Shown here: in pieces, positions 1-64,000 of the stretch
How positions within the stretch are numbered: the first letter of the stretch is position 1
Layout: the number at the start of each line of letters is the position of its first letter
Source of the DNA: a phage
Strand: one strand, 5' to 3'
Length of the DNA: 64,000 nucleotides
Sequence record: PX104380.1
Position numbers and translations under genes: made by a program
The notes under the pieces: generated by a model
Database searches by the model: none
What the model was told of the DNA's origin: nothing
The model's input: the letters and a program-made list of their open reading frames with translations, nothing else

Positions 1-667
1 CAGCTTCAAGAGCTACTACATAATTCGCGTGTTCACCTTCAAATTTAGCAGCACCTTGTTTACCTTTTGCCCAGAGCAGAAGTTTATAATTTCCTGGTTG
101 CATTTTCATATTTGCCATATTGATAATGAAATTAAATGTATTTTCACCATCATAATCACCAAGAGTCAAAGAATATTTAACACGTGTCAGAGCAGAATCT
201 TCTACTTTATTAAAACCGTTAATTACGATTTTACCTTCTTTTACCGTGATAGCAATTGTATCAATTTGCAGACCACGAGATACACGCAACAGTTGTTGAA
301 GGTCTTCAGCTTTAATTTCAGTAACAACAGATGCTACCGGGAATGGAATTGGTTTATTAGGAGCAACTACTGTACTCGGATCGGCTGCTGGCCAAAAAAT
401 TGTTGAACGGGCATCAGCAATTTTAATATTTCCATCTTCTGACTGGGAAATTTCTGCATCATCATTAACTAGAGACAGAATACCGAGAAAACCGTTCAAA
501 TCGTAAATTGCTACATCAAAATCAATAGTGTCAGAAATATTTGCTTCCGCATAAGTTGTACCATTAACTGCGCGAGTCATAATAAATTGACCGGATTTAA
601 GCATAATACCGGAGTTAATAGTAGCGAAATTTTTCAAAATATTCAGTGTGTCTTTAGATAATTTCAT
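1..667 (-). CDS. 45: DNA polymerase sliding clamp gp45, N-terminal ~222 codons; 3' end lies beyond window start
   Basis: Reverse-complement translation from ATG at 667 reads MKLSKDTLNILKNFATINSGIMLKSGQF..., which I recognise as T4 gp45; ORF runs off the window edge; ATGA overlap with upstream ORF stop. Confidence 0.9.
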   Translation of the reverse strand, partial: MKLSKDTLNILKNFATINSGIMLKSGQFIMTRAVNGTTYAEANISDTIDFDVAIYDLNGFLGILSLVNDDAEISQSEDGNIKIADARSTIFWPAADPSTVVAPNKPIPFPVASVVTEIKAEDLQQLLRVSRGLQIDTIAITVKEGKIVINGFNKVEDSALTRVKYSLTLGDYDGENTFNFIINMANMKMQPGNYKLLLWAKGKQGAAKFEGEHANYVVALEA

Positions 668-1551
668 TTCAATTTCCTATTTACATAATAGTTAGACCAG
701 GACCGTACAGCACCCTGATAAGATTCGTCGTTAAACCCATTAGCTACTGCAATTTTACGAAATTTATTATAACTCGGTTTTCCGTAAGCATGCCATAAAG
801 ATTTTAATTCATCTTCATGTTCAATCCAAGTTCCTCTAGCTTTAGATTTTCTAAATTTTGATTTGAATTCCGGTGAATTATTTCTAACAGTTGCTTGAAT
901 TGAAGCTCTCTGTCTTCTTTCAGCATTATTCCATAACTCTTTTTGAGATTTAGAAATTTTTGATTTTACACTTTCTGAATTCATTATATCACTAAACTTT
1001 TTAGCATAACTGCAATCAAGATATTTCAATTTCATCTTATTTGAAAGTTTAAGCTTTTTCTCATCGGTCCAGTGATTCTTCATTGAATTAGATATTTTGT
1101 ATTTTACGTCAGAACTATGTTTGTAACCTTTACGAATACCAACATAATCGGGCGTAATTTCAGATTGCGAAAGCTTTACAATTTTTCCAGTTAAAACATT
1201 TTTATATGTTCCATATCCTTTAGCGCCAATTAAAGTATTTTCATCTGCGTATGCTTTATTAAAATATTTTATATTACTTTTTGCTTTAACTTTTAATTGA
1301 AAAAATCTTTCCAATTTTCTTGGATCTAATATAGTTTCAGCTAAAATTTTGACGGTATATTTAGTGGTTTTAATAAGCTCAAAATATTCATCGCTATAAC
1401 TCGATGACACGCTTCCAGTATAAATCTTTCCAGCTGAATCAATTATATTTGTTCCATCGAAAATTGCGTCAATTTTCGAACCTATATAATAACATGGAAA
1501 AATATTTTTAGCTTCCCGCTCTGGAAAGCTAATAAGATATACTAAATTCAT
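664..1551 (-). mobile_element. GIY-YIG family (seg-like) putative homing endonuclease, 295 aa
   Basis: N-terminal LVYLIS...(11 aa)...YYIGSK matches GIY-(10-11)-YIG spacing; K/R/S-rich C-terminal half typical of DNA-binding tails; sits between gene 45 and rpbA where I recall no gene in T4. Confidence 0.6.
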
Positions 1552-1937
1552 TTATTAAAATCAGCCACAATTGTTTCCGCAACAAGTTGAGCAGCAACAA
1601 TTAGACGTTCATCTGCATTACCGCAATAATCATCTTCAAGACGTTCACCGCATGAAGTCATAATAAATTTAGCGCCAGCATTTAGAGATTCTGTCGTATG
1701 TTTACGCATTAGTTCAATCCATTTATCACTCACTTCACGATCGATAGCTTCATAATACGCATGACGAGCAGGTGCAGATTTAATTTTGTTCTGTATAACT
1801 TCCATTGCGTTATCAGAAAGAGACAAAACCCATGCTCGACGAATTTTATTTTGGTTTTGCGGATTTGATTCAGAACGCACGTGTTTTGGCTGAATATCTT
1901 TTACATCAACAGTATAATTCACAGTAATTTTAGTCAT
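1548..1937 (-). CDS. rpbA: RNA polymerase-binding protein RpbA (129 aa)
   Basis: Size and position between gene 45 and gene 46 as in T4; overlapping stop/start with neighbour. Confidence 0.7.
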
Positions 1938-1946
1938 AATACACCT

Positions 1947-2135
1947 TTAGTCATAATAATCAGTAACAGTCCAAGCTTCATTTCTATTGGACATTATTTT
2001 TGTATATTCTGCTTTAAATGCATTCCTAAGCATAGATTCAGTAACTATATGCTCTTCATTGGAAAAATTATTTCTCAGAATATATCGTTTTATTTCAGGA
2101 AAAGTTAATAAATGCTGTCCAGTTGAATATTCCAT
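1947..2135 (-). CDS. hypothetical protein (45.2-like small ORF, 62 aa)
   Basis: Minus-strand ORF filling the gap between rpbA and gene 46. Confidence 0.5.
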   Translation of the reverse strand: MEYSTGQHLLTFPEIKRYILRNNFSNEEHIVTESMLRNAFKAEYTKIMSNRNEAWTVTDYYD

Positions 2136-2190
2136 GTTTTTCCTCCATAGAGATTATACTCTAATAAATTAAAGCATAATCTCTTATAAA

Positions 2191-3873
2191 TTAAACCATT
2201 ACAGTAAATCGACCAACTTTCTTCATTTGAAGATGCTGACCGTATTCTTGTGGGTCATGGTCTTTATGCGAAATTATAAAAACATTAGTGTTTTTCATTG
2301 AATTTATAATATTAGCTACACCTTTAATACCTTCGGCATCAAATGACCCATCAAACACTTCATCGAGTATTAATGTACTAATACTAACACCAGATACAAT
2401 AGAAGCAATATCACGCCAAGTAAATAAAAGAGCAATATCGATTCGTGCCTTTTCACCTTCACTAAATGAAGCATAACTAAAATCTTCGCGACCACGGGAT
2501 TTAATTGTCTCATTAAATTCTTCATCTAATGTAAACACATAATCCGCTTCCATTATTTTAAGATAATGGTTAATCTGCTTATTAAATAATGGAATGTACT
2601 TTTTAATAATAGCACCTTTAATACCAGAATCTTTGAGCATATCAGTCAAAATTCCTCGGTGGTATTTTTCCATTACTAAATTAGTTTTTGTCTTAACAAT
2701 TTTATCAAGTTCTTCTTGAAGCAGTGCTATTTCATCAGCATGGTCAATAAACTCAGAAGATGCTTTTTCTATAGCCGCTTTAACTTTTTTAGCTTTATCT
2801 ACCGTCGTGATTAGAGATTGCTTTTTATTGCGAATATCATTTGCCAACGACTGTTGGGTTTTAATATTATCTCGGTATTCATCAACAAGAACTTTTAAAT
2901 TATCACGATGTGTTGAAAGCTGTTCAAACGAATGCGTGCATTCAGAAACTTTATCTTTAATTTTAGAAACAACTTTATCACCGGAACTCAATTGTGACAA
3001 ACAGGTTGGACATAATCCACTTTCGTGATACATATTAATGACTTTATTATACGAGTCAATTTTTGATTTAATTAAAACTGCTTCTTGACCGATTTTATTA
3101 AATGCATCAGTCGGGTCTTCATCCAAAACAATATTAACTAATCTTTCATTAGCTTCTTCTATTTCCGATTTTAGCGTTCTAGCTTCTTTTGCCAAATCAT
3201 CATACATATTTTGAAGACGAGTAAGGTTGTCACCTGTTAATTTTTTCTGGCGTTCAACGTTATCATTATATATTTTAATTTGTTGGATAATACTATCTTT
3301 TTTAACATCAAGCACTTGGTTTTGTGAATTTAATTCACGTATTAGTGCTTTATTAAGCTTATCCATTTCAGCTAATGTTCCTACCTCAAGCAGGTCTTCC
3401 ACAAGCTTTCTTCGCGCAGGGGTCGACAAACCCATGAAAGGGGTATACCCTGCTGTACCAAGGACAACAATCTGCTTGAAACTGGCATATGACATTCCGA
3501 TAAGCTGTTCAAATTCTGCTTGGAAATCTTTACTGCTGGCAGATTCATTAAGACGTGTACCGTTAACGGTGATTTCGAAAACGTTTGGTTTTTGTCCTCT
3601 TTTGATATAATACTTTTTCTCATCATATTCCATCCACAGTTCAACTAAAAGTTCTTTCTTATTTGTGCTGTTTATTAATTGACCTTTCTTTACATCACGA
3701 AATGGCTTACCAAAAAGCCCAAATGTGATGGCTTCTAACATAGTAGACTTACCACCGCCATTTCGTCCAGTAATAAGAGTTTTTTGAACCTTATCTAATT
3801 GAATGTCAACTCCATTTTGACCAACTGACATTATATTTTTATATTTTACTCGGTTTAATTTAAAATTCTTCAC
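2191..3873 (-). CDS. 46: recombination endonuclease subunit gp46 (SbcC/Rad50-like ATPase), 560 aa
   Basis: Walker A GRNGGGKST near N-terminus, long coiled-coil middle, ABC signature/Walker B at C-terminus; length equals T4 gp46. Confidence 0.95.
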   Translation of the reverse strand: MKNFKLNRVKYKNIMSVGQNGVDIQLDKVQKTLITGRNGGGKSTMLEAITFGLFGKPFRDVKKGQLINSTNKKELLVELWMEYDEKKYYIKRGQKPNVFEITVNGTRLNESASSKDFQAEFEQLIGMSYASFKQIVVLGTAGYTPFMGLSTPARRKLVEDLLEVGTLAEMDKLNKALIRELNSQNQVLDVKKDSIIQQIKIYNDNVERQKKLTGDNLTRLQNMYDDLAKEARTLKSEIEEANERLVNIVLDEDPTDAFNKIGQEAVLIKSKIDSYNKVINMYHESGLCPTCLSQLSSGDKVVSKIKDKVSECTHSFEQLSTHRDNLKVLVDEYRDNIKTQQSLANDIRNKKQSLITTVDKAKKVKAAIEKASSEFIDHADEIALLQEELDKIVKTKTNLVMEKYHRGILTDMLKDSGIKGAIIKKYIPLFNKQINHYLKIMEADYVFTLDEEFNETIKSRGREDFSYASFSEGEKARIDIALLFTWRDIASIVSGVSISTLILDEVFDGSFDAEGIKGVANIINSMKNTNVFIISHKDHDPQEYGQHLQMKKVGRFTVMV

Positions 3874-4133
3874 AAAAGATTCCTTTTAATGTATCTTTTA
3901 GACCATTCTATCATATCATCATAATCTAAAAAGTATTCATCAAATTCAGCCATGCAAACAACACCTTGTGCTGCTTTTGATGTGATATAAATTATTCCAA
4001 CATATCTAGAATCTTCTTCGGTATAATCAATATTTGCTATGAATTCATCATTAATGTCAAATGTCGAAAACTTCACTGTATGCATCCTTAATACAAGATA
4101 CAGCCATATCTCGTAATGATTTAGGTGTGTCAT
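3870..4133 (-). CDS. hypothetical protein (46.1-like); start uncertain
   Basis: Minus-strand ORF in the gene 46-47 gap; overlaps next ORF, so true start is probably internal. Confidence 0.45.
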   Translation of the reverse strand: MTHLNHYEIWLYLVLRMHTVKFSTFDINDEFIANIDYTEEDSRYVGIIYITSKAAQGVVCMAEFDEYFLDYDDMIEWSKRYIKRNLL

Positions 4134-4320
4134 TATCTAAAATGTTGAAGTTAAAAGATACAGCCCAGTCAGTGCAGACCGTGACCTTTTTAATACAATT
4201 ATCTTCAACCTCTAGCGGTTCAAACCAATATTCAATAATTTCTTTATGCCCAATATCATCTTTTACTTCGCATTCAAAATGCTGACTCATCATAACATTT
4301 TTAAATTCATCAAAAGTCAT
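4057..4320 (-). CDS. hypothetical protein (46.2-like)
   Basis: Minus-strand ORF directly downstream of gene 47 with 4-nt overlap. Confidence 0.5.
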   Translation of the reverse strand: MTFDEFKNVMMSQHFECEVKDDIGHKEIIEYWFEPLEVEDNCIKKVTVCTDWAVSFNFNILDNDTPKSLRDMAVSCIKDAYSEVFDI

Positions 4321-5336
4321 TGTGTTGCCTCTACATATAACTGATTTGCATATTGAATAAGTGCTTCACGGTCAGAATCAGTGATGTCTGGAATTGCATT
4401 AATGTATTCTTCCATCAACGTCTGAAGCGATTGAACTTCAACTTCTTCACTATCATCTGACTCGACAGAGTTATCAATCTTTGACACAACTCGTAATGAA
4501 TGCACAACTTTTTCTAGTTCAGATTCGAACTTCGTTAGATTTTTGTCTACTTCAGTTACTATAACACGTACTGATAGATTTGTAAAATCTTTATAGTCAA
4601 TTTTTCCTTTAAATGGATAATGAATTCTACGATGCCAGGTAGTATTGTTTGGAATAAATTCCATTCGTTCTGTTTCTGTATCAAACATCCAGAACCCACG
4701 AGGGTCATTCTCGTCACCTGCAGTTAGTGTCCATGGTGTCCCAATATATCTGACATTAGCAGCCTCAGAGATAGTATGGAAGTGACCAGACCACACTTCT
4801 TTATAAGTCTTAAGGAAATCAGGTTCAAGACCATGAGATTTCATTCCTTTATAAAAATAAAATCCGTTCAGTTCCCAGTGACCAACACAAAAAGAAGCAG
4901 ATGAAGTTTTGATGTGCTCAAGAATTTCACCAGTATTTTCTTCACACATCCAAGGAATTAAATCAATTAAACATCCGTCAAAATCTACCGTAGTAGGCTT
5001 ATCATATACTTTAACATTAGGATATTTAGCCAAAAGCTCAGTAGAGGCATTTGGGGTTAAAGTATTTTTAAAGTGCATATCATGGTTTCCTACAACAGTA
5101 TGTAGGGTAATACCGGCATCATCAAGCATTTGAACTATTTCACGAGCGAACTCCATAGTTTTATGCGTGATCGCTTTTCGTACATCAAAAATATCACCAT
5201 ATTGAATCCATACAGTAATTCCATTTTTCTTAGAATATTCTATCGCTTGCTTAATTCCATCAATTTGAATACCGCGAATCCACTCATCATCAGCTTTAAC
5301 GCCTAAATGCCAATCACCTAAATTTAAAATTTTCAT
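4317..5336 (-). CDS. 47: recombination endonuclease subunit gp47 (SbcD/Mre11-like phosphoesterase), 339 aa
   Basis: Calcineurin-like phosphoesterase motifs (DWHLG, GDIFD, GNHD, GHWH); length equals T4 gp47. Confidence 0.95.
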   Translation of the reverse strand: MKILNLGDWHLGVKADDEWIRGIQIDGIKQAIEYSKKNGITVWIQYGDIFDVRKAITHKTMEFAREIVQMLDDAGITLHTVVGNHDMHFKNTLTPNASTELLAKYPNVKVYDKPTTVDFDGCLIDLIPWMCEENTGEILEHIKTSSASFCVGHWELNGFYFYKGMKSHGLEPDFLKTYKEVWSGHFHTISEAANVRYIGTPWTLTAGDENDPRGFWMFDTETERMEFIPNNTTWHRRIHYPFKGKIDYKDFTNLSVRVIVTEVDKNLTKFESELEKVVHSLRVVSKIDNSVESDDSEEVEVQSLQTLMEEYINAIPDITDSDREALIQYANQLYVEATQ

Positions 5337-5473
5337 ATATCAAGAACCGTCATTGAAATGCAAAATAAAATTATTGAAATAAACCCATCTGGTGTGCTAA
5401 AGAACCCAATCCAACATGCTCTAGTGAATAGATAAAATGCAAGAAAAAGTATCACATATCCAAGAAATATCAT
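5333..5473 (-). CDS. small hydrophobic protein (46 aa), translationally coupled to gene 47
   Basis: ATG at 5473 preceded by GGAGG; peptide MIFLGYVILFLAFYLF... is a single TM helix; ATGA overlap with gene 47 start. Confidence 0.4.
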   Translation of the reverse strand: MIFLGYVILFLAFYLFTRACWIGFFSTPDGFISIILFCISMTVLDI

Positions 5474-5497
5474 TGTATCAAACCTCCGTATAAAGCT

Positions 5498-5515
5498 AAA
5501 GGGCCGAAGCCCTTT
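5498..5515 (-). other. G+C stem with UUCG tetraloop (RNA hairpin) at the 3' end of a-gt; weak terminator or stabiliser
   Basis: aaagggc-cgaa-gcccttt perfect inverted repeat; weak U-run on the minus transcript. Confidence 0.4.
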
Positions 5516-6716
5516 ATTTTGTAATAATGTCAAACTGTTCTTTAAAGCAGAAGCTTGAATCTTGATGCTGATACAAAAATTCATAAGCTTTTTCGCGTTC
5601 GCGGTCATAAAGAGTTCGGTCAGATGACAGTTCTTTAATACGCTCGAATGTTGATTCCATGTCATTTTCATCAAACCAAACGATACCGCTATCATGAGAA
5701 ATTAATGGAGTGTTATCAACACGGAATTTTAAATTTTCGCCAGTAGATTTCCAAAATACCGGAATTGTTCCACATGCACCAAGCTCGAGATGAGTATATT
5801 CTAAAGAACGCTGTAGATATTTTTTGTCCAACTTACTCAGCTGATAACCAAAACCGGATTTACTCATACGTTCAAGCATTTCGCTATTTACATAACGGTC
5901 AAGAATTTGCGTTGGCAAATTAGGAGCAATTTTAATTTGGTCTACTTGATGAAGACGATAATACTCGTATGGAATTCCTTTTTCTTTAATAGGAATGAAC
6001 GCTGGAGAACGTTCCAGACCTTCCATAATAGTACTTAGTCCTGCAGGTTTAAGATGTTTTTCATGAAAATCAAACATCTGATAAAAACCTTTCCATGTAG
6101 TCGTACGACCAATCCAACGGTTGATATTCATGTTAATTTCAGAAACATCTTTCCAGTAGGTTGACCGAACCTTCGCAATATCCATAGGAGGCTGAAAGTT
6201 ATATACGGTCGGCGCTTCTTCAATATCATCAAACAGAGAAACAGTTTCTGGATACCATTCTTTCATCAGAACTTTATTAAAATCACCATTATCAGAATGG
6301 CTAAAAATAACATCAGCTCGACGAACAGTTTCTTCTAATCCCAAATTTCGACGCAAAGAAAGAGAAGAATGGTCGTGTTGATAAACTACAACACGAACAG
6401 AAGGTTTAATGTTATCAATAATTTTTTTATAGTTATTAATAGTGTCTTCTTCAACCGAAGTAGCAGGAACCGAATTGATAATTAGAATATCACAATCATT
6501 TACCAGCTTAAGTGTTTTATCGTATTCTTTTGCCAATAAAACCGGAATTGAAAATGATTTATAATCATGCGCACAATTACGAGTAAATGATTTATCTTTA
6601 GCATAAACCAAAGTTACTTCATGACCATTTTTAATAAACCAATCACGTTGCTCAAGAGAAAATTTAGTTACACCACAACCTTCAAGACCTCGAGCCATAA
6701 AAATACATACTTTCAT
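5514..6716 (-). CDS. a-gt: DNA alpha-glucosyltransferase (hmC glucosylation), 400 aa
   Basis: Length and N-terminus MKVCIFMARGLEGCGVTKF... recognised as T4 alpha-glucosyltransferase; position next to gene 47 as in T4. Confidence 0.85.
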   Translation of the reverse strand: MKVCIFMARGLEGCGVTKFSLEQRDWFIKNGHEVTLVYAKDKSFTRNCAHDYKSFSIPVLLAKEYDKTLKLVNDCDILIINSVPATSVEEDTINNYKKIIDNIKPSVRVVVYQHDHSSLSLRRNLGLEETVRRADVIFSHSDNGDFNKVLMKEWYPETVSLFDDIEEAPTVYNFQPPMDIAKVRSTYWKDVSEINMNINRWIGRTTTWKGFYQMFDFHEKHLKPAGLSTIMEGLERSPAFIPIKEKGIPYEYYRLHQVDQIKIAPNLPTQILDRYVNSEMLERMSKSGFGYQLSKLDKKYLQRSLEYTHLELGACGTIPVFWKSTGENLKFRVDNTPLISHDSGIVWFDENDMESTFERIKELSSDRTLYDREREKAYEFLYQHQDSSFCFKEQFDIITK

Positions 6717-6766
6717 TTAATATCCTCTTTGTTTTGGTTTATTTTACCAAAAATTTATAAAGCAAT

Positions 6767-6786
6767 ATAGGAGCCGAAGCTCCTAT
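6767..6786 (-). terminator. hairpin with UUCG loop followed by U-rich tract (minus-strand transcript)
   Basis: ataggagc-cgaa-gctcctat inverted repeat; minus-strand downstream sequence UUGCUUUAUAAAUUUUUGG. Confidence 0.5.
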
Positions 6787-6959
6787 CCACATAATACATC
6801 ATACAAAGGCTCATTAGAGCTTCTAAATTTTATGCGCTTATATGTTATAGTTCCTTCTGCTTTAGCTTTATCATGAGACTCTTTAAAGAGTCTCATCATT
6901 TCCTCTTTAGAGGAACGAATTTTATTATAATCTATTTCAGAAGTCTGGGTGTTCATCTT

Positions 6960-7166
6960 TCATAACTGCCACCATTTTTTGACTTGATAAGAATCAACCC
7001 ACACTTTCATATTAGGGTCTGCTCTTACAATAGGAGGATTAACTTCTTTAATTGAACTATCATGGTATTCTTTTTCAGAAATTTTCACACAAAGATGACC
7101 ATTCAAAGATTCAGTAAATCCTGCATTAATTTTAAGACGCTTGAATTTTACGTGTGTAAGCATCAA
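6960..7166 (-). CDS. hypothetical protein
   Basis: Minus-strand ORF in early gene chain. Confidence 0.4.
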   Translation of the reverse strand: MMLTHVKFKRLKINAGFTESLNGHLCVKISEKEYHDSSIKEVNPPIVRADPNMKVWVDSYQVKKWWQL

Positions 7167-7449
7167 TCATATCCTCAATTTGCGATCTAGTAGTCTTCCA
7201 AAGAATACTGATGAGTTCATCGTTATATGGCTGTTTTAGAATATCCCGACTTTTCTTGATAGCATATTCGTATTGAGCAAAATTATTATTTTCAGCTGCA
7301 ATCTGAGCGTGCTTATAAAGACGATTCAGTTCGCGTTTGTTTTTAGACAATAACTTATTTGCTTTTCTTTCTGCTTCAAGACGGTTCTTTTCTTCAATAG
7401 AAGAAATAAGCTTTTCCACTTCATCATTAATTTCGGGTTTATCAGTCAT
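7132..7449 (-). CDS. hypothetical protein (coiled-coil, 105 aa)
   Basis: Minus-strand ORF, charged helical sequence. Confidence 0.5.
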   Translation of the reverse strand: MTDKPEINDEVEKLISSIEEKNRLEAERKANKLLSKNKRELNRLYKHAQIAAENNNFAQYEYAIKKSRDILKQPYNDELISILWKTTRSQIEDMIDAYTRKIQAS

Positions 7450-7450
7450 A

Positions 7451-7669
7451 TTATTTCTCTAATATAAAATAAAAATCATCATCTGTTAAATGATACCGAT
7501 AGTTTAATTCTACACCATTAGATTTAAAAGCGGTATCATACGGATTTTCTGGATCAATATCAATGTCAAGAGCTAAAACTTCCCTGAGATACATTTTAAG
7601 TAAATAGGGAATAGCTTCAACTTCAGGTATTTCTTCCAAGAATCCGGAGAGGTTAATCGTTAGCCTCAT
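7451..7669 (-). CDS. hypothetical protein (72 aa)
   Basis: Minus-strand ORF immediately downstream of gene 55. Confidence 0.5.
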
Positions 7670-8210
7670 ATAAAAAATCCAAACTAGGAGAATCGTCTAC
7701 AACACTTTTCTTTTCAGCCCCCGGTGTTCTATAGGTTGATTCTTCGTAATGCGTCATTTTATCGTAGATGTCTTGAATAAAAGTTTCATCTACTAACGCA
7801 ACCATATCGTCGTCACGACTGTCATAGACATTGTGAACGAAGTAACTATATTTCTTTGCAACTTCCTTACGTTCTTTTTTAATACGCTGGACGAATGCAT
7901 TAAAACAAGCTTGAGTTATATATGCATGTGGGTTTTTATATTTCGTTTCATCAAAATTATGAAGTCCTTTAATAGAAGCTTCTATACCATCTGCAATCAT
8001 TTCTTGTTTCCAAGACTGGGTGTATCCTGAAAAGTTGAAACGTTTAGATAAGCCTTCTGCAATAAGCATAATGGCTAATCCGATAGTATCATTCTGACGA
8101 ACTACTTTATTTGGGTCTTTATTATTTGCTAATTCTGTTTTCCAATCAATAATAGCTTGTAAAAGCTCTTTATTGTTTACGTAATTATATTTAGGCTTAG
8201 TTTCTGACAT
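7653..8210 (-). CDS. 55: late-transcription sigma factor gp55 (185 aa)
   Basis: Sequence from internal Met [24 protein letters not shown]... recognised as T4 gp55; listed ORF carries two extra N-terminal codons. Confidence 0.9.
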
Positions 8211-8292
8211 TTTCACCTCTTAGCTCAATTCATAGATCTATTATATCATAATATTTGAAGATCTATCTTAAAGCATAGAGGATGAATCAATT

Positions 8293-8508
8293 TCAAGCAT
8301 TCATCAGCTTAGCCGCTCCAAGAGCTGTATCTAGTGAATCAAATTGGTCAACATATTCAATCAATTCGCCGTAATTAGCATATAACCACCATTGGCTAAA
8401 TTCATACTCAAGGATGAATCCGTTTCCTTCAATTTGAGTTAAACCATTGCCGTTTGTATTTACTTCATATCCGGCAAGACGCAAATCGTTAATAAGAGCT
8501 TCGTTCAT
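8293..8508 (-). CDS. hypothetical protein (71 aa)
   Basis: Minus-strand ORF. Confidence 0.45.
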   Translation of the reverse strand: MNEALINDLRLAGYEVNTNGNGLTQIEGNGFILEYEFSQWWLYANYGELIEYVDQFDSLDTALGAAKLMNA

Positions 8509-8510
8509 AA

Positions 8511-8837
8511 TTATACCTTAGTAATTTTCAGGTCTGCAAATTTTTTCTTGCGTTGATTTTTCATGCGACGAATAGTTTTATCGGAAATTTCATGCTTTTG
8601 ATAAGCTTTAGATTCTACACCAAAAGCTTTAACATCAAATTCTGACAAGATATATTGAACCAACAATTCACGGACAGTATTGCGTCCAATCTTCTGATCA
8701 TTCTGTTTCATCGTTTGATGAAGCTCTTTTTCCCATTTATCCAAAATTTGAGGAGTTACAATATCGCCTTTTTCTAGCAAAGAAACTACTTTATCATATG
8801 CGTAAGAATTAATGACGTTTTTAATTTGAATAGTCAT
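8511..8837 (-). CDS. hypothetical protein (108 aa), basic C-terminus
   Basis: Minus-strand ORF. Confidence 0.5.
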   Translation of the reverse strand: MTIQIKNVINSYAYDKVVSLLEKGDIVTPQILDKWEKELHQTMKQNDQKIGRNTVRELLVQYILSEFDVKAFGVESKAYQKHEISDKTIRRMKNQRKKKFADLKITKV

Positions 8838-8871
8838 ACATTATCCTCAATTACGTTAAAATTTTATTATC

Positions 8872-8891
8872 CAAAAAGGGCCGAAGCCCTT
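8872..8891 (-). terminator. rho-independent terminator (UUCG-loop hairpin + U5)
   Basis: aagggc-cgaa-gccctt stem; minus transcript followed by UUUUUGG. Confidence 0.6.
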
Positions 8892-9090
8892 AGCTAAACT
8901 GTTTGGCACCCTTCCAGCCTTCGTACATCATTGCGGCTGATATTAATATTGCTCCTGAGCAACTTGAATATTTGTGATTCCAAAACCAGTTTAGAAAAAC
9001 TTCGTCATCAATACCTTGAGCTATCATATTTTCAAAGAACTGACGACGAGATTCGGCAATTCGTTGTGATAATTTAGATTCAGGATTCAT
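8890..9090 (-). CDS. hypothetical protein (66 aa)
   Basis: Minus-strand ORF. Confidence 0.45.
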   Translation of the reverse strand: MNPESKLSQRIAESRRQFFENMIAQGIDDEVFLNWFWNHKYSSCSGAILISAAMMYEGWKGAKQFS

Positions 9091-9222
9091 TTAAATTTCC
9101 CAATTACCATTTTCATCAATAAATTTAATCCAGTCATTTACTGACCACTTAGTCGTATCGCCTTTTGGAGTAACATTTAAAGTATATAGCCCTTGCTTAA
9201 AAAGCATTCGTTTGATATTCAT
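9091..9222 (-). CDS. hypothetical small protein (43 aa from internal start with GAGGAA SD)
   Basis: ATG at 9222 preceded by GAGGAAATT; upstream gene stop overlaps. Confidence 0.35.
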   Translation of the reverse strand: MNIKRMLFKQGLYTLNVTPKGDTTKWSVNDWIKFIDENGNWEI

Positions 9223-9229
9223 AATTTCC

Positions 9230-9523
9230 TCAGCTGTAACGATAACACTCGTTTGATTTACGTTTAGCAACTCGTTGAGAAGTATTATAATCAAAATCAT
9301 CGTCAATGTAAACTGATTTTTTCAACTTTCTTACTTCACCACGTAATTGGCGATTTAGCTCATCTTTAACTTCTGAATCAATACCTTTCATTCTACGCCA
9401 TTTATCTGAGCGAAAAATGTTTTCAACCATATCTTTATGACTTACCCCATCAGGAGCTTTACGCTTTCCGAAATAGTCATAATCACGCACTTTTAAGTCT
9501 TTACGACGATATGTTTTACCCAT
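9230..9523 (-). CDS. hypothetical basic protein (97 aa from SD-supported start)
   Basis: ATG at 9523 preceded by AAGGAA; lysine/arginine rich. Confidence 0.45.
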   Translation of the reverse strand: MGKTYRRKDLKVRDYDYFGKRKAPDGVSHKDMVENIFRSDKWRRMKGIDSEVKDELNRQLRGEVRKLKKSVYIDDDFDYNTSQRVAKRKSNECYRYS

Positions 9524-9698
9524 GGAGTTTAATTTCCTTAGCAACTGAACTAAATACAGCACGATCGCAAATCATACGTTTATGTAACTTGAGTATAATA
9601 TAGCAAACTTCAAAACTATTTACATGAGTAACGCGAACAACATTACCATTAATAAAATAATATTGTCCCTTTTTAATTTCTTTATCAACCATAACCAT
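9516..9698 (-). CDS. hypothetical protein (60 aa)
   Basis: Minus-strand ORF. Confidence 0.35.
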   Translation of the reverse strand: MVMVDKEIKKGQYYFINGNVVRVTHVNSFEVCYIILKLHKRMICDRAVFSSVAKEIKLHG

Positions 9699-9828
9699 AT
9701 CAATTCCTCAAAGGTAATTCATATGTTAATAATACCACGGTTTGAACTTGTTGTAAACAACTTTGTGAAAAATATTTTAGGGAATGATAAGAAGGGAACG
9801 ATAGCTTAGAATGGTAATATACAGAATG

Positions 9829-9852
9829 TAAGAAAGAAAGGCCCAGAGGGCC
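9829..9852 (-). terminator. hairpin + U-rich tract just downstream of nrdH
   Basis: ggccc-aga-gggcc stem; minus transcript followed by CUUUCUUUC. Confidence 0.45.
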
Positions 9853-9856
9853 CGTC

Positions 9857-10180
9857 TTAGTCTTCTATGATATCTCTATCATATCCAAGTGAAATGAGAG
9901 TTTCTTTGAAGTGTTTAATGTTCTTTTGTCTAGAATCATTAATGAAAATGACAGGATACCGAATATTAAGAGATGTGAATCCAGCGCGTTTAGCAAGAGA
10001 TACAATCAATGGGCGATCGTACTCAATCTTACCATTATTAGTAAGAACTTTATAGAAAGTAAAAGGAGCATTGAGCTCCTTTAGAAGTTTTGTAACTGAT
10101 TGACATCCAGGACAACGACCTACTTCATCTGGAATTCCATAGACTTCAATCTTATTCTTTAAGTTCGAGTTTTGTTCCAC
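9857..10180 (-). CDS. nrdH: glutaredoxin-like protein NrdH (start probably GTG at 10180)
   Basis: CPGC redox motif in KIEVYGIPDEVGRCPGCQSVTKLL; listed ORF start overlaps upstream gene, GTG with AAGGAA SD is in frame. Confidence 0.65.
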   Translation of the reverse strand: MEQNSNLKNKIEVYGIPDEVGRCPGCQSVTKLLKELNAPFTFYKVLTNNGKIEYDRPLIVSLAKRAGFTSLNIRYPVIFINDSRQKNIKHFKETLISLGYDRDIIED

Positions 10181-10463
10181 GAGAAATAATTCCTTGGTAA
10201 GCCCAATAAGGAGGATTAGCAGAATCCTCACCAGAGTTTTCTTCAGGAAAATAAACCTGGATAACGAAGCCGGATTCATCAAAGGTAAAATAAACCGTAG
10301 GCAGTTCACCTAACAAATCGGCACGAGCGTTGATTTCTTCGAGGTCTTGTTCACGTCCAGCCCAGAAGCTTGGGTTCAGACTACATTCATAGAAATAATA
10401 GTCATTACCGAACATATCAAAACCATTCCAACTCTCTACTACATACCGCTCAAAACTAATCAT
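10152..10463 (-). CDS. hypothetical acidic protein (103 aa)
   Basis: Minus-strand ORF. Confidence 0.5.
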   Translation of the reverse strand: MISFERYVVESWNGFDMFGNDYYFYECSLNPSFWAGREQDLEEINARADLLGELPTVYFTFDESGFVIQVYFPEENSGEDSANPPYWAYQGIISRGTKLELKE

Positions 10464-10465
10464 AA

Positions 10466-10681
10466 TTAAGCCTTTTTATCAAGAACCGCATTCAGCTTGT
10501 TAGTAATTTTATCCAGACGCTCATTGAACTCACTAGAAGATAAGCCCTTTTCTGGAGAAATCAAACTAATTACGAAAAATATAACAATAAAAGGAATAAG
10601 GAAAATAGCTCCAACTGCCATGAACAAAAAGAATGTTACAGTTGTAAGAAAATCAGCTAAACCTTTACGAAATTTATACAT
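10466..10681 (-). CDS. small membrane protein (71 aa)
   Basis: Central hydrophobic helix FFLFMAVGAIFLIPFIVIFFVISLI. Confidence 0.5.
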   Translation of the reverse strand: MYKFRKGLADFLTTVTFFLFMAVGAIFLIPFIVIFFVISLISPEKGLSSSEFNERLDKITNKLNAVLDKKA

Positions 10682-10796
10682 ATTTTACCCTTAATTGATT
10701 AACCAAGCATTGATAAGCACTAAACTATATTGCGAATAAAATTCTGGACCAAAATGAAAAATCATATCATTTATAGTATCCATAATGTAATTCAAT

Positions 10797-11267
10797 TTAA
10801 TCATGTGTCCACACCCCATCGGTATTTGACCAAAGTCGCTGATTATCTGATCCTCGCCACAGCTTTTTAGTCGGAAGATTTTTCTCATACTTCCCATCAA
10901 TAATAACATCAACATATTTAAGCATTTCTAGTTGTTTAATATCTTCAAACTTATATCCTGTCCACAACCAAATGCTTTTATTGGGATAAAGATTTTTAAT
11001 AGTTTGAACCACAGAGTGAATCACGTCTCTGTTATCAGGATAAAGAGGGTCACCTCCGGTTATAGTTAATCCTTCTATATAATCATTATTCAAACATTCA
11101 ATCAATTGTTCTAGTGTTTCACCAGTGAATGGAATACCATTTCTAGCATTCCATGTTGATTTATTATAACACCCTTCGCATTTATGCAAACAACCTGTAA
11201 CGAAAAGAACGACCCTGCATCCAGGGCCATTCACAAAGCAGCACGGGTATATTCTGTCATAATTCAT
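10797..11267 (-). CDS. nrdG: anaerobic ribonucleotide reductase activating protein NrdG (radical SAM)
   Basis: MNYDRIYPCCFVNGPGCR...CLHKCEGCYN cysteine cluster; start at internal Met gives ATGA overlap with upstream ORF. Confidence 0.85.
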   Translation of the reverse strand: MNYDRIYPCCFVNGPGCRVVLFVTGCLHKCEGCYNKSTWNARNGIPFTGETLEQLIECLNNDYIEGLTITGGDPLYPDNRDVIHSVVQTIKNLYPNKSIWLWTGYKFEDIKQLEMLKYVDVIIDGKYEKNLPTKKLWRGSDNQRLWSNTDGVWTHD

Positions 11268-12094
11268 AATAATATCCAATTTTTCCAAGCTTCATCAGTA
11301 GAATTACAGCGTTTTAGTATAAGATGTCTAGAAACTTTTATGGCATTTGAGCACTTTTTAATTGAATCATATTTAATACCGTCAACTGAAACGGTTTTGC
11401 TCGTTGGAGAAATTTTTCCATACATTGGATTTTTTGAACCAACTTGAAGTCCTTTTAAAGCTTTTGAAAGCTTTTGTCTAGATTCCAATGACATGGGAGA
11501 ATTCTTTTTACCTTCAATAATTCGCTTGCGATGAAGTTCGCGTTCTTCTTCGCTCAAAGAATTGTAATATTTTTTAACACCGTTTGATATAGATAATTTA
11601 TCTTTCTCAGACCGCTCTCCAACTAATTTACTTCTAACATCTTTTCGCTTCATAGCTATGCTTACAGCTTTATTTAAATTTGCTTGATGCTCTGGCGTAC
11701 GTTTATATTTCTTTAAAGCACGTGAAATAGCTATTTTAGTTTCTACTGTTTTCTTTTTACCTTTATTTGCTAAACTATTTTTGTGGCGATGTTCAAGTGT
11801 CTGTTCATAAGCAGTTCCACCTTTTCCACCGGGTTTAATATTATATGTATTTTCTTTTAGACAATACTCTTCGGTTACAAGTTCAGCTTCTTTATCATAC
11901 ATTTGTTTTTCATTATCAAAAACATGTAAAATTTCTTTATTAAAATTTTTTCTACCATATTTTAATAAAGCGGCACGAATCAATGTTCCTGATCCCATAT
12001 AACCGTCATTTATGTTATCGGTGCTATGCGCACCGATATATTCCTTTGAATTAATTATATTTGTTATTTTATAAATTATATAATACCTATGCAT
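11264..12094 (-). mobile_element. GIY-YIG homing endonuclease ORF (276 aa) inserted between nrdD and nrdG
   Basis: N-terminal YYIIYKITNIINSKEYIGAHS is a canonical GIY-YIG motif; basic C-terminal DNA-binding half. Confidence 0.7.
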
Positions 12095-13904
12095 GTTTTA
12101 CTCGTTTTACCATTTCTTTCATTTTACCTAAATTCCATGGAACAACGCTAGGAGTTCCAAGATATCCGCATGTTCTTCTTATGGTATTCATCTTTTTAGG
12201 ATCAGTTTCTCCACAAATAGAACAAACAAATCCGTTTTCAGTAGGAGTCATTTCATGGGTACTTCCACATGTAAAACATTTATCTACTGGCATATTAACA
12301 CCAAAATAATCTAAATGTTGTGCAGCATAATCCCATACGGCCTCAAGACCCTTTAAGTTATTTTTCATATCAGGAAGTTCAACATAAGAAATGTGGCCGC
12401 CTGTCGCAATGAAATGATATGGCGCTTCACGAGAAATCTTTTCAAACGGAGTAACATTTTCTTCTACTGAAACGTGGAAACTGTTAGTGTACCAGCCTTT
12501 ATCGGTAACATCTTTTACACTTCCATATTTTTCGGTATCAAGTTTACAGAAGCGATAACACAGGTTTTCAGCAGGAGTAGAATACAAGCTAAAAGCAAAT
12601 CCGGTTCTTTCTGTCCACTGCTTAAGACGAGCATTCATTTTAGTTAAAATTTCTTGTCCAATATCACGACCGACAAGAATATTCAATTCGTGAATACCAA
12701 TGTATCCTAAGGACACTGAACTTCTACCGTTTTTAAATAACTCAATTATATCATCATCAGGTTTAAGACGAACCCCGAATGCACCTTCTTGGTAAAGAAT
12801 AGGAGCAACAGTCGCTTTAACTCCTTTTAAGGAACTAATTCTACACATCAAAGCTTCAAAACACAGATCCATTCGTTCATTAAATAGCTCAACAAATTTC
12901 TGCTCATTGAATTGAGTTCCAATATAAGAATCTAATGCGATGCGAGGAAGATTCAATGTTACAACACCAAGATTATTACGTCCATCAAGAATTTCATTAC
13001 CGGTTGAATCTTTCCACACACTCAAGAAACTACGACAACCCATTGGAGAAACAGGAGTAGATGAGCCGGTGATAGCTTTATTGTTCTTAGCCGAAATGAT
13101 GTCAGGATACATTCTTTTGCTTGCGCACTCTAGAGCAAGCTGTTTAATATCATAGTTCGGGTCGTCTTTATAAAGATTAACACCTTCTTCAACGAACATA
13201 ACAAGTTTAGGGAAAATAGGAGTTATCCCATCACGACCAAGACCTTTAATACGATTTTTCAGAATTGCTTTCTGAATCATTCGTTCAGTCCAGTCAGTTC
13301 CCGTACCAAATGTAATTGTTACAAAAGGCGTTTGTCCGTTTGAACTAAAGAGAGTATTTACTTCATATTCATAAGCTTGGAATGCATCGTATACATCTTT
13401 TTCTGTTTTAGATTGAGCATAATTCAACGCATCAGCGATTTGCCATTTTTCTGCATCCTCAATATGTTTTGCATAGGTGCGTTTAACATAAGGAGAAAGT
13501 ACTTTATCTACATTCGCAAAAGTCGTTCCGCCGTATTGATGGGAAGCAACCTGTGCAGTAATTTGTGCCATAATTGCAGTAGCAACACCGATTGATTTAG
13601 GAGTTTCAATCTGTGCATTACCAAGCTTAAATCCGTTCTCAAGCATTCCTTTTAAATCTACTAAACAACAATTAGTAAATGGAAGAGCAGGGGAATAATC
13701 AATATCATGGAAATGAATAATTCCGCTTTCATGCGCTTTCATAATAAAAGACGGGACCATATTTTTGGCAATGTGTTTAGACACAATACCAGCCATAAGG
13801 TCCCGTTGAGTTGGAAAAACACGAGAATCTTTATTAGCATTCTCGTTTAAAAGGTCTTTATTAGTTTTATGAATCAATCCTTCAATTTCTTTTTCAATTG
13901 TCAT
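12087..13904 (-). CDS. nrdD: anaerobic (class III) ribonucleoside-triphosphate reductase NrdD, 605 aa, uninterrupted
   Basis: Length and sequence recognised as T4 NrdD; C-terminal CxxC zinc site and glycyl-radical region; no intron interrupts the ORF. Confidence 0.9.
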   Translation of the reverse strand: MTIEKEIEGLIHKTNKDLLNENANKDSRVFPTQRDLMAGIVSKHIAKNMVPSFIMKAHESGIIHFHDIDYSPALPFTNCCLVDLKGMLENGFKLGNAQIETPKSIGVATAIMAQITAQVASHQYGGTTFANVDKVLSPYVKRTYAKHIEDAEKWQIADALNYAQSKTEKDVYDAFQAYEYEVNTLFSSNGQTPFVTITFGTGTDWTERMIQKAILKNRIKGLGRDGITPIFPKLVMFVEEGVNLYKDDPNYDIKQLALECASKRMYPDIISAKNNKAITGSSTPVSPMGCRSFLSVWKDSTGNEILDGRNNLGVVTLNLPRIALDSYIGTQFNEQKFVELFNERMDLCFEALMCRISSLKGVKATVAPILYQEGAFGVRLKPDDDIIELFKNGRSSVSLGYIGIHELNILVGRDIGQEILTKMNARLKQWTERTGFAFSLYSTPAENLCYRFCKLDTEKYGSVKDVTDKGWYTNSFHVSVEENVTPFEKISREAPYHFIATGGHISYVELPDMKNNLKGLEAVWDYAAQHLDYFGVNMPVDKCFTCGSTHEMTPTENGFVCSICGETDPKKMNTIRRTCGYLGTPSVVPWNLGKMKEMVKRVKHA

Positions 13905-14374
13905 TTTAAACTCTTTCTAAGCTGCTTCTTGAATGAAGCTATTAATTGTGTTTTGGTGTCAGATTCATTATATTCAAATCCTCTTTGAAGCATCTCGGCA
14001 ATCATTTCCTCTTTTCCTAAACGAGAAAATTCCTTTGATTTATCTCCAACAAAGTTAGGGTGAATATTATTTTGGGTGTAATCGGATTTTAAATAAGTAA
14101 GTAAATTTTCTAACCATTCAAGATAATCAACACCTTGCCCCTTTAAGCCAGAACGATTAAATTTATGTTTCATTTGACCTTCCGCGGCATTGCAGAGATT
14201 ACAAAGCAATCCACGTACCTTTCCTGCTTTTGGTCCATTTAATTCATGGTCATGGTCAAGGTGATTAGCTTGAACATCAGGATTTAATTCTCGTTGGCAA
14301 ATTAAGCATTTACCATTTTGTGCATCATAAAATTTCTGTTTTTCTTCTTTATATAATTTGCCAGTCAATAACAT
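13901..14374 (-). CDS. 49: endonuclease VII (Holliday junction resolvase) gp49, 157 aa
   Basis: CLICQ...CNLCN zinc motif and length match T4 gp49. Confidence 0.9.
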   Translation of the reverse strand: MLLTGKLYKEEKQKFYDAQNGKCLICQRELNPDVQANHLDHDHELNGPKAGKVRGLLCNLCNAAEGQMKHKFNRSGLKGQGVDYLEWLENLLTYLKSDYTQNNIHPNFVGDKSKEFSRLGKEEMIAEMLQRGFEYNESDTKTQLIASFKKQLRKSLK

Positions 14375-14415
14375 AATAAACCCTTACCTTAAATAGATAA
14401 GGGTATTTATTATTT

Positions 14416-14901
14416 TCAAGTATTGTAAAACATTCGATGCAATCGCTTATATTGCCGAATCTTTTGGTCAGAAAAAGAAATTTGGGTTTCAAGCCATTCA
14501 ATATATTCTGCCGCAGCTTGCATCAGGTTACCTTCATAGCCATCGTTATTTTCTTGCGCAGCTAATTTAGCTAATGCGTATGAAATACGTTCACCTTGAA
14601 AATCGGCTTTAGGCTTCTGAACAACTTGATTAGTTCGCTCTACAACTTCTTCAATTTCGCCATTTTCAACGGATTCAGTATTCCATAAGCACCAATACGT
14701 AATTGGCTTATCATAGATATTAATAATCTTTCCGTCGGAAAGTTCAATTTCAATAATTCCAGTATCAGGCTCTATATCATCTTCACATTCTTTTGCAAGT
14801 TCACGAACTTTAAAGACAGTACCTGCGCTAAGTTCCGGCCAGTAATTACACAGCCCTGTATCAGCACGATTAATTCTAAACCACTTATCTACTGTAATCA
14901 T
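14416..14901 (-). CDS. pin: probable PinA (inhibitor of host Lon protease), 161 aa from second Met
   Basis: Position between gene 49 and nrdC and length as in T4; sequence not independently verified. Confidence 0.5.
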   Translation of the reverse strand: MITVDKWFRINRADTGLCNYWPELSAGTVFKVRELAKECEDDIEPDTGIIEIELSDGKIINIYDKPITYWCLWNTESVENGEIEEVVERTNQVVQKPKADFQGERISYALAKLAAQENNDGYEGNLMQAAAEYIEWLETQISFSDQKIRQYKRLHRMFYNT

Positions 14902-15023
14902 GTCCCATCTCCATATCAATTAAGTCATTTATCGTTGGTTCATTATATACTGTTTCTTCATCAGTGTAAACCGGTTCTTCCGGCTCTGGCTCTACAGTTT
15001 CCCATCTAGCCGCCCACCAAGGT

Positions 15024-15233
15024 TTAACCCCGAAGCTTATTAAGTTCTTCATCATCAATCCAGGATTCTAGTCCTGTTGGCAGGTCACATTCAATTTCCC
15101 AAAGAAGTTCTTCAATTTTCTGAAGACGATCTAGTTCTTCAGCAGGAATAGTAACCATTGACGGAGCTCTTGCTACATTAATATCGTAAATCATATTTAC
15201 CCCAGTTTGACCATACAATCGCCGTATTTCCAC
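15024..15233 (-). CDS. hypothetical protein (69 aa)
   Basis: Minus-strand ORF. Confidence 0.4.
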   Translation of the reverse strand: MEIRRLYGQTGVNMIYDINVARAPSMVTIPAEELDRLQKIEELLWEIECDLPTGLESWIDDEELNKLRG

Positions 15234-15412
15234 TTAGAAATAGACTTTTCACCATTAGAATAATAAACTTCAAGTTTAGCACGATTATTTTTAATTTGAA
15301 TAACCTTGGCTGTCATCAAAGTTCCATACCCATAATAAACTGCAACTTCATCACCTACATATACCGCGCTTCCGCGGTAATCATGGATATAATCAGTTCC
15401 TTCGAGCATCAT
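15197..15412 (-). CDS. hypothetical protein (71 aa)
   Basis: Minus-strand ORF. Confidence 0.45.
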   Translation of the reverse strand: MMLEGTDYIHDYRGSAVYVGDEVAVYYGYGTLMTAKVIQIKNNRAKLEVYYSNGEKSISKWKYGDCMVKLG

Positions 15413-15672
15413 TTAAAGTATTCCCGCAATTGGTCAAATCCACCAATATGACTTCCATCAGGAGCAAATACTTGTGGCATTGTCAAACCAATTTGAGTAT
15501 CACGACCTAGTTTAGTCAGAAGCTCAGCGATTTTCTCATCATCAAAAACACCTTTTTCCGGCATAATGTTGATAAATTCAAACGGCTGTTTCTTCACGGT
15601 CAAAAGACGTTTTGCATTATCACAATACACGCATTTGTGGATGTTGCTATCATAACCATATACTTTAAACAT
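15409..15672 (-). CDS. nrdC: thioredoxin/glutaredoxin NrdC (87 aa)
   Basis: MFKVYGYDSNIHKCVYCDNAKRLL... with CVYC active site, recognised as T4 thioredoxin. Confidence 0.95.
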   Translation of the reverse strand: MFKVYGYDSNIHKCVYCDNAKRLLTVKKQPFEFINIMPEKGVFDDEKIAELLTKLGRDTQIGLTMPQVFAPDGSHIGGFDQLREYFK

Positions 15673-15673
15673 A

Positions 15674-15916
15674 TTATTCCTTAATTCCTAGTACTTGTTT
15701 AAAAGTCTCGTCGTAATCAAGACTTTGACCCGTTTGTTCTTTATGTTTGTATATAATATCACTTACTTCTGATAGCATATTTTTATATGAACGAGTTAAA
15801 GCAGATTTAAGCACGCTGTATCTATCAGGAAATTTACCATGTTCATTATAATAAGCTATTGCTAATTCACGGACTGCCTTTTCAGCAGCCTCCATATATT
15901 CTTTACGCTTGGTCAT
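15674..15916 (-). CDS. hypothetical protein (80 aa)
   Basis: Minus-strand ORF. Confidence 0.5.
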
Positions 15917-15918
15917 TT

Positions 15919-16308
15919 TTAATCCAAAATATTATTAGGCATTGGTTGAACACTCACAAGTTCTTTAAAGAACTCAGTAGAATCAGGCAATTTAACCATT
16001 TCCGGAGCATGCTTACTGAATTTATGTTTACATTGACGGCATTTATATTCAAGCTCTGGTTTACGCCAGTTAATCAATTGAACTTGTTCAGTACCGCATT
16101 CAGGGCAATTAGGAACATTTTTAGAAGCTCTTTCACGTCGTTCAACCATAACCATAATGGCATCCCAAGCAGGAGGTTTAAAGTCTAAATCGTCACAACC
16201 ATGAATCTTTCCACGCATTTCCAAATCGTCTTCTTCACCAGCCATAATAATTTTAATTAGACTAGAATTACTTGAAGCTGCAATATCTTCTAATAAACGC
16301 TTTTTCAT
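15919..16308 (-). CDS. hypothetical zinc-ribbon protein (129 aa)
   Basis: CPECG...CRQCKH two CxxC pairs. Confidence 0.5.
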
Positions 16309-17231
16309 TTCAGTACCTCAATAGCATCACGTAAACCATTTGCTTTGGCGGTTAAAGCCTTAAGAACTTTAGTATGCTCTTCAATTTGTTTTTCAACTTC
16401 AATCAAACGAGCATTGAGATATTCGCGTTCTTCTTTCATAGTATCATTTCCATGATTGGATTTTGGTGTAGGTTTAAATTCACTAGGGTCCTTTAACTTA
16501 ATAACAAATTTAGTTTCAAACAGTGAAAGACCATAATTCGTATTATCATCAAAGGATTTAACTACATCCATATTAGATAATAACTCATGCAAATTATAAG
16601 ACAAAGAACTAATAGTTTCATTGTGTTTATTAGCTTCGCGTGGTTTCATATACGGAAGATTTTTATATATCTCATGCGGAGCGCAAACGATAATTGACAA
16701 TTCAAATTGTCCATTCTGGGACGATGGAATGAATTTAGCCGTAACCCAGTCTTTTACATTCACATTAATAGTACGGTTATCACCATGACAAAACAGTCTA
16801 CGAGAATGCTTAAAAAGCATATTCACGTTATTATTGAATTCGTGTGAAAATTCACTAGCAAATTTTTCTTTACTATCTTTAGAAAACCATTCTTCTAAAT
16901 AAGTTCTTTTCACGTCATTAATAATATTAAATGTAACAACACTAGCATTTGATACATTAGTCTTAATGTAGCTTGGATACATAAATTTTTTAACATTATT
17001 AACAGCTATCACAGAAGATAGTAATCGGGAACGTTTGAACCACTCGAGCAAAGAACCAAGAGAATGTGAATACGCATTTTGTGTATCTTTACAAATATGG
17101 TTTTCCCATCCAATATAGTCTAAAAAATCACGAAGAATATTATTGATTACTGCTCTGTGTCCGATCTGATAATTACGATGTTTAGTAATAAGACTGTCAA
17201 AATAATCAATATAATGTTTACGAGTTTTCAT
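16305..17231 (-). CDS. hypothetical protein, member 1 of tandem paralog family with C-terminal coiled coil (308 aa)
   Basis: Shares MKTR start and a central F-x-x-x-R-L-x...G-D motif with the next three genes; C-terminal heptad-like helix. Confidence 0.6.
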   Translation of the reverse strand: MKTRKHYIDYFDSLITKHRNYQIGHRAVINNILRDFLDYIGWENHICKDTQNAYSHSLGSLLEWFKRSRLLSSVIAVNNVKKFMYPSYIKTNVSNASVVTFNIINDVKRTYLEEWFSKDSKEKFASEFSHEFNNNVNMLFKHSRRLFCHGDNRTINVNVKDWVTAKFIPSSQNGQFELSIIVCAPHEIYKNLPYMKPREANKHNETISSLSYNLHELLSNMDVVKSFDDNTNYGLSLFETKFVIKLKDPSEFKPTPKSNHGNDTMKEEREYLNARLIEVEKQIEEHTKVLKALTAKANGLRDAIEVLK

Positions 17232-17283
17232 GTTCTTCTCACTTGGTTAATGATTTATACTCCGAGCCATCCTTGGCTTTAAA

Positions 17284-18285
17284 TTACTTAATTAACTGTA
17301 AAGCCTGTTCTAAACGATCAAGACGATTAACAGATTCTTCCCAAATCCTTTTAGCCTGCTCATATTCTTTCTGCGCTTTATTAGAAATTTCTAGAACTTC
17401 TTTATAAGCTTTTTCTAATGCAATAACTTCTGGACGAATTTCTACCGGTTCAGGTGAATCATCAAGACATTCCATTAGTTCCTCAAGGGTAGTTTCTTCT
17501 TTAGGAGTATTCACAATTTCATCACATTTTTGTTGGTAAATTTCTTTACTAGTAGGTGAATAAGTACATTTCACTTCACGAAGACTAACTACAATTTTAT
17601 ATCCTTCCCAACCGCATATATTCTTAAAAGGATATGTATGAATATTTTCTACCGTTTCCATACAAAGTAATGCAGTCTCTAACTGATGAGTTGTATCACT
17701 AGCAATTGAGAAAAATTTATTAATATTCTTTTGATTAGCTTCTGGTGTAAAAAATTCATAATTCACAAAAATAGCTGCTTTATTTTTATCAAGTTCATAT
17801 TCTTTTATGATAATCATATCAGAAGCCAAAGGATGAATTTGACGATAATCGCCATAACATAATTTAGAAGCTGATTTTAGAATTTGCTTCTTGAAAAGTC
17901 TAAAATTACTAATCCAACGACGAGTAAAAATATTCTCAGGGTCTTCTTTATTATTAAGATGATAAGAATTAACATCACCGAACCAACTGTATCCTACTAC
18001 ATCTTTGGTTCGTTTAATTTCTTTCCCAAAATTACTAAGAATATCTTGATTAACTAAATATGAAAGAAGACGAGACCCTTTAAAGGTTTCCTTAATATCA
18101 TCTTTATCTACACGACTAGAAATTTTATGAACTTCATGAATAAATTTGCTGGAAGAAACAATACTTGCATCAGTATTGTTGAGCCACTGATTGATAATAG
18201 AAAGAACACTATTCTGACTAGACATAGGTTTAACTTTATCATCAATAACACTATTGAATGATTTGATATATTCGTTACGAGTCAT
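17284..18285 (-). CDS. hypothetical protein, paralog family member 2 (333 aa from SD-supported start MTRNEY)
   Basis: Early promoter at 18314-18343 places the transcription start downstream of the listed first ATG; GAGGAG SD before ATG at 18285. Confidence 0.6.
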   Translation of the reverse strand: MTRNEYIKSFNSVIDDKVKPMSSQNSVLSIINQWLNNTDASIVSSSKFIHEVHKISSRVDKDDIKETFKGSRLLSYLVNQDILSNFGKEIKRTKDVVGYSWFGDVNSYHLNNKEDPENIFTRRWISNFRLFKKQILKSASKLCYGDYRQIHPLASDMIIIKEYELDKNKAAIFVNYEFFTPEANQKNINKFFSIASDTTHQLETALLCMETVENIHTYPFKNICGWEGYKIVVSLREVKCTYSPTSKEIYQQKCDEIVNTPKEETTLEELMECLDDSPEPVEIRPEVIALEKAYKEVLEISNKAQKEYEQAKRIWEESVNRLDRLEQALQLIK

Positions 18286-18313
18286 ATTAATCTCCTCAGT
18301 AGAAAGTAAGAAC

Positions 18314-18343
18314 ATTATACCACATCCTTGTGGCAAAGTAAAC
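18314..18343 (-). promoter_or_regulatory. T4 early-type promoter (GTTTAC -35, 18 nt spacer, TGGTATAAT extended -10)
   Basis: Minus-strand reading GTTTACTTTGCCACAAGGATGTGGTATAAT. Confidence 0.6.
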
Positions 18344-19347
18344 TAGTTCAGTGCATTTAGTGCGTTGTTCAATTTAGAACGTTGCTTCGTGAGATTTTTT
18401 ACTTTTTCTTGAGCTTTTTCTAGCATCTTTTCAGCTTCTAACACTTCATTAGTTGCTTTAACGAGTTCATCATCTACTGCCTTGATAGACTTCTCAATCG
18501 CATCCGCGTGCCATTTTTCAACAGGTTTAAGACTCGGATTTTCAACAGGAAGAAAATTCACTTTATTGAATTTCCATGCATCATTATTACCTGAACTATA
18601 CATCCAAAATTTAGGATCGTTTGATGAGTAATTAGTTTGGTGTTCAGGTTTTTTCTCTTGTATAACTTCGTCCTTTCTCAAAAAATCGTATTTAAATGAA
18701 ACGATCATATCAAGTTCATACGTTGTTGTGTCTAATTTAAATCGTTCAAAACGAGGTAAAATCTTAGATTGAACAGCAGCAACAACATCCATATACTTAA
18801 ATGCTTCTGTCAGCTGTGATTTAAGACATTCACAAATTGAAAGAGAATTTTTTGTATTAGGTTTAAAGCTAATTCGTGCAGTTCTATTATTTTCTTTTAA
18901 TGGTCTTACTTCCATCTGAAGAGTATAACCATCAAATTTCAGGTTCTTTAAGTTAATGTCAGAACCTTTTAATCGACTAGCCGTCGACAAAATTTGCTTT
19001 AATTGTTTACGGAATAGAGCAATAAATCTCCATTCAATACGATAATGATTTGGATTGAAAAATCCAGATGATAAATCGACCTTACTTTGACCAACGCCTT
19101 GAACAAATAAAGGATTTTTATAATCAATAGTTTTACAGAAATCGGTGAGCTGCTCACGAGCAGTCATTTGTGTAATATACCCTGCTTCATTAAAATTACG
19201 CACCCATTCACTGCTATTCATATATTTAAAGTGAATGGAACTATTAACTTTATCAGGGTCTAAATTATTTTGGCACAAAAATGTCATAACATCACGAGTA
19301 TAGCTGGCATTACGAACCATATCTTCAATTTGAGAACGAGTTTTCAT
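18343..19347 (-). CDS. hypothetical protein, paralog family member 3 (334 aa)
   Basis: MKTR start; FRKQLKQILSTASRL motif; C-terminal coiled coil. Confidence 0.6.
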   Translation of the reverse strand: MKTRSQIEDMVRNASYTRDVMTFLCQNNLDPDKVNSSIHFKYMNSSEWVRNFNEAGYITQMTAREQLTDFCKTIDYKNPLFVQGVGQSKVDLSSGFFNPNHYRIEWRFIALFRKQLKQILSTASRLKGSDINLKNLKFDGYTLQMEVRPLKENNRTARISFKPNTKNSLSICECLKSQLTEAFKYMDVVAAVQSKILPRFERFKLDTTTYELDMIVSFKYDFLRKDEVIQEKKPEHQTNYSSNDPKFWMYSSGNNDAWKFNKVNFLPVENPSLKPVEKWHADAIEKSIKAVDDELVKATNEVLEAEKMLEKAQEKVKNLTKQRSKLNNALNALN

Positions 19348-19355
19348 GGTGTTCC

Positions 19356-20258
19356 TTAAGATTTAAGTAAATCAACAATTTTAATTAATTTTTCACGTTC
19401 AGATTTAGCTTTACTACTCAATCCGGATAGTCTAAAGATTTCATCGTCATACTGTTGAATAGAAATATTTAGCTCTTCAATTTGCTTATTAAAATAATCA
19501 ATTTGCTCAGAATGTTTTTCGTTACTGCGAACTGGTACAGGTTTTGTAGGCAATTTAGTTAAACTGGATTCATCCGGGCGATAAATTAAAATACAACTTG
19601 AACCAATCGGGCATTTTGCACCAGATGAATATTCTAATGTTCCGGCTTCTTTTAAAACTTCAAAAGCTAAACAGAGATGATGCCCCATATTAACATAATC
19701 TGTAGAGCGAGCTCTGACGTAATAATCATCGCCGCGAATACTAAATTTAAAGCATTTAAGGTCTTCTGTATTATTGGTCTTAAAAATCATTTGTTTATCT
19801 AGACCTTTAGCTAATCGAGCGCCTAATGCTAATAATCGTCGTTGATTTTCCCACAAATCTGCGATCATTTGGTCAAATGATAATTTCGGCATTAGTCGAC
19901 CATAAAGGTCATATCCTTTATTATAATTACGAAGGATTTCACTCGCGTTAATACGAGACAATGCTCCAATTTTATTAAGGGCTTTCATAATGCGATTAGA
20001 TAAACCCATTCCAGACCCGTTTGTTCGCTGCAAATGTTTTTCTAATCCAAATCCAATATCAACTTTAAACTTATCTAAAATTTCTGCATGAACATCTCTG
20101 TCAATAACATTCAAATCCAAAGTTGGGTTAAATCTATGAAAAAATTTATCTGGCTCTCCACGACGAAGTACAGTCCATTCATTCATTTTTTTATTAACTA
20201 AAGATTTAATTACTGTATTGACATTATTAATTACTACTGACATATTTTTCTCACTCAA
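19356..20258 (-). CDS. hypothetical protein, paralog family member 4 (300 aa)
   Basis: LWENQRRLLALGARL motif; C-terminal coiled coil. Confidence 0.6.
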   Translation of the reverse strand: MSEKNMSVVINNVNTVIKSLVNKKMNEWTVLRRGEPDKFFHRFNPTLDLNVIDRDVHAEILDKFKVDIGFGLEKHLQRTNGSGMGLSNRIMKALNKIGALSRINASEILRNYNKGYDLYGRLMPKLSFDQMIADLWENQRRLLALGARLAKGLDKQMIFKTNNTEDLKCFKFSIRGDDYYVRARSTDYVNMGHHLCLAFEVLKEAGTLEYSSGAKCPIGSSCILIYRPDESSLTKLPTKPVPVRSNEKHSEQIDYFNKQIEELNISIQQYDDEIFRLSGLSSKAKSEREKLIKIVDLLKS

Positions 20259-20659
20259 TTTTCAATTTTACTAAATACACAGAATATGATGGAAAAGACT
20301 ATATAAGCACCGCATACAGATTGAACTAATACCATTCCAAAGAACCAAACAATATTATCAAACAATGTCTGTTTTACGTCGAAAGGACGTAAACTTACAG
20401 TAATATTATCGCCTTTTTCTATTGATGAATACATCTCTGGTGAAATATATTCGCTAAATCTATAACCATCATTCAGCTCATATACAGCAATAAACGATAA
20501 ACTAGACCCCTTTCCTTGTGTTCCTGTAATAGTATTAACTACAGTAACATCATAATCTTTATAATGCATATAATCATTAATTGCATAATAACCATATGCA
20601 ATTACTATACATAAACAACATATCAATAAATTCAATCTTTTAATTATCAACTGTTTCAT
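20255..20659 (-). CDS. membrane protein (134 aa, N- and C-terminal TM helices)
   Basis: Hydrophobic segments at both ends. Confidence 0.55.
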   Translation of the reverse strand: MKQLIIKRLNLLICCLCIVIAYGYYAINDYMHYKDYDVTVVNTITGTQGKGSSLSFIAVYELNDGYRFSEYISPEMYSSIEKGDNITVSLRPFDVKQTLFDNIVWFFGMVLVQSVCGAYIVFSIIFCVFSKIEN

Positions 20660-20688
20660 AATAATCTCAATTAAAAGGGCTTAGAACC

Positions 20689-20720
20689 ATTATACCATCC
20701 TTGGTATAAAGCGGTTATGC
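20689..20720 (-). promoter_or_regulatory. possible MotA-dependent middle promoter (GCTTTA box 12 nt upstream of TATAAT)
   Basis: Minus-strand CGCTTTATACCAAGGATGGTATAAT. Confidence 0.35.
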
Positions 20721-21242
20721 GAGTACCGTCTTTAACCGTTCTTCAAACTTCCGAAGAGTATTCTGGCGTTCAGCTCTTTGCTTTTTGTAAGTTTCAATAC
20801 GCTCTGAAATGAGAGTGTATCGTTCATTTACTGATTCTTTCATAAAATCAGGAATTTCACGAGAAGCTTTAATCTCATCAAATTTATCAATAACAGCTTG
20901 CTCTTCAGCAATTAAGTTATCATACATCAAAATATCTTTCTTGATGAACTCAATATCTTCTTGAGTTACACGAGATAACTTAGATGCTTTATCCTTTTTG
21001 TACTGTTCGTTAGTATCACGAGACCAGTGTAATGTACGATTTTTATTCGTATTTTTGTAAATTTCTACGATACCAATCTCATCAATAATAACGATCCAAT
21101 TCCAACGGGATTTGTAAATTTGTCCTCCATCAACTGTGATTTCACCTCCGATTGAGATGTCATTAAAGAACTTGCTTTGTGCTTCAGATTTAAATTTACC
21201 ATCGTTGTAATTTACCAAGTTGAAAATATCTTTAGCGTTCAT
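20715..21242 (-). CDS. hypothetical protein (175 aa), C-terminal coiled coil
   Basis: Minus-strand ORF with SD GAGGAA; promoter immediately upstream. Confidence 0.55.
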   Translation of the reverse strand: MNAKDIFNLVNYNDGKFKSEAQSKFFNDISIGGEITVDGGQIYKSRWNWIVIIDEIGIVEIYKNTNKNRTLHWSRDTNEQYKKDKASKLSRVTQEDIEFIKKDILMYDNLIAEEQAVIDKFDEIKASREIPDFMKESVNERYTLISERIETYKKQRAERQNTLRKFEERLKTVLA

Positions 21243-21280
21243 TTTCTGTTCCTCTGTAGTTGATAGTTGTATAGTACCAC

Positions 21281-21310
21281 AGAGGAACAGTCTTGTAAAC
21301 CACTAAAAGA
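21281..21310 (-). promoter_or_regulatory. T4 early-type promoter
   Basis: Minus-strand GTTTACAAGACTGTTCCTCTGTGGTACTAT followed by the conserved 22-mer ACAACTATCAACT... Confidence 0.6.
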
Positions 21311-21617
21311 AACTTCTTTCACAATTTTTTCCACTGAACCACGCGCTCACTGCTTTCTTAGTCTCAGGAGCAGTGTTATCCATAAACCATTCAAAGGCAG
21401 CCTTTTTATGATTCTGGAGGGCTTCTCGGGCTTTAATCTGCTCACGGTCTATTAACACTAACATATGAGCCTTTCTTGTCACCAAGGGCTTCTTATGATT
21501 TTTTGAATACTCCCAATCATTTGTCCATCGCATCGTTGTTGCGAACTGAAATACTGCTTCTTTAATTTTAGTTTCGTAAATTTCACGAGCCTTTGAGTAT
21601 AACATCATTACCTCCAT
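21303..21617 (-). CDS. hypothetical protein (104 aa)
   Basis: Minus-strand ORF. Confidence 0.5.
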   Translation of the reverse strand: MEVMMLYSKAREIYETKIKEAVFQFATTMRWTNDWEYSKNHKKPLVTRKAHMLVLIDREQIKAREALQNHKKAAFEWFMDNTAPETKKAVSAWFSGKNCERSFF

Positions 21618-21687
21618 TTACTAGTTTAATTCTAGTCATCTTTTTGATGGCAGTCCATATAATCTATTTCTGAACTGCCTTTTTGTC

Positions 21688-22407
21688 TTAGGATTCTTCT
21701 AAATGTCTTTTCTGAAAAGTTGATACCATACTACGATACGGTTCATTTGGATACCCGTGTTTTATAGCTTCCTTTGTAAATTTTCTCCATCCATATTTAG
21801 TTTCTTTCCAAAGCTCGAATAATTCATCTTCATACTGCCATATAGTTAAATGAGAACGCTTTGCAGCTTTAATTCCATTAATATGCTTTTCTTTTACTAC
21901 AGGATTGCTTAGTTTCTTTTTAATAATATTACTAACTTTTCTAACAAAAACTGGGTCCTTATATCGTTGCGAAGTTTTTATTGAAGTGTTTAATTTAGCT
22001 TCCGGTGTGGATGTGACCTCTTTCATCTTTTTCTTCATATGCTGTATATGATTAGGATTTTTCCATAAATTTATAGAATGCTTTTTGCATTTTATCCTAG
22101 TTTCATCTGCAACCTTTCCTCCTTCACCTCCGTATGACAGGTTAACACAGTTTTTTCCATATTTCAATTTACCTGCCATGATATATAATATTTCAGCTTG
22201 TACCATTTTATCATAATTATCAAAAACTTCTAAAACCGTTTTTGATAATATGTGGTCATTTGACACTTTTACACGTTCTATATAATTTCCACTACCAACA
22301 TACGAATCATTGATGTTATTAGTTATATGTCGACCATAATAGTATTTCTTAATACCTGTCTTTAAATTTAATATTTCAGTTTTATAGATAGTAAAATATT
22401 TTTTCAT
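21688..22407 (-). mobile_element. divergent GIY-YIG-like putative endonuclease (239 aa)
   Basis: IYKTE...KYYYGRHITNNINDSYVGSG parallels KEYIGAHSTDNINDGYMGSG of the ORF at 11264-12094; basic C-terminal half. Confidence 0.4.
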
Positions 22408-23372
22408 TTTAATAATACCGTTTCAGCAATTTCTTCCCAATGATTTTTGTCGGTCATAATAAAGTCAGCAAGATAAAGAGCAGTACGCAGTGAAACATTG
22501 CGTAAACGATTAACATTGACTTTCATCCATGATAATGCTTTATAAGTTTCTTCATCAGAAAGACCGCGCTTTTGCATCATGTCAGTTGAAAGAATAACAT
22601 CTTCAACCCTGACCATAATTTCTTCATTAGTGTGAACACCCAAATCCAAATAAACTGAGCGGGACACTAATGCTTGTAAATGTGGAGCAAGTTTAGTACC
22701 ACGGTCTAATTCGCGGTCAATGTCAACGTTTGTGATAAAAACAATCGTTCCTTTAAATTCAAACTCACGCTCAATGCCTTTTTCTTCTAAGTAAGAAGAT
22801 GCGGTGCTCCAGCAGACTTTACGGGTCTCTCCAGTGTCCAGAGCAGCTTTCAGAAGATTAAGAATGTCCATATCAGAGAAAACATCCACATCATCAATCA
22901 AAAGGACAGAATTCTCTTCACGATTATTCCAAAGCTGTTCATAAAGACCGATACCAGAGATTTTACCATTAATGCTTTTATACTCAATGTATCCAATATC
23001 ATTTGCTTTATTTAAAGCTTTATCTAAAGAATACGTTTTACCAATACCCGCCGCGCCAGAGATAATTAATGAACGAATGTTTCCGTTAATAATACCATTC
23101 GTCATCATTCCCATAACATTAAATCTTTTATTAATGCGGGTTTTCATATCTTCATACGATTCTTTAACTTCTTCAACTTTTACACCATCATATGAAATGT
23201 CTGATTTGTAAACCCAAACACCGCGACGTTTACCGTCAATTTCAACAAAAACTTTACCATCTCCTTGTGCATCTACTGGAGCATTATCAGGGAACCACTC
23301 ACCTAAGAGTTCAAAGGTTCCAGAGATTTCTTTGCCAAAGTAAATACCCTTATTGATAGTTACAGTTTTCAT
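22404..23372 (-). CDS. P-loop AAA+-type ATPase of unknown function (322 aa from SD-supported start MKTVTINKG)
   Basis: Walker A GAAGIGKT, Walker B VLLIDDVD, downstream TN sensor-like residues; own early promoter. Confidence 0.6.
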   Translation of the reverse strand: MKTVTINKGIYFGKEISGTFELLGEWFPDNAPVDAQGDGKVFVEIDGKRRGVWVYKSDISYDGVKVEEVKESYEDMKTRINKRFNVMGMMTNGIINGNIRSLIISGAAGIGKTYSLDKALNKANDIGYIEYKSINGKISGIGLYEQLWNNREENSVLLIDDVDVFSDMDILNLLKAALDTGETRKVCWSTASSYLEEKGIEREFEFKGTIVFITNVDIDRELDRGTKLAPHLQALVSRSVYLDLGVHTNEEIMVRVEDVILSTDMMQKRGLSDEETYKALSWMKVNVNRLRNVSLRTALYLADFIMTDKNHWEEIAETVLLK

Positions 23373-23406
23373 TTTATTCTCCAAATCTGTATCAGTTGAT
23401 AGTTGT

Positions 23407-23436
23407 ATAGTACCATAAAGCTTTATGCTTGTAAAC
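23407..23436 (-). promoter_or_regulatory. T4 early-type promoter
   Basis: Minus-strand GTTTACAAGCATAAAGCTTTATGGTACTAT + conserved 22-mer. Confidence 0.6.
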
Positions 23437-23460
23437 AACTTTGTGAAAAATTTTTGAAAT

Positions 23461-23485
23461 AAAAAAAGGGAGCCCGAAGGCTCCC
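23461..23485 (-). terminator. rho-independent terminator (7-bp G+C stem, UUCG loop, U7)
   Basis: gggagcc-cgaa-ggctccc stem preceded on plus strand by A7. Confidence 0.75.
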
Positions 23486-23487
23486 TA

Positions 23488-24501
23488 TCATTTATAATAA
23501 CTTCGATGGTTTTCAAGATAGACCTTCTCAAGGAAGTCATCCCAGAAACTCATATCTACCTTATCAGGCATACCGTTCTTAGAAGCTTCAGTAGATGCTG
23601 CTTCTACTTGATCAACCACATCTTCCAAAAACTCTTGAACTGTTTTAAATGGATGTTTACCCAGCTTCACGTCGAGAATAAATGGAGCATCTTGAAGTGG
23701 ATAAATTAAGTCGCCAGTTTTGTAAATTTCCAATAGTTGGAGTCCACCACGACAAGCATGACTCAAAGCTTTCCAGTCAATGCCTTCATTGGCTTCGGCT
23801 TTACGAGCACGTTCACCGTATTCAGCATCTAATTTGTTCAGTGACTGCTTAAGCTCAATAAGAGAAAGCGTTGTCTGATATTTACGACCCAACACAGTGT
23901 AGAACGTTTGTGGGCCTGTTTTCTCATGATTATGGAACACCCATTCACAGAATTCGTTTTCTGGAAGACGATGCTTAATATCTTCAATTTTAGTGCGACG
24001 TTGTCCTTGTGTTCCATCTTCTCGGTAGACATTCCGTTGATCAGGAATTTGATTAATTACTTTCAACACATCACGTAATGCAGCTAGACGAGAACCTTTA
24101 ACACCATATTTAGAAGCTTGCTTGCGAACATATCCTAAATAGGATTTCATGTTAGTCGTATAAAAACGAGAACGGTTGTCTTGAATAAACTTCCACACAT
24201 CAGGCAAATCAGATTTAACCACTAGTTCAGGTGGAGTGTGTAGCATATCCAATGCTACAGTTTCACCATCTGCTGCTAATTTAAAGAAATATTTAAGACT
24301 GTATAGTTCATGGTCAATATCATCTTTAGTGTTTTTAGATGATGTGTTGTTAGTGTTTTTACTCATGTGCTCTTTGACATTTCCGATAAGAATATCGCGA
24401 GCAGGAGGAACAAAGATTTCTTTAAAATCTACATCAGATTCTGGAGTAGAAATTCCATAAAGATGACTACCAAAATAGCTTTTCATTACTGTTTTCATCA
24501 T
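23488..24501 (-). CDS. Pol-beta-superfamily nucleotidyltransferase-like protein (337 aa)
   Basis: FGSHLYGISTPESDVDF matches the GS-x(9-10)-DxD minimal NTase motif; large helical C-terminal domain. Confidence 0.55.
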   Translation of the reverse strand: MMKTVMKSYFGSHLYGISTPESDVDFKEIFVPPARDILIGNVKEHMSKNTNNTSSKNTKDDIDHELYSLKYFFKLAADGETVALDMLHTPPELVVKSDLPDVWKFIQDNRSRFYTTNMKSYLGYVRKQASKYGVKGSRLAALRDVLKVINQIPDQRNVYREDGTQGQRRTKIEDIKHRLPENEFCEWVFHNHEKTGPQTFYTVLGRKYQTTLSLIELKQSLNKLDAEYGERARKAEANEGIDWKALSHACRGGLQLLEIYKTGDLIYPLQDAPFILDVKLGKHPFKTVQEFLEDVVDQVEAASTEASKNGMPDKVDMSFWDDFLEKVYLENHRSYYK

Positions 24502-24959
24502 TCAGCCTTATATTCAATAACAGGACATACTTTAGCTTTACGAGCTTTTAAAAATTCAACGATAATCGATTTCTTGGGTTGAATAGGAGGTAAACCTTTA
24601 TTTTTCCTATCAATGTTTTCTACGTGTAAAGCATAATCCTTTTTCCATTTATAATCTTTATATTTTTCACGCAAATGTACAGGAATAACAAATGAACCAA
24701 TAATAAGTAAAACAACCAAAAGCGCAAGTATAAATGCTGATGGAAGCAAAGTCCATAAACTACCAAAAATAAGCCAGCGCTGTAAACTTTCTGCACAAAT
24801 AATTGTCAGCCCTACGAGTATAGCACACCCAAAAATAGAAACGAAAAATGTAGGGATAACAATAGACCAAAAGTATGCACATAGCGTCTTAGGTCGTTGC
24901 CATTCATCGTTAAACAATTTGAATAATTTATAGTGCCAAGAGTTTTCATTAATAATCAT
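24498..24959 (-). CDS. integral membrane protein (153 aa)
   Basis: Three predicted hydrophobic helices. Confidence 0.55.
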   Translation of the reverse strand: MIINENSWHYKLFKLFNDEWQRPKTLCAYFWSIVIPTFFVSIFGCAILVGLTIICAESLQRWLIFGSLWTLLPSAFILALLVVLLIIGSFVIPVHLREKYKDYKWKKDYALHVENIDRKNKGLPPIQPKKSIIVEFLKARKAKVCPVIEYKAE

Positions 24960-24961
24960 AA

Positions 24962-25483
24962 TTATCCTTTCATTGAAGGCGTAACGGTTGTTAAATACTT
25001 AATCATAGCTTCAGCTTCTGATTTTGATAATGAAATTTCTCCATTGTTTTGACGAATAGAAATAAAATCCGGATGACGGTCACCACCAGCTTTTAAAACG
25101 CACATATAAGTATCAACTTCGCCTTCAATATTTGAAATGATTGAAGCAGTTCCACATGAATGCGGTTTTTGATAAATCAATGCAGCTTTTCTTCCGCCAT
25201 TTGACTGTTCATAAACTTTTAATACATCAAACAAATCACTTCTTTTATCAATAGCTAAAATGTTATTTTCATCTTCAATGTTAAATCCTTCGGATACTTC
25301 ATAAAGTGTCACCCATAAATCGCCAATATCAATAACAGCGTTCACTTTTCCATGACTTTCAAGAGCATGACAAATTTTCTTGATTTCGTCATAACCCATT
25401 TTAATAATATCATCTCCTTGAATAAGAAAGATGTCATTTTTAAATTCAACACGAATTAAACCACTTCCACTTGAAATAAACAT
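24962..25483 (-). CDS. hypothetical protein, paralog B of tandem pair (173 aa)
   Basis: C-terminus SEAEAMIKYLTTVTPSM parallels DEAIALKNYLDSVIPTM of the upstream gene. Confidence 0.55.
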   Translation of the reverse strand: MFISSGSGLIRVEFKNDIFLIQGDDIIKMGYDEIKKICHALESHGKVNAVIDIGDLWVTLYEVSEGFNIEDENNILAIDKRSDLFDVLKVYEQSNGGRKAALIYQKPHSCGTASIISNIEGEVDTYMCVLKAGGDRHPDFISIRQNNGEISLSKSEAEAMIKYLTTVTPSMKG

Positions 25484-25489
25484 ATTTCC

Positions 25490-26044
25490 TCACTTTGAAA
25501 TCATAGTTGGAATGACAGAATCAAGATAATTCTTTAGCGCAATAGCTTCGTCTTTGGTAAATGTGACAATATGTGCTCGAGAATCATCATTTTGGCGAAC
25601 AAGTACGACATCGCCATCTTCATAAGAAGTCTTGACATCCAAAGTCGTAGTATAGTTTGCAGCTACTGGATTAATAATGCTAGCACCGCGATCTTTAGCC
25701 CATTGAAGTTTAACCTTTTCGGGTGTTTCGACTGTTTCAGATTCCAAGAATTCTTTCACCTTGGTAACGAATGTTGCCCAATTGTTGATAGAAAGACACA
25801 TAAATTCAGTTTCAATATTACCGCCGTAAAGGCCACGATAAAAACGAACTTGGAGGTCGCCTGTAATATTAGTTACACCGGTAACTCCTGAGGGAGCATA
25901 AGATAAAATCGCAGCCAGTTCCATAGGGAGAATAGTAATACTATCGTCTTCCTGCGTCAGAACGTATACATTATCACGTTTTTCGATAACCAGGTCACCG
26001 AACAAATCAGTTGTTTCAATTACAGCTTTCATATTATTTACCAA
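25490..26044 (-). CDS. hypothetical protein, paralog A of tandem pair (184 aa)
   Basis: See paralog B. Confidence 0.55.
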   Translation of the reverse strand: MVNNMKAVIETTDLFGDLVIEKRDNVYVLTQEDDSITILPMELAAILSYAPSGVTGVTNITGDLQVRFYRGLYGGNIETEFMCLSINNWATFVTKVKEFLESETVETPEKVKLQWAKDRGASIINPVAANYTTTLDVKTSYEDGDVVLVRQNDDSRAHIVTFTKDEAIALKNYLDSVIPTMISK

Positions 26045-26219
26045 TTAAAGTTTCAATATAAGAATCAAGATTTACTTTAGCTTCTTCCATAAGAATTTTG
26101 TATTTAATCTTGTTAGCATGTCCGGAGAAAGCTGATTCATCAATAATTGTTGATGTATGAACAGCTCTACTATACGTCTCAATTAATTCTCTTAATTTAA
26201 AAGCCTGCTCACTTGTCAT
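26034..26219 (-). CDS. small helical protein (61 aa), member of small paralog family
   Basis: SEQAFKLRELI...YIETL pattern shared with several small ORFs. Confidence 0.45.
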   Translation of the reverse strand: MTSEQAFKLRELIETYSRAVHTSTIIDESAFSGHANKIKYKILMEEAKVNLDSYIETLIGK

Positions 26220-26323
26220 TACATACTCCTTTGAATAATATCAATAATGTTATTCACCAGATTATAAGTAAACATTGGGTAATTATATTGAATCATCACA
26301 TACACAACAAACAAAACTTTCAT
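26219..26323 (-). CDS. small hydrophobic peptide (34 aa), TAATG-coupled to downstream gene
   Basis: ATG at 26323 preceded by AAGGAGAAGAGA, about 22 nt downstream of predicted transcription start; not in ORF track because of size. Confidence 0.4.
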   Translation of the reverse strand: MKVLFVVYVMIQYNYPMFTYNLVNNIIDIIQRSM

Positions 26324-26351
26324 TCTCTTCTCCTTGGCAGTTGACAAGATT

Positions 26352-26381
26352 ACTATACCATAACCTTGCCAACTTGTAAAC
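26352..26381 (-). promoter_or_regulatory. T4 early-type promoter heading the operon that ends at the NTase gene
   Basis: Minus-strand GTTTACAAGTTGGCAAGGTTATGGTATAGT. Confidence 0.55.
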
Positions 26382-26546
26382 CATTAAATGACGTTTTCGA
26401 TAAAATTCTGAAGCTTTGTATGAGCATCAACCATGATTTTCATTTCTTCCTTTGCGAAAGCTGTGCCTCTTTCACGAGAAGAACATTCATAGTCAGAAAC
26501 TGCATTAGCATATTCTTCAATTAGCTTCATTAAAAACATCTGCTTT

Positions 26547-26741
26547 TCAGTTTTCATTATTCCACCTAATCATTTCAAGATATTGAACTAACTTAGCTTT
26601 GGATTTATCCAAATCCTTTTTAGCTGTTGCTATACCTTCGTATGAATATCCTTCACAATGCTCAACTGCTAATTGATATGAATCTATTTCAACATCACGT
26701 GCTAATTTAATGATTTTTTCAAACTGTTCGTGTGTTAACAT
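26547..26741 (-). CDS. small helical protein (64 aa), small paralog family
   Basis: THEQFEKIIKLA...VQYLEMI pattern. Confidence 0.45.
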   Translation of the reverse strand: MLTHEQFEKIIKLARDVEIDSYQLAVEHCEGYSYEGIATAKKDLDKSKAKLVQYLEMIRWNNEN

Positions 26742-26743
26742 AA

Positions 26744-26983
26744 TTAAACTCTCGTATTATGATCGATAATTTCATCAAGAAACATATCTAACGCTTCTAT
26801 AGCATTATCCACTTTAGTTTCAAAGTCTTTAATGCCTTTATTCGAAATACCCGATGAATACCAAGCAAAGTCAATCAGCTCTTCATCTGCTTTGCGAATT
26901 GAAGCCACTAATTCCTTGATTTTATCTGCTTGCTCTACGCTAATCATTATTCCACCACATATGACAGAGAGAATATTGCACAC
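26744..26983 (-). CDS. small helical protein (79 aa), small paralog family
   Basis: [12 protein letters not shown]...ALDMFLDEI pattern. Confidence 0.45.
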
Positions 26984-27135
26984 GCCATGTGAGTTGCAAC
27001 TTCATCACACATATTATAACGTTTCTTAAGAAGTTCTACAAGTTCTTCACTAGTAACTTCATCCATGTCGACGAAAAAATCACCATTAATGATGACGTAG
27101 ATATTTCCTTCTTGATTGAGTGCTTCAATTTTCAT
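26947..27135 (-). CDS. hypothetical small protein (62 aa from SD-supported start MKIEALN)
   Basis: Early promoter at 27164-27193 excludes the longer listed start; GAGGAGAACATC precedes ATG. Confidence 0.45.
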
Positions 27136-27163
27136 GATGTTCTCCTCTTTATCCGATGGTTGT

Positions 27164-27193
27164 ATAGTATCACAGCTCAAACGGAAAGTAAAC
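27164..27193 (-). promoter_or_regulatory. T4 early-type promoter
   Basis: Minus-strand GTTTACTTTCCGTTTGAGCTGTGATACTAT. Confidence 0.55.
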
Positions 27194-27203
27194 CGGTAAA
27201 ATG

Positions 27204-27226
27204 AAAAAAGTCTCCCGAAGGAGACT
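27204..27226 (-). terminator. rho-independent terminator (UUCG-loop hairpin + U-run)
   Basis: agtctcc-cgaa-ggagact stem, followed on minus transcript by UUUUUUCAU. Confidence 0.7.
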
Positions 27227-27230
27227 AATG

Positions 27231-27617
27231 TTATTCGAGGGAAAGAAGATACTTACTCTGGTAAAACATTCCAGTAATATCATCTATCGTGCTTTGAATG
27301 GCTGGAGGCATTTCTTTATAAATGCTGTTAGATTGGTCTAGTATGCGATCAATCATTTTAATTGTGTCGGTAGGAAGTTTACTGGCATCTGGAATTGAAG
27401 GCGTGTATTTTCTACCAGAATACCCCAAATATTGCTCACCAAATTTATCAATCAAATCTGGCAATTCGGAGAAAATAAAATCGTATGCTTTGTGTCTAGC
27501 ATAACTTTTAGTTTCAAAATGCGCAGAATGAAAATAAGCTTGTGCAGCCATTAATAAACCTAAGTATTCATCTGCCTTTGAAGGTTTTCCACTTTGTGAA
27601 AAGTCGCTGAATTTCAT
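27231..27617 (-). CDS. hypothetical protein adjacent to rI (128 aa)
   Basis: Minus-strand ORF overlapping rI stop by 4 nt. Confidence 0.55.
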
Positions 27618-27907
27618 TCAGTCTCCAATTTAATGTTCATAATTCTAGCGTATGATTGTGCCATCTCCGCGCCTCGTTCTATACATTCGAAATCAGAAGA
27701 GCACGGGTCATTTTTATAGGTCGTTCTCATAAAACTATAGAACTGTTCAGATGATTCTACGCTTTTATTTTCAAAAAGCATATAAACATGTCTAATACCA
27801 GATTCCATAAATTTATCAAAATGAGGATCGACATTCGCTTCAATTGGTGGAGATAAAGCAAATGACAATCCTAGCATGGCAAATAGTGCCGTTGCTTTTA
27901 AGGCCAT
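27614..27907 (-). CDS. rI: lysis-inhibition protein RI (antiholin), 97 aa
   Basis: MALKATALFAMLGLSFALSPPIEANVDPHFDKFMESG... signal-anchor then periplasmic domain, recognised as T4 RI. Confidence 0.9.
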   Translation of the reverse strand: MALKATALFAMLGLSFALSPPIEANVDPHFDKFMESGIRHVYMLFENKSVESSEQFYSFMRTTYKNDPCSSDFECIERGAEMAQSYARIMNIKLETE

Positions 27908-27919
27908 AAAGGCCTCCTA

Positions 27920-28132
27920 TCATTTTTGTCCTGTATTTACTTTATGCCGATGCACGGCCTTAACTTTATCAAGGTATTTTTCAAAATTTCGCAATCTAGT
28001 ATAGTCTGCCGGAGATTGGTTGAGTGATACTTCTCGACGCAAAGCTGAAATGATATTTCCAACTTCCCTACGAATTTCATCTAATTGAAGCACAGTAAGA
28101 TTGCGAAGTTGCTTTTCAGTTAATTGTAGCAT
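27920..28132 (-). CDS. small helical protein (70 aa)
   Basis: Minus-strand ORF between tk and rI. Confidence 0.5.
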
Positions 28133-28174
28133 ATATACCCCTTTAGTTAGATAAACCTATTTATAACTTTTGCA

Positions 28175-28756
28175 CTAACCGAGCTTTTTAGTTAATTCGT
28201 TCCAGTGTTTTCTACACAAAGAAACATAAATTTCATCACCAATACAGATTTGATTACCTTCTTTAACTGGTGTTCCATCTTCCATTAATCGAGCTGTCAT
28301 AATCGCTTTTTTGCCGCAATGACAAACTGCCTTTAGTTCAATAAGTTTATCTGCAATCGCTAAAAGTTCTTTAGAACCTTCAAACAATTTTCCAGCGAAA
28401 TCAGTCCTTAACCCATAAGCCATAACAGGAACATTATATGTATCAACAATTCGACTCAATTGATGCACTTGTTCAGTTTTTAAAAATTGGGCTTCATCTA
28501 CAAATACGCAATGAATATCTTTTTGTGCTTCAGCCCATTTATAGAACTCGAAAATATCCATATCATCTGTAATAATATTCGCTTCCTGTTTAATTCCAAT
28601 GCGAGAAACAACTTCACAGACAGAATCACGAGTATCAATAGCAGGCTTAAGAACTAATACACTCATTCCACGTTCTTTATAATTATGTGCAGCAGTCAAA
28701 AGAGAAGCAGATTTTCCAGCATTCATTGCTGCATAAGTAAAAATTAAACTCGCCAT
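28175..28756 (-). CDS. tk: thymidine kinase (193 aa)
   Basis: P-loop AAMNAGKS, Walker B VFVDEAQF, C-terminal CHCG...C zinc motif. Confidence 0.9.
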   Translation of the reverse strand: MASLIFTYAAMNAGKSASLLTAAHNYKERGMSVLVLKPAIDTRDSVCEVVSRIGIKQEANIITDDMDIFEFYKWAEAQKDIHCVFVDEAQFLKTEQVHQLSRIVDTYNVPVMAYGLRTDFAGKLFEGSKELLAIADKLIELKAVCHCGKKAIMTARLMEDGTPVKEGNQICIGDEIYVSLCRKHWNELTKKLG

Positions 28757-28757
28757 C

Positions 28758-28946
28758 TTAGTCCTTAGTTAAATTTTCTAAATATGTTTCTAAATCATTT
28801 TCAGCTTTATCGATAGATTTTACTAATTCGTAATATGTTTCGGCATCTCCATATTCAGAAGATATTTCAAAAGACAAATCCTTTTCTAAACTAATAATTT
28901 CACCAACTAAAAATAATATTTCGTTCTTTTGTTCGCGAGTAATCAT
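28758..28946 (-). CDS. small helical protein (62 aa), small paralog family
   Basis: TREQKNEILFLVGEI...YLENL. Confidence 0.45.
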   Translation of the reverse strand: MITREQKNEILFLVGEIISLEKDLSFEISSEYGDAETYYELVKSIDKAENDLETYLENLTKD

Positions 28947-29128
28947 AAGGAATTTATATAATCAATGAGTTCTTGTTCTTTATTATCAAATTCTTTGGAA
29001 AGTTCTTCATATTCATTTGCGCTAAAAGGACCGCATTCATTACAAACTTTTTCCAATTCACTATTTTTATCCATAATTTCGTGGATAAGAGAAAAGAGTT
29101 TGTCTTTTTGTTCTTTGCTTAGGCTCAT
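28943..29128 (-). CDS. small helical protein (61 aa), small paralog family
   Basis: SKEQKDKLFSLIHEI...LIDYINSL. Confidence 0.45.
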   Translation of the reverse strand: MSLSKEQKDKLFSLIHEIMDKNSELEKVCNECGPFSANEYEELSKEFDNKEQELIDYINSL

Positions 29129-29294
29129 ATATTAATTTCCAGAAGTTTTAAAATAATTCGCTTTTGCTTAAATATTTCCACAGTTAAATGATCAGTATCT
29201 TTTTGACCAATTCCAATGGCAAAACCTTTATTAACAGCGAGTTCAATTAAATTATCAAGTTCACGTAACACTTCATATTGTAACTCAGAACTAT

Positions 29295-29501
29295 TCATTT
29301 CGGTTTACCTTCTTTAACGAAATCTGGATAAGGATAAAATCCCGAATAAAATCCTTCACCTTTATGATTGATGCATCCTTTATTAGAACAATAGCACCAA
29401 TAATCGAAATCACAAGCCATTTCATCGTTACATAAAGCAAAAACAACCGGCCACTTACACTTTTCACAGTGGGCATTTTTAAGAATACTAGTTTGGCTCA
29501 T
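29295..29501 (-). CDS. small cysteine-rich protein (about 68 aa; start uncertain)
   Basis: Eight Cys in CEKCKW...CNDEMACDFDYWCYCSNKGC. Confidence 0.4.
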   Translation of the reverse strand: MSQTSILKNAHCEKCKWPVVFALCNDEMACDFDYWCYCSNKGCINHKGEGFYSGFYPYPDFVKEGKPK

Positions 29502-29710
29502 AACCATGTAACCTTTAAGCAATATTCTTCTACATGTTGTTTACGACCTTTCTTATCAATAAAGGTATATTCAACGAATGTTCCAATGTAGTCTTTATCT
29601 ACATCATGTGGACTATTAATTGGGCATTTAGTACGGCAAATGCGTTCCCATTGACGAATAATTACTGCTTTGTTTTTAGGATCAAACGGATGTGGGTAAT
29701 GTACTTTCAT
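29498..29710 (-). CDS. hypothetical small protein (70 aa)
   Basis: Minus-strand ORF. Confidence 0.45.
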   Translation of the reverse strand: MKVHYPHPFDPKNKAVIIRQWERICRTKCPINSPHDVDKDYIGTFVEYTFIDKKGRKQHVEEYCLKVTWL

Positions 29711-30161
29711 AATCCACCACTATTAAATCAATATCAGGAGTAAACATGTCGATTAATTTAGAAACCTTATCCCAATCGCCGCCAGCAATACCACAACCTA
29801 TACGTGGAATGTAAATTACTGGTTTAAACAAAAGGGTTTCTGCCTGTAGATTTAATTCTATCATGCAGTTTACTAAAGCACCATAATCAAGATTAGGACC
29901 TGGTTCGTATTGCGTATACAAGTTATAACATATGCCAAACCCATTAGGTTTATGTTTAAAAACAATAGACATATCGCCTAATTTATCACGAGAACCGTAC
30001 TCAGTAGTGGTTTTATCTATTTCTAAAATTTTGGGATAGGCTCTTGCTAATTGACCAGCTACACCACTGCCCATTGTATGAAAACAGTTACACCCGTGCG
30101 CAATAATATTACCTTCAAGAAAGAGGGCGACAATATCGCCCTTGATATATTTTACAATCAT
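29682..30161 (-). CDS. macro-domain (ADP-ribose binding/processing) protein, 159 aa
   Basis: IVALFLEGNIIAHGCNCFHTMGSGVAGQLARAYP resembles the macro-domain glycine-rich ADP-ribose binding region. Confidence 0.55.
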   Translation of the reverse strand: MIVKYIKGDIVALFLEGNIIAHGCNCFHTMGSGVAGQLARAYPKILEIDKTTTEYGSRDKLGDMSIVFKHKPNGFGICYNLYTQYEPGPNLDYGALVNCMIELNLQAETLLFKPVIYIPRIGCGIAGGDWDKVSKLIDMFTPDIDLIVVDYESTLPTSV

Positions 30162-30505
30162 CTAGTACTCAATCCTCGATTATAAGAATCTACTAAACGG
30201 TCAACCATTGAATGACAAGCGGCTTTATCTTTTTCCTCCGCAACTGAACATTCTAGGGTATTCCACTTTTTAGCATATCGTTTTAATAATGTATCGTTTT
30301 TGTATCTGCTTGATTTATCTCTTTCTCCGTCTTTATATGCATATATTAATTTCTGCGCAAATTCAGCTTGGCATGCTTTATTTTTCCCGCAATAATCTGC
30401 CGCAGTGCGGTTCACATACTCCCTAATTTCAGTATATGATGTATCTGCTGACGCATAAGCAGAAAATGAAATTAATCCTATACATAAAACCAAAATTTTA
30501 GTCAT
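30158..30505 (-). CDS. secreted cysteine-containing protein (115 aa, signal peptide)
   Basis: N-terminal MTKILVLCIGLISFSAYASA signal sequence; four Cys. Confidence 0.5.
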   Translation of the reverse strand: MTKILVLCIGLISFSAYASADTSYTEIREYVNRTAADYCGKNKACQAEFAQKLIYAYKDGERDKSSRYKNDTLLKRYAKKWNTLECSVAEEKDKAACHSMVDRLVDSYNRGLSTR

Positions 30506-31043
30506 TTACTATTTCCAAAAGTTTATTATTTTTAAGGTAATTAGCCTTTTCTAGGACTTCAGAAGCATATTTAGAACCTGCTTTAACATTCCATCCCGAA
30601 TTATAAGAGGATATTGCTTTTCTTATATCGCCCTTATGTATATTTAACCAATAAGAAAGTTCAATGTACGCCCAGGAAGCTGAATTGGATCGTTTATTCA
30701 ACATTCTTTTTATTTCAGCATCGGTCATATTATAACCAAGTTCCTTAACTCTCGCTCGCATAGTAGGCAAATAATTTTGGAACATTCCGTAAGCATGATG
30801 TTTTGGTTTAGATTTTAAATTAACTCCGCCAGAGCTTTCTTGCCATAAAATAGCAGCCATTATATGACCTAATCCGCTCTTGTGGATATTTTTGTGTGTT
30901 TTATATTTTCCATCCTTAGAAAATTGTTCCCCGAATTGATACGCGTAACGCATGTTATCGAGTTGGACATTACTGAAAGTATGCTCGGAGCTATGTGCCA
31001 TCATTGAAATGGCCAATAGACCAGCGAGTAGTGCTTTTCTCAT
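30498..31043 (-). CDS. secreted lytic-transglycosylase-like (SLT domain) protein, 181 aa
   Basis: Signal peptide MRKALLAGLLAISMMAHS; ILWQESSGG ... YGMFQ resembles SLT catalytic region. Confidence 0.5.
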   Translation of the reverse strand: MRKALLAGLLAISMMAHSSEHTFSNVQLDNMRYAYQFGEQFSKDGKYKTHKNIHKSGLGHIMAAILWQESSGGVNLKSKPKHHAYGMFQNYLPTMRARVKELGYNMTDAEIKRMLNKRSNSASWAYIELSYWLNIHKGDIRKAISSYNSGWNVKAGSKYASEVLEKANYLKNNKLLEIVND

Positions 31044-31050
31044 GTTTACC

Positions 31051-31512
31051 TCATTGAGTTTTAATTACTGCTTTAGAAGCCTTTCCTGGTAAACGACGAC
31101 TGTTGATAATTGCCATCCTACATTGAAGTGACGGGTCTTTGAACTTCTCATTAGGTTTACAAACTGTAAATCCAAGCCAAAGATTTCCATCTGTAATTTC
31201 TAAACGTCCAGGACGATATTCAACTCCATCAATAAAATCCTCATCAATGTCAGGACGCGGAGGCATACTCAGGAATTCATTAACTTCTAAAACATGGTCT
31301 TTTATTTTATGGAATAATTCAAAAACATATGTCTCATCAATCTCCCGTTGAATTGCACGATCAAGAAGATGTTGAGAATATTTTAGATGAAACGATGAGA
31401 CCCCTGCTGCTTTTGATGCCTCACGAATCTCATTGTTAATTTGACGAAACTCCGACTCAAAGTGACGACGAAGCTTATTTCGACGGATAAAAACTTCTGT
31501 ATTGATAGTCAT
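31051..31512 (-). CDS. regB: sequence-specific endoribonuclease RegB (153 aa)
   Basis: Length and position; early promoter directly upstream. Confidence 0.65.
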   Translation of the reverse strand: MTINTEVFIRRNKLRRHFESEFRQINNEIREASKAAGVSSFHLKYSQHLLDRAIQREIDETYVFELFHKIKDHVLEVNEFLSMPPRPDIDEDFIDGVEYRPGRLEITDGNLWLGFTVCKPNEKFKDPSLQCRMAIINSRRLPGKASKAVIKTQ

Positions 31513-31539
31513 GTTATTCTCCTCTTAACTGATAGAAAA

Positions 31540-31569
31540 ATTATACCACAGTCAAGAGGAAAAGTAAAC
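31540..31569 (-). promoter_or_regulatory. T4 early-type promoter upstream of regB
   Basis: Minus-strand GTTTACTTTTCCTCTTGACTGTGGTATAAT. Confidence 0.6.
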
Positions 31570-31571
31570 AG

Positions 31572-31850
31572 TTATTCTTTAAATCTAATCAATTTATTCA
31601 TAGACTTTGAAACTTCTGCACGAACCTCATGTAAGTTTTTAAGCTGTTCAAGACGCTGCGTATAGTAAGCAATTTCATCTTCTTCGAGACAGTCCTGTGA
31701 ATCTTCTTTAAGATAACGTGCATAGTCCTGAAAAGCTTTACGGACTACTTCCTGGAAGTCATCAAGACTTTGAATTTTCTTAGGAGCGGCAGATACACGA
31801 CGAGGTGCAGTATAATACTCATAACCAAACCCTGCACTTAATTGAGCCAT
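31572..31850 (-). CDS. hypothetical protein (92 aa from TAATG-coupled start)
   Basis: Minus-strand ORF. Confidence 0.45.
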
Positions 31851-32116
31851 TAGTATTTTTCCTCTGGTTGGAACACTGCACGACAAGCCCACATACTGGC
31901 TTCTTTGAGTTTCGTTTTAGCAATAGTTAACTGATCGAGGCTTTCAGCATAATTCTTCGCGAGTTCATCATCTTCACAGCTATCAAATGCTTCCCAAAAT
32001 TCATCGTATAAAGCATCAAAGATAAGTCCTAAACGAACTTCAGCGTCTTTGATAGCATTCACTTTACTGATTTTCTCTTCGGTATGCGGCTTATAACCCT
32101 TAATATCTTCAATCAT
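31850..32116 (-). CDS. small protein in the position of T4 vs.4 (possible Acb2-type anti-CBASS nucleotide sponge), 88 aa
   Basis: Assigned by gene order and size only; AAGGAAG SD before ATG at 32116. Confidence 0.3.
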
Positions 32117-32330
32117 ATTTGACTTCCTTACCAGTACATAAATCATATTCAACTAAACGAATAGGTTCATGAATGCCATATCCCTGAACAGAAATTTCTG
32201 TCGTGGGATAAATTCCATCAATATCACCCATATTCCAGGCTTCATTAAATTGCTGTTCGCCTGAATTACTAAACCACTCGGCGAAAGCATTTAGCACATC
32301 TTCAGAACCTTCAATAATTATCTTTGCCAT
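32109..32330 (-). CDS. hypothetical acidic protein (73 aa)
   Basis: Minus-strand ORF. Confidence 0.45.
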   Translation of the reverse strand: MAKIIIEGSEDVLNAFAEWFSNSGEQQFNEAWNMGDIDGIYPTTEISVQGYGIHEPIRLVEYDLCTGKEVKYD

Positions 32331-32692
32331 TACAAACTCTCGGTGAAGGTACGAGCGATAACGTCGCGCTGCTGTTCCGGAGTCAGAGAGTTAAAGCGAA
32401 CTGCATAACCGGATACACGGATGGTCAGCTGCGGATATTTTTCCGGATGCTTAACTGCATCTTCCAGAGTTTCACGACGCAGAACGTTAACGTTCAGGTG
32501 TTGACCACCTTCAATTTTAACTGTAGGTTGTGTTTCAATTTCAATTTCACGGGCATGCAAACCGTAGAAAATTTCCGGGTCTACAAAAGAGTCCTCTTTA
32601 AAGGTTTTAGAGACAATAATTCGTGCTTGAATACCATCTTCAAAATAAATAGTACCTTTATGTGTGCCTTCAAGAATTTGATATGCTTTCAT
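32330..32692 (-). CDS. autonomous glycyl-radical cofactor-like protein (GrcA/YfiD-like), 120 aa
   Basis: C-terminal [25 protein letters not shown] is the glycyl-radical signature. Confidence 0.75.
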
Positions 32693-32699
32693 ATAAACC

Positions 32700-33080
32700 T
32701 CAATTAGAAAATAAATTTATCCAAGATTGTTCTTTAATTAAAAACGGCTCAGAATCATATGCCATTAAACTTTGCGTAATTAATCCTTTAAAAGGTCCAT
32801 CAATAAATTCCATGGTAAAATATGGAATTTTATTCATTAGCCGTGCATTAGGAGCAGTACATAAAACTCTGCATCCTTTGAATACACCTTTTTGTAATTT
32901 GTATTGCTTGGGATAAAATTCGCTCAAAATGTTATTATTTGCTAAAATTTCAAAATGATTCACCAATTTATTTTTAATAGTTTTTGGCGAAAAATAAAGA
33001 TATTCGAAAAGTTGCGTATCTGTCATCATTGCATTCCAATTACGAAAAACTGCGGACGAGTAATACCACCAATACAGCAT
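32700..33080 (-). CDS. hypothetical protein (start uncertain)
   Basis: Minus-strand ORF. Confidence 0.4.
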
Positions 33081-33679
33081 TTACTATTGCAGCAATATTG
33101 CACAGTTTCAATATGAATATCGTAAATTTTATCCATATCAGGAGATTTAACAGGCTCATCGATTATATACAAAATTCGAGAAAGCGATAAACCTCTGAAC
33201 TTGCTACCTCTATTACCAACAAAACTACGGACAGAATCAGTAAATAAACGAAAACGTATATCATCATTAGAATAACGCGAAAATTCCTTTTTAATGTTAT
33301 TTGCAGAAATTTCAGCGTAAGCTGAAGTATTAGAAAGAACAATAACTGTTCCGCCATCATACAGCCAATTAGCAGCAAAGTTAGTCACAGCAATTGATTT
33401 ACCGGATTGACGTCCACCATCTATACGAAGTGTGCAGTACTGTTTAAGTAATTCTTCAAATGGCGGGATATATTCGTTTTTACAAATTTCTTCTACTCTA
33501 GCATCAGAATGGTGTGTAAAAGCATTCATCAGGGATAGATACGGGCCAGTTAAAAATGTTCTCATATTATTTCTCTTAAGGTTTTTGGGCCATTCCATGG
33601 CACATGAGTTGTCCATTCCTGCATTACCCATTACCGCACTTGGGCTCGACCTTATTACAGGTTGGCGGGAATCCCTCAT
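33026..33679 (-). CDS. small P-loop NTPase-like protein (start uncertain)
   Basis: GGRQSGKS Walker A-like and ILYIIDEP Walker B-like motifs. Confidence 0.45.
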   Translation of the reverse strand: MRDSRQPVIRSSPSAVMGNAGMDNSCAMEWPKNLKRNNMRTFLTGPYLSLMNAFTHHSDARVEEICKNEYIPPFEELLKQYCTLRIDGGRQSGKSIAVTNFAANWLYDGGTVIVLSNTSAYAEISANNIKKEFSRYSNDDIRFRLFTDSVRSFVGNRGSKFRGLSLSRILYIIDEPVKSPDMDKIYDIHIETVQYCCNSKCCIGGITRPQFFVIGMQ

Positions 33680-33708
33680 AGAATCATGAGGTCCAGGTTG
33701 TTCCCATA

Positions 33709-34182
33709 TTATTTGAACGATTTAACGTACTGAATAGAACCTTTACTATTTACAAAGGCAATTTTACCATTTTTATTATACATGGTAGCAGTACGTTGAT
33801 AACCATAAGTTTGTTTACCAGATTGATAACCAACTAATGCGAAATTATCTTCGCCCATTTTATTCTGTTTAGCGCGAATGCGTTCATGACCATGTGCCAT
33901 AAGAACCTTAGCATCACCAGTTACAATGGATCGACGAGTTTTTTCATCTTCAACTGTATTAACAAAGTCGTCAAATGAATCAAATTTAGCATGAGATTTA
34001 TTATACAGTTTTCCATCTACTGCATAATTATATCCCTGTACATCCATCTCAACTTCTGTACCATCATCCAATACAGCAGTAATTTTCTGTCCTTTTTTAA
34101 ATTTCAAAAGATCAGTAAAAGATTCAGCAATAATTTGAGAATTAATAGCTGCTTCAGTGATAAATTCTTGATATGTTTTCAT
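33709..34182 (-). CDS. capsid internal protein with MKTYQEF capsid-targeting sequence (157 aa)
   Basis: N-terminus MKTYQEFITEA matches the internal-protein capsid-targeting sequence; sits next to e as ipIII does in T4. Confidence 0.65.
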   Translation of the reverse strand: MKTYQEFITEAAINSQIIAESFTDLLKFKKGQKITAVLDDGTEVEMDVQGYNYAVDGKLYNKSHAKFDSFDDFVNTVEDEKTRRSIVTGDAKVLMAHGHERIRAKQNKMGEDNFALVGYQSGKQTYGYQRTATMYNKNGKIAFVNSKGSIQYVKSFK

Positions 34183-34237
34183 GTGTTTCCTTTAAATATT
34201 TTAATTAGTAATTTGTCTCTTCAAGCAACTGTGAATA

Positions 34238-34266
34238 TACTATCACAATTCTAGGAGAAAGTAAAC
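34238..34266 (-). promoter_or_regulatory. T4 early-type promoter upstream of internal-protein gene
   Basis: Minus-strand GTTTACTTTCTCCTAGAATTGTGATAGTAT. Confidence 0.5.
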
Positions 34267-34270
34267 AACT

Positions 34271-34801
<531 letters not shown>

Positions 34802-35257
34802 TTAAAAGAGGCTGTTCATTATTCGGTAAAGTGAAGGACCCATCACATATTGCCACTGAGTACGAGGAATAAGAGCAAAAGCATCCATCTCTGGAATCAT
34901 AACGCCATCTTTATTTTCAAAATAAGACTCGCAATGGCAATTTCTGAACATCTCATGCTCTACTGGAATCGTATAATAAAATAACTGTAAGTCTTTATTA
35001 CTAGAATATTTAAATACACCTAGGTCTTCTAGAAGGTCTGGATTATAATTGCTAAAACCGGTCTCTTCTAAGCATTCTCTTTTTGCAGCTTCCAATGCAT
35101 TCAAATCAGAATTTTCTACGCGGCCCTTTGGAATATCCCAACGATGTGCCATCATTCCAGGCTTACGAGAACCAGTAACCCGACCCATAAATAAATCTTT
35201 ATCTTCTGTCATAAAGATAATACCAGCTGATAGTGTTTTCATTTTAATTTCCTGCAT
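34802..35257 (-). CDS. nudE: Nudix hydrolase NudE (151 aa)
   Basis: Nudix box GRVENSDLNALEAAKRECLEETG. Confidence 0.85.
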   Translation of the reverse strand: MQEIKMKTLSAGIIFMTEDKDLFMGRVTGSRKPGMMAHRWDIPKGRVENSDLNALEAAKRECLEETGFSNYNPDLLEDLGVFKYSSNKDLQLFYYTIPVEHEMFRNCHCESYFENKDGVMIPEMDAFALIPRTQWQYVMGPSLYRIMNSLF

Positions 35258-35727
35258 TCAGTGATAAAGTTATTTAAATTTTGAGTATATTTCTTTTCAT
35301 CAAAAATCTTTTGTTGTCTGCGTAAACGCCATGGCATTTCAATGAACACGCACCACATTCCTGATAATATTGCTGCTGTCAAAATATTAACAAGCATAAT
35401 TAAAAGAATCCAATCTCCTGTTCTGCCTATTGGACTTTCACCAAAGAAGCAAAATACAAATGATGTCACAGGAAAACTAATGATATACCACAGAATCATA
35501 ATCTTATTTGTAAACCAATCAGCGTTCGTTAGCTTAGCGCGACCATTATGAATACACACGAATTTATCATCTGTTATAATAGATGGCTTAGCTGCTTGAT
35601 ATCCCATTCTAAACTCCCTAATCAACAAATTTTTCATATCTTCGGAACAACCATTCCAGTCAACTCTATTAACTGAAATGCCATCATCCCCATCATCTAA
35701 ATCATACCAGCGAGTTTTTAAAATCAT
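35239..35727 (-). CDS. membrane protein (162 aa)
   Basis: Hydrophobic helices in C-terminal half. Confidence 0.5.
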   Translation of the reverse strand: MILKTRWYDLDDGDDGISVNRVDWNGCSEDMKNLLIREFRMGYQAAKPSIITDDKFVCIHNGRAKLTNADWFTNKIMILWYIISFPVTSFVFCFFGESPIGRTGDWILLIMLVNILTAAILSGMWCVFIEMPWRLRRQQKIFDEKKYTQNLNNFITECRKLK

Positions 35728-36086
35728 TTAATTTTCCTGCAATCACTCACAAACTCTTCCATTGATTCTTTTTCAATATAAGACATGTAGTTGTTATATT
35801 CCTTTAATTGTATTTTGTAATCCTTTTTTCTTTGCCAATTTATTTTAAAATTATCATAATGAAAATATAACATGGTACCAAAGAATGAAAATAATGAAAT
35901 AATTTTAGTATAGTGAAGTTCACTCCAAACTTCTATTATATTTACTGTGCCGTCAATGTTTAAAATAATACAGTCAATTAACAATCCAAAAAGACTACCC
36001 GCAAGAGCTGCAGCCAACGCCACAGCAAAAATTAAAAATGACTCAGGAAGAGAATATTTGACTTTATTTAGTTTTGGCTTTTGCAT
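35724..36086 (-). CDS. membrane protein (120 aa)
   Basis: Two hydrophobic helices. Confidence 0.5.
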   Translation of the reverse strand: MQKPKLNKVKYSLPESFLIFAVALAAALAGSLFGLLIDCIILNIDGTVNIIEVWSELHYTKIISLFSFFGTMLYFHYDNFKINWQRKKDYKIQLKEYNNYMSYIEKESMEEFVSDCRKIK

Positions 36087-36460
36087 CGTGATTCCTTAAC
36101 AAATTTCATAATTTCATCAAATTCATGTGCAGCAAGTTTAAGCTGATGTTCCTTTTTAATCTTTTTACACTGGGCTTTCCAATCACGTACACGTTTACGA
36201 TAGTGTCTTCCTTGATACCAGTATCCCACCCAATTTACAGGTACTAATAAAAATGGAACTATCATTGGAAGAATTAGTGTTGACGCAAATATTACATTAG
36301 ATTCAATATCAGTCATAACATCTATAACTATTCCAACCCCCAGTAGAATTACAAATGATACAGCTATTACAGGACCTATTAATACATCAGTAGAAATTAG
36401 CTGGCGCTTTAATTCATACTTCAACGGTTTACTTGGAAGATACATTGATGGCTTTGACAT
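36068..36460 (-). CDS. membrane protein (130 aa)
   Basis: Two hydrophobic helices. Confidence 0.5.
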   Translation of the reverse strand: MSKPSMYLPSKPLKYELKRQLISTDVLIGPVIAVSFVILLGVGIVIDVMTDIESNVIFASTLILPMIVPFLLVPVNWVGYWYQGRHYRKRVRDWKAQCKKIKKEHQLKLAAHEFDEIMKFVKESRCKSQN

Positions 36461-37037
36461 ATTCTCTACATTCCTTCACAAATTTTTCTAATAATAAATC
36501 GCTTTCAAAATTGGGATTTTCCACGAATTTATCAAAAAGATCATCAACAATAGTTAAGATATTCTTTTTACTAAGAATACGCTTATTTTCATGCTTCGTT
36601 TCAGAATCAACTATAAGAGTAAAGAAATATTTCTTGCCCTGAAATTTTACAGTAGTATCAATATAGAATAAATTTGACTTTTGTAAATTACGTTTAAACC
36701 ATGCATCACTTAAACTATAAACGCCAAGATAATCATAATCGTCGTTTAAATAACAGACCGTCCATTCAGGAGAAACAAAATCAGTAAATTCAACGTCAAA
36801 ATCGCATGTTAATGAATGAATTGATTCAATACTGTTAATAAGTATTCCAGGACGTATTAAAGACTTTTTACCTCTAGAAAATCTTCCAGAAAGATTTTCA
36901 TCAGTTTCATATGAAGAACCCCAATAATAATTACGTCCTTCTGCCATACGTTTAAGAGCATTTAATAATTGGTCTGGAACATCAACTCGTCTTTGGAACT
37001 CTTCAAACATTGAATTGAAATCACTTTGCATTTTCAT
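36429..37037 (-). CDS. hypothetical protein (202 aa)
   Basis: Minus-strand ORF with SD GGAGTAAG. Confidence 0.55.
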   Translation of the reverse strand: MKMQSDFNSMFEEFQRRVDVPDQLLNALKRMAEGRNYYWGSSYETDENLSGRFSRGKKSLIRPGILINSIESIHSLTCDFDVEFTDFVSPEWTVCYLNDDYDYLGVYSLSDAWFKRNLQKSNLFYIDTTVKFQGKKYFFTLIVDSETKHENKRILSKKNILTIVDDLFDKFVENPNFESDLLLEKFVKECREYVKAINVSSK

Positions 37038-37057
37038 TCCTACTTACTCCAAGTAAT

Positions 37058-37073
37058 AGGGGCCGAAGCCCCT
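37058..37073 (-). other. intergenic G+C hairpin with UUCG tetraloop (RNA stability/processing element)
   Basis: aggggc-cgaa-gcccct inverted repeat between two genes, no U-run. Confidence 0.45.
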
Positions 37074-37078
37074 TATCA

Positions 37079-37672
37079 TTATTTCAGAGAATTAATGTAT
37101 TCCTGAACATCGGCAGAGGTAGTTTCAACCCCAGAAATATTGCCATTAAAGGTTTCAACTCGGGCAAGAGTATCTTCAATATCAACCTTAGTCAGTGCTG
37201 CAATTTCAACTACATCATCAGCAGTACTAATTCCAAGTGCATTCGCAGCACGAGTTTCACGGATATATTCCAATTTAACTGCAAGTTCTTGACGAGCATC
37301 ATCTAACTCAACTACTTTCTTGGCGATTTCAATTCGCATTTCAGCATAACCATCAGCTTTAGTAGTCAACTGCTCAGCTGTTCGACGATATAGTAAACCG
37401 AGTTTAGCATGCATTGTTACATCTTGACCTTCAGAAAGGAGCTTGCGAATTTCGCGCTCTTTTGATTCGGCCTGCTTATTCTTTTCGACAATAAGTTCAC
37501 GAATACGCTTTTCTTCGTTAATAGATTTAATGGAAGCAGTTTTTAGGTCTTTAATCTTATCAAGTAGTTTTGCTGCTGCAGCAGTATACTGTTCTTCAAC
37601 AGATAGATTTTTAGCCATAGCAGAACCAAGTTTAGTGCGAATAAACTCAACAATTTTCTTCAGTGTGTTCAT
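37079..37672 (-). CDS. coiled-coil protein (197 aa)
   Basis: Long charged helical sequence. Confidence 0.55.
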
Positions 37673-37714
37673 AGTATTTCCTTAGGTTGATTAAAATTAA
37701 AATCCACAGAAAAA

Positions 37715-38248
37715 TTATATCATGCTATTTAAGAGATGTAAACTATTTTTAATTTTACAAATTCGTTCAGCTTCTTCAACAGCGGCAGTGATAATGCTTT
37801 TAGCTATAGGAGTACTAATACTAGTAGCTTTTACACTTAACACGATTTCTTTATCTTTACCAGGCCAACCCCACGATTTTTCACCATGAGTGCCTTTAAT
37901 TACAGCAGACACCTCAAGTGAGCATCCATTATCACATGTTTTTACATTAACAACCCAAGTGTCACTTTTCTCAACCGGTTTATCCCAGTAAATATTAAGA
38001 ATACGTGGGACATCAAATTTAGCAGGGCAAATCTTAACAGTAAGACCTTCGCTTTCTAGCCAATTAATAAGAGGGCGTTCATACATGCGGCGATGTGGGC
38101 TTTGAACTCGACAAGCTTTGTACCCATTGCTTGCGGCTTCACTAAGCTCTTCTAATACCTGCTTTTGCATTATTGATAAGATACCATCAAAAGATTTTTC
38201 GGAAGTTTCATTCAGTTCGGTATAAAGAGACATAACAGTTTTCCTCAA
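37715..38248 (-). CDS. hypothetical protein (177 aa; start may be internal Met)
   Basis: Minus-strand ORF. Confidence 0.5.
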   Translation of the reverse strand: MRKTVMSLYTELNETSEKSFDGILSIMQKQVLEELSEAASNGYKACRVQSPHRRMYERPLINWLESEGLTVKICPAKFDVPRILNIYWDKPVEKSDTWVVNVKTCDNGCSLEVSAVIKGTHGEKSWGWPGKDKEIVLSVKATSISTPIAKSIITAAVEEAERICKIKNSLHLLNSMI

Positions 38249-38289
38249 ATTATAGGCTCATAATATCTCAATCATGAGCCTATGTAAAC

Positions 38290-38565
38290 TTATTTCATAT
38301 TATTGAAATATTCTTCTGCAATTTCGTCGTTATCATGATAAACTTTAGAAGACAGTTTAACATAACCTTCAGCAGTGAACATGTTAATCACAACCTTTAC
38401 AGTATACCACTGACCATCTTCATTACCCATTACTGCGTAAGTTTCAAACATCGGATGATCAGGACCGATAACTTTAATATCATTCACTGTACGACCAAAA
38501 TCTTCTGAAACACATTTCATAAAGAAGTTGAACAGTTCGCCGTAATTATCCATTTCATTCTCCAA
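38290..38565 (-). CDS. hypothetical protein (91 aa)
   Basis: Minus-strand ORF with SD GGAGAA, early promoter upstream. Confidence 0.55.
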   Translation of the reverse strand: MENEMDNYGELFNFFMKCVSEDFGRTVNDIKVIGPDHPMFETYAVMGNEDGQWYTVKVVINMFTAEGYVKLSSKVYHDNDEIAEEYFNNMK

Positions 38566-38596
38566 GTTGTTTTCTGTATCAGTAGTTGATAGTTGT

Positions 38597-38626
38597 ATAG
38601 TACCATAGAAGAACAGGGATGTAAAC
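38597..38626 (-). promoter_or_regulatory. T4 early-type promoter
   Basis: Minus-strand GTTTACATCCCTGTTCTTCTATGGTACTAT + conserved 22-mer. Confidence 0.6.
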
Positions 38627-38760
38627 AGTTTTGTGAAAAATTTTTTAAAAAGTTTTGGGGAATTCTAGGGCAAGGAGGGGAAATTAAAGGATAGGATAAT
38701 ATATTATAAAGGGTAGAAACTAAATGATGCCTAGAGAGGCCTGGAAAGGCCTAGATACCA

Positions 38761-38788
38761 AAAAGCCCCAACCTTTCGGTCGGGGCTA
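38761..38788 (-). terminator. strong rho-independent terminator (10-bp stem, GAAA tetraloop, U5) ending the tRNA/small-RNA transcript
   Basis: Minus-strand AGCCCCGACC-GAAA-GGTTGGGGCU followed by UUUUU. Confidence 0.7.
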
Positions 38789-38789
38789 A

Positions 38790-39096
38790 GCCTTGCGGCA
38801 ACCTTGTCGGGGTTCCACCTGCTAAGGCAAGTGTTTGTACGAAACGCCGGGATTCGAACCCGGTTATTAAGCAGTTGACGCTACTCAATATTTTTAAAAG
38901 GCCATATCTCGACCATATCCGAACGTTCCGTCAAAAACGCTACTCGGCTTACGGCAAAGATATTTCCTCGAATCGATAATTCGGTGCGCCGTTTCTGCTG
39001 TGATGTAAGAGGGCATCAATAAACGCAAGGATTATTAACGCAATTCCTTACTCAGGGAACATCAGTCCGACGACTTACCGGTAGCGACCCGGTTTC
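38790..39096 (-). ncRNA. G+C-rich structured RNA region with a tRNA-like element (acceptor stem + T-arm; about 92 nt unit ending near 38841); likely homolog of T4 small stable RNAs
   Basis: GGTTCGAATCCCGG T-arm and 7-bp acceptor pairing CGGAACG/CGTTTCG; GC content far above flanking DNA; no credible anticodon arm found. Confidence 0.4.
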
Positions 39097-39447
39097 TTAA
39101 TATTCTTTTAAAGCATAAATCTGTTTACGGCGTTCACGCCATAAATCAATTGCTTCATACGCGGATTCAACATTTCGAATTGGACGGCATTTATATAAAG
39201 ATTTGTGATTTTGATATTGCGTAGATAACGGAATTTTATCTAAAAGGTCTTTACGTTCAAAGTATTCGTAACCATCTAAGCCAAATGAACGATTTTTGAG
39301 AAATTGCCAATGACCAAATTCGTTTTGAATATAAATATAATCCGCGTGTTGATAAAGTAAATTAATTTCACGAAATGAGATATGTTTTTCATATTCATTG
39401 AAGTAAAATGTTAAATCATGAACTACTAAATAAACATTACCTTTCAT
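39097..39447 (-). CDS. hypothetical protein within tRNA region (116 aa)
   Basis: Minus-strand ORF between tRNA-Arg and small RNA region. Confidence 0.5.
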   Translation of the reverse strand: MKGNVYLVVHDLTFYFNEYEKHISFREINLLYQHADYIYIQNEFGHWQFLKNRSFGLDGYEYFERKDLLDKIPLSTQYQNHKSLYKCRPIRNVESAYEAIDLWRERRKQIYALKEY

Positions 39448-39465
39448 ATTTTCCTCACTTATAAT

Positions 39466-39541
39466 TGGTCGAGGCAGTAGGGATCGAACCTACGACCTAG
39501 GACTTAGAAGGTCCTTGCTCTTCCTTCTGAGCTATGCCCCG
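39466..39541 (-). tRNA. tRNA-Arg (anticodon UCU)
   Basis: Manual fold: acceptor CGGGGCA/TGCCTCG, anticodon loop CTTCTAA, T-arm GGTTCGATCC, encoded CCA. Confidence 0.85.
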
Positions 39542-39545
39542 TAAT

Positions 39546-39621
39546 TGGGGTGACCGATGGGAGTCGAACCCATGACTACGAGAATCACAATCTCGAGTTC
39601 TACCAACTGAACTACGGCCAC
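39546..39621 (-). tRNA. tRNA-His (anticodon GUG)
   Basis: Manual fold: acceptor GTGGCCG/CGGTCAC, discriminator C73, anticodon loop TTGTGAT. Confidence 0.8.
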
Positions 39622-39735
39622 ATTAATACCTACTCCAACAATCAAGATGTCTTCACACGAAATTAAGAGAAGAGTGATCAGTTCAACCCCTATAATCGCG
39701 TCAAGTAGATATTAATGTGACAGTTGTCACAAATT

Positions 39736-39810
39736 TGGCGGACGTGATAGGATTCGAACCTATAACCAATCGCTTAACAGGCGATCGCTCTGCCATTGAG
39801 CTACACATCC
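39736..39810 (-). tRNA. tRNA-Asn (anticodon GUU)
   Basis: Manual fold: acceptor GGATGTG/CACGTCC, anticodon stem ATCGC/GCGAT, loop CTGTTAA. Confidence 0.8.
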
Positions 39811-39814
39811 AAAT

Positions 39815-39901
39815 TGGTGGGGAGTGGTGGAGTCGAACCACCCGAGTCGCAATGACAATGAATTTACAGTCCACACCGCTACCTCTACGGGATAACTCCC
39901 C
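39815..39901 (-). tRNA. tRNA-Tyr (anticodon GUA), long variable arm
   Basis: Manual fold: acceptor GGGGAGT/ACTCCCC, anticodon loop CTGTAAA, 87 nt. Confidence 0.7.
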
Positions 39902-39910
39902 AAATTAATT

Positions 39911-39985
39911 TGGTGGCCCTGGGTGGAATTGAACCACCATCTGGCGATTATGAGTCGCTTGCTTGAACCTTCCAGCTACAGGGCC
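39911..39985 (-). tRNA. tRNA with CAU anticodon (Ile-lysidine type as in T4, or Met)
   Basis: Manual fold: acceptor GGCCCTG/CAGGGCC, anticodon loop CTCATAA. Confidence 0.75.
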
Positions 39986-39986
39986 T

Positions 39987-40062
39987 TGGTGCTGATTAAC
40001 GGAATCGAACCGCCGACCTTCTCATTACAAGTGAGTTGCTCTACCTACTGAGCTAAATCAGC
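39987..40062 (-). tRNA. tRNA-Thr (anticodon UGU)
   Basis: Manual fold: acceptor GCTGATT/AATCAGC, anticodon loop CTTGTAA. Confidence 0.8.
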
Positions 40063-40067
40063 AAAAC

Positions 40068-40157
40068 TGGCGGAGGTGATAGGATTCGAACCTATGAATC
40101 GCCGGAGCGACTGCCGGTTTTCAAGACCGGTGCATTCAACCACTCTGCCACACCTCC
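40068..40157 (-). tRNA. tRNA-Ser (anticodon UGA), long variable arm
   Basis: Manual fold: acceptor GGAGGTG/CACCTCC, anticodon stem CCGGT/ACCGG, loop CTTGAAA, 90 nt. Confidence 0.8.
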
Positions 40158-40159
40158 AG

Positions 40160-40233
40160 TCTCCATACAAGGATTTGAACCTTGGACCTCCTGATCCCAA
40201 ATCAGGCGCTCTACCAAACTGAGCTACACGGAG
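40160..40233 (-). tRNA. tRNA-Pro (anticodon UGG), 3' CCA not encoded
   Basis: Manual fold: acceptor CTCCGTG/TATGGAG, anticodon stem CCTGA/TCAGG, loop TTTGGGA. Confidence 0.8.
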
Positions 40234-40243
40234 TAAATTAAAT

Positions 40244-40317
<74 letters not shown>

Positions 40318-40322
40318 AAATT

Positions 40323-40409
40323 TGGTGCGAGAAGTGGGACTCGAACCCACAAGGAAATCATTCCGCAGCATTTTAAGTGCTGTGCCTTTACCAATTTGAC
40401 CATTCTCGC
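40323..40409 (-). tRNA. tRNA-Leu (anticodon UAA), long variable arm
   Basis: Manual fold: acceptor GCGAGAA/TTCTCGC, anticodon stem CAGCA/TGCTG, loop CTTAAAA. Confidence 0.85.
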
Positions 40410-40410
40410 G

Positions 40411-40483
40411 CTGGGAATAAAGGACTCGAACCTTTGCATCCTGGAATCAAAATCCAGTGCCTTACCAACTTGGCTAATTCCCA
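40411..40483 (-). tRNA. tRNA-Gln (anticodon UUG), 3' CCA not encoded
   Basis: Manual fold: acceptor TGGGAAT/ATTCCCA (U1-A72), anticodon stem CTGGA/TCCAG, loop TTTTGAT. Confidence 0.85.
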
Positions 40484-40551
40484 ATTATTAACAAAGGCTC
40501 TCAAGCAAGAACCCTTGATGATAGAGGGTATTAATCAGTGCGGTATGAGTT

Positions 40552-40579
40552 AATAATAACAAATAATTCTTAAAGCATA
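40552..40579 (-). promoter_or_regulatory. possible MotA-dependent middle promoter upstream of the tRNA cluster
   Basis: Minus-strand TATGCTTTA box, 13 nt, TATTAT. Confidence 0.4.
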
Positions 40580-40580
40580 T

Positions 40581-40868
40581 TTACCATTTATGATAATACA
40601 TATTTACGATGCACTCAAGACCCAAAGGATTCTTGAAAATATCATATTCAAGAGGACCTTTTTCTGTTTCAATAAAGAAATCAAAATTTACTGTATTAAA
40701 TTTATGGTCTTCCTTCACTAATTTAACTTGAGAAGATGAACGGTCAATGTAAACTTTTTCAACTTCAAAACATGTTAAAATACCATAATCATCAATCAAG
40801 GCTTTAGCTGCTTCTTGATCATATTTATATCCATTTTCAATGGATGATACTTTTGCATAAAGAATCAT
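40581..40868 (-). CDS. hypothetical protein (95 aa)
   Basis: Minus-strand ORF. Confidence 0.5.
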   Translation of the reverse strand: MILYAKVSSIENGYKYDQEAAKALIDDYGILTCFEVEKVYIDRSSSQVKLVKEDHKFNTVNFDFFIETEKGPLEYDIFKNPLGLECIVNMYYHKW

Positions 40869-40871
40869 TAT

Positions 40872-41291
40872 TTACCCTTCATCAACAATAGTATGAGTGT
40901 GGGCATTTACAATTTGCCACCAATCAAAGCGATTAGAACCATACATTGGTTTGTTCTCATTTTCTTTGATAATGTCACGGAGTTCATCTTCGGTAGCGGC
41001 TTTCGCGATTAAATCAGCATACCCACCGCGAGGATAATAATTATCACCCGCAAAAAGTAAAAAGTTCGGTTTAATATTATTGAACTCTTCAAGAGTAATA
41101 ACTTTTCCTGTCGGTTGAACAATCTCTACATATTTATATCCTAATTTTTGAGCAGCATCTACTGCTTCAAGCAGGGTATCATGAGCCCATCCAATTTGGC
41201 AATCTGGCTTTTCAGATGGATTAGCCTGATAATCCGCGTACACTTTATACATTCTATTCACCTTTAGAAATTTTATCCATAACGATAGCAA
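40872..41291 (-). CDS. hypothetical protein (139 aa)
   Basis: Minus-strand ORF. Confidence 0.55.
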   Translation of the reverse strand: MLSLWIKFLKVNRMYKVYADYQANPSEKPDCQIGWAHDTLLEAVDAAQKLGYKYVEIVQPTGKVITLEEFNNIKPNFLLFAGDNYYPRGGYADLIAKAATEDELRDIIKENENKPMYGSNRFDWWQIVNAHTHTIVDEG

Positions 41292-41439
41292 TTAAACCAA
41301 TTAAAAATGCTACTACAAGTGAAAAAACATTTTCTGCTGTAGTCAATAATCCGCATATAAATCCAACAAACATTGAAAAACTAAAAGCAGAAGCAGAAAT
41401 TGCAATAGCAACATTTCGAATTAATTCACAGCGTTTCAT
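41254..41439 (-). CDS. small membrane protein (61 aa)
   Basis: Hydrophobic; SD GAGGAGAATAAA; early promoter upstream. Confidence 0.5.
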   Translation of the reverse strand: MKRCELIRNVAIAISASAFSFSMFVGFICGLLTTAENVFSLVVAFLIGLIAIVMDKISKGE

Positions 41440-41467
41440 TTTATTCTCCTCAGTAGTTGATAGGGTA

Positions 41468-41497
41468 ATAGTATCACAACTAAAACCCTATGTAAAC
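41468..41497 (-). promoter_or_regulatory. T4 early-type promoter
   Basis: Minus-strand GTTTACATAGGGTTTTAGTTGTGATACTAT. Confidence 0.55.
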
Positions 41498-41515
41498 AAC
41501 TTTGTGAAAAATTTA

Positions 41516-41800
41516 TTACAAAAGATTTTTAGCAATAATTTTAAGCTGAGCTACTGAAATATGCTTGGCTTTAAACAAAGCAGTTTCTTCAGCAGGGGAG
41601 ATAACGATTGTAGCACCATCTTTCTTAGCGGACCATCCATCACCCAGGTAAACAGTACCTTTGACTTCTTCGCCATCAACCAGGCTAATCATCGGTTTAC
41701 CTTCACGTCCTTTGTTTGCTTTAATAACTTCAGAAGTAAGGGTCGCTTCAGTCAAAGTAGAAGCGTTAGTGGTTGAAGTGAATTCTTGATAAGTTTTCAT
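41516..41800 (-). CDS. ipI: capsid internal protein (IPI-position), 94 aa with MKTYQEF capsid-targeting sequence
   Basis: N-terminal MKTYQEF; position between tRNA cluster and 57B as T4 ipI; early promoter upstream. Confidence 0.7.
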   Translation of the reverse strand: MKTYQEFTSTTNASTLTEATLTSEVIKANKGREGKPMISLVDGEEVKGTVYLGDGWSAKKDGATIVISPAEETALFKAKHISVAQLKIIAKNLL

Positions 41801-41820
41801 TTTATTTTCCTAATTAATTT

Positions 41821-41850
41821 TGATGAGGTAATAGTATCACTACCTCATCA
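41821..41850 (-). promoter_or_regulatory. T4 early-type promoter upstream of ipI
   Basis: Minus-strand GTTTACATGCTGATGAGGTAGTGATACTAT. Confidence 0.55.
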
Positions 41851-41872
41851 GCATGTAAACAACTTTGTGAAA

Positions 41873-42569
<697 letters not shown>

Positions 42570-42570
<1 letters not shown>

Positions 42571-43295
42571 TATAGTACCTTTAGTGTATTTTTAATTTTA
42601 GAAAAAAGTTCTTCAAGAGAACCATCGTTTGTAATTACTAAATCGCCATCACGAATTGGCAATCCAGCTTCTGTAATATGTGTATCATTGGATTTTTGAC
42701 CAGGACGAACTACATGAATTACTGTAGCACCCATCGCCCTAGCCGCATCCATTTCATGATCTTGACGAGTATCAGGAACGATATAATAATCATAACCTGA
42801 GTTAAATTTATCAAGATAATCTAAAGCAAATAATTTTACCCAGTACATGCGGTCGAAGTTATTAACAATCAAATCCGTACCTAGGGCTTGCATCAGACGA
42901 CGGACTGACCATTGATCTTCAATATTATTTATAACGTCAATAATCTTGTTAAATGCTACGGAATTAACTGATTCTTGTCCTTCGTCATCAAAAACAAACA
43001 CACCCTTAATTGGGCTTTTACCGTTAAGATAGCAAAATGCTTGTTCCATAATCGTGATTACTTCTGATTTAGTCAGATTTAAATTAGTCTCACGATCATA
43101 GTCAATTCCTTCAAACTCTTTACGAGTTAAGCAAGGATAGTCAGTGTTTTCTGCAAATACGCCCCATGCATAAGCCAATGCATCCTTAATAGGACCAGCA
43201 AGTTGGTATTTAACTGCAGAATAATTGCTCATGATAAAATCAGCAGTAGTATCTTTTCCACTACGCTTTACACCGCTTAAAAAGATTAGTTTCAT
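42570..43295 (-). CDS. 1: deoxynucleoside monophosphate kinase gp1 (241 aa from internal Met)
   Basis: P-loop FLSGVKRSGKDT; length from MKLIFLSG start equals T4 gp1. Confidence 0.85.
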
Positions 43296-43344
43296 GTGTT
43301 TCTCCTCAAATTTAATTAAGATTATAACACACAAAACTGAAGCA

Positions 43345-43875
43345 TTAAACTTCCGCTATAATTTTTCCATCTTTTTCTACTTGAAAATACGTATAAGGAA
43401 TCGTTGCTGTACATACTAAAGCCGGGTCTGAATCTTCTGTGTAGCTAAATTCTACTTCAGATAGGTCAGAAACCCAAGGCTTATAAAAATTTATTGACAT
43501 CACGATTTCAGTTTTGCTATTATCTAAAATGTAAAGCGTAATGTATTCAGGACCTGTTTTTTGGGCAGTATTTTCACCTGTAAGATAGTTGCTAGTTCCT
43601 AGCATCCATTCATACATTCCTATCCATGACTTAAGTTCTTCATCAACTATAAATCTCACGATGAGTGGATCGTACTCAAATGTAGCACCTGGACGTTGTG
43701 CTCGGCCCAGTCCAAACGGCCCAGTCACGGTATCGGTAACAGGTATCCTAATTCCAGGAATAGGAACTGACTGAGCATTTAAAGTAAAAGCAGATGTAGT
43801 ATTACTATGTGGTATTGATACTACAAAGTTAGTTGTATTTGCTTGGTTAAAAATTTGTTGCAGTGCTTGCGACAT
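43345..43875 (-). CDS. 3: tail completion/sheath stabiliser gp3 (176 aa from internal Met MSQALQQ)
   Basis: Gene order 1-3-2-4 and length. Confidence 0.75.
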   Translation of the reverse strand: MSQALQQIFNQANTTNFVVSIPHSNTTSAFTLNAQSVPIPGIRIPVTDTVTGPFGLGRAQRPGATFEYDPLIVRFIVDEELKSWIGMYEWMLGTSNYLTGENTAQKTGPEYITLYILDNSKTEIVMSINFYKPWVSDLSEVEFSYTEDSDPALVCTATIPYTYFQVEKDGKIIAEV

Positions 43876-43981
43876 ATATTCCTCATAATGCTTTATAACT
43901 GTTGGTGGTATAATGGGTCTAAGTCCCTTCCATTCAATTCCATTTAGAACAAACAACAGAAAAGAATGGAAGATAATAGAA

Positions 43982-44806
43982 TTAGATATTTGACCAGACT
44001 TTGTTTGCAGAGAAACGTTTTCCTTTTGAAACGAACTGCTGAAGTGGCATTAACACAACGTTCGCCCAGTCTTTCGGGGCGATTTCAACAAGGCTACCCA
44101 TAATATTACCGGGGATATATGCCTTAATCATTTGGTCTGCACCCCTAAATCCTTTCACTTGACTCCAATCAATTTTTAATTTCGTTTTATTAGTAATAGT
44201 AGGTGTATTTGAATATTGCTTTAAAAGCTCTTCTAGAAACTGTTGACGAGCTTTAGGTGGAATATAGTGCAAGTTTAATCCATACATTAAATTATGCTTA
44301 CCTAAACCAAGGTAAATTATTAAAGGAAATTTATCCCAGTAAGGAAGAGTTTCCTTGTGTTTAGCATCATAAGCAAAAGCATATATTCGTCCCGGCTGCG
44401 GGCGAACAACTTTATGTCCTTTTACTTGCTTAATAGTTTCAGCAAACCATTTTCTGGTTTTATTATTAATTGCTGCACCTTCATTACGAATTTTATCGCG
44501 CAATGTTTGTCTGAATGAATTTATCATAAGCAGTTGTCTTTCTTGCTTATTGAGCTTATTCATTGGTTTTGATTCAAGCTTTTGAATCTTTTCAGCTGTT
44601 TTAATTCCTGAAGCATATTTTGACATTGCTGAAGTAAACGTGGAGTATTTGATTCCTCTTTCTTCAGCAAATTGTTTTCCTGTCATTCCTTTTGCTTTGG
44701 CCTTTTTATATTCAAGACCTATTTGAATCCATTTCTTTTCGTTTAATGATTGCTTAACCTTTGGAACTTGGGGAGTGCTTTCATTAATTATTTGAAAAAT
44801 AGCCAT
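43982..44806 (-). CDS. 2: DNA end-protector protein gp2 (274 aa)
   Basis: Gene order and length. Confidence 0.8.
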
Positions 44807-45258
44807 TATGCCCCCTTAAAGCCAAGAGCTCGTAATCCATCTTCTGTTAGAATTCTAAATTTTATTCCACGCTTTTCAGCTAAAGATTGCGCTGCTTTCC
44901 ATTTGTCGGTGTTAACAGACCAGGTATAAATTTCATTCATAAATCTTTTCTTCGCTGCGGTTGTTAGATGCGCCGGTTTAACTGGTGGTTGTGTTTCTTT
45001 TTTAGGTTTTATTTCAATAAAAAATTCTTGTCCAGAAGAATCTTTCATCCAAATATCCATGAAGTATCTACGTTTTTTCCCTTCTGCATTACAAAAATAA
45101 GGAATTACTGCTGTTTCACTACCCCATGCAATAATTTCTGGATTTTTATCTAACCATTCAAAAAAGAATTTTTCCCAATTTGATCTATACGTAATTTTTT
45201 TAGGGTCACCTCTATATTTTGATATATTTTTAGGAACCCATTTTCCAGAATATGCCAT
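44806..45258 (-). CDS. 4: head completion protein gp4 (150 aa)
   Basis: Gene order and length; divergent late promoter upstream. Confidence 0.8.
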
Positions 45259-45269
45259 TGGATTCTCCT

Positions 45270-45277
45270 TATAAATA
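45270..45277 (+). promoter_or_regulatory. late promoter TATAAATA for gene 53
   Basis: tataaata about 28 nt upstream of gene 53 ATG. Confidence 0.6.
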
Positions 45278-45284
45278 GATAATA

Positions 45285-45292
45285 TATTTATA
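45285..45292 (-). promoter_or_regulatory. late promoter TATAAATA for gene 4
   Basis: Plus-strand tatttata in the gene 4/53 intergenic region. Confidence 0.6.
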
Positions 45293-45305
45293 AACAGGAG
45301 GGCCC

Positions 45306-45896
45306 ATGCTCTTTACATTTTTTGATCCGATTGAATATGCGGCCAAAACGGTGAATAAAAACGCGCCGACTATTCCTATGACAGATATTTTTAGAAACTA
45401 TAAAGACTATTTTAAACGCGCTCTTGCGGGATACCGCTTACGTACTTATTATATTAAAGGTTCACCACGCCCGGAAGAATTAGCAAATACTATATATGGA
45501 AATCCACAGTTGTATTGGGTTTTATTGATGTGTAATGATAATTATGACCCGTATTATGGATGGATTACTTCGCAAGAAGCTGCTTATCAAGCATCTATAC
45601 AAAAATACAAAAACGTAGGTGGAGACCAAATAGTATATCATGTGAATGAGAACGGTGAAAAATTTTATAATTTAATATCATACGATGATAATCCATATGT
45701 TTGGTATGACAAAGGTGATAAAGCTAGAAAATATCCTCAATATGAAGGAGCACTTGCTGCTGTTAATACGTATGAAGCTGCTGTTCTTGAAAATGAAAAA
45801 CTTCGTCAAATAAAAATAATAGCAAAATCAGACATCAATTCATTTATGAACGACCTTATACGTATAATGGAGAAATCTTATGGAAATGATAAGTAA
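45306..45896 (+). CDS. 53: baseplate wedge protein gp53 (196 aa)
   Basis: Gene order and length. Confidence 0.85.
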   Translation: MLFTFFDPIEYAAKTVNKNAPTIPMTDIFRNYKDYFKRALAGYRLRTYYIKGSPRPEELANTIYGNPQLYWVLLMCNDNYDPYYGWITSQEAAYQASIQKYKNVGGDQIVYHVNENGEKFYNLISYDDNPYVWYDKGDKARKYPQYEGALAAVNTYEAAVLENEKLRQIKIIAKSDINSFMNDLIRIMEKSYGNDK

Positions 45897-47607
45897 TAAC
45901 CTTAATTGGTTTGTTGGTGTTGTTGAAGATAGAATGGACCCATTAAAATTAGGTCGTGTTCGTGTTCGTGTGGTTGGTCTGCATCCACCACAAAGAGCAC
46001 AAGGTGATGTAATGGGTATTCCAACTGAAAAATTACCATGGATGTCAGTTATTCAACCTATAACTTCTGCAGCAATGTCTGGAATTGGAGGTTCCGTTAC
46101 TGGACCGGTAGAAGGAACTAGAGTTTATGGTCATTTTTTGGACAAATGGAAAACTAACGGAATTGTTCTTGGCACGTATGGTGGAATAGTTCGCGAAAAA
46201 CCGAATAGACTTGAAGGATTTTCTGACCCGACTGGGCAATATCCTAGACGTTTAGGAAATGATACTAACGTACTAAACCAAGGCGGAGAAGTAGGATATG
46301 ATTCGTCTTCTAACATTATCCAAGATAGTAACTTAGACACCGCAATAAATCCCGATGATAGACCACTATCAGAGATTCCAACTGATGATAATCCAAATAT
46401 GTCAATGGCTGAAATGCTTCGCCGTGATGAAGGATTAAGACTAAAAGTTTATTGGGATACAGAAGGATATCCGACAATTGGTATTGGTCATCTTATCATG
46501 AAGCAGCCAGTTCGTGATATGACCCAAATTAATAAAGTTTTATCAAAACAAGTTGGTCGTGAAATTACCGGAAATCCAGGTTCTATTACAATGGAAGAAG
46601 CGGTAACTTTATTTGAACGCGATTTGGCTGATATGCAACGTGACATTAAATCACATTCTAAAGTAGGACCAGTCTGGCAAGCTGTCAACCGTTCTCGTCA
46701 AATGGCATTAGAAAATATGGCATTTCAGATGGGTGTTGGCGGTGTAGCTAAATTTAACACAATGTTAACTGCTATGTTAGCAGGAGATTGGGAAAAAGCA
46801 TATAAAGCCGGTCGTGATTCATTGTGGTATCAACAAACAAAAGGCCGTGCATCCCGTGTTACCATGATTATTCTTACGGGGAATTTGGAATCATATGGTG
46901 TTGAAGTGAAAACTCCAGCTAGGTCTTTGTCGGCAATGGCTGCTACTGTGGCGAAGTCTTCTGATCCAGCTGACCCTCCTATTCCAAATGACTCAAGAAT
47001 TTTATTCAAAGAACCAGTTTCTTCATATAAAGGCGAATATCCTTATGTGCATACAATGGAAACTGAAAGTGGACATATTCAGGAATTTGATGATACCCCT
47101 GGGCAAGAACGATATAGATTAGTTCATCCAACTGGAACTTATGAAGAAGTATCACCGTCAGGGAGAAGAACAAGAAAAACAGTTGATAATTTATATGATA
47201 TAACCAACGCTGATGGTAATTTTTTGGTAGCCGGTGATAAAAAGACTAACGTCGGTGGTTCAGAAATTTATTATAACATGGATAATCGTCTTCACCAAAT
47301 AGATGGAAGCAATACAATATTTGTACGTGGCGATGAAACTAAGACGGTTGAAGGTAATGGAACTATCCTAGTTAAAGGTAATGTTACTATTGTAGTTGAA
47401 GGTAATGCTGACATTACAGTTAAAGGAGATGCTACTACTTTAGTTGAAGGAAATCAGACTAATACAGTAAATGGAAATCTTTCTTGGAAAGTTGCTGGGA
47501 CAGTTGATTGGGACGTTGGTGGTGATTGGACAGAAAAAATGGCATCTATGAGTTCTATTTCATCTGGTCAATACACAATTGATGGATCGAGGATTGACAT
47601 TGGCTAA
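45880..47607 (+). CDS. 5: baseplate hub/cell-puncturing protein with lysozyme domain gp5 (575 aa)
   Basis: Central lysozyme domain paralogous to e (EMLRRDEGLRLKVYWDTEGYPTIGIGHL); C-terminal VEGN beta-helix repeats. Confidence 0.95.
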   Translation: MEMISNNLNWFVGVVEDRMDPLKLGRVRVRVVGLHPPQRAQGDVMGIPTEKLPWMSVIQPITSAAMSGIGGSVTGPVEGTRVYGHFLDKWKTNGIVLGTYGGIVREKPNRLEGFSDPTGQYPRRLGNDTNVLNQGGEVGYDSSSNIIQDSNLDTAINPDDRPLSEIPTDDNPNMSMAEMLRRDEGLRLKVYWDTEGYPTIGIGHLIMKQPVRDMTQINKVLSKQVGREITGNPGSITMEEAVTLFERDLADMQRDIKSHSKVGPVWQAVNRSRQMALENMAFQMGVGGVAKFNTMLTAMLAGDWEKAYKAGRDSLWYQQTKGRASRVTMIILTGNLESYGVEVKTPARSLSAMAATVAKSSDPADPPIPNDSRILFKEPVSSYKGEYPYVHTMETESGHIQEFDDTPGQERYRLVHPTGTYEEVSPSGRRTRKTVDNLYDITNADGNFLVAGDKKTNVGGSEIYYNMDNRLHQIDGSNTIFVRGDETKTVEGNGTILVKGNVTIVVEGNADITVKGDATTLVEGNQTNTVNGNLSWKVAGTVDWDVGGDWTEKMASMSSISSGQYTIDGSRIDIG

Positions 47608-48136
47608 TATACTTCCAATGAGCGCTGATTTAGGAGAATCCATGGAAGGTTCTTCTATCGACGTCACCTTTACCGCTCAATTAGAAACAGGTGAAACGTT
47701 AGTATCTATAAATATAACTAGTTACGAAGAAACTCCTGGGGTTTTAGTAGAAGAAAATCGCTTATATGGAACATATGAATCTGTGTTTGGATTTGGAAAT
47801 GACGCGTTGAAATATCGTTTAGGTGATGAATTTAAAACTGTTGCTTCATGGGAAGAACTTCCTACTGATTCTGATACTCAGTTGTATTTGTGGAAAGCTC
47901 CTCAAAATCTCCAGAAGACATTCACTTACGAAGTAACATTAATATATGACTACCAAGAACAAAGTGAATCTGGAGGTTCTGGCAGTAATTCTAGGTCATC
48001 TTCTGATACTACTGAACCAACAGATCCTCCTGCTCCAGTAAGAAAAACTCTCGTTAAAAATTATACTAAAACTATAGTTGGAAATTGGAGTCGTTGGGCT
48101 AATAAATTAAGAAGCTATGTGTATGAGAGGTCATAG
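47579..48136 (+). CDS. gp5.1-like protein (185 aa; start uncertain)
   Basis: Plus-strand ORF following gene 5. Confidence 0.55.
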
Positions 48137-48430
48137 ATGTCAGGATTAAGTTATGATAAATGTGTTACTGCTGGTCATGAAGCATGGCCTCCAACAGTTG
48201 TGAATGCTACACAAAGTAAAGTATTCACTGGAGGAATTGCTGTTCTCGTAGCAGGCGATCCAATTACAGAACATACAGAAATTAAAAAGCCATATGAAAC
48301 ACATGGCGGAGTGACACAACCTAGAACTTCTAAGGTATATGTCACTGGAAAGAAAGCTGTTCAAATGGCTGATCCAATATCATGCGGTGATACTGTGGCT
48401 CAGGCATCATCTAAAGTATTCATTAAATAG
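48137..48430 (+). CDS. 5.4: PAAR-repeat spike tip protein gp5.4 (97 aa)
   Basis: Size and position after gene 5; PAAR-like sequence. Confidence 0.75.
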
Positions 48431-48438
48431 GATTTAAA

Positions 48439-50421
48439 ATGGCAAATACCCCTGTAAATTATCAATTAACAAGAACAGCAAATGCTATTCCCGAGATATT
48501 CGTCGGGGGTACGTTTGCTGAAATAAAACAAAACCTCATTGAATGGCTTAATGGCCAAAATGAATTTTTGGATTATGATTTTGAAGGCTCAAGATTAAAC
48601 GTTCTGTGCGACCTTTTAGCTTATAATACATTGTACATTCAGCAGTTTGGTAATGCTGCTGTATATGAAAGCTTCATGCGTACTGCTAACTTACGAAGTT
48701 CAGTTGTTCAGGCTGCACAAGATAACGGATATTTACCTACTTCAAAATCCGCTGCGCAGACCGAAATTATGTTAACATGCACCGACGCATTGAATAGAAA
48801 TTACATTACTATTCCTCGCGGTACTCGCTTTTTAGCATATGCAAAGGATACTTCTGTTAATCCATATAACTTCGTTTCTACCGAAGATGTTATTGCTATT
48901 CGTGATAAAAATAACCAATATTTTCCACGATTAAAATTAGCTCAAGGACGTATAGTAAGAACTGAAATCATTTATGATAAATTAACACCTATTATCATTT
49001 ATGACAAAAACATAGATAGAAACCAAGTTAAACTATACGTTGATGGAGCAGAATGGATTAACTGGACAAGAAAGTCAATGGTTCATGCTGGTTCTACATC
49101 AACAATTTACTACATGCGTGAAACTATTGATGGAAACACTGAATTCTATTTTGGCGAAGGTGAAATTTCTGTTAATGCGGCAGAAGGAGCTCTAACTGCT
49201 AACTATATTGGAGGTCTTAAACCTACCCAGAACTCTACTATTGTTATTGAGTACATCAGTACTAACGGTGCAGATGCGAATGGTGCAGTCGGATTTTCAT
49301 ACGCAGATACATTAACAAATATAACTGTCATCAATATTAACGAAAATCCAAATGATGACCCAGATTTTGTTGGGGCAGATGGCGGTGGCGATCCAGAAGA
49401 TATTGAGCGTATTCGCGAATTGGGTACTATTAAACGCGAAACCCAGCAACGCTGCGTAACCGCAACTGACTATGATACATTTGTCTCAGAAAGATTTGGT
49501 TCTATTATTCAAGCTGTTCAGACTTTCACTGATTCTACTAAACCTGGGTATGCATTTATTGCTGCTAAACCTAAATCAGGACTATATTTAACTACTGTGC
49601 AACGTGAAGATATTAAAAATTATCTCAAAGACTATAATTTAGCTCCTATTACGCCATCAATTATTTCTCCTAATTATCTTTTTATTAAGACTAATTTAAA
49701 AGTCACATATGCTTTAAATAAACTACAAGAATCCGAACAGTGGCTTGAAGGTCAAATAATTGATAAAATTGATCGCTATTATACCGAAGATGTAGAAATT
49801 TTTAACTCATCTTTTGCCAAGTCTAAGATGTTAACTTACGTAGATGATGCAGATCATTCTATCATTGGTTCATCAGCGACTATTCAAATTGTTCGTGAAG
49901 TACAAAACTTCTATAAAACGCCTGAAGCAGGTATTAAATACAATAATCAAATAAAAGATCGTTCTATGGAATCTAATACGTTTTCATTTAATTCTGGACG
50001 AAAGGTTGTAAATCCTGATACCGGTTTAGAAGAAGATGTATTATATGACGTTCGTATAGTATCAACAGACCGAGATTCTAAAGGAATTGGTAAAGTTATT
50101 ATTGGTCCATTTGCTTCTGGCGATGTTACAGAAAATGAAAACATTCAGCCGTATACAGGCAACGATTTTAACAAATTAGCAAATTCTGATGGACGCGACA
50201 AATACTATGTTATCGGTGAAATAAATTATCCAGCTGACATGATTTATTGGAATATCGCTAAAATTAATTTAACATCTGAAAAATTTGAAGTTCAGACTAT
50301 TGAATTATATTCTGACCCAACCGATGATGTTATCTTTACTCGCGATGGTTCACTGATTGTATTTGAAAATGACTTACGTCCACAATACTTAACTATCGAT
50401 TTGGAGCCTATATCACAATGA
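48439..50421 (+). CDS. 6: baseplate wedge protein gp6 (660 aa)
   Basis: Gene order and exact T4 length. Confidence 0.9.
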   Translation: MANTPVNYQLTRTANAIPEIFVGGTFAEIKQNLIEWLNGQNEFLDYDFEGSRLNVLCDLLAYNTLYIQQFGNAAVYESFMRTANLRSSVVQAAQDNGYLPTSKSAAQTEIMLTCTDALNRNYITIPRGTRFLAYAKDTSVNPYNFVSTEDVIAIRDKNNQYFPRLKLAQGRIVRTEIIYDKLTPIIIYDKNIDRNQVKLYVDGAEWINWTRKSMVHAGSTSTIYYMRETIDGNTEFYFGEGEISVNAAEGALTANYIGGLKPTQNSTIVIEYISTNGADANGAVGFSYADTLTNITVININENPNDDPDFVGADGGGDPEDIERIRELGTIKRETQQRCVTATDYDTFVSERFGSIIQAVQTFTDSTKPGYAFIAAKPKSGLYLTTVQREDIKNYLKDYNLAPITPSIISPNYLFIKTNLKVTYALNKLQESEQWLEGQIIDKIDRYYTEDVEIFNSSFAKSKMLTYVDDADHSIIGSSATIQIVREVQNFYKTPEAGIKYNNQIKDRSMESNTFSFNSGRKVVNPDTGLEEDVLYDVRIVSTDRDSKGIGKVIIGPFASGDVTENENIQPYTGNDFNKLANSDGRDKYYVIGEINYPADMIYWNIAKINLTSEKFEVQTIELYSDPTDDVIFTRDGSLIVFENDLRPQYLTIDLEPISQ

Positions 50422-53400
50422 CAGTAAAAGCACCTTCAGTCACTAGTCTCAGAATTTCCAAGTTATCCGCTAATCAGGTGCAAGTACGCTGGGATGACGT
50501 TGGTGCTAATTTCTACTATTTTGTAGAAATCGCTGAGACAAAATCAAACTCGGGAAAAAATCTCCCGAGTAATCAATATCGTTGGATTAATTTAGGATAT
50601 ACAGCAAATAATAGTTTCTTTTTTGATGATGCTGATCCATTGACATCATATGTTATTAGAGTAGCTACAGCTGCGCAAGATTTTGAGCAGTCTGATTGGA
50701 TTTATACCGAAGAGTTTGAAACTTTTGCTACAAATGCTTATACATTTCAAAACATGATTGAAATGCAATTAGCCAATAAATTCATTCAGGAAAAATTTAC
50801 TCTTAATAATTCTGATTATGTTAATTTCAATAATGACACAATAATGGCTGCGTTGATGAATGAATCATTTCAGTTCAGCCCATCGTATGCTGATGTCTCA
50901 TCAATCAGTAATTTTATTATTGGTGAAAACGAGTATCATGAAATACAAGGTTCTATCCAGCAAGTATGTAAGGATATTAACCGAGTTTATTTGATGGAAT
51001 CAGAAGGGATTCTATATCTTTTTGAGCGTTATCAACCCGTAGTTAAAGTATCAAATGATAAAGGACAAACTTGGAAAGCTGTAAAGCTCTTCAATGACCG
51101 TGTAGGATATCCTTTATCTAAGACTGTATATTACCAATCTGCAAACACAACATACGTTCTAGGATACGATAAGATTTTCTATGGCCGTAAATCGACTGAC
51201 GTTAGATGGTCAGCAGATGATGTCAGATTCAGTTCACAGGATATAACATTTGCTAAATTAGGAGACCAACTTCATTTAGGATTCGATGTTGAAATCTTCG
51301 CTACTTATGCGACTTTACCAGCGAATGTATATCGTATAGCTGAAGCCATTACTTGTACGGATGATTATATCTATGTTGTTGCCAGAGATAAAGTTAGATA
51401 TATAAAAACGAGTAATGCACCTATAGATTCTGACCCGTTATCACCAACATACTCGGAAAGACTTTTTGAACCTGATACAATGACTATAACTGGAAATCCT
51501 AAAGCTGTATGCTATAAAATGGATTCTATTGGTGATAAAGTTTTTGCTCTTATTATTGGTGAAGTTGAAACATTAAATGCTAATCCTAGAACATCAAAAA
51601 TAATTGATTCCGCTGATAAAGGAATATATGTTTTAAATCATGACGAAAAAACATGGAAAAGAGTTTTTGGTAATACCGAAGAAGAAAGAAGACGTATTCA
51701 ACCCGGATATGCGAATATGTCAACTGATGGTAAATTAGTTTCTCTGTCTTCGAGTAATTTTAAATTTTTAAGTGATAACGTTGTTAATGACCCTGAAACT
51801 GCTGTAAAATACCAGTTAATCGGTGCTGTCAAATATGAATTTCCTCGCGAATGGTTAGCTGATAAACATTATCATATGATGGCGTTTATAGCGGATGAAA
51901 AATCTGATTGGGAGACTTTTACTCCTCAACCGATGAAATACTACGCAGAACCGTTCTTTAATTGGTCTAAAAAATCTAACACTCGTTGTTGGATAAACAA
52001 CTCTGATAAAGCTGTTGTAGTTTATGCAGATTTGAAATACACCAAAGTTATTGAAAATATTCCAGAAACGTCACCAGATAGATTAGTGCATGAATACTGG
52101 GATGATGGCGATTGCACTATAGTAATGCCAAATGTTAAATTCACTGGATTTAAAAAATACGCATCAGGAATGCTTTTTTATAAATCTTCTGGTGAAATAA
52201 TTTCTTATTATGATTTTAACTATCGCGTGAGAGATACAGTAGAAATTATTTGGAAGCCGACTGAAGTATTTTTAAAAGCATTTTTACAAAACCAAGAGCG
52301 TGAAACTCCTTGGTCACCAGAAGAAGAACGTGGATTAGCTGACCCTGATTTAAGACCATTAATTGGCACAATGATGCCTGATTCTTATTTGTTACAAGAT
52401 TCTAATTTTGAGGCATTTTGCGAAGCATATATTCAGTATCTTTCTGACGGATATGGAACTCAGTATAACAATTTACGAAATTTAATTCGTAACCAATATC
52501 CACGAGAAGAGCATGCGTGGGAATATTTATGGTCAGAAATATATAAAAGAAACATTTATTTAAATGCTGACAAACGCGATGCTGTTGCAAGATTTTTTGA
52601 ATCACGTAGCTATGATTTTTATTCTACTAAAGGAATTGAAGCATCATATAAATTTCTTTTTAAAGTTCTTTATAATGAAGAAGTTGAAATTGAAATTGAA
52701 TCGGGAGCAGGTACTGAATATGATGTAATCATTCAATCTGATTCTCTTACAGAAGATTTAGTAGGACAAACTATCTATACTGCAACCGGAAGATGTAATG
52801 TTACTTATATAGAAAGAAGTTATTCTAATGGTAAATTGCAATGGACCGTGACTATACATAATCTTTTGGGGCGGTTAATAGCAGGACAAGAAGTTAAAGC
52901 AGAAAGACTTCCGGGCTTTGAAGGCGAAATTATTCGTGGGGTTAAAGGAAAAGATTTGCTTCAAAATAATATAGACTATATTAATAGAAGTAGATCATAT
53001 TATGTAATGAAAATTAAATCCAATTTACCTTCTTCTCGTTGGAAATCTGACGTTATTCGTTTTGTTCATCCAGTAGGATTTGGATTTATAGCAATCACGC
53101 TTTTAACTATGTTTATTAATGTCGGTTTAACTCTTAAACACACAGAGACAATAATTAATAAATATAAAAACTATAAATGGGATTCTGGATTGCCTACTGA
53201 ATATGCTGATAGAGTAGCTAAATTGACTCCAACTGGTGAAATTGAGCATGATTCGGTAACAGGCGAAGCAATTTATGAGCCTGGCCCAATGGCTGGTGTA
53301 GAATATCCTCTTCCTGATGACTATAATGCTGAAAATAACAATTCAATATTTCAAGGTCAATTGCCGTCTGAACGACGTAAATTAATGAGTCCTTTATTTG

Positions 53401-53516
53401 ATGCATCTGGAACAACATTTGCACAATTTAGAGATTTAGTTAATAAACGTCTAAAAGATAATATAGGAAATCCAAGAGACCCTGAAAATCCAACACAGGT
53501 TAAAATAGATGAATGA
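50418..53516 (+). CDS. 7: baseplate wedge protein gp7 (1032 aa)
   Basis: Gene order and exact T4 length. Confidence 0.9.
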   Translation: MTVKAPSVTSLRISKLSANQVQVRWDDVGANFYYFVEIAETKSNSGKNLPSNQYRWINLGYTANNSFFFDDADPLTSYVIRVATAAQDFEQSDWIYTEEFETFATNAYTFQNMIEMQLANKFIQEKFTLNNSDYVNFNNDTIMAALMNESFQFSPSYADVSSISNFIIGENEYHEIQGSIQQVCKDINRVYLMESEGILYLFERYQPVVKVSNDKGQTWKAVKLFNDRVGYPLSKTVYYQSANTTYVLGYDKIFYGRKSTDVRWSADDVRFSSQDITFAKLGDQLHLGFDVEIFATYATLPANVYRIAEAITCTDDYIYVVARDKVRYIKTSNAPIDSDPLSPTYSERLFEPDTMTITGNPKAVCYKMDSIGDKVFALIIGEVETLNANPRTSKIIDSADKGIYVLNHDEKTWKRVFGNTEEERRRIQPGYANMSTDGKLVSLSSSNFKFLSDNVVNDPETAVKYQLIGAVKYEFPREWLADKHYHMMAFIADEKSDWETFTPQPMKYYAEPFFNWSKKSNTRCWINNSDKAVVVYADLKYTKVIENIPETSPDRLVHEYWDDGDCTIVMPNVKFTGFKKYASGMLFYKSSGEIISYYDFNYRVRDTVEIIWKPTEVFLKAFLQNQERETPWSPEEERGLADPDLRPLIGTMMPDSYLLQDSNFEAFCEAYIQYLSDGYGTQYNNLRNLIRNQYPREEHAWEYLWSEIYKRNIYLNADKRDAVARFFESRSYDFYSTKGIEASYKFLFKVLYNEEVEIEIESGAGTEYDVIIQSDSLTEDLVGQTIYTATGRCNVTYIERSYSNGKLQWTVTIHNLLGRLIAGQEVKAERLPGFEGEIIRGVKGKDLLQNNIDYINRSRSYYVMKIKSNLPSSRWKSDVIRFVHPVGFGFIAITLLTMFINVGLTLKHTETIINKYKNYKWDSGLPTEYADRVAKLTPTGEIEHDSVTGEAIYEPGPMAGVEYPLPDDYNAENNNSIFQGQLPSERRKLMSPLFDASGTTFAQFRDLVNKRLKDNIGNPRDPENPTQVKIDE

Positions 53517-54513
53517 TTCAAGTGTTATCTATCGTGCGATAGTTACTTCAAAATTTAGAACAGAAAAAATGTTGAATTTTTATAATTCAATTGGAAGTGG
53601 TCAGGATAAAAACACTATCTTTATCACATTTGGAAGATCAGAACCGTGGTCATCAAATGAAAATGAGGTGGGCTTTGCCCCACCTTATCCTACCGATTCT
53701 GTATTAGGTGTAACTGACATGTGGACGCATATGATGGGAACAGTAAAGGTTCTTCCATCTATGCTTGATGCAGTTATTCCTCGTCGAGATTGGGGAGATA
53801 CTAGATATCCGGATCCATACACATTTAGAATTAATGATATTGTAGTGTGCAACTCAGCTCCTTACAACGCTACTGAATCAGGCGCGGGATGGTTAGTGTA
53901 TCGCTGTTTAGATGTTCCTGATACTGGAATGTGCTCAATAGCATCTTTAACTAATAAGGATGAATGTCTTAAATTAGGTGGAAAATGGACTCCTTCTGCT
54001 AGGTCAATGACTCCTCCTGAAGGCCGAGGAGATGCTGAAGGAACAATTGAACCTGGCGATGGATATGTATGGGAATATCTTTTTGAGATTCCGCCTGATG
54101 TATCTATAAATAGATGCACGAATGAGTATATTGTAGTTCCTTGGCCCGAGGAATTAAAAGAAGACCCGACTAGATGGGGGTATGAAGATAATCTCACTTG
54201 GCAGCAAGATGATTTTGGATTAATTTACCGTGTTAAGGCAAATACTATCCGTTTTAAAGCATATTTAGATTCAGTTTATTTTCCTGAAGCTGCATTGCCA
54301 GGAAATAAAGGATTTAGACAAATATCAATAATTACGAATCCTCTTGAAGCTAAAGCTCATCCAAATGACCCAAATGTTAAAGCTGAAAGGGATTATTATG
54401 ATCCGGAAGATTTAATGAGGCATTCGGGCGAAATGATTTATATGGAAAATAGGCCACCTATTATTATGGCAATGGATCAGACAGAAGAAATCAATATTCT
54501 GTTTACATTTTAA
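53509..54513 (+). CDS. 8: baseplate wedge protein gp8 (334 aa)
   Basis: Gene order and exact T4 length. Confidence 0.9.
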   Translation: MNDSSVIYRAIVTSKFRTEKMLNFYNSIGSGQDKNTIFITFGRSEPWSSNENEVGFAPPYPTDSVLGVTDMWTHMMGTVKVLPSMLDAVIPRRDWGDTRYPDPYTFRINDIVVCNSAPYNATESGAGWLVYRCLDVPDTGMCSIASLTNKDECLKLGGKWTPSARSMTPPEGRGDAEGTIEPGDGYVWEYLFEIPPDVSINRCTNEYIVVPWPEELKEDPTRWGYEDNLTWQQDDFGLIYRVKANTIRFKAYLDSVYFPEAALPGNKGFRQISIITNPLEAKAHPNDPNVKAERDYYDPEDLMRHSGEMIYMENRPPIIMAMDQTEEINILFTF

Positions 54514-54518
54514 ATTAA

Positions 54519-54544
54519 GGGAGCCCATGGGCTCCCTTTTTCTT
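54519..54544 (+). terminator. rho-independent terminator after gene 8
   Basis: gggagcc-catg-ggctccc hairpin followed by TTTTTCTTT. Confidence 0.75.
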
Positions 54545-54552
54545 TATAAATA
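54545..54552 (+). promoter_or_regulatory. late promoter TATAAATA for gene 9
   Basis: tataaatactat about 25 nt upstream of gene 9 ATG. Confidence 0.65.
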
Positions 54553-54576
54553 CTATAAACTCATAAGGAAACCGCT

Positions 54577-55443
54577 ATGTTCATTCAAGAACCAAAGAAA
54601 TTGATTGATACCGGCGAAATTGGTAACGCTTCTACTGGTGATATCTTATTCGACGGTGGTAATAAAATTAATAGTGATTTTAACGCAATTTATAACGCGT
54701 TTGGCGATCAACGTAAAATGGCAGTAGCAAATGGCACTGGAGCAGATGGTCAAATTATCCATGCTACTGGATATTATCAAAAACATTCTATTGCAGAGTA
54801 TGCAACTCCAGTAAAAGTTGGCACTAGGCATGATATTGATACCTCTACTGTAGGTGTTAAAGTTATCATTGAAAGAGGCGAACTTGGCGACTGCGTTGAA
54901 TTTATTAACTCAAATGGATCAATATCAGTTACTAATCCTTTAACGATTCAAGCTATTGATTCAATTAAAGGCGTTTCAGGTAATTTAGTAGTAACTAGTC
55001 CATATAGTAAAGTTACCTTACGTTGTATTTCATCTGATAATTCTACGTCGGTTTGGAATTATTCTATTGAAAGTATGTTTGGTCAAAAGGAATCACCTGC
55101 TGAAGGTACATGGAATATTTCTACATCTGGATCAGTTGACATTCCACTATTTCATCGCACTGAATACAATATGGCTAAATTGCTAGTTACGTGCCAATCA
55201 GTAGATGGAAGAAAAATTAAAACAGCAGAAATAAATATTCTTGTGGATACTGTTAATTCAGAAGTTATTTCTTCTGAGTATGCTGTCATGCGAGTTGGAA
55301 ATGAAACAGAAGAAGACGAAATCGCTAATATTGCATTTAGTATTAAAGAAAATTACGTAACGGCGACTATAAATTCTTCAACTGTCGGCATGAGAGCAGC
55401 AGTTAAAGTTATCGCTACGCAGAAAATCGGGGTGGCTCAATAA
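54577..55443 (+). CDS. 9: baseplate protein gp9 (long tail fibre attachment), 288 aa
   Basis: Gene order and exact T4 length. Confidence 0.9.
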   Translation: MFIQEPKKLIDTGEIGNASTGDILFDGGNKINSDFNAIYNAFGDQRKMAVANGTGADGQIIHATGYYQKHSIAEYATPVKVGTRHDIDTSTVGVKVIIERGELGDCVEFINSNGSISVTNPLTIQAIDSIKGVSGNLVVTSPYSKVTLRCISSDNSTSVWNYSIESMFGQKESPAEGTWNISTSGSVDIPLFHRTEYNMAKLLVTCQSVDGRKIKTAEINILVDTVNSEVISSEYAVMRVGNETEEDEIANIAFSIKENYVTATINSSTVGMRAAVKVIATQKIGVAQ

Positions 55444-57248
55444 TGAAACAAAATATTAATATCGGTAATGTTGTAGATGATGGTACCGGTGACTACCTGC
55501 GTAAAGGTGGTATAAAAATAAATGAAAACTTTGATGAGCTTTATTATGAACTCGGTGATGGTAATGTTCCATATTCAGCCGGTGCCTGGAAAACTTATAA
55601 TGCTTCATCTGGGCAAACATTAAAAGCTGAATGGGGAAAATCATACGCTATTAATACTTCGTCTGGAAGAGTAACACTGCAACTTCCTAAAGGAACTGTT
55701 AATGATTATAATAAAGTAATTAGAGCTAGGGATGTATTTGCAACATGGAATGTTAATCCAGTTACTTTAGTAGCCGCTTCTGGTGATACTATCAAAGGAT
55801 CATCGTCATCGGTTGAAATTAACGTTCAATTTAGTGATTTAGAGCTAGTTTATTGCGCTCCGGGTCGTTGGGAATATGTCAAAAATAAACAAATTGACAA
55901 AATTATTAGTTCAGACATTAGCAATGTAGCTCGTAAAGAATTTTTAGTCGAAGTTCAAGGACAAACAGACTTTTTAGATATTTTCCGTGGAACTAGTTAT
56001 AATGTTAATAACATCAGAGTAAAACACCGCGGTAATGAATTGTATTACGGCGATGTTTTTAGCGAAAACAGTGACTTTGGCTCTCCAGGGGAAAATGAAG
56101 GAGAATTGGTTCCTCTTGATGGATTTAATATTAGATTAAGACAGCCTTGTAATATTGGTGACACTGTTCAAATTGAAACATTTATGGACGGTGTATCGCA
56201 GTGGAGAAGTTCATACACAAGACGTCAAATAAAAGTATTAGATTCAAAATTAACATCAAAAACTTCTTTGGAAGGAAGTATTTACGTTACTGATTTATCG
56301 ACAATGAAATCAATTCCATTCTCCGCATTTGGATTAATTCCAGGAGAACCTATTAATCCTAATTCTCTTGAAGTTCGTTTTAATGGAATTTTACAACAAC
56401 AAGCTGGAACAGCAGGATATCCTCTGTTTTTATGTGAAGGCGCTAATTCAGATACACAAGAAGGATGTATATCTCTTGGTGGTGAATGGAAAGAATCAAA
56501 CACAGATTATTCTATAGAATATGAAGATGGAAAACCGATCAGTCTTTTATTTGATAGAAAATTTGAATCAGGTGATATAATCGTTATAACATGGTTCAAT
56601 AATGATTTAGGAACTCTTTTGGAAAAAGATGACATCATTGAATTAACTGATGAACGCTATGTTAGCAAAGGATCATCTACTGAAGTTACTGGTGACGTAG
56701 CCTTAACTGATTTTGATAAAATCGGTTGGCCAAATGTTGAAAAAGTTGATTCTTATACTAGAACATATAATTCAATATCATCTATTTTCGATAGCATTTA
56801 TCCCATTGGTTCAATTTATGAAAATGCTATAAACCCAAATAATCCGGTGACTTATATGGGATTTGGTTCATGGAAATTATTTGGTAAAGGACAAGTTTTA
56901 GTAGGATGGAATGATGATGTTACGGATCCAAACTTTGCATTAAATAACAATGATTTAGATTCTAGCGGAAATCCTTCGCATACTGCCGGTGGAACAGTTG
57001 GAACAACATCAGTGACACTTGAGAACGCAAATCTTCCTGCAACTAAAACTGATGAAAAAGTTTTAATTGAAGATGAAAACGGATCAGTTATTATTGGAGG
57101 TTGCCAATATGACCCAGATGAAACTGGTCCTATATATACAAAATATCGTGAAGACTACGCAACAACAAACTCTTCACATACTCCTCCTGCTAATATTAGT
57201 AATATTCAACCGTCTATTACTGTATACCGTTGGATAAGGATTGCATAA
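55443..57248 (+). CDS. 10: baseplate wedge protein gp10 (601 aa)
   Basis: Gene order and length; TAATG coupling with gene 9 and gene 11. Confidence 0.9.
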
Positions 57249-57907
57249 TGAGTTTACTTAATAATAAAGCGGGAGTTATTTCCCGCTTAGCAGATTTTCT
57301 TGGTTTTAGAACTAAGAAAAATGATATTTCGGTTATGAATAATCAGCCGGTAGGTGCTGTAACAATTTCACAAATAGCAAAAGGTTTTTATGACCCAAAT
57401 GTAGAATCTGCTATCAATGATGTTAGAAATATGGCAGAGCAACAGGTTGGAGCTGTATTAGTTAATATAAGTGGCGTATCTCCTACTGGCGTGCAGCAAA
57501 CAGACTATTGGTCATTTGAAGGAACTGTTACTGATACTTCAGCCAAACCAGGTGACCCAGTTATTGTTAATATGTTTGGCATTCCTGTTAAAGCTACTAA
57601 TGGAATGACTTCAATCGAATTTACCAGTGCCGTTAGAACAGCTCTACAGGAAATGGTTGCAAAATTTATTGCAATTGATTCATTTGAAGACCATCCTACC
57701 ATAGGAAATAAAATACAAGTTAAGTATTTAGATAACCAAGAACATATCTTAGAACAATACTCTGATAAAGGAATTACTTTCAAACAGGAAATAATTTCTC
57801 CTTCTAAACCTGGGTATGGAACTTGGCAATTATTAGGTGCGCAAACTGTTACGCTAGATAGTCACACCCAACCTACAGTATTTTATTATTTTGAGAGAAT
57901 AGCATGA
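57248..57907 (+). CDS. 11: baseplate protein gp11 (short tail fibre attachment), 219 aa
   Basis: From internal Met [20 protein letters not shown], recognised as T4 gp11 N-terminus. Confidence 0.9.
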
Positions 57908-59454
57908 GTAACAATACATATCAGCACGTATCAAATGAATCAAAATACGTTAAATTCGATCCTGCAGGATCGAATTTTCCTGACACTGTCACGACAGTGC
58001 AGTCAGCATTATCAAAAATAAGTAATATCGGCGTAAATGGTATTCCTGATGCAACTATGGAAGTTAAAGGAATAGCAATGATTGCATCGGAGCAAGAGGT
58101 TTTAGATGGAACTAATAATTCTAAAATCGTTACACCAGCTACATTAGCAACAAGATTATTGTATCCAAATGCTACTGAAACTAAATATGGATTAACGCGC
58201 TATTCAACAAATGAAGAAACATTAGAAGGCTCAGATAATAATTCATCAATAACGCCGCAAAAACTGAAATACCATACTGACGATGTATTCCAAAATAGGT
58301 ATTCATCTGAATCATCAAATGGAGTTATTAAAATATCATCTACTCCTGCGGCTTTGGCTGGTATAGATGATACTACAGCGATGACTCCGTTGAAAACCCA
58401 AAAACTCGCAATAAAATTAATTTCGCAAATAGCTCCTTCAGAAGACACAGCATCAGAATCTGTTAGAGGTGTAGTTCAGTTATCAACTGTCGCTCAAACT
58501 CGTCAAGGAACTCTCCGCGAAGGATATGCAATTTCTCCGTATACCTTTATGAATTCTGTTGCAACACAAGAATATAAGGGTGTTATACGTTTAGGAACAC
58601 AATCAGAAATTAACAGTAATTTGGGAGATGTTGCAGTAACAGGTGAAACATTAAATGGTCGAGGAGCTACCGGTTCTATGCGTGGGGTAGTAAAATTAAC
58701 GACGCAAGCCGGTATTGCCCCTGAAGGTGATAGCTCTGGAGCATTAGCATGGAACGCAGATGTAATTAATACTCGCGGTGGACAAACTATTAATGGTTCT
58801 TTAAATTTAGATCATTTAACAGCAAATGGAATTTGGTCGCGCGGCGGAATGTGGAAAAATGGCGATCAACCTGTTGCCACTGAAAGATATGCGTCCGAAA
58901 GGGTTCCAGTTGGAACTATTATGATGTTTGCTGGAGATTCAGCTCCTCCTGGTTGGATTATGTGCCACGGCGGAACCGTGTCAGGAGATCAATATCCTGA
59001 TTATAGAAACACGGTTGGAGCAAGATTTGGTGGTGATTGGAATAACCCTGGCATTCCTGATATGCGAGGTCTTTTCGTTAGAGGAGCTGGCACGGGCGGT
59101 CATATTTTAAATCAACGAGGGCAAGATGGTTACGGGAAGGATAGACTTGGTGTAGGATGTGACGGAATGCATGTTGGCGGTGTTCAAGCACAACAGATGT
59201 CATACCATAAACATGCTGGTGGTTGGGGAGAATACCAAAGACATGAAGCTCCATTTGGCGCGTCCGTTTATCAAGGATATCTTGGAACTAGAAAATATGC
59301 CGACTGGGATAATGCTTCATACTTCACTAATGATGGATTTGAATTAGGTGGACCGAGAGATGCCCTTGGTACACTTAATCGTGAAGGATTAATTGGTTAT
59401 GAAACTAGACCATGGAATATATCATTAAACTATATTATTAAAATTCATTACTAA
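57904..59454 (+). CDS. 12: short tail fibre protein gp12 (516 aa)
   Basis: Gene order; about 11 aa shorter than the T4 length I recall. Confidence 0.85.
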
Positions 59455-59463
59455 GGATTACAA

Positions 59464-60921
59464 ATGATTGAATTAAAAGATTTACCTTTTGTTGATAGCG
59501 TTCCTGACGAAGGTCAGGAGCGTATTTCATGGATTAAAAATGGTGAAGAAATACTAGGAGCTAGTACTAAGTATGGAAACGATGGATCAATGAATAGACC
59601 AACTGTGTCCGTATTTAAAAATGTTGAGGTTCTTGATGAAAATATAGGAATTCTTAAAACTGCCGTTGAAACATCACAGGAAGATATTAAAACAATTCAA
59701 GGCATTTTGGATGTATCTGGAGATATCGAAGCACTATCACAGATTAGCGTTAATAAAAATGACATATCAAATTTAAAGACGCTTACGAATGAACACACTG
59801 ATATATTAAATGGTACAAATGCCACTGTTGACCGCATTCTTTCTGATATAGGTCCATTTAATGAACATGCAAATTCAGTTTATAGAACAGTTCGAAATGA
59901 TTTGTTATGGATTAAAAGAGAATTAGGGCAATATGCTGGACAAGATATTAATGGTCTTCCTGTTGTAGGAAATAGCAGCACGGGTATGAAGCACCGTATC
60001 ATTAATAATACAGATGCTATAACTTCCCAAGGAATACGTCTAAGTGATTTGGAAGAAAAATTTATTGAATCTGATGTAGGTTCACTGACAATTGAAGTTG
60101 GAAATCTTAGACAAGAACTTGGACAAAGACCATCTTCATTTAGTGAAAGCATATATTCACGTATGCATAATTTAGATCAATCGCAGATTAATCTTAGTTC
60201 CGAAATTAAATCTATCAAAACTTCTATTGGATATCCAGGAAATACTTCAATAATCACAGATGTCAATGTCAATAGTCAAGAAATTTCAGCTTTAAATGAT
60301 GAACTAAATAAAAGTGGCGGCGTTAAACAGCGATTAACTGTTATTGAAACATCGATTGGTTCAGATGATATTCCTTCTAGTATTAAAGGTCAAATTAAAG
60401 ATAATACCACTTCTATTGAATCTTTAAATGGAATTGTAGGTGAAAACACCTCGTCCGGTTTAAGAGCTAACGTTTCATGGCTAAATCAGATAGTTGGAAC
60501 TGATTCTAGCGGAGGTCAACCTTCTCCTCCGGGGTCTCTTTTAAATAGAGTTTCAACAGTTGAAACCTCTGTTAATAGACTTAACAATGATGTTCAAAAC
60601 TTACAGGTTGAAATTGGTAATAACAATTCCGGAATTAAAGGGCAAGTTGTAACATTAAATAAATTAGTAAATGGAACAAATCCGAATGGTTCAACTGTCG
60701 AAGAACGCGGATTGACTAATTCAATAAAAGCTAATGAGACTAACATTTCTTCAATTAATCAAGAGATTCGTAGTATTAAAGGTAATGTGTCCTCATTACA
60801 GAGGGATGTCCAGACTTTACAAGAAGCTGGTTATATTCCTGAAGCTCCAAAAGATGGTCAAGCTTACGTTCGTAAAGACGGCGAATGGGTATTGCTTTCT
60901 ACCTTTTTATCACCAGCATAA
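59464..60921 (+). CDS. wac: fibritin (whisker) Wac, 485 aa
   Basis: Segmented coiled-coil repeats; C-terminal foldon [27 protein letters not shown]. Confidence 0.95.
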
Positions 60922-60925
60922 CATG

Positions 60926-60939
60926 GGGCCGCAAGGCCC
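60926..60939 (+). other. G+C hairpin with GNRA loop between wac and gene 13 (possible weak terminator)
   Basis: gggcc-gcaa-ggccc; no clean T-run follows. Confidence 0.35.
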
Positions 60940-60952
60940 TAAAGGATTTTAA

Positions 60953-62654
<1,702 letters not shown>

Positions 62655-62695
62655 TAAATATTATAAACTAATTAAAGCCCAGATTAGGAGAAATC

Positions 62696-64000
<1,305 letters not shown>

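What the first reader, a model, noticed from the sequence alone, without database searches (positions are those of the whole stretch)
29682..30161. Macro-domain protein among early genes
The glycine-rich block IVALFLEGNIIAHGCNCFHTMGSGVAGQLARAYP resembles the ADP-ribose binding region of macro domains. T-even phages ADP-ribosylate host proteins (Alt, ModA, ModB, encoded elsewhere), and hosts use ADP-ribosylation and NAD-derived signals in defence. A phage macro domain could reverse ADP-ribosylation, as against DarT-type toxins, or hydrolyse ADP-ribose-derived signals.
Basis: partly seen in the sequence, partly recalled or inferred. Interest (0 to 1): 0.55.

Follow-up and report, generated by a model that had tools for sequence, protein, structure and literature searches.

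The report
T4 tk.4/AdfM macrodomain, anti-DarT2 gene

Summary
The ORF is real: 29682..30161 on the minus strand, 159 aa. It is 100% identical in DNA to a gene of Escherichia phage vB_EcoM_G4507 annotated "macro domain protein". It sits between vs and tk.3, so it is the positional ortholog of T4 tk.4 (58% aa identity).

It passes the Pfam Macro threshold. The AlphaFold2 model is confident (pLDDT 94.5). Its best solved-structure matches are TARG1, BT1257, Poa1p and the DarG macrodomains, not MacroD/Af1521.

A 2025 preprint showed genetically that T4 tk.4 (named adfM) is the only T4 gene needed to grow on DarTG2-expressing E. coli.

At the position of the catalytic lysine of DarG and TARG1, this family has an invariant glutamine (Q84). 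Streptomyces SCO6735 has the same glutamine, still cleaves thymidine-linked ADP-ribose from DNA, and requires it.

Most likely function (0.75): removal of the ADP-ribose that DarT2 puts on phage DNA. Neither T4 AdfM nor this allele has been tested biochemically.

Minor new points:
- The gene body is a sharply bounded divergent allele in a backbone about 97% identical to T4.
- PhiKZ "AdfM" belongs to a different, lysine-type macro subfamily.

Verdict: already known, low interest.

The parts
29682..30161 (-). CDS, 159 aa: ortholog of T4 tk.4 / adfM (macro-domain protein). Its ATG overlaps the vs stop codon (ATGA), and its 3' end overlaps the start of the tk.3 homolog by 29 nt.
   Evidence: ORF list and sequence. 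100% nt identity to MK327946 'macro domain protein'. 58% aa identity to T4 Tk.4 with the same neighbours. Pfam Macro. AF2 model and Foldseek.
30057..30098 (-). Loop 1 of the macro domain, residues H22-A35 (HGCNCFHTMGSGVA). Contains N25 (= SCO6735 N27, PhiKZ gp104 N23), H22 (= SCO6735 H24, Poa1p H23), and G31 and G33.
   Evidence: MAFFT alignment A2. H22, G23, N25, C26, G33 and A35 are invariant in 118 homologs. Mutational data for the equivalent residues are in PMC9411070 and PMC13309987.
29910..29924 (-). N80-L-Y-T-Q84. Q84 occupies the column of the catalytic Lys of TARG1 (K84), DarG (K80) and PhiKZ gp104, and of the essential Gln85 of SCO6735.
   Evidence: Alignments. The codon was checked in the sequence (ttg at 29910-29912 = CAA on the minus strand). 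Q84, N80 and Y82 are invariant in 118/118 homologs.
29772..29807 (-). Phosphate-binding loop 2, residues P119-W130 (PRIGCGIAGGDW). Near-identical to SCO6735 PRIGCGLAGGTW and BT1257 PRIGCGLAGGKW. TARG1 D125 corresponds to A126 here.
29697..30078 (.). Divergence island relative to T4: 52-67% nt identity, against 95-100% in the flanks and 90% in the first ~80 nt of the gene. An allelic cassette of tk.4.
   Evidence: blastn of the window against T4 with 100-nt identity bins. Allele classes from tblastn.
31540..31568 (-). Best sigma-70-like promoter match (TTTACT-17-TATAAT with TG) upstream of regB. Candidate start of the regB-vs.1-vs-tk.4 transcript.
   Evidence: This is a pattern match only; the number of such sites in the region is not above the shuffled expectation.
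27209..27226 (-). Hairpin plus T-run terminator downstream of rI.-1. First strong terminator downstream of tk.4 on its strand.
   Evidence: Annotated as a putative terminator in MK327946.

Best explanation
The gene encodes a free-standing, single-domain macrodomain enzyme of the ALC1-like (TARG1/DarG/SCO6735) class. It is the ortholog of T4 Tk.4 = AdfM. During infection of a host carrying the DarTG2 toxin-antitoxin defence, the DarT2 toxin ADP-ribosylates thymidines in single-stranded phage DNA and blocks replication. This protein most likely binds the ADP-ribose through its two glycine-rich loops and hydrolyses the thymine-N3-ribose bond, restoring unmodified DNA. In effect it is an orphan, phage-borne copy of the antitoxin's catalytic domain. 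Catalysis is predicted to follow the SCO6735 route: Q84, held in place by N25, positions the distal ribose, and a water molecule does the chemistry. It would not follow the lysine route of DarG/TARG1. Shown here: the ORF, macro fold, class, residue equivalences, and orthology and synteny with T4 tk.4. Shown by others: the T4 tk.4 knockout is DarTG2-sensitive, and Gln-type SCO6735 cleaves dT-ADPr DNA. Inferred: that this 58%-identical allele does the same, and that it acts enzymatically.
For: Identity and orthology:
- 100% nt match to G4507 'macro domain protein'.
- Same position as T4 tk.4 (vs | tk.4 | tk.3) and 58% aa identity over the full length.
- The same synteny is found in a Dhakavirus.

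Fold:
- Pfam Macro is above the cut-off.
- AF2 pLDDT is 94.5.
- Foldseek top hits are TARG1 (E 6e-10, TM 0.72-0.82), BT1257, Poa1p, and Taq and Mtb DarG macrodomains.
- A profile search against PDB sequences gives the same set.
- The DarG model is the only PADLOC hit and the best NCBIfam hit.

Residues:
- Q84 aligns with SCO6735 Q85, N25 with N27, H22 with H24, and G122/G124 with G126/G128.
- All of these are invariant in 118 homologs spanning 39-96% identity.

Function, from the literature:
- T4 tk.4 was the sole HIDEN-SEQ hit on a DarTG2 host, and the deletion mutant is DarTG2-sensitive (10.1101/2025.11.20.689424).
- T4 lacking adfA and adfN is still DarTG2-resistant, so another factor was expected (PMC11257639).
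- SCO6735 cleaves thymidine-ADPr DNA; Q85A is dead and N27S nearly dead (PMC9411070).
- An equally acidic phage macrodomain, PhiKZ gp104, removes DarT2-made ADPr from DNA in vitro (PMC13309987).
Against: - No biochemical assay exists for T4 Tk.4 or for this allele. The T4 evidence is genetic and comes from a preprint.
- This allele is only 58% identical to the tested T4 protein.
- The DarG/TARG1 catalytic Lys is absent, as is TARG1 D125.
- The two SCO6735 lysines that position DNA (K34, K89) are not conserved; here they are S32 and a Pro/Gly loop.
- The protein is acidic, with net charge about -5.
- Scores to the DarG models are far below the family cut-off: 27.8 bits against 250.
- The sequence is about as close to Poa1p, a small-molecule ADP-ribose-1''-phosphate phosphatase, as to DarG.
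Confidence: 0.75

Rival explanations
1. It counters DarT2 mainly without catalysis, by binding the toxin (interaction-inhibition) or by sequestering ADP-ribosylated DNA. The macro fold would serve as a binding module.
For: Catalytically dead SCO6735 Q85A, DarG K80A and TARG1 K84A still inhibit DarT in vitro, with SCO6735 the strongest (PMC9411070). The gene body is a sharply bounded, highly diverged allele in an otherwise ~97% identical backbone, with at least three allele classes. That pattern is expected if a protein-protein interface is under arms-race selection.
Against: All active-site residues (H22, N25, Q84, both Gly loops) are invariant across 118 homologs down to 39% identity, which argues for retained catalysis. 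The protein has no equivalent of the DarG C-terminal DarT-binding domain; it is 159 aa and matches only model positions 2-142 of 338. The two modes are not mutually exclusive.
Confidence: 0.1
2. It is a small-molecule ADP-ribose-derivative hydrolase, which is what the database label 'phosphatase' means. It would be an ADP-ribose-1''-phosphate phosphatase or O-acetyl-ADP-ribose deacetylase like yeast Poa1p, cleaning up by-products of RNA repair or sirtuin reactions. The DarTG2 phenotype would be secondary.
For: T4 tk.4 is annotated 'phosphatase; contains A1pp phosphatase motif' and PHROG 335 is labelled 'phosphatase'. Poa1p is among the best sequence and structure matches. Window H22 aligns with Poa1p H23, a residue that the depositors mutated (6lfs, 'H23A'). 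A comparative-genomics review argued that phage Macro domains may prefer soluble ADPr derivatives (PMC9503650).
Against: The only phenotype known for the T4 ortholog is specific to DarTG2, which modifies DNA. The residue aligned with Poa1p S30 (T29) is not conserved in the family, at 70/118. The match to Poa1p is good only in the N-terminal half. The phosphate-binding loop is of the SCO6735/BT1257 type.
Confidence: 0.08
3. It erases ADP-ribose from proteins or RNA rather than DNA. Examples are tuning the phage's own Alt/ModA/ModB modifications or RNAylation, or reversing host ADP-ribosyltransferase toxins acting on RNA (uracil-ADPr).
For: SCO6735 and TARG1 also act on Glu/Asp-linked protein ADPr and on uracil-ADPr in RNA (PMC9411070, PMC13036486). 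T-even phages encode three ADP-ribosyltransferases; this is established knowledge, and the genes are not in the region examined.
Against: The gene was non-essential in T4 on plain K-12 and became important only with DarTG2. No data link it to Alt or Mod. The CmdTAC paper is described by its own abstract as robust defence against T-even phages by an mRNA ADP-ribosyltransferase, and it mentions macrodomains only in its reference list. So the T4 macrodomain evidently does not rescue that case. These activities could exist as side activities.
Confidence: 0.05
4. It degrades NAD-derived immune signals such as the Thoeris cyclic ADPR isomers, as the first reader also suggested.
For: Only general: some Macro domains in TIR systems are predicted to act on cADPR (PMC9503650).
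Against: No sequence or structural match to known anti-Thoeris proteins came up in any search. The known phenotype is DarTG2-specific.
Confidence: 0.02

Closest known systems
T4 Tk.4 = AdfM (anti-DarT factor Macrodomain), bioRxiv 10.1101/2025.11.20.689424
   Same: Same genomic slot between vs and tk.3. Same length class (155 against 159 aa) and colinear 58% identity. The same invariant residues are present, including H22, N25, Q84, P119, G122, G124 and W130.
   Different: 42% of residues differ, inside a sharply bounded replacement cassette. The phosphate-binding loop reads GCGIAGG here and GAGIGKG in T4. This allele has never been tested.
Streptomyces coelicolor SCO6735 (PDB 5e3b) and Bacteroides BT1257 (2afc/2fg1): Gln-type ALC1-like macrodomains
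   Same: Best sequence-level structural relatives (E 3e-20 with the family profile). They share Gln in place of the catalytic Lys, the His-x-x-Asn motif and the PRIGCG[IL]AGGxW loop. SCO6735 cleaves dT-ADPr DNA and protects against DarT.
   Different: Only 26-27% identity. The DNA-positioning lysines K34 and K89 of SCO6735 are absent. The phage protein is acidic (pI 5.1 against 9.5). It has family-specific invariant residues D49, N80 and Y82. SCO6735 is a cellular, DNA-damage-regulated protein, not a phage counter-defence.
DarG antitoxin of DarTG2 (macrodomains 5m31, 5m3i; full length 7omu)
   Same: Same fold and class (TM 0.72-0.76). Same presumed substrate, thymine-linked ADPr on ssDNA. Conserved Asn in loop 1.
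   Different: Catalytic K80 is replaced by Q84. There is no C-terminal DarT-binding domain and no adjacent darT. The score is 27.8 bits against a 250-bit family cut-off.
PhiKZ gp104, also named AdfM (PMC13309987)
   Same: A phage-encoded orphan macrodomain that neutralises DarT2. It is acidic and single-domain.
   Different: A different subfamily. It is DarG-like with the catalytic Lys (E 9e-25 to Mtb DarG; 133 bits to the PADLOC DarG model) and shows only marginal BLASTP similarity to the window protein. The two 'AdfM' proteins are analogous recruitments of different macro lineages.
Human TARG1 / OARD1 (4j5r)
   Same: Top Foldseek hit, and it also removes thymine-linked ADPr.
   Different: The K84/D125 catalytic dyad is not conserved; here these positions are Q84 and A126.
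Yeast Poa1p (6lfq-6lfu), ADP-ribose-1''-phosphate phosphatase
   Same: Similar N-terminal half, including H23 = H22 and the CNC motif. This is the source of the 'phosphatase/A1pp' label.
   Different: The S30 equivalent is not conserved in the phage family. The C-terminal half is poorly alignable. Its substrate is a small molecule.

Membership tests
Macro domain superfamily (Pfam PF01661) | Profile match above the curated gathering score | tested here: met
   33.1 bits against a cut-off of 22, E 6.2e-8, profile positions 2-117 of 118.
Macro domain superfamily (Pfam PF01661) | Three-layer alpha/beta/alpha macro fold | tested here: met
   AF2 pLDDT 94.5, pTM 0.89. 177 PDB chains match at E<=0.001; the 50 best listed are macrodomains or enzymes designed on macrodomain scaffolds.
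Macro domain superfamily (Pfam PF01661) | Two glycine-rich ADP-ribose/diphosphate-binding loops | tested here: met
   G31-x-G33 and G122-x-G124...G127-G128. G33, G122 and G124 are invariant or near-invariant in 118 homologs, and G31 and G33 are invariant across all eight reference macrodomains.
T4 Tk.4 / AdfM orthologous group | Same genomic position (between vs and tk.3, downstream of regB-vs.1) | tested here: met
   Window ORF map against the NC_000866 annotation. The flanks are 95-100% identical to T4.
T4 Tk.4 / AdfM orthologous group | Full-length colinear homology | tested here: met
   58% identity, 74% positives, no gaps over 155 aa, E 4e-70. PHROG 335 at E 1.6e-71.
T4 Tk.4 / AdfM orthologous group | Confers resistance to DarTG2 | not testable with these tools
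   Shown only for T4 itself.
SCO6735-type (Gln) ALC1-like macrodomain DNA ADP-ribosylhydrolases | Gln at the position of the TARG1/DarG catalytic Lys (SCO6735 Q85, essential) | tested here: met
   Q84 is in the same alignment column and is invariant in 118/118 homologs. Mutational data are in PMC9411070.
SCO6735-type (Gln) ALC1-like macrodomain DNA ADP-ribosylhydrolases | Asn27 and His24 in loop 1; Gly126 and Gly128 in the phosphate-binding loop | tested here: met
   N25, H22, G122 and G124.
SCO6735-type (Gln) ALC1-like macrodomain DNA ADP-ribosylhydrolases | DNA-positioning lysines K34 and K89 | tested here: not met
   Aligned residues are S32 and the E86-P-G-P89 loop. The protein has a net negative charge.
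SCO6735-type (Gln) ALC1-like macrodomain DNA ADP-ribosylhydrolases | Hydrolysis of thymidine-linked ADP-ribose on ssDNA | not testable with these tools
   Needs an enzyme assay.
DarG antitoxin (DarTG2) | Catalytic lysine (K80) in the macrodomain | tested here: not met
   Q84 in that column.
DarG antitoxin (DarTG2) | C-terminal DarT-binding domain; family-level HMM score | tested here: not met
   159 aa. It matches only positions 2-142 of the 338-position NCBIfam DarG model, at 27.8 bits against a cut-off of 250. PADLOC DarG gives 27.7 bits.
DarG antitoxin (DarTG2) | Encoded next to a darT toxin gene | tested here: not met
   The neighbours are vs and tk.3. A bacterial homolog in Pelagimonas is also an orphan.
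TARG1 | Lys84/Asp125 catalytic dyad | tested here: not met
   Q84 and A126.
Poa1p-type ADP-ribose-1''-phosphate phosphatase | His23 and Ser30, the two residues mutated by the depositors of the solved structures | tested here: inconclusive
   H22 is present and invariant. The S30 equivalent is T29 here but is conserved in only 70/118 family members. Only the N-terminal half aligns well.
   ALC1-like members fill the top 25 Foldseek ranks. Viral Mac1-type macrodomains follow with TM 0.59-0.67 and 13-17% identity. The NCBIfam O-acetyl-ADP-ribose deacetylase model gives 16.7 bits against a cut-off of 291.

The most novel reading that the evidence does not exclude
The tk.4/adfM locus of Tequatroviruses is an allelic cassette under arms-race diversification. 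There are at least three classes, and this one is 58% identical to T4's, dropped into a ~97% identical backbone. The alleles may differ in which DarT2 variants they neutralise, or in which ADP-ribosylated substrates they act on, possibly through direct toxin binding as well as catalysis. A related point is that T-even 'AdfM' uses a lysine-free, glutamine-based mechanism, unlike DarG and PhiKZ AdfM. That would make it the first phage example of the SCO6735-type chemistry.
Probability: 0.2. Interest if true: 0.45.

Novelty: already known. Interest (0 to 1): 0.15.

Why it matters
The finding adds little beyond what is known. The gene is annotated as a macro domain in the identical GenBank record, has carried an 'A1pp' label in T4 for many years, and was assigned an anti-DarTG2 role in T4 in 2025.

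What remains open and testable is modest:
- The enzymology of the T-even protein, which lacks the DarG/TARG1 lysine and should work like SCO6735.
- Whether the strongly diverged alleles circulating in otherwise near-identical T4-like phages have different specificities.

That matters to people predicting phage host range against DarTG-carrying strains, but it is incremental.

Tried and rejected
1. The missing catalytic lysine. I suspected that its absence (Q84) ruled out DNA de-ADP-ribosylation. I rejected this after reconstructing the SCO6735 sequence from PDB alignments, aligning it, and reading that SCO6735 Q85 is essential for dT-ADPr cleavage.

2. Acidic charge. I tested whether the protein's acidity argues against a DNA substrate. 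I rejected this because PhiKZ gp104 is just as acidic and is active on DNA in vitro.

3. Bacterial context. I looked for a darT neighbour next to a bacterial homolog (Pelagimonas). It is an orphan among unrelated genes, so this was uninformative.

4. Promoter and terminator scan. Promoter-like sites are not enriched over shuffles, so 'early gene' could not be confirmed from sequence.

5. CmdTAC paper. It mentions macrodomains only in its references, so nothing bears on this gene.

6. Aravind-lab NAD/ADPr survey. It gives general statistics on phage Macro domains and no statement specific to tk.4.

Full report
**1. The observation**

The window carries an ATG-to-stop ORF of 159 codons at exactly 29682..30161, on the minus strand.
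- Its ATG overlaps the stop codon of the upstream gene (ATGA).
- Its last 29 nt overlap the start of the next ORF.

The resemblance to macro domains is statistically solid.
- Pfam Macro (PF01661) scores 33.1 bits against a gathering cut-off of 22 (E 6.2e-8) and covers almost the whole profile.
- phmmer against all PDB sequences returns macrodomains: BT1257 2e-10, yeast Poa1p 2e-9, SCO6735 9e-8, Mtb DarG macrodomain 1.4e-5, TARG1 0.009.
- A profile of 62 homologs raises these to 3e-20 (BT1257), 8e-17 (TARG1), 9e-16 (SCO6735) and 6e-12 (Mtb DarG).

**2. Where it comes from**

The 480 nt are 100% identical to Escherichia phage vB_EcoM_G4507 (Tequatrovirus), where the CDS is already annotated "macro domain protein". 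RefSeq copies of the same gene in related phages call it "phosphatase".

The neighbours on the same strand are regB, vs.1, vs, then this gene, then tk.3, several small ORFs and tk. In T4 (NC_000866) the gene in that slot is tk.4, 155 aa, "phosphatase; contains A1pp phosphatase motif".

The two proteins align end to end without gaps at 58% identity. The same synteny holds in a Dhakavirus. So this is the tk.4 ortholog.

**3. Fold and class**

AlphaFold2 with the 62-sequence alignment gives a confident model (mean pLDDT 94.5, pTM 0.89) with the alternating strand/helix pattern of a macro domain.

Foldseek against the PDB ranks the matches as follows:
- First, TARG1 (E 6e-10, TM 0.72-0.82), BT1257, Poa1p, and the Thermus and Mycobacterium DarG macrodomains.
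- Then ALC1.
- Behind these, the MacroD-like viral macrodomains, with TM 0.59-0.67.

The DarG model is the only PADLOC hit and the best NCBIfam hit. However, it scores about 28 bits against a cut-off of 250 and covers only the macro part of the model. This is a distant relative of the DarG macrodomain, not a DarG.

**4. What is already known about the function**

A full-text search found a preprint (HIDEN-SEQ, bioRxiv 10.1101/2025.11.20.689424, Nov 2025).
- A saturating transposon library of T4 was grown on E. coli expressing DarTG2, and tk.4 was the single significant hit.
- A clean tk.4 deletion made T4 sensitive to DarTG2.
- The authors named the gene adfM and proposed that it removes ADP-ribose from DNA.

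This fits earlier work showing that T4 lacking both adfA and adfN is still DarTG2-resistant (PMC11257639).

No biochemical assay of the T4 protein was found. The window allele itself is untested.

**5. Catalytic residues**

I recovered the sequences of TARG1, both DarG macrodomains, BT1257 and SCO6735 from the printed PDB alignments, took PhiKZ gp104 from its paper, and aligned all of them with the window and T4 proteins.

| Position in window protein | Equivalent residues |
|---|---|
| Q84 (also Q in T4 Tk.4 and BT1257) | TARG1 K84, DarG K80, PhiKZ gp104 Lys, SCO6735 Q85 |
| A126 | TARG1 D125 |
| N25 | SCO6735 N27, PhiKZ N23 |
| H22 | SCO6735 H24, Poa1p H23 |
| PRIGCGIAGGDW | SCO6735 PRIGCGLAGGTW |

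This is not a loss of function. SCO6735 cleaves thymidine-linked ADP-ribose from DNA and protects Streptomyces from DarT. Its Q85A mutant is dead and N27S nearly dead, and a water-mediated mechanism has been proposed (PMC9411070).

In 118 homologs spanning 39-96% identity, the following are invariant: H22, G23, N25, C26, G33, A35, Q84, P119 and W130. G122 and G124 are conserved in 117 of 118, the one exception being a gap.

Two things differ from SCO6735.
- Its DNA-positioning lysines K34 and K89 are not conserved.
- The phage protein is acidic, with pI 5.1. PhiKZ gp104 is equally acidic and is active on ADP-ribosylated DNA in vitro, so charge is not an argument against a DNA substrate.

**6. 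Best explanation and rivals**

The most likely function (0.75) is an orphan, antitoxin-like DNA ADP-ribosylglycohydrolase. It would strip DarT2-made ADP-ribose from thymidines of phage DNA, using the glutamine-type chemistry of SCO6735.

The rivals are:
- Mainly non-catalytic inhibition of DarT2. This has precedent, because dead SCO6735, DarG and TARG1 mutants still inhibit DarT.
- A small-molecule Appr1p/OAADPr hydrolase, as the "phosphatase" label implies. Poa1p is similar mainly in the N-terminal half, and the Poa1p S30 equivalent is not conserved.
- Erasure of protein or RNA ADP-ribosylation. SCO6735 and TARG1 also act on such substrates.
- Hydrolysis of Thoeris-type signals, which has no support.

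**7. Two small points that are not in the literature I could search**

First, the two phage proteins called AdfM are not the same family.
- PhiKZ gp104 (PMC13309987) is a close DarG relative with the catalytic lysine: E 9e-25 to Mtb DarG and 133 bits to the PADLOC DarG model.
- It shows only marginal BLASTP similarity to the window protein.

Second, the gene is a divergence island.
- Against T4 the flanks are 95-100% identical and the first ~80 nt of the gene are 90% identical.
- Positions 29697-30078 are only 52-67% identical.
- tblastn against 50,697 phage records finds 319 with the window-type allele (>=90% aa), 224 with the T4 type (>=90% aa), and 159 with a third class about 84% identical to T4.

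Cassette-like allelic replacement at a counter-defence gene is typical of T-even mosaicism and hints at diversifying selection. I could not test whether specificity differs between alleles.

**8. Distribution**

Homologs occur in 2,774 of 50,697 phage records. These include Straboviridae infecting many genera, Felixounavirus-size genomes, Pseudomonas PaP1-like phages and others. They are variously annotated phosphatase, macro domain or Poa1p-like. Homologs also occur as orphan genes in bacteria. The family is common.

**9. Verdict**

The feature is already known: annotated as a macro domain, with a function assigned in T4. Interest is low. What is left is the enzymology of a lysine-free phage macrodomain and possible allele-specific specificity.

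Noticed in passing
window 29697-30078 (within tk.4): Sharply bounded divergence island relative to T4: 52-67% nt identity inside, 95-100% outside, and 90% in the first ~80 nt of the gene. At least three tk.4 allele classes circulate among Tequatroviruses.
   Followed up: partly
window 29130-29496: A 367-bp insertion relative to T4 between tk.2 and tk.3, carrying two small ORFs. 29125..29298 (57 aa) is PHROG 3452. 29295..29522 (75 aa from TTG, or 68 aa from the annotated ATG) is Cys-rich and PHROG 2306. Both are of unknown function.
   Followed up: partly
window 30124-30142: A perfect 8-bp GC-rich hairpin (AGGGCGAT-ATT-GTCGCCCT) lies inside the 5' end of the tk.4 coding region (codons ~7-13) and is called terminator-like on both strands. 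It lies in the part of the gene that stays 90% identical to T4. It could be chance or a regulatory RNA structure.
   Followed up: no
window 28758-29128: tk.1 and tk.2 (62 and 61 aa) both match PHROG 653 over their full length, so they are tandem paralogs.
   Followed up: no
window 30498-31043 (vs.1): The 181-aa Vs.1 homolog has an N-terminal hydrophobic, signal-like segment. It gives weak PHROG hits to lytic tail protein and endolysin families over residues ~56-158, suggesting a periplasmic glycosidase/transglycosylase-like domain.
   Followed up: no
window 26808-26907: Another short patch of low identity to T4 (63%, 21 gap columns) in an otherwise 92-100% identical stretch, in the mobD.x small-ORF region.
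   Followed up: no
tk.4 protein residues D49, N80, Y82, W130 (window 30015-30017, 29922-29924, 29916-29918, 29772-29774): D49, N80 and Y82 are invariant in all 118 phage-type homologs, but none is conserved across the reference macrodomains: D49 and Y82 are missing from SCO6735, BT1257, TARG1 and DarG, and N80 from TARG1. They may mark a family-specific feature of the active site or substrate groove. W130 is also invariant in the family but is shared by SCO6735, BT1257, TARG1 and the DarG macrodomains, so it is not family-specific.
   Followed up: no
literature / PhiKZ gp104 versus T4 Tk.4: The name AdfM has been given independently to two phage macrodomains from different subfamilies: PhiKZ gp104 is DarG-like and Lys-type, while T4 Tk.4 is SCO6735-like and Gln-type. 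This could mislead annotation transfer.
   Followed up: yes

Follow-up and report, generated by a model that had tools for sequence, protein, structure and literature searches.

Described transglycosylases and exported phage proteins

The family-1 lytic transglycosylases of Escherichia coli (Slt70, MltE/EmtA, MltC, MltD, and MltF; GH23, PF01464) reach the periplasm via Sec, the route that is also predicted for Vs.1, one of the two phage proteins analyzed here. Vs.1 has three motifs and the register of the catalytic Glu in common with these enzymes, at a sequence identity of 13-20%. In contrast to them, it consists of the catalytic domain and one N-terminal helix only, without a superhelical, LysM, or ABC-like module and without a lipid anchor, and it belongs to a virulent phage that expresses it early in infection. 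The small, Sec-exported architecture made up of an SLT domain alone is also that of the EtgA (T3SS), VirB1, IpgF, and P19 types. These specialised secretion-system enzymes are presumed to open the sacculus locally without lysis, as may also be the case for Vs.1. However, EtgA-type enzymes use an additional Asp, whereas the Vs.1 alignment contains no invariant Asp, and Vs.1 is encoded in a phage early operon (regB-vs.1-vs-tk.4) with neither a secretion cluster nor a known docking partner.

Among phage enzymes, the virion-borne transglycosylases (T7 gp16 N-domain, phiKZ gp144, phi6 P5, and PRD1 P7) are packaged, have no signal peptide, and act from outside at DNA entry, a step for which T4 uses the gp5 lysozyme. 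Vs.1, on the other hand, carries a signal peptide and is predicted to be exported after its early synthesis within the infected cell, which sets it apart from structural virion proteins without an export signal (T7 gp16 type). The SAR endolysins of phages P1 and 21, as well as Lys44 of fOg44, are muralytic enzymes that host Sec delivers without a holin, as predicted for Vs.1. These exported endolysins are late proteins of T4-lysozyme-like fold that are essential for lysis and inactive until the membrane is depolarised, whereas Vs.1 is early and non-essential in a phage that has its own endolysin, e. Neither late expression nor a requirement for lysis was found for Vs.1, since its RNA is early, no late promoter precedes the gene, and insertions in it are tolerated.

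The second protein corresponds to T4 Vs (VS_BPT4, the tau factor), from which the 115-aa ORF studied here does not differ notably in sequence. T4 Spackle (sp) and RI resemble Vs.1 and Vs in being small early proteins with N-terminal export signals, but their mature parts are dissimilar and no transposon-mutant phenotype is common to them.

The idea that vs.1 encodes an SLT protein is not new, as the similarity was already in print in 2003 and 2006. The comparative-genomics note of 2006 was the only literature we found that ties vs.1 or vs to the periplasm, a signal peptide, or a transglycosylase, and our search of the literature on Vs.1 and Vs returned no enzymatic or localisation experiment. 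The locus is thus made up of known genes and an ordinary enzyme family, plus one localisation paradox, that of Vs. On the one hand, establishing the role of an early exported wall-cutting Vs.1 would add a missing piece to what is understood about the best-studied virulent phage and about many therapeutic phages. On the other hand, a 50-year-old label of valyl-tRNA synthetase (ValRS) modifier sits on Vs, whose sequence reads as that of an exported protein, and the site of Vs action would either explain the minimal-medium phenotype of its mutants or correct the textbook annotation.

Gene identity and layout of the locus

The window, i.e., the whole stretch of 64,000 nucleotides that was analyzed (PX104380.1), is from a Tequatrovirus and has 100% nucleotide identity to phage G4507. 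A preliminary description of this DNA had singled out two adjacent ORFs as secreted early proteins. Both were recovered on the minus strand, and the longer product carries the motifs quoted for it, ILWQESSGG at residues 65-73 and YGMFQ at residues 85-89. The two ORFs and their immediate neighbours are arranged as follows:

30498..31043, minus strand: vs.1, ATG ORF, 181-aa precursor, predicted exported stand-alone SLT/GH23 lytic transglycosylase
30158..30505, minus strand: vs, ATG ORF, 115-aa precursor annotated as 'valyl-tRNA synthetase modifier', small four-helix, four-cysteine protein, predicted exported
30498..30505, minus strand: vs.1/vs overlap of 8 nt, ATGACTAA, with the vs.1 stop over the vs start
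31051..31512, minus strand: regB (Pfam REGB_T4, E=8e-69), first gene of a tightly packed early transcription unit with vs.1
29682..30161, minus strand: tk.4, macro-domain gene (Pfam Macro), with a 4-nt overlap with the vs stop (ATGA)

The 181-aa ORF is T4 vs.1 (100% amino acid identity). The 115-aa ORF, which had been described as having no recognisable domain, turned out to be T4 vs (99.1% identity, UniRef name VS_BPT4); it is a member of PHROG 1256 (E=1.4e-39), and Pfam PF26829 (ValRS_modifier) is carried by all of its homologs. The 8-nt overlap is likewise annotated in T4, T2, and G4507, and this arrangement suggests translational coupling of the two genes. The gene order regB-vs.1-vs is maintained in L007, L010, and L011, and the adjacency of vs.1 and vs is constant in Tequatrovirus, Jiaodavirus-like, and other contigs. 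The neighbours of vs.1 are regB, vs, tk.4, and tk, none of which is a secretion-system gene; tk.4 is T4 Tk.4/AdfM, which a preprint describes as an anti-DarT2 factor.

The explanation that we favour, and consider probable as a whole, is that vs.1 and vs are T-even genes for an exported early transglycosylase (Vs.1) and a four-helix envelope protein (Vs). The two genes would be transcribed together with regB, starting at an early promoter, and their translation would be coupled, and Vs would be an envelope protein encoded directly after vs.1 throughout Tevenvirinae.

The SLT/GH23 domain of Vs.1

The SLT-like nature attributed to the 181-aa ORF was confirmed by profile search, in which residues 61-154 matched Pfam SLT PF01464 above the gathering score (25.1 versus 21.3 bits, E=1.4e-5). 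The same profile was matched by 26 of the 29 aligned vs.1 homologs (best E=1.3e-7) and, judged by these profile scores, the match of Vs.1 exceeds chance. The domain and its predicted catalytic residue are located as follows:

30582..30863, minus strand: SLT domain core of Vs.1, residues 61-154, with WQE69SS, YGMFQN (85-90), and SYNSG (146-150)
30837..30839, minus strand: Glu69 codon (TTC on the plus strand, i.e., GAA), predicted single catalytic acid/base

Eight residues of these motifs (E69, G86, F88, Q89, N90, Y147, N148, and G150) are invariant in the 29-homolog alignment. The pair E69-S70 is invariant in 29/29 aligned homologs and present in all 77 homologs, while motif II (G86-M-F88-Q89-N90) and motif III (S146-Y147-N148-S-G150) were both found in 76 of the 77. 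The alignment also contains the catalytic Glu expected of such an enzyme, as hhalign paired E69 with MltE E64 and with Slt70 precursor E505 (mature E478). Because the single-sequence hhalign E-values against MltE and Slt70 are weak (0.16 and 0.31), this register rests on motif agreement and fold. The AlphaFold model of Vs.1 (pLDDT 89, pTM 0.83) has the lysozyme-like alpha-helical GH23 fold, and the top Foldseek matches were all GH23 proteins, mostly transglycosylases. PDB sequence searches with single proteins and family profiles returned nothing useful for Vs.1 or Vs, and searches of NCBIfam and PADLOC gave no matches. Judging from motifs, profile, and predicted fold, it is very likely that Vs.1 is a lone SLT/GH23 domain, a cell-wall-cutting enzyme that is exported early in infection.

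GH23 also includes hydrolytic goose-type lysozymes and a chitinase, and transglycosylase chemistry as opposed to hydrolysis is therefore not proven for Vs.1. The sole PDB sequence match of Vs.1, a borderline one at the C-terminal motif, was indeed to a goose-type lysozyme, as would be expected if Vs.1 were a hydrolytic muramidase of that type or some other GH23 glycosidase instead of a lytic transglycosylase. We consider this improbable, given that the E-S, G-x-x-Q, and A/S-Y-N-x-G motifs are of the family-1 transglycosylase type and that transglycosylases make up most of the top structural matches. Furthermore, among the 29 aligned sequences no Asp downstream of E69 is invariant and could serve as the second catalytic residue, the only other invariant acidic residue being E128; this fits a transglycosylase without proving the chemistry.

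As a lytic transglycosylase, Vs.1 would use Glu69 to protonate the MurNAc-beta-1,4-GlcNAc bond, after which the muramyl C6-OH would close the 1,6-anhydro ring, by analogy with other members of the family. Starting in the prereplicative period, the enzyme would in this way nick the glycan strands that make up the sacculus of its host. Its role might most likely be a non-essential loosening or remodelling of peptidoglycan, distinct from that of a lysis enzyme, and such an activity might aid infection wherever the wall is tougher, be it on particular hosts or under particular conditions.

Predicted export of Vs.1 and Vs

The signal-peptide-like N-termini proposed for both ORFs were recognized by our own filter at the following positions:

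30990..31043, minus strand: vs.1 signal peptide, residues 1-18, MRKALLAGLLAISMMAHS, predicted cleavage between AHS and SE
30452..30505, minus strand: vs signal peptide, residues 1-18, MTKILVLCIGLISFSAYA, predicted cleavage between AYA and SA or between ASA and DT

The mature part would thus begin after MRKALLAGLLAISMMAHS with SEH in Vs.1 and after MTKILVLCIGLISFSAYA with SAD in Vs, and both N-termini have a basic n-region, a hydrophobic core of 13-15 residues, and a small-x-small cleavage motif. These calls were made with a crude filter for n/h/c-regions and positions -3/-1, from which the cleavage sites were inferred. The window contains 105 non-overlapping ORFs of 50 aa or more, and only three of these passed the filter, namely vs.1, vs, and rI. 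The product of the last, RI, is a T4 protein whose periplasmic location is experimentally established.

Homologs give the same picture. The filter was passed by 75 of the 77 vs.1 homologs, the two failures being truncated or mis-started sequences, and the distant homologs from Felixounavirus, Kuttervirus, and Tulanevirus retain the signal peptide together with the motifs. Among the 13 Vs homologs eight passed the strict filter, and an N-terminus of the same type is visible in every full-length one. Conservation is lower in the signal peptide than in the mature part, both for Vs.1 (0.48 versus 0.68) and for Vs (0.52 versus 0.70). Specifically, the Vs.1 signal peptide varies in sequence across homologs while its hydrophobicity is retained; residues 1-20 have a pLDDT of ~55 in the AlphaFold model. 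Both ORFs are therefore predicted to begin with Sec-type, cleavable type I signal peptides.

Host Sec would then export both precursors and signal peptidase I would cut them, as far as their sequences indicate. The resulting mature Vs.1, of ~163 aa and 18.8 kDa with a pI of ~9.6 and no cysteine, would be a soluble periplasmic family-1 (GH23, Slt70/MltE-like) lytic transglycosylase.

Vs and the valyl-tRNA synthetase label

The four cysteines of Vs (C39, C45, C86, and C97) are invariant in every full-length homolog, and its AlphaFold model (pLDDT 84) consists of helices 22-39, 43-63, 70-86, and 91-112. The mature protein is thus predicted to be a four-helix protein of ~95-97 aa and 11.1 kDa, in which two cysteine pairs would most likely form periplasmic disulfides. 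Two homologs are informative about the N-terminus: a 113-aa variant differs by a 2-aa indel in the c-region yet retains a cleavage site (ALA before NT), and homolog P0096 carries a lipoprotein lipobox (LSGC). The signal peptide, the four invariant Cys, and the lipoprotein homolog together predict an envelope location for Vs. This conflicts with the textbook view that the vs product binds cytoplasmic ValRS, according to the classical biochemistry (cited as Muller & Marchin 1975, 1977). In favour of export, full-length Vs with an N-terminal His tag has been described as insoluble in the E. coli cytoplasm.

Vs may of course truly act in the cytoplasm as the tau factor and bind valyl-tRNA synthetase of the host, as stated by its annotation and by this classical literature, and we regard this as possible but doubtful. 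Its hydrophobic N-terminus would then be unused, inefficient for export, or removed otherwise, and its four cysteines would bind a metal, e.g., zinc, instead of forming disulfides. In the predicted four-helix bundle both Cys pairs lie at turns at the same end, so that a Cys4 site is geometrically conceivable; however, the CX5C and CX10C spacings are atypical for zinc motifs. The predicted mature mass of ~11 kDa is near that of tau, presumably roughly 10 kDa, but a processed 11-kDa form would itself imply passage of signal peptidase and thus the periplasmic side. Moreover, all full-length homologs retain the signal peptide while its sequence drifts, the A-x-A cleavage site survives the c-region indel, a lipoprotein signal is used instead in one homolog, and vs is located in a run of genes for predicted exported proteins. 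Taken together, the predicted export of Vs argues against cytoplasmic residence, without disproving the published ValRS biochemistry.

Two further possibilities for Vs were rejected. An internal GTG start (V31), with AGGGAG upstream and a product of ~10 kDa, was dismissed as a general feature because V31 lacks conservation, with T or A at this position in homologs. A Spackle-like paralog was also discarded, as hhalign aligned Vs with T4 Spackle in the signal peptides alone. A full HMM search across 1.84 billion representatives yielded no more than eight Vs relatives, with no bacterial homolog to hint at the function of the protein.

Early expression and distance from rI

Both genes are prereplicative, in agreement with the early expression that had been proposed for them. 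T4 omics data class vs.1 and vs RNA as early and the proteins as 'middle', and motif scans upstream of vs.1 or vs detected neither a MotA-box middle promoter nor a TATAAATA late promoter. The consensus scan yielded one promoter candidate for the unit:

31540..31568, minus strand: candidate sigma-70 early promoter with extended -10 (TTTACT-17-TG-TATAAT), upstream of regB

This candidate agrees with the consensus at 10/12 positions plus the TG but is no more than a consensus match; over the whole region, sigma-70 matches are no more numerous than in shuffles.

The preliminary description had placed the pair next to rI and suggested a role in lysis inhibition or superinfection. The placement was mistaken, since rI lies at 27614-27907 and eight genes (~2.25 kb) separate it from the vs.1/vs pair. 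The separation from lysozyme e was, in turn, correct, with the e gene encoded ~3.2 kb from vs.1/vs within the window. A concerted action of Vs.1 with rI in lysis timing, lysis inhibition, or superinfection exclusion would suit a predicted periplasmic wall-degrading enzyme that is made early, as RI and Spackle are early periplasmic T4 proteins too. T4 lysis is achieved by t, e, and spanins, which already account for the process and speak against such an action, as does the distance between vs.1 and rI. In addition, rI, rIII, and sp were unchanged in the T4 transposon sequencing conditions in which vs and vs.1 insertions were depleted. With nothing in our analysis linking either protein to these processes, and with a transposon behaviour that is common neither with rI nor with sp, we hold this role to be very unlikely.

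Mutant fitness and distribution across phages

In T4 transposon sequencing vs and vs.1 are both non-essential, and insertions in vs.1 were tolerated at 46 of 52 TA sites. After competition in liquid LB, insertion counts for vs (26.6) and vs.1 (22.6) were 7-30 times below those of neighbours. In minimal medium vs was the strongest hit among T4 genes (log2FC -2.19, q=0), with vs.1 changing in the same direction (-0.87, p=0.0055, q=0.155), and on the wild strain CFE299 the effect of vs.1 insertions was significant (-1.20, q=0.015). Insertions in vs.1 might be polar on vs, which could explain why mutants of the two genes are depleted alike. The delta-vs mutant shows its defect specifically in minimal medium, and the authors of the screen interpret this as a translation or nutrient effect, which would favour a cytoplasmic tau factor.

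Tentatively, the same data can be viewed from the side of the envelope. Vs might actually belong to the envelope, with a periplasmic location in T4 and a lipid anchor in a relative, and form with Vs.1 an early periplasmic module for conditioning the host wall, joined in some relatives by a third exported protein. The reduced fitness of vs mutants, both in minimal medium and on wild hosts, would then go back to this module and not to ValRS modification. The ValRS modification, in turn, would stem from a fraction of Vs that is not exported, from binding that takes place once cells are broken, or from an error in the assignment of the gene. We see this extended reading as possible, though short of probable.

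A narrower proposal is that Vs is the periplasmic partner of Vs.1, acting as its inhibitor, activator, or targeting factor in one functional module. The 8-nt overlap with its suggested translational coupling, the constant adjacency of the two genes, the export predicted for both products, and the depletion of both kinds of insertion mutants in the same direction and to similar levels are all consistent with such a partnership. However, the shared phenotype may be the polarity effect mentioned above, and Vs is structurally unlike known lysozyme or transglycosylase inhibitors and unlike T4 Spackle. We therefore consider a dedicated partnership unlikely, and distribution points the same way. The gene vs.1 occurs in ~2000 phage records from several genera, including T-even relatives, Felixounavirus, and Kuttervirus, as compared to ~800 records for vs, and more than 1200 records, among them Felixounavirus, Kuttervirus, and Tulanevirus, have vs.1 without a detectable vs. 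This difference indicates that Vs is no obligatory partner of Vs.1.

Identity and neighbourhood of the two genes

The two minus-strand ORFs that the preliminary description placed at 30158-31043 are both known T4 genes. The 181-aa product, in which the quoted stretches ILWQESSGG (residues 65-73) and YGMFQ (residues 85-89) were found, is 100% identical to the protein of T4 ORF 61.4 (gene vs.1). The 115-aa product, described as having no recognisable domain, is in fact 99.1% identical to the product of T4 gene vs, annotated as 'valyl-tRNA synthetase modifier'. A 2-kb stretch around the pair matches Escherichia phage vB_EcoM_G4507 (Tequatrovirus) at 100% identity and some 500 T4-like genomes at 95-99%. 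Nolan et al. 2006, citing earlier PSI-BLAST results, had already described SLT similarity for T4 vs.1, and homologs are named 'transglycosylase SLT domain-containing protein' in several databases. The genes concerned are:

30498-31043, minus strand: vs.1, ORF of 181 aa
30158-30505, minus strand: vs, ORF of 115 aa
29682-30161, minus strand: tk.4, Macro domain, directly after vs
flanking vs.1/vs: regB (Pfam REGB_T4, E=8e-69)
27614-27907, minus strand: rI

As read from the sequence, the vs.1 stop and vs start overlap by 8 nt (ATGACTAA), and the vs stop and tk.4 start by 4 nt (ATGA). Contrary to what had been stated, the pair does not lie next to rI but is separated from it by about 2.25 kb and eight genes. 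T4 tk.4 was named AdfM in a 2025 preprint and reported to protect T4 against the DarTG2 defence system.

Three minor features were also observed. Between tk and tk.4 (28758-29710, minus strand) lies a variable mini-region with five small ORFs in the window and likewise in G4507, and only three in T4 (tk.1-tk.3). A perfect 8-bp GC-rich hairpin, AGGGCGA...TCGCCCT (30124-30142, both strands), falls within the first part of tk.4, a short way past the vs stop, and was flagged as terminator-like, albeit T-run poor. Inside vs (~30413-30424, minus strand), AGGGAG-TAT-GTG forms a Shine-Dalgarno-like element immediately ahead of an in-frame GTG (codon 31), and is also a GGAG RegB-type motif; the codon-31 Val is not conserved among homologs.

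Export signals

Signal peptides with classical n/h/c regions were predicted at both N-termini, as first proposed, with cleavage at the bar in MRKALLAGLLAISMMAHS|SE (Vs.1) and MTKILVLCIGLISFSAYA|SA (Vs). Of the window's 105 substantial ORFs, only vs.1, vs, and rI passed a crude signal-peptide filter. The last, whose product RI is a known periplasmic T4 protein, served as an internal positive control across the 64 kb. Among Vs.1 homologs, 75 of 77 passed the filter, the two failures being truncated sequences, and homologs from Felixounavirus, Kuttervirus, and Tulanevirus (~30% identity) retain both signal peptide and motifs. In the homologs of both proteins, sequence conservation is lower in the signal region than in the mature part, yet hydrophobicity is kept. 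Export signals are conserved in vs.1 and vs, and from their sequences both proteins look exported and probably cleaved.

Vs.1 belongs to the SLT/GH23 family

A profile search recovered the SLT-like catalytic region noticed earlier (Pfam SLT, residues 61-154, 25.1 bits; gathering score 21.3 bits), and 26 of 29 diverse homologs also matched. Across the alignment of these 29 homologs (identity down to 40%), the predicted catalytic Glu is kept: invariant residues include E69 (W-Q-E-S-S), G86/F88/Q89/N90, and Y147/N148/G150. They make up the three motifs that characterise family-1 lytic transglycosylases, present in 76-77 of the 77 homologs retrieved. Profile-to-sequence alignment paired E69 with the catalytic residues of two E. 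coli enzymes, E64 in MltE and E505 in the Slt70 precursor (mature E478); E-values were weak, but the register matches the motifs. The AlphaFold model (pLDDT 89, pTM 0.83) is confident except for residues 1-20, and its best Foldseek matches are all GH23 proteins. No invariant Asp able to act as a second catalytic residue was found in the 29-homolog alignment, which favours, without proving, transglycosylase chemistry over hydrolysis.

Expression and fitness in T4

Neither a MotA box nor the late-promoter motif TATAAATA was found before vs.1 or vs; a candidate sigma-70-like promoter with an extended -10, identified by consensus match only, lies upstream of regB. The early expression originally suggested agrees with T4 time-course omics, which class both genes as 'early RNA, middle protein', so that both proteins are made.

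In T4 transposon data from a bioRxiv preprint (10.1101/2025.11.20.689424), vs tolerates insertions at 30 of its 32 TA sites and vs.1 at 46 of its 52, and both genes were classed as non-essential on K-12 in LB. After liquid competition in LB, vs and vs.1 had mean insertion counts of 26.6 and 22.6, compared with 178.6, 289.6, and 652 for the neighbours regB, tk.4, and vs.3. The same study found vs to be the most strongly depleted gene in M9-glucose (log2FC -2.19, q=0), a defect confirmed by clean deletion; vs.1 moved in the same direction (-0.87, p=0.0055, q=0.155), and their neighbours were unchanged. On the wild strain CFE299, 11 genes reached significance, vs.1 among them (-1.20, q=0.015); vs did not (-1.04). 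No change was reported for rI, rIII, or sp in these comparisons. The parallel behaviour of vs and vs.1 fits a shared role, but polar effects of vs.1 insertions on vs would explain it equally well.

Proposed role of Vs.1

We propose that both precursors would be exported by Sec early in infection, and that mature Vs.1 (~18.8 kDa, basic, cysteine-free) would work in the periplasm as a soluble lytic transglycosylase, with Glu69 as its catalytic residue. By nicking glycan strands it would loosen the sacculus, a non-essential accessory activity that may count for more where the wall is tougher, as in minimal medium or on wild hosts; it would not be the lysis enzyme. In architecture it comes closest to EtgA and other small 'specialised' transglycosylases exported by Sec, but it is found outside the secretion-system context of those enzymes. 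Two other groups are different: virion-borne phage transglycosylases carry no signal peptide and do their work at entry, and exported endolysins are made late and are needed for lysis.

Vs is most likely an envelope protein

Four cysteines of Vs (C39, C45, C86, and C97), a protein that the preliminary description called cysteine-containing, are invariant among its homologs. Residues 22-112 are confidently modelled as a four-helix protein, with the Cys pairs predicted to flank the H1-H2 and H3-H4 turns. A fold search with Vs was uninformative, alignment with the periplasmic T4 protein Spackle was confined to the signal peptide, and the family is tiny, with only eight representatives in a set of 1.84 billion proteins. 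In a 113-aa variant, a 2-aa indel within the c-region leaves an A-x-A site in place. The distant homolog P0096 (4001-4327 of contig L011), encoded in the same regB-vs.1-vs order as in the window, carries a lipoprotein signal, MKKLFVLLIVFALSGC, whose lipobox (L-S-G-C) stands where T4 Vs has its signal-peptidase-I site. In Jiaodavirus-like contigs, a diverged Vs homolog is followed by a third signal-peptide protein and then tk.4, giving three consecutive proteins predicted to be exported:

L010, 3363-3755; L011, 4324-4743; L012, 778-1185: third signal-peptide protein, between vs and tk.4 (~130-139 aa, 2-4 Cys, conserved mature N-terminus W-E/D-K-L/V-P-G/D-Y)

Judged by these sequence features, Vs is most likely an envelope protein, which conflicts with its annotated binding of the cytoplasmic valyl-tRNA synthetase. 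Also counted in favour of export is a report that full-length His-tagged Vs made in the E. coli cytoplasm was insoluble. No paper in the searchable literature mentions a signal peptide alongside the modifier. One worthwhile lead stands out: the location of Vs, predicted to be in the envelope, and the possibility that it partners Vs.1.

The 90%-identity cluster holding Vs.1 also lists 113-aa 'valyl-tRNA ligase modifier' proteins (e.g., P0099); as these are Vs variants, their membership looks like a clustering oddity. The divergent T4-like metagenomic contig L011 also encodes, between a vs.6 homolog and regB (2400-2681), an Acb2/Tad1-hairpin ORF of the anti-CBASS/anti-Thoeris sponge family.

Follow-up and report, generated by a model that had tools for sequence, protein, structure and literature searches.

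The open reading frame at positions 32330..32692 (minus strand) of the window, by which we mean the whole 64,000-nt stretch of phage DNA analysed here (PX104380.1), is almost certainly the T4-family gene vs.6 (Y06I, GRCA_BPT4), encoding a phage version of the GrcA/YfiD spare part for cleaved pyruvate formate-lyase (PflB). Comparison with phage and bacterial sequences indicates that this gene is a mosaic, which arose when host DNA replaced a patch of an old phage gene by gene conversion. As a gene call vs.6 adds nothing; publications from 2001 onwards cover the protein, its name and its biochemical activity, and Swiss-Prot and RefSeq include them. The original prediction had taken the gene for a discovery, but the protein is already present as Swiss-Prot P13316 and is named GrcA in many phage records. 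The host-derived tract is the sole element that might repay a short follow-up.

The vs.6 gene and its family

The features of the vs.6 region to which we refer below are the following.

32330..32692, minus strand: vs.6 coding sequence, 120 amino acids plus stop, ATG to TAA, intact (ORF list; orthologue of T4 Y06I / GRCA_BPT4)
32408..32410, minus strand: GGT, predicted radical-site codon, Gly95 in RVSG95Y (direct reading of the DNA)
32698..32701, minus strand: GAGG, Shine-Dalgarno-like motif, followed by TTTAT (5 bases) and then the ATG (direct reading, reverse complement of ...catataaacctcaatt...)
32700..33080, minus strand: vs.7 open reading frame (ORF list)

The GAGG motif upstream of vs.6 overlaps the TGA stop codon of vs.7 (32700..32702). 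At the other end of the gene, the TAA stop codon of vs.6 overlaps the ATG of vs.5 (TAATG), which starts on the last base of that stop codon. A scan of region 31800..33800 for promoters and terminators remained at shuffle expectation (7 versus 7.3 and 2 versus 1.0).

The window is a segment of a Tequatrovirus (T4-like) genome. When T4 proteins were used in a tblastn search of the window, regB, vs.3, vs.4, vs.5, vs.6, vs.7, vs.8 and e were found in T4 order, and the vs.6 protein proved identical to T4 Vs.6 (Swiss-Prot P13316, GRCA_BPT4; NP_049730.1) at 118 of its 120 residues (98.3%). The T4 genome record NC_000866 annotates vs.6, located between vs.7 and vs.5, as "autonomous glycyl radical cofactor GrcA". 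A total of 805 phage records match the 1.4 kb around vs.6, among them Escherichia phage vB_EcoM_G4507 with 99.9% identity. With the vs.6 ORF alone 1,507 phage records match, 927 of them covering at least 80% of the ORF, and many matching records already carry the same annotation as T4. The exact protein of this phage is present on 122 public contigs, where it is named GrcA.

Some differences from T4 were observed nearby. The vs.5 gene (32109..32330, minus strand) encodes 73 amino acids here versus 58 in T4, and tblastn matched it in two segments, separated by an insertion that follows residue 17. T4 has denV, ipII and ipIII between vs.8 and the lysozyme gene e; the corresponding part of the window (33680..34270) contains a single 157-aa ORF (33709..34182), whose product has a start resembling that of T4 internal proteins (MKTYQEFITEA) and shows weak similarity to IPII; a denV homologue was not found at this locus. 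Residues 56-101 of T4 DenV gave a weak tblastn match at 13916..14062 (43% over 49 amino acids, E=1.5e-4), which may be spurious and falls inside the endonuclease VII gene (13901..14374, minus strand).

Profile and structure searches place the product of vs.6 in the GrcA/YfiD family, as a small stand-alone protein whose C-terminal half is a glycyl-radical domain of the PFL type. Pfam Gly_radical matched residues 60-101 (E=2.2e-18), the NCBIfam GrcA model TIGR04365 (InterPro IPR011140) matched with E=1.4e-45, and E. coli GrcA (PDB 6OWR) with E=4.6e-42, residues 22-120 aligning on GrcA 28-127. Given these matches and the intact reading frame, we rejected a chance ORF or a mis-framed reading. Residues 61-120 are identical to GrcA 68-127 (60/60), and residues 58-120 share 49 of 63 positions (78%) with PflB 697-759. 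The N-terminal half is about 37% identical to its GrcA counterpart (residues 22-59 versus GrcA 28-66; manual count on the HMMER alignment). Glycine 95 pairs with G102 of GrcA and G734 of PflB (residue numbering as in PMC12338860), and the alignment is free of gaps across RVSGY.

With 154.6 bits the protein falls below the equivalog cutoff of TIGR04365 (170 bits) because its N-terminal 60 residues are diverged. Phage profile PHROG 1209, however, matched over the full length (residues 1-120 on profile positions 1-121, E=5.4e-63), and residues 1-59 alone were sufficient for a match (E=1.1e-15). The whole protein, beyond the radical domain, therefore belongs to a conserved phage family, and the most fitting description of vs.6 is that of a GrcA-type phage subfamily (PHROG 1209), not that of a strict bacterial equivalog. 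The phage-encoded GrcA/YfiD-like cofactor of the original prediction is thus borne out by Pfam, TIGR04365, 6OWR and the identity to T4 vs.6; the C-terminal sequence quoted there corresponds exactly to residues 92-116, and alignment to GrcA, which it had proposed as a check, confirmed the presence of the RVSGY glycine (G95 = GrcA G102).

A host-derived tract in the radical domain

Comparison of vs.6 with E. coli grcA divides the gene into three parts.

32515..32692, minus strand: phage-type 5' half, codons 1-59 plus the first two bases of codon 60; AT-rich, diverged homologue of the N-terminal half of GrcA
32346..32514, minus strand: host-derived tract, ORF nt 179-347, glycyl-radical domain; exact 169-nt match to E. 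coli grcA nt 200-368
32330..32345, minus strand: last 16 nt, again phage-type; 5 synonymous differences from E. coli

In a DNA alignment with T4 vs.6 and E. coli grcA, the first 178 aligned bases of the window gene are 45.5% identical to E. coli and the last 185 are 97.3% identical (Fisher p ~1e-31). The longest exact run shared with E. coli grcA is 169 nt in vs.6 of the window and 138 nt in T4, and the differences in the last 16 nt are located at ORF nt 348, 351, 354, 357 and 358. Base composition follows the same division: GC is 0.34 and GC3 0.20 in the 5' half, GC3 is 0.46 in the 3' half, and the tract has a GC of 0.50 while that of the whole window is 34.8%. The tract starts at GrcA codon 67/68, which is essentially where the structured domain (61-127) begins; the NMR structure shows a disordered N-terminal half for GrcA.

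ORF nt 179-363 were found with 95-99% identity in all of the 5,426 complete E. coli genomes (5,426/5,426; best 97.3%). Among 87 bacterial grcA genes that of E. coli was the closest (96.8-97.8%), followed by the next genus at about 89-90%. When the whole 64 kb was compared with all E. coli genomes by megablast, a chromosome match was obtained only at this vs.6 patch. The sole other match listed was the tRNA-Tyr region (~39812..39904), which is 88% identical to an E. coli plasmid record (H120). This region forms part of a set of 11 tRNA genes at 39466..40483 (minus strand; Arg, His, Asn, Tyr, Met, Thr, Ser, Pro, Gly, Leu, Gln); T4 has 8 tRNA genes.

Some database records deserve a comment here. 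"Pseudomonas phage vB_PSGBLB0006" is a T4-like genome whose vs.6 region is 96.9% identical to that of this E. coli phage, and PLSDB files as plasmids a 5.37-Mb K. pneumoniae and a 568-kb K. aerogenes replicon, both of which contain grcA. Labelling problems are probable for records PV654520.1, CP125156.1 and LR134122.1.

Several explanations for the E. coli identity were rejected. In Pseudotevenvirus UPEC03 the C-terminal 60 residues are the same, but 29 of its 60 codons for them differ from those of E. coli versus 5 of 60 in the window (p=1.5e-6); together with leB, which also encodes these residues, the range is 29-30 synonymous differences. Protein constraint is therefore not the explanation for the DNA identity. 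Capture of a whole host gene was discarded since DNA flanking the host gene (ung, eamB) is absent around the tract and identity breaks off within the coding sequence at either end; hence, the tract represents a patch replacement in a diverged homologue that the phage already had. The opposite direction, from phage to E. coli, was likewise discarded, since the GC of the tract is host-like and E. coli grcA lies between ung and eamB; the presence of grcA orthologues in 80 enterobacterial and Pasteurellaceae genomes, and of grcA in all 5,426 E. coli genomes, also argues against this direction. We propose that the 3' tract was recently overwritten by host grcA via homologous patch recombination, as a consequence of which the radical domain is, residue for residue, that of E. 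coli GrcA. The direction and the number of recombination events were derived from about a dozen sequences rather than from a population analysis.

Other phages provided indications on the age and number of such events. Compared with Mosigvirus JS09, this phage shows about 69% identity in 400 nt of flanking DNA and about 90% in the 5' half of vs.6, versus 98.8% in the host tract. The tract is therefore either younger than the split of the genera, or has been exchanged or re-converted since. Its 3' end is located at nt 347 in the window, nt 356 in T4 and nt 353 in JS09, and the Mosigvirus vs.6 alleles contain private synonymous changes. A comparable pattern was observed for Klebsiella phage vB_KpnM-JEC (Jiaodavirus), whose vs.6 has a GC3 of 0.22 in the 5' half and 0.57 in the 3' half. 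Over 173 nt the latter reaches 94.2% identity with K. pneumoniae grcA versus about 87% with E. coli, and it differs synonymously from K. pneumoniae at 12 of 59 codons versus 35 of 60 in another Klebsiella phage (p=3e-5). In addition, JEC vs.6 has the Klebsiella-type residues ETLLDAVEH.

These comparisons, which cover about a dozen sequences, are suggestive of independent, host-matched conversions in E. coli and Klebsiella phages, and the radical domain of such phages may follow the genus of the host. More generally, we consider it a tentative possibility, somewhat short of probable, that the radical domain of vs.6 has been overwritten repeatedly by grcA of the current host, independently in Tequatrovirus/Mosigvirus and in Jiaodavirus, while the N-terminal half and the last ~16 nt, where vs.5 starts, were kept. 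A full-text search of the literature found no description of a vs.6 host-conversion mosaic, the key T4 genome papers being outside the reach of that search. If true, this would be a clean natural case of ongoing gene conversion from host to virulent phage, by which an auxiliary protein is kept matched to the PFL and PFL-AE of the host. If confirmed at population scale, it would provide a tidy model for the exchange of host sequences by strictly lytic phages with modified DNA. The mosaic could also help to show which half of a spare part must match the host.

Probable repair of host pyruvate formate-lyase and alternative readings

The function of the T4 orthologue has been published. According to the account given in PMC8683613, which cites Wagner et al. 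2001 (pmid 11444864), YfiD and T4 Y06I, both of ~14 kDa, restore PFL cleaved by O2, for which PFL-AE has to place a radical on YfiD or Y06I and a complex has to be formed with the cleaved enzyme. YfiD and Y06I are the only validated spare parts (PMC8683613). Residues 61-127 of YfiD take the fold of PFL 693-759, and residues 1-60 are disordered, yet required for binding of cleaved PFL and for efficient activation (PMC8683613 and its predecessor). The radical path runs from G102 of GrcA to C419 of PflB (PMC12338860). Host PFL, one of two targets named in the original prediction, is thus the target reported for the T4 protein in that account, and the identity at 118 of 120 residues suggests that the same function, rescue of cleaved host PFL, applies to the allele in the window. 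In this mechanism, which is known for E. coli YfiD, oxygen cleaves active host PflB at its radical glycine G734; Vs.6 would bind the cleaved enzyme with its C-terminal domain standing in for the lost PflB C-terminus, and the host activase PflA (PFL-AE) would put the radical on G95 of Vs.6. The 5' half of vs.6 encodes the counterpart of the N-terminal part through which YfiD binds. A literature search found no test of an in vivo benefit of vs.6 to the phage.

Since infection by T4-type phages turns off the expression of host genes and leads to breakdown of the host DNA, an infected cell would be unable to induce its own grcA. The reason for carrying vs.6 is probably to keep PFL active despite this shut-off: the phage copy would sustain fermentative energy and acetyl-CoA supply during microaerobic infection, for instance in the gut. 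In RB55, a T4-type laboratory phage (KM607002.1), vs.6 contains a 13-nt deletion (CGGTTATGCAGTT) by which the radical Gly-Tyr codons are lost and the frame is shifted, and in phage KMB39 the gene is split. It follows that laboratory culture does not require vs.6, in keeping with a function of importance only in oxygen-limited infection. The vs.6 region of RB55 is devoid of an annotated CDS, and the deletion could be a real inactivation or a sequencing error.

The other target named in the original prediction was the anaerobic ribonucleotide reductase of the phage, whose gene and activase gene were indeed found in the window.

12087..13904, minus strand: nrdD, anaerobic class III ribonucleotide reductase (Pfam NRDD 6.6e-172, Gly_radical 8.1e-25)
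10797..11288, minus strand: nrdG, radical-SAM activase of NrdD (Pfam Fer4_12 8.3e-49, Radical_SAM 1.3e-07)

NrdD is a glycyl radical enzyme prone to the same oxygen cleavage, and with both NrdD and NrdG encoded in the same genome Vs.6 might be a spare part for oxygen-cleaved phage NrdD that is activated by NrdG and restores dNTP synthesis; PMC8683613 does speculate on spare parts for other glycyl radical enzymes. The sequences make this extremely unlikely. The C-terminus of NrdD reads ...CFTCGS...CSICG...RRTCGYLG..., with the glycine loop following a Cys-rich segment. Vs.6 is without significant similarity to this arrangement (RxCGY loop plus preceding Cys-rich segment), which is that of class III NrdD C-termini. 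The best BLASTP match of Vs.6 to the NrdD of the window had E=2.5 and lay away from the radical site, and a MAFFT alignment of Vs.6 with the NrdD C-terminus, a comparison that the original prediction had also proposed, left the glycine of RRTCGY unpaired with that of RVSGY. A spare part has to take the place of the C-terminal module that its target has lost, and the module of Vs.6, which equals that of host GrcA and shares 78% of its residues with the PflB C-terminus, is a copy of the PflB/GrcA module and not of that of NrdD. Moreover, vs.6 is separated from nrdD and nrdG by ~18-21 kb and many genes, and its recurrent match to host grcA sequences suits a host partner, not a phage partner. With the sequence arguing against servicing of NrdD, an NrdD-rescue experiment would be a poor bet.

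Two further readings concern vs.6 itself. It could be a passenger, grcA DNA that was recently acquired from the host by accident and serves no purpose specific to the phage, as the original prediction had allowed; the 169-nt identity to E. coli grcA, the host-like GC of the tract, and the inactivated and split genes of RB55 and KMB39 point in that direction. A recent host origin does apply to the 3' half, but the gene is old and syntenic, lying directly upstream of vs.5 in Mosigvirus and beside vs.8 in Krischvirus, and its 5' half is phage-specific and conserved, as its match to PHROG 1209 on its own indicates. Intact homologues exist in six T4-like genera, Aeromonas phage 31 and T5-like phages, most of them without a host-like tract, and the number of phage records that cover at least 80% of the ORF (927) is likewise hard to reconcile with a passenger. 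We therefore regard this reading as very unlikely; the host-derived 3' tract does not negate a phage role for vs.6. Alternatively, Vs.6 could act as a decoy or modulator that competes with host GrcA or PflB for PFL-AE or blocks cleaved PflB, redirecting host fermentation or formate production. Its N-terminal half, which in YfiD affects binding and activation efficiency, is only ~37% identical to that of the host, and binding could differ. However, the catalytic domain, including G95, is fully conserved, and T4 Y06I is reported to restore PFL like YfiD (PMC8683613, as an account of Wagner 2001), which leaves a decoy exceedingly improbable. Repair of cleaved host PFL is thus the reading we retain for vs.6.

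The nrdD gene is an uninterrupted ORF of 605 amino acids. Between nrdD and nrdG a 276-aa ORF (11264..12094, minus strand) has matches to NUMOD3, the I-TevI DNA-binding domain and, weakly, GIY-YIG (SegE-like), and it looks like a free-standing homing-endonuclease gene.

Comparison with known systems

The closest relative, T4 Vs.6, has the same length (120 amino acids), the same neighbours, with vs.7 upstream and vs.5 downstream with the stop/start overlap, and the same mosaic with E. coli grcA. It differs by having P at residue 54 and H at residue 73, where the protein of the window has T54 and R73; R73 is the E. coli residue, kept in the window allele. In addition, the 3' end of the host-identical tract is at nt 356 in T4 and not, as here, at nt 347.

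Homologues are present in Mosigvirus, Jiaodavirus, Karamvirus, Pseudotevenvirus, Krischvirus, Biquartavirus, Aeromonas phage 31, the T5-like Epseptimavirus and a Vibrio phage. The intact proteins of the six T4-like genera have 120-123 amino acids, with 139 for that of Krischvirus Phi1. The homologues of other genera share the architecture and the conserved phage-type N-terminus (MKAYQILEG...) of Vs.6, and the gene order is vs.8-vs.7-vs.6-vs.5 in Mosigvirus. Most of them are, however, without host-identical DNA, with an identity to E. coli of 72-83% over the 3'-terminal 186 nt; the E. coli tract is found in Mosigvirus vs.6 too (97%), whereas that of Jiaodavirus is Klebsiella-like instead.

E. 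coli GrcA/YfiD (P68066, 6OWR) is, like Vs.6, a stand-alone protein; homology extends over nearly the full length, and the C-terminal 60 residues and 169 nt of DNA are identical. It is 7 residues longer than the phage protein, the N-terminal halves are ~37% identical, and its gene lies in the host locus ung-grcA-eamB, whereas vs.6 is located in the genome of a lytic phage and its N-terminal half is encoded by AT-rich, phage-type DNA. Finally, the C-terminal domain of PflB (PDB 2PFL, 1H16; residues 693-759) has the same module of strand, Gly loop and helix, but there the radical domain is part of a 759-aa enzyme, while in Vs.6 it belongs to an autonomous protein.

Follow-up and report, generated by a model that had tools for sequence, protein, structure and literature searches.

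The ip4 gene and its surroundings

The DNA analysed here, a stretch of 64 kb which we refer to as the window, is a segment of a Tequatrovirus (T-even) genome, to which the Escherichia phages vB_EcoM_G4507 and ECP52 are 98.3% identical over a 24-kb stretch around the gene under study. This gene is an intact ORF encoding 157 amino acids (N-terminus MKTYQEFITEAAINSQ), whose product aligned with positions 1-158 of the Pfam profile PF24183 (DUF7412) over residues 1-157 (E 2.5e-95, 317.3 bits, cut-off 27) and also matched PHROG 3155, "internal virion protein" (E 2.3e-101). The T2 ORF annotated "IpIV internal head protein" (GenBank BBC14742.1) shares 156 of its 157 residues (99.4%), the "Ip4" of phage K3 (UniProt Q38388) is 98% identical, and the copies of phages KMB42 and fPS-2 are 100% identical; homologous copies in RB32, Shfl2 and KP182 also carry the label Ip4. 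By tblastn, Ip4 was found in 471 phage records from several Tevenvirinae genera. The protein is at least 95% identical in 307 of these, which stem mainly from phages isolated on Escherichia, Shigella and Yersinia, and 60-80% identical in about 160, from phages of Klebsiella, Salmonella, Serratia, Proteus and other hosts. From this we conclude, with hardly any room for doubt, that the ORF is ip4 and encodes the internal head protein Ip4 (IpIV) of T2/K3-type T-even phages.

Ip4 is therefore not a new protein; the gene is named, catalogued, widely annotated and widespread. Nevertheless, our literature search did not find Ip4 in a phage context in the main text of any paper, and an Ip4 entry is absent from the HIDEN-SEQ supplements. 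The T-even ip genes were reportedly described first by Repoila et al. in 1994, whom Silas et al. cite for them, and the name Ip4 presumably goes back to the same work of the 1990s, as the label of UniProt Q38388 and this citation suggest.

The coordinates of the features discussed below are compiled in Table 1. The gene order in the window is e, ip4, vs.8, vs.7, vs.6, as in T2, and that of T4 is e, ipIII, ipII, denV, vs.8, vs.7, vs.6. The ip genes are found in two hotspots, one downstream of e and the other between the tRNA cluster and 57B; ip4 occupies the first of these positions, with flanks that are 95% identical to those of T4. The gene denV, encoding endonuclease V, a pyrimidine-dimer glycosylase, is absent from its T4 position, i.e. 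from the junction of ip4 and vs.8 at 33680-33709, as is also the case in T2. Further downstream, vs.6 (32330-32692, minus strand) codes for an autonomous glycyl-radical cofactor of the GrcA type (PF01228, E 2.2e-18), in agreement with the T4 RefSeq annotation.

Table 1 Features of the ip4 locus and the second internal protein gene of the window. Positions are those of the window.
Feature	Position	Strand	Description	Basis
Late-promoter consensus TATAAATA	34792..34799	(-)	Exact match to the T4 late-promoter consensus, upstream of e	Sequence match
e	34271..34765	(-)	T4-type lysozyme; conserved left anchor of the ip cassette locus	Pfam Phage_lysozyme; 95% DNA identity to T4 e
e-ip4 spacer	34183..34270	(-)	Portable 5' module with early-type promoter-like site and ribosome-binding site	Sequence; alignment with T4 ipIII, T4 ipII and window ipI
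ip4	33709..34182	(-)	Precursor of internal head protein Ip4; 157 codons plus stop	ORF list; DUF7412; PHROG 3155; T2 IpIV; K3 Ip4
Capsid targeting sequence (CTS)	34153..34182	(-)	MKTYQEFITE, codons 1-10; the last three residues form the first I-x-E site of the gp21 prohead protease	9/10 identity to the T4 IPIII/IPII CTS
Variable linker	34123..34152	(-)	AAINSQIIAE, codons 11-20; its end carries another conserved (I/L/M)-x-E motif, predicted to be cut by gp21 as well	Family alignment and AF2
Folded body of Ip4	33712..34122	(-)	Codons 21-157; predicted small beta-barrel-like sheet with a three-helix insertion; pI ~9.3, 15.5 kDa	
vs.8 homolog	33026..33679	(-)	Conserved right anchor of the ip cassette locus	PHROG 1488
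ipI	41516..41800	(-)	Second CTS internal protein of the window; 94 aa, 18-residue leader ending in LTE	PF11634; PHROG 4363

The spacer between e and ip4 shares 95% identity with its T4 counterpart between e and ipIII, and 73% with the region upstream of T4 ipII. It contains a promoter-like site, consisting of GTTTAC at 34261-34266 and TGaTAGTAT with the -10 element at 34237-34242, which we take to be an early promoter based on the consensus of T4 early promoters, followed by the ribosome-binding site AGGA of ip4 at 34188-34191. According to a four-way alignment, this module of promoter, ribosome-binding site and CTS is common to T4 ipIII and ipII and in part to the ipI of the window. Since a late-promoter consensus is located upstream of e and no terminator-like site was found on the minus strand between e and ip4, late co-transcription of ip4 by read-through from e is plausible as well.

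The second hotspot of the window is occupied by ipI, which lies between a cluster of tRNA genes and Acb1/57B. The product of ipI matched Pfam PF11634 (IPI_T4) with an E-value of 1.3e-51, residues 19-94 corresponding to all 76 profile positions (1-76). The tRNA cluster at 39466-40483 (minus strand) comprises 11 genes (Arg, His, Asn, Tyr, Met(CAT), Thr, Ser, Pro, Gly, Leu and Gln), and many short ORFs listed across this region are spurious. T4 has eight tRNA genes, so that the set of the window appears to be the larger one. Between the cluster and ipI, three ORFs of 95, 139 and 61 aa (40581-41439, minus strand) represent hotspot cargo; none of them had a Pfam match, and the 61-aa ORF resembles a small membrane protein. 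The gene for the anti-CBASS nuclease Acb1 (gene 57B; 41873-42331, minus strand; PF23474, E 6.6e-60) lies immediately upstream of ipI, and the ipI hotspot therefore adjoins another counter-defence gene.

Leader, predicted processing and predicted structure of Ip4

The first-pass annotation had described the ORF as a CTS-bearing internal protein and had pointed out that the ipI ORF likewise starts with MKTYQEF. Indeed, a six-frame scan of the 64-kb window with the motif MK[TSQ][YF]x[ED]F yielded exactly two matches, which are the starts of these two ORFs, each a real ORF with the motif at its N-terminus. An exact motif of seven residues at two ORF starts excludes chance. The CTS of T4 IPIII and IPII reads MKTYQEFIAE and is the same at nine of ten positions. 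In T4 IPIII, the first ten residues are sufficient for targeting to the head, residues 4 and 7 were shown experimentally to be important for targeting and residues 8 and 10 for processing, and gp21 cuts after L/I-x-E (PMC9026906). The leader of Ip4 conforms to the pattern MKTYQEFIxE and contains all of these residues (Y4, F7, I8 and E10), and its gene lies in the slot of ipIII and ipII, which bears out the assignment to the CTS proteins.

A second motif of this kind follows at the end of the linker. In the close Ip4 family, residue 20 is almost invariably E and only I, L or M occur at position 18, and two of the three distant homologs (P0016 and P0017) retain the motif as L-N-E. In the AF2 model, residues 1-20 are disordered ahead of a confident body, with a pLDDT below 50 at residues 10-19 and a folded body that begins at about residue 21-23. 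We thus predict that mature Ip4 begins at A11 or S21, which would correspond to a protein of 16.5 or 15.5 kDa with a pI of 9.1-9.3.

By analogy with T4 IPIII, the precursor would be recruited into the scaffolding core of the prohead via residues 1-10, and the gp21 prohead protease would cleave after E10, and probably a second time after E20, to remove the leader. The head would then hold a basic Ip4 of about 15.5-16.5 kDa at tens to hundreds of copies, which would be ejected into the cell together with the DNA. Although the literature search found no experiment showing Ip4 in virions, we consider it highly probable that the protein is packaged into the head and injected.

Adding two distant homologs to the alignment increased the pLDDT of the AF2 model of Ip4 from 72.7 to 86.5, with a pTM of 0.80. 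In the model, an N-terminal beta-hairpin (residues 33-54) is followed by three short helices (70-103), and residues 113-156 form a C-terminal sheet of four strands. A Foldseek search of the model against BFVD returned the Ip4 of K3 (Q38388) as the sole significant match, and echoes of SH3-, Sm-, Tudor- and L19-type small barrels were weak. The family profile had no match below E 0.5 among all PDB sequences, and the PADLOC defence-protein models gave no meaningful match to Ip4. As modelled, the fold offers no functional hint and has no known relative.

The body contains about 20 invariant positions, mostly Gly, Lys, Asn, Gln, Tyr and Thr, many of which are located between the helices and strands of the model. 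They include K58, N61, K62, N107, K108, Q120, G122, G127, Y128 and T131, with R130 nearly invariant; Q120 ends and T131 starts a strand in the model. This pattern is compatible with a binding surface. A histidine-based catalytic site was also considered, as H64, H97 and H99 are kept in the close family. It was rejected because the distant homologs P0015-P0017 replace these residues, and their loss argues against a histidine-dependent enzyme.

Cassette exchange and conservation of Ip4

The first-pass annotation had further noted that the 157-aa body does not resemble T4 IPII or IPIII and had asked for alignments with T4 IPI, IPII and IPIII. These alignments revealed no likeness outside the leaders. 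In BLASTP, Ip4 aligned with T4 IPIII over residues 1-13 only, and the alignment with T4 IPII was driven by the first 11 residues, so that the similarity of the mature bodies that would mark an ortholog of IPIII or IPII is missing. The ORF also had no match to PF11634 and does not belong to the IPI_T4 family. A candidate homology between the N-terminal hairpins of Ip4 and IPI, suggested by a BLAST alignment with 32% and a 13-bit Pfam cross-match, did not hold either, since nothing aligned once the leaders were removed (E = 14).

At the DNA level, the homology to T4 (95%) covers e, the 88-nt spacer and the first 32 nt of the ip4 ORF and ends at 34151; it restarts exactly at the ip4 stop codon, with 33709 corresponding to the base after the T4 denV stop. 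One exchange junction is thus located within the CTS-coding sequence and the other one at the stop codon. From these breakpoints we conclude that the Ip4 body replaces the body of T4 ipIII together with ipII and denV. That the ORF might instead be a strongly diverged ortholog of IPIII or IPII would agree with the common locus and the common leader, but we regard this as practically out of the question: protein similarity stops at the leader, the T4 DNA homology breaks within the CTS, Ip4 belongs to a different Pfam and PHROG family, and the Klebsiella phage PKO111 carries Ip4 in addition to an IpII ortholog. Judged by these comparisons, the ORF is a straightforward ortholog of the long-named Ip4 and not of IPII or IPIII.

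Where the ipIII/ipII slot has a different occupant, this is most often Ip4, and about 310 of the approximately 770 phage records matching the locus share the layout of the window. Other genera retain the frame of e, one or two CTS genes and vs.8 with varying occupants. Apart from the pair in PKO111, Ip4 occurs together with an unrelated 87-aa CTS protein in the Proteus phage ABTNLPp2 (N-terminus MKTYEEFINESVKAPKGAFKV; locus L004, 4063-4326, plus strand) and with an unrelated 105-aa CTS protein in the Shigella phage SH7 (N-terminus MKTYQEFIAESAAGQRVEGGY; locus L005, 2101-2418, minus strand). Both additional proteins are unrelated to Ip1-4, and that of SH7 is mis-annotated as "internal head protein III".

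The sequence of Ip4 itself changes slowly. The comparison with T2 revealed eight synonymous and one non-synonymous codon differences (dN 0.0027, dS 0.088), and with this ratio of about 0.03 ip4 is under strong purifying selection. In comparisons of the window phage with phages of Jiaodavirus or Gelderlandvirus, identity is 70-74% for Ip4, 65-68% for the lysozyme and 40-43% for vs.8. By this measure, Ip4 is not hypervariable and is conserved between genera to the same degree as the adjoining lysozyme. Because Ip4 diverges slowly, the variability at the locus results from cassette exchange and not from Ip4 divergence; the diversity of the locus consists of swaps of whole bodies behind a shared module of promoter, ribosome-binding site and CTS rather than of rapid change in the Ip4 sequence.

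The Ip4 family is small and comprises 14 clusters at 90% identity plus three distant members from metagenomic phages. The latter are 34-37% identical and carry the leaders MNFxxFLNES or MVTFKEIYNS. One of them, P0017 (33-34% identity), is encoded in a T4-like metagenomic contig between Acb1/57B and a vs gene. An exhaustive HMMER scan of 1.84 billion representatives and a word-indexed profile search detected no bacterial relatives of Ip4.

In vB_EcoM_G4507, the closest sequenced relative, a run of seven A stands in place of the six A of the window (34093-34098; on the coding strand, codons K29-K30) and splits ip4 (locus L006, 33722-33841) into ORFs of 39 and 120 aa. The truncated 39-aa product also forms a separate protein cluster (P0020). 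The additional A may reflect either an error in sequencing or genuine slippage. For the ipIV repeat of T2, a preprint from 2025 dealing with contingency loci of phages reports zero variation (PMC12633550).

Possible function of Ip4 and comparison with known internal proteins

Our literature search found no assignment of a function or target to Ip4. As reported by Silas et al. (2025), the GmrSD type IV enzymes blocked by Ip1, Ip2 and Ip3 differ from one another, and none of the three proteins protects against the target of another; ip4, like ip5-10, showed no reproducible inhibition of a panel of GmrSD variants (PMC12373910, Supplementary Fig. 9). In the same study, T2 and T6, which lack Ip2 and Ip3, were still inhibited by leaky expression of GmrSD-ECOR21 and required exogenous Ip3 for normal plaques on GmrSD-ECOR17. 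T2 carries Ip4 natively. We therefore conclude that Ip4 is no substitute for Ip2 or Ip3 and that its specificity differs from theirs, which is in line with the suggestion of the first-pass annotation that the body may be an effector of different specificity. Another CTS protein, Bas37_0260, inhibits McrBC (2025 preprint, 10.1101/2025.11.20.689424).

As the best overall explanation, to which we assign a probability of roughly 0.55, we propose that Ip4 is a packaged, processed and injected inhibitor of a type IV-like nuclease and that diversity at its locus arises by cassette swap. The injected protein would stoichiometrically inhibit a modification-dependent (type IV-like) nuclease directed against DNA with hydroxymethylcytosine or glucosyl-hmC, with a specificity that would differ from those of Ip1, Ip2 and Ip3. 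For the role itself, i.e. an injected inhibitor of a modification-dependent nuclease, we see about even odds, which still makes it the likeliest one by analogy with the other internal proteins. It has to be reconciled with the negative result on the GmrSD panel, with a fold that gives no functional hint, and with the slow evolution of Ip4, which is unexpected for an inhibitor engaged in an arms race with a hypervariable nuclease. In addition, the basic charge of Ip4 (pI ~9.3) would also fit a non-specific association with DNA.

Two other readings have to be weighed against an anti-restriction function. Ip4 might be an injected effector directed at something other than a type IV restriction enzyme, either at a different class of defence system or at a conserved function of the host, for example a factor acting on the nucleoid, transcription or RNA. 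Ip4 would then be the odd one among the T-even internal proteins and bind a host factor conserved throughout the Enterobacterales or a widespread defence other than GmrSD. The absence of inhibition of any member of the GmrSD panel points in this direction, and the identity of 70-74% across Tequatrovirus, Jiaodavirus and Gelderlandvirus together with the strong purifying selection would fit a conserved target better than a hypervariable one. The invariant residues, which are polar or basic and mostly located between the helices and strands of the model, are also consistent with such a target, as are the small-barrel echoes of the SH3, Sm, Tudor and L19 type, which are weak but belong to folds that often bind nucleic acids or peptides. 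However, all four CTS proteins with known targets are inhibitors of type IV restriction, and the GmrSD panel sampled only a small number of active clusters from a highly diverse family and did not include McrBC, McrA, Mrr or PvuRts1I-like enzymes. We therefore hold this explanation to be possible but rather unlikely.

Even less probable, in our view, is a mainly structural role, in which Ip4 would associate with DNA and serve charge neutralisation, the organisation of packaged DNA or non-specific shielding during entry, without a specific host target. Like IPII and IPIII, mature Ip4 is predicted to be basic (pI 9.1-9.3), T4 internal proteins, which number about 300 copies per head, bind to DNA when the salt concentration is low (PMC9026906), and Ip4 is the only CTS protein in the slot between e and vs.8 both here and in T2, where T4 has IPIII and IPII. 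But IPII and IPIII, which were once seen in the same way, proved to be specific GmrSD inhibitors, and about 20 invariant positions in a well-folded body are more than a generic polycation would require. As a discovery, Ip4 matters little because the gene is catalogued and widespread. Its target, once found, would either extend the list of inhibitor-nuclease pairs or establish injected effectors of a new class, and would aid the prediction of host ranges for T2-like phages in therapy collections.

Among the known systems, the Ip4/IpIV of T2, K3 and RB32 is the same protein, with 98-99.4% identity over the full length, the same leader and the same site downstream of e; it differs from the Ip4 of the window by one or a few conservative substitutions only, such as V87, which is A in T2. 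With T4 IPIII and IPII, the inhibitors of GmrSD-ECOR17 and GmrSD-ECOR21, Ip4 has in common the genomic slot, the module of promoter, ribosome-binding site and CTS, the basic mature protein and the presumed route of packaging, processing and injection, whereas the bodies are unrelated and their function is not replaced by Ip4. T4 IPI/IPI* (PF11634), the inhibitor of GmrSD-CT596, is likewise an injected internal protein with an MKTYQEF leader, and the window contains a copy of its gene; unlike Ip4, it is encoded at the tRNA-57B locus and combines a leader of 18 residues, in which LTE is the sole site, with an unrelated body of 76 aa. Finally, Bas37_0260 of a T-even phage of the BASEL collection resembles Ip4 in being a CTS protein encoded in an ip hotspot, and its body is unrelated to Ip1-3; the anti-type IV function is that of Bas37_0260, which differs from Ip4 in its ipI locus and in its identified target, McrBC.

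Follow-up and report, generated by a model that had tools for sequence, protein, structure and literature searches.

Copies of the T4 small stable RNAs rnaD and rnaC beside a phage tRNA cluster: comparative analysis supports a cloverleaf-like fold for rnaC

INTRODUCTION

What is encoded by a G+C-rich stretch of phage DNA that lies beside a cluster of tRNA genes, carries a tRNA-type T-arm and is still not a tRNA gene by the usual detectors? The question is raised by positions 38790-39096 of a 64,000-nt stretch of a phage genome (PX104380.1), which was analysed at its full length and will be called the window. The original prediction, made from the letters alone, considered small stable RNAs of the T4 type and a degenerate tRNA among the possible explanations. 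RNAs of the rnaC/rnaD type have been known in T4 since the 1970s. Their function was still called unknown in papers of 2010, 2022 (PMC9697503) and 2025 (PMC12685909), and no functional study of rnaC or rnaD was found in the accessible literature, a body that leaves outside the original reports of the 1970s-1980s and the 2003 T4 review.

RESULTS

Location and identity of the segment

ARAGORN and Rfam searches of the 64,000-nt window located 11 tRNA genes at 39466-40483, all on the minus strand (Gln, Leu, Gly, Pro, Ser, Thr, Met, Tyr, Asn, His and Arg), and the segment of interest lies on the same strand at the far end of this cluster. As predicted, it is rich in G+C: 0.45-0.50 in 150-nt windows, which about equals the tRNA cluster, against 0.25-0.37 in the flanks. 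Its placement downstream of tRNA-Arg was correct as to position, but the direction is that of the minus strand and a 116-aa ORF (39447..39097, minus strand) intervenes. The product of this ORF belongs to PHROG 3355, a family without assigned function, and searches of Pfam and PHROGs with the ORFs adjoining the region matched only families of unknown function.

The tRNA-Arg gene of the T4 reference genome (NC_000866) is followed directly by rnaD ('small, stable RNA; species 2 RNA', 119 nt) and then by rnaC ('species 1 RNA', 139 nt); both RNAs are also features of the older record X03016, where species 1 RNA is closely followed by a potential terminator. Pairwise alignment of the segment with T4 rnaD and rnaC (NC_000866, X03016) was nearly base for base, and in the rnaC part 137 of the 139 nt were identical, with two mismatches. 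The alignment with T4 that had been proposed as a check bears out the suggested correspondence to the T4 small stable RNAs: judged by sequence, region 38790-39096 almost certainly holds the copies of rnaD (species 2 RNA) and rnaC (species 1 RNA) of this T4-like phage, which is of the Tequatrovirus type.

The rnaD orthologue, about 118 nt long, was mapped to 39100..38983 (minus strand) by alignment to T4 rnaD; its 5' end is approximate, as it coincides in part with the stop codon that closes the ORF upstream. Directly 3' of it lies the 139-nt rnaC orthologue (38976..38838, minus strand), which was given the boundaries of NC_000866 and is supported by alignment, covariance model and folding z. 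The two T4 annotations differ by 1-2 nt on the ends of rnaC, and ends in the style of X03016 correspond to positions 2-138, or 38975..38839 on the minus strand (137 nt). Beyond rnaC there is a 3' trailer of small hairpins (38837..38788, minus strand), of which about 48 nt fall within 38790-39096; like rnaD and the terminator, with which it is conserved, it occurs also in phages that have no rnaC. A strong intrinsic terminator, AGCCCCGACC-GAAA-GGUUGGGGCU plus a U-run (38787..38757, minus strand, or 38787..38764 in a narrower delimitation), was identified by folding and by the potential terminator of X03016. The order on the minus strand is therefore tRNAs, 116-aa ORF, rnaD, rnaC, trailer and terminator.

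T4 rnaC (T4s001) has the same strand relative to the tRNAs as the window copy, is likewise the last RNA before the terminator, lies directly 3' of rnaD and is predicted to adopt the same fold. T4 rnaD (T4s002) is nearly identical in sequence to the window copy and shares its type of central cassette. The differences are that the ORF parts tRNA-Arg from rnaD in the window, whereas the two abut in T4; that the first 4-5 nt of rnaD differ, the 5' flank being the ORF stop codon here and the CCA of tRNA-Arg in T4; and that the window rnaD has a 1-nt deletion and ends in ACCG, where T4 has ACCA. The region is present in 761 to 813 phage records (761 by megablast), and the megablast matches were nearly all T-even-type phages of Escherichia, Shigella, Yersinia, Salmonella, Citrobacter and Enterobacter.

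Coding potential

Over this region most of the roughly 800 phage records show one or two hypothetical proteins, a blank or a partial tRNA label. Many GenBank genomes annotate one or two 'hypothetical protein' CDSs here, which would agree with small proteins being encoded by the short minus-strand ORFs 38751..38888 and 38894..39028. The segment had been described as devoid of a convincing ORF, and this description holds: the two ORFs (44-45 aa), both started by TTG, are the only ones, no frame stays free of stop codons across the homologues, and coding by them was rejected for want of a conserved reading frame. Moreover, indels of 1-2 nt are tolerated, and the substitutions are compensatory in RNA helices instead of following a period of three. 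We consider it extremely improbable that these ORFs encode proteins.

A cloverleaf-like fold of rnaC

The rnaC alignment comprised 24 distinct homologues of at least six phage genera, taken from annotated genomes and, by pattern scans, from IMG/VR viral contigs. The annotated sources were T4, RB69 (Mosigvirus), fHe-Yen9-01 (Tegunavirus), Q7622 and PEi26 (Kanagawavirus), EI (Marfavirus), and KaAlpha and KKP_3262 (Karamvirus). With the fold described below, 92.1% of the cells across the 24 homologues were paired, as compared with 37-44% when the 3' partners were slid by 1-3 columns; such conservation of structure in a comparative alignment had been named as a test of the prediction. Both sides had changed in 30 of 54 pairs versus 4-10 in the slid controls, a count to be read with the fact that the 24 sequences represent about 6-7 lineages and independent covariation events are far fewer than covarying cells. 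The observed values were reached by none of 500 shuffles. RNA folding, another of the proposed checks, gave z = -4.55 for rnaC as a single sequence and -3.41 for trailer plus terminator; rnaD alone, at -1.63, was not significant. Covariance model R1 scored the window rnaC at 159 bits (E = 1.9e-36), a match by construction for a member of the training set, and T4 rnaC at 159.7 bits. Many G·U pairs of the minus-strand RNA would turn into C·A in a transcript of the opposite strand, and selection therefore acts on the minus-strand RNA. We regard the cloverleaf-like secondary structure of rnaC, which was derived by comparing sequences, as very probable.

In the predicted plan the acceptor stem and T-arm are accompanied by substitutes for the D-arm and the anticodon arm, which would be locked together by a loop-loop helix. 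The 7-bp acceptor stem is made by the true 5' and 3' ends of the RNA and stacks on the T-arm. Its 5' strand, CGAUUCG (38975..38969, minus strand; positions 2-8), pairs with positions 131-137 (38846..38840, minus strand), after which come the invariant U138 and then N-C-A-A. The pair A4-U135 is replaced by G-C (9 vs 15 sequences), and the tandem mismatch U5·U134/U6·U133, found in 22 of the 24 sequences, is U-A/C-G in the fHe-Yen9-01 lineage. The perfect T-arm of the original prediction, CCGGGTTCGAATCCCGG in the DNA and CCGGG-UUCGAAU-CCCGG in the RNA (38863..38847, minus strand; positions 114-130), was found where expected; its stem is 100% paired in the 24 homologues, and two of its pairs covary. 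It joins the 3' strand of the acceptor with zero nucleotides between, as in tRNA, and the acceptor/T stack is constant at 7+5 bp and free of indels in all 24 sequences. The Q7622 lineage has UGCAUGC for its T-loop (U55 to G) and C in place of G74. A canonical T-loop is thus not strictly required in rnaC, and the two changes, which are a single lineage event, hint at a tRNA-like contact between the T-loop and a substitute for the D-loop.

The position of the D-arm is taken by hairpin 1 (38968..38899, minus strand; positions 9-78), which has 70 nt and 26 pairs, 17 of them changed on both sides. The hairpin has four helical segments; above its 3-bp base come an internal loop, in which a GG (positions 74-75) is conserved, and an extension of 60 nt. 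This GG beside the 3-bp basal stem may be a stand-in for the D-loop. Two very different sequence versions of hairpin 1 share one architecture. An A-rich, single-stranded linker follows (UUUAAAAA, 38898..38891, minus strand; positions 79-86), whose nearly invariant AAAAU extends into U87 and whose length is constant within 1-2 nt. Hairpin 2 (38890..38865, minus strand; positions 87-112) occupies the place of the anticodon arm and has a 10-bp stem in which 8 of the 10 pairs have changed on both sides. The order around the junction is acceptor, hairpin 1 (without a linker), 8-nt linker, hairpin 2, 1 nt, T-arm and acceptor. The description of the element as tRNA-like but non-canonical is apt, in that the T-arm and acceptor are of the tRNA type and neither a D-arm nor an anticodon arm of that type is present.

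Loop 1 (UUGACG; 38934..38929, minus strand; positions 43-48) and loop 2 (CGUCAA; 38880..38875, minus strand; positions 97-102) are complementary in 24/24 sequences, and the loop-loop helix is 100% paired, with two covarying positions. Two independent compensatory variants of this kissing loop were found, UUGGCG/CGCCAA in the EI lineage and UUGAUG/CAUCAA in the fHe-Yen9-01 lineage. The perfect complementarity of the loops in every homologue could also serve pairing between molecules, by which rnaC would form homodimers or larger assemblies like self-assembling phage- and tRNA-associated RNAs; hairpin 1 with about 26 bp is much longer than hairpin 2 with 10 bp, and closure within one molecule would seem to need a sharp bend. 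On the other hand, the total length of rnaC stays at 141-144 nt across the homologues despite near-complete replacement of the hairpin 1 sequence, and this constancy, like that of the linker, fits loop-loop closure within a single molecule. Assembly into multimers appears to us quite improbable.

A mutual-information scan for additional tertiary pairs in rnaC, in which the split between the hairpin 1 types dominated the signal, gave none that was reliable. Distant relatives were sought by pattern scans, four in viral contigs and one in metagenome contigs; apart from a few chance hits, all contigs returned were T4-like and of known sequence types. The metagenome contigs, which are outside the set of 24, were scored by covariance model only and matched sequence types already seen. 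Among candidates that were set aside, scan hits L009, L032, L034 and L035 were a few chance matches in coding sequence, and covariance-model hits of 14-26 bits came from ordinary tRNAs, which fit the model in its acceptor and T-arm portion.

An alternative acceptor pairing and the tRNA calls

A different partner had been proposed for the acceptor, in a unit of about 92 nt. The strand ACGGAACG (38931..38924, positions 46-53) can indeed pair with CGTTTCGT (38846..38839; CGUUUCGU in the RNA, positions 131-138), and the pairing bounds a unit of about 93 nt in the window sequence. That it exists here was therefore right; as the main acceptor, it had to be rejected: in the 24 homologues it is 87% pairable, shows zero compensatory change, and varies only by wobbles and mismatches. 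In hairpin 1, which has good covariation support, the ACGGAACG strand makes up the 3' half of the apical stem plus loop. The alternative pairing owes its plausible look to the likeness of positions 47-53 (CGGAACG) to the true acceptor strand at positions 2-8, and it may occur as a minor alternative conformer. The natural unit is not the one of about 92 nt but the 139-nt rnaC, in which the acceptor finds its partner at the 5' end of the RNA.

The same pairing bears on the proposal of a tRNA gene here, genuine or degenerate, about 92-96 nt in length and equipped with a long extra arm, a proposal with which some genome annotations agree. The T-arm is present together with the 8-bp 46-53/131-138 pairing; in two rnaC homologues ARAGORN calls a 'tRNA' of 95-96 nt, one deposited genome labels rnaC as tRNA-Phe, and in the Rfam tRNA clan there is a weak match to tRNA-Sec. 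But the two calls carry unlike anticodons, one being Met and the other Phe, and ARAGORN makes no such call in the window or in T4, Q7622, fHe-Yen9-01, KaAlpha, PEi26 and EI; its search of the region was negative for both tRNA and tmRNA. RF00005 had no match in the region, and the best clan hit, the tRNA-Sec one, scored 16.6 bits, far under the threshold of 47. Beyond the tRNAs, no curated Rfam family was found in the whole window at the gathering threshold, and over 38600-39500 at E up to 10 only noise appeared (tRNA-Sec, isrK, RT-6 and similar), so that the covariance-model check proposed with the prediction ended without a convincing family. The helix on which a degenerate tRNA would depend is, moreover, the one without compensatory change, whereas hairpin 1, the kissing loop and the acceptor stem formed by the 5' end all have it. 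ARAGORN and the Rfam tRNA model thus both speak against the degenerate tRNA that had been offered as an alternative, and we judge a tRNA gene, intact or decayed, to be very improbable.

rnaD and the distribution of the two modules

A comparison of 13 distinct rnaD homologues, which come from Tequatrovirus, Mosigvirus and Dhakavirus, showed the first 45 nt or so and the last 20 nt to be the same in all of them, whereas the central stretch of about 50 nt occurs as at least four unrelated cassettes, each of which folds as a hairpin; in the window this variable cassette lies at 39052..39003 (minus strand). RNAalifold predicted a 5' hairpin, a basal helix and two inner helices. The 5' hairpin of the consensus, ACCGG-GUCGCUA-CCGGU (39093..39077, minus strand), is invariant in 13/13 and hence uninformative for covariation; compensatory change was seen in 4 of 23 predicted pairs, the invariant ends carrying no covariation information. 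In the model, rnaD would be a separate module with a small 5' hairpin and a long hairpin that has invariant ends and an exchangeable apical cassette, and it is probably a sequence-specific binding scaffold.

Such a build could also suit a regulator acting by base pairing. In this reading rnaD, and possibly rnaC, would regulate by pairing with other RNAs, the rnaD cassette serving as seed and the invariant ends as protein-binding scaffold. The invariant ends flanking unrelated cassettes are compatible with it, as is the observation that every line of a T4-like phage evolved on E. coli ECOR34 came to carry one and the same SNP in the region of rnaD (PMC12685909, 2025). Against it, within the 64-kb window no complementarity of 13 nt or more was found for rnaD, rnaC or the trailer, and 11- and 12-mer complementarities were at chance level. 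There was also no match by blastn in 5,426 E. coli genomes, a search with a sensitivity that short seeds escape. In addition, the variable cassette of rnaD is mostly self-paired, and the loops of rnaC covary with each other and not with an outside target. Base-pairing regulation is, in our estimate, unlikely.

The two RNAs do not always occur together. In Kanagawavirus, Karamvirus, Tegunavirus and Marfavirus loci no rnaD was found beside rnaC, as blastn matched the rnaC part only, and a tRNA or an ORF lies directly upstream of rnaC. Dhakavirus phages have kept rnaD, trailer and terminator and carry an additional short rnaD-like unit, and rnaC is cleanly absent from them, with the junction GCGCACCGA|ACACTTGCC. 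The Dhakavirus phages show that rnaC is dispensable. The two RNAs appear to be modules that are independent of each other.

Processing and expression

In Karamvirus, Kanagawavirus, Tegunavirus and Marfavirus rnaC is separated from a flanking tRNA by only 5-9 nt. The order is Trp|rnaC|Gly in KaAlpha, KKP_3262 and L037, Met|rnaC in Q7622 and EI, and rnaC|Trp in fHe-Yen9-01 and L013. A location among tRNA genes, with spacers like those between tRNAs, suggests processing of the tRNA type. The nucleotide preceding C2 of rnaC is U in 19/24 sequences, and U138 is followed by ACA in most lineages, by UCA in fHe-Yen9-01 and by a true CCA in EI. A stack of 7+5 bp (12 bp) of acceptor and T stem is a known minimal RNase P substrate, which is why release of the 5' end of rnaC by RNase P is proposed. 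In this scheme rnaC would be transcribed together with the tRNAs, its 3' end would arise by the usual 3' trimming of tRNAs or by an RNase P cut at a following tRNA, and the closed, compact fold would give it the stability of a tRNA. The published length of T4 species 1 RNA, which we take to be 140 nt, would fit post-transcriptional addition of CCA to the 137 nt of X03016. From its anatomy and annotated boundaries we infer that rnaC is probably matured in this manner.

In T4, Northern blots and RNA-seq identified RNAC and RNAD as late RNAs, and on the Northern blots RNAC was seen to accumulate in stable form, with a length of about 140 nt (PMC9697503, 2022). This accumulation is one of the arguments against a purely cis-acting role, in which the structures would serve the tRNA operon as processing punctuation and as 3' protection or termination, with the RNAs set free as by-products that have no role in trans. 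Such a role would agree with the position of the region at the 3' end of the operon, right before the terminator, in phages of the T4 type, with the ability of Dhakavirus to manage without rnaC, and with the circumstance that an RNase P cut at rnaC would also set the 3' end of rnaD. In Karamvirus, however, rnaC lies in the middle of a tRNA array, where adjoining tRNAs already supply processing sites, and both the conservation outside helices (the AAAAU linker, CGAGGA and the loops) and the exact length exceed what a spacer needs. We think it improbable that the structures act in cis only.

DISCUSSION

The presence of rnaC and rnaD in a T4-like genome is ordinary T4 biology, and the element as such is already known. 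What is added here, from sequence comparison, is one anatomical correction and a predicted rnaC structure supported by covariation.

rnaC resembles a canonical tRNA (RF00005) in its 7-bp end-to-end acceptor, the continuous 5-bp T-stem, the GUUCGAAUC T-loop, the four-way junction and its embedding in tRNA arrays with tRNA-like spacers. It differs in that it has neither a 7-nt anticodon loop nor a D-loop: a 70-nt hairpin stands for the D-arm, and hairpin 2 combines a 10-bp stem with a 6-nt loop that pairs with loop 1. Furthermore, its linker has 8 nt where tRNA has 1 nt, its acceptor carries the tandem U·U, its 3' tail is ACA and not CCA in most lineages, and it is missed by both ARAGORN and Rfam. 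The tRNA-like domain of tmRNA, itself an RNase P substrate, is comparable insofar as acceptor and T-arm are kept and a large insert with tertiary closure replaces the lower half. In contrast to tmRNA, rnaC has no tag frame, no G3·U70 alanine identity pair and in most lineages no encoded CCA; it is only 139 nt long, and the ARAGORN tmRNA search of the window was negative. Non-coding partial tRNA mimics that are handled by tRNA enzymes include the bacterial Y-RNA-like YrlA, TLS of the TYMV type and mascRNA. YrlA ends in a Ro-binding stem and not in an acceptor stem, and the TLS is the 3' end of a viral genome and acts in cis; the Rfam search at E up to 10 matched no family of such mimics.

Without a 7-nt anticodon loop, and negative with ARAGORN and the Rfam tRNA model, rnaC is not expected to be a decoder. 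The mature RNA would offer some factor, of the host or of the phage, the acceptor/T-arm side of a tRNA, and we tentatively put forward rnaC as a candidate tRNA-shaped decoy or titrator that could act in trans on a factor recognising the acceptor/T-arm; this role is possible, though we do not rate it as probable. No host homologue was found with a 21-base structural pattern in 185,579 bacterial and archaeal species genomes. Taken together, identity, fold, tRNA-type processing and decoy role make up the overall explanation that we favour, with a confidence somewhat above even. A bolder view, to which we would give little weight, is that rnaC stands for an uncurated class of phage tRNA mimics, cloverleaves produced by the tRNA-processing machinery and locked by the covarying kissing loop, which serve as self-assembling particles or as anti-defence decoys for host factors directed at tRNAs, with rnaD as a modular scaffold and its cassette tuning host specificity; the last point would fit the convergent rnaD-region SNP on a new E. 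coli host.

No Rfam family exists for rnaC or rnaD, and a curated covariance model would correct the widespread mis-annotation of these RNAs. The covariation-supported fold offers precise targets for mutagenesis: the acceptor stem formed by the true ends, the kissing loop with its two natural compensatory variants, the A-rich linker, and the ends and cassette of rnaD. The natural absence of rnaC from Dhakavirus provides a ready comparison.

Annotation of the region and a structured spacer in the tRNA cluster

Only a few public records of homologous loci carry an rnaC or rnaD label. The region encoding these RNAs, which are the counterparts of T4 species 1 and species 2 RNA, mostly carries one or two hypothetical-protein annotations, is left blank, or is partly described as tRNA-Phe (e.g. 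in the homologous loci L027 and L028).

Within the tRNA cluster, tRNA-Asn and tRNA-His are separated by a structured intergenic spacer of 114 nt (39622-39735, minus strand), which folds much more stably than shuffled versions of the same sequence (z-score -4.36). The spacer is kept in 356 phage records, including those of Klebsiella and Enterobacter phages (approximately 82% identity), and in all five loci examined it was followed directly by tRNA-His. The consensus structure obtained with RNAalifold consists of a 14-bp closing stem with inner hairpins, and contains five compensatory pairs. The spacer had no match in Rfam and carries no annotation. It could be, after rnaC and rnaD, the third small structured RNA in such tRNA clusters.

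A T-loop variant of rnaC

The hexamer UUGACG, which forms loop 1 of rnaC (positions 43-48 of the RNA), is also present in the tRNA-Asn/tRNA-His spacer, possibly by chance.

In the lineage of the Kanagawavirus phage Q7622 (loci L003 and L023), the T-loop of rnaC is UGCAUGC in place of UUCGAAU, and position 74, otherwise a G of the conserved GG in the basal internal loop of hairpin 1, is occupied by C. The two changes, which are a single lineage event, may constitute a tertiary covariation that mimics the contact between D-loop and T-loop at the tRNA elbow.

Terminator, trailer and the ORF upstream of rnaD

The closest relatives of this region are the slur04-type genomes. In these genomes (slur04: L001, 1822-2410) the terminator is immediately followed by an inserted 474-nt CDS, with a second copy of the hairpin flanking it, whereas the window has a single copy of the hairpin and no insert (38757-38790). 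This difference suggests that recombination between terminator repeats leads to gain or loss of genes. The trailer preceding the terminator (38788-38837, minus strand) contains GAACCCCGACAAGG, a near-repeat of the terminator 5' strand AGCCCCGACCGAAAGG, and the two could compete for pairing with the terminator 3' strand.

At the other end of the region, a 116-aa ORF (39097-39447, minus strand; PHROG 3355, unknown function; no Pfam match) forms an insert between tRNA-Arg and rnaD, and its stop codon overlaps the rnaD 5' end as defined in T4. In T4, by contrast, tRNA-Arg abuts rnaD, and a homing endonuclease gene, segB, is located upstream of tRNA-Arg. Slur04 and the Mosigvirus RB69 (ORF150c) have ORFs of matching size in the place taken here by the 116-aa ORF.

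Modular organization of rnaD

In three Dhakavirus loci (L039-L041, at about positions 430-640) rnaD, the trailer and the terminator are present and rnaC is cleanly absent; the rnaC covariance model found no match in them. Two of the three, L039 and L041, have an additional rnaD-like unit of approximately 70 nt between tRNA-Arg and rnaD, made up of a hairpin and a GCCGUCG...CGGCGCAAC helix.

When the central hairpin of rnaD (39100..38983, minus strand) in the window (39003-39052, minus strand) was compared with the corresponding cassettes of six homologous loci (L010, L011 and L038-L041), it was found to be swapped among at least four unrelated cassettes, and the ends of rnaD were invariant across three genera. 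In this modular pattern rnaD looks like a scaffold bearing an exchangeable specificity element.
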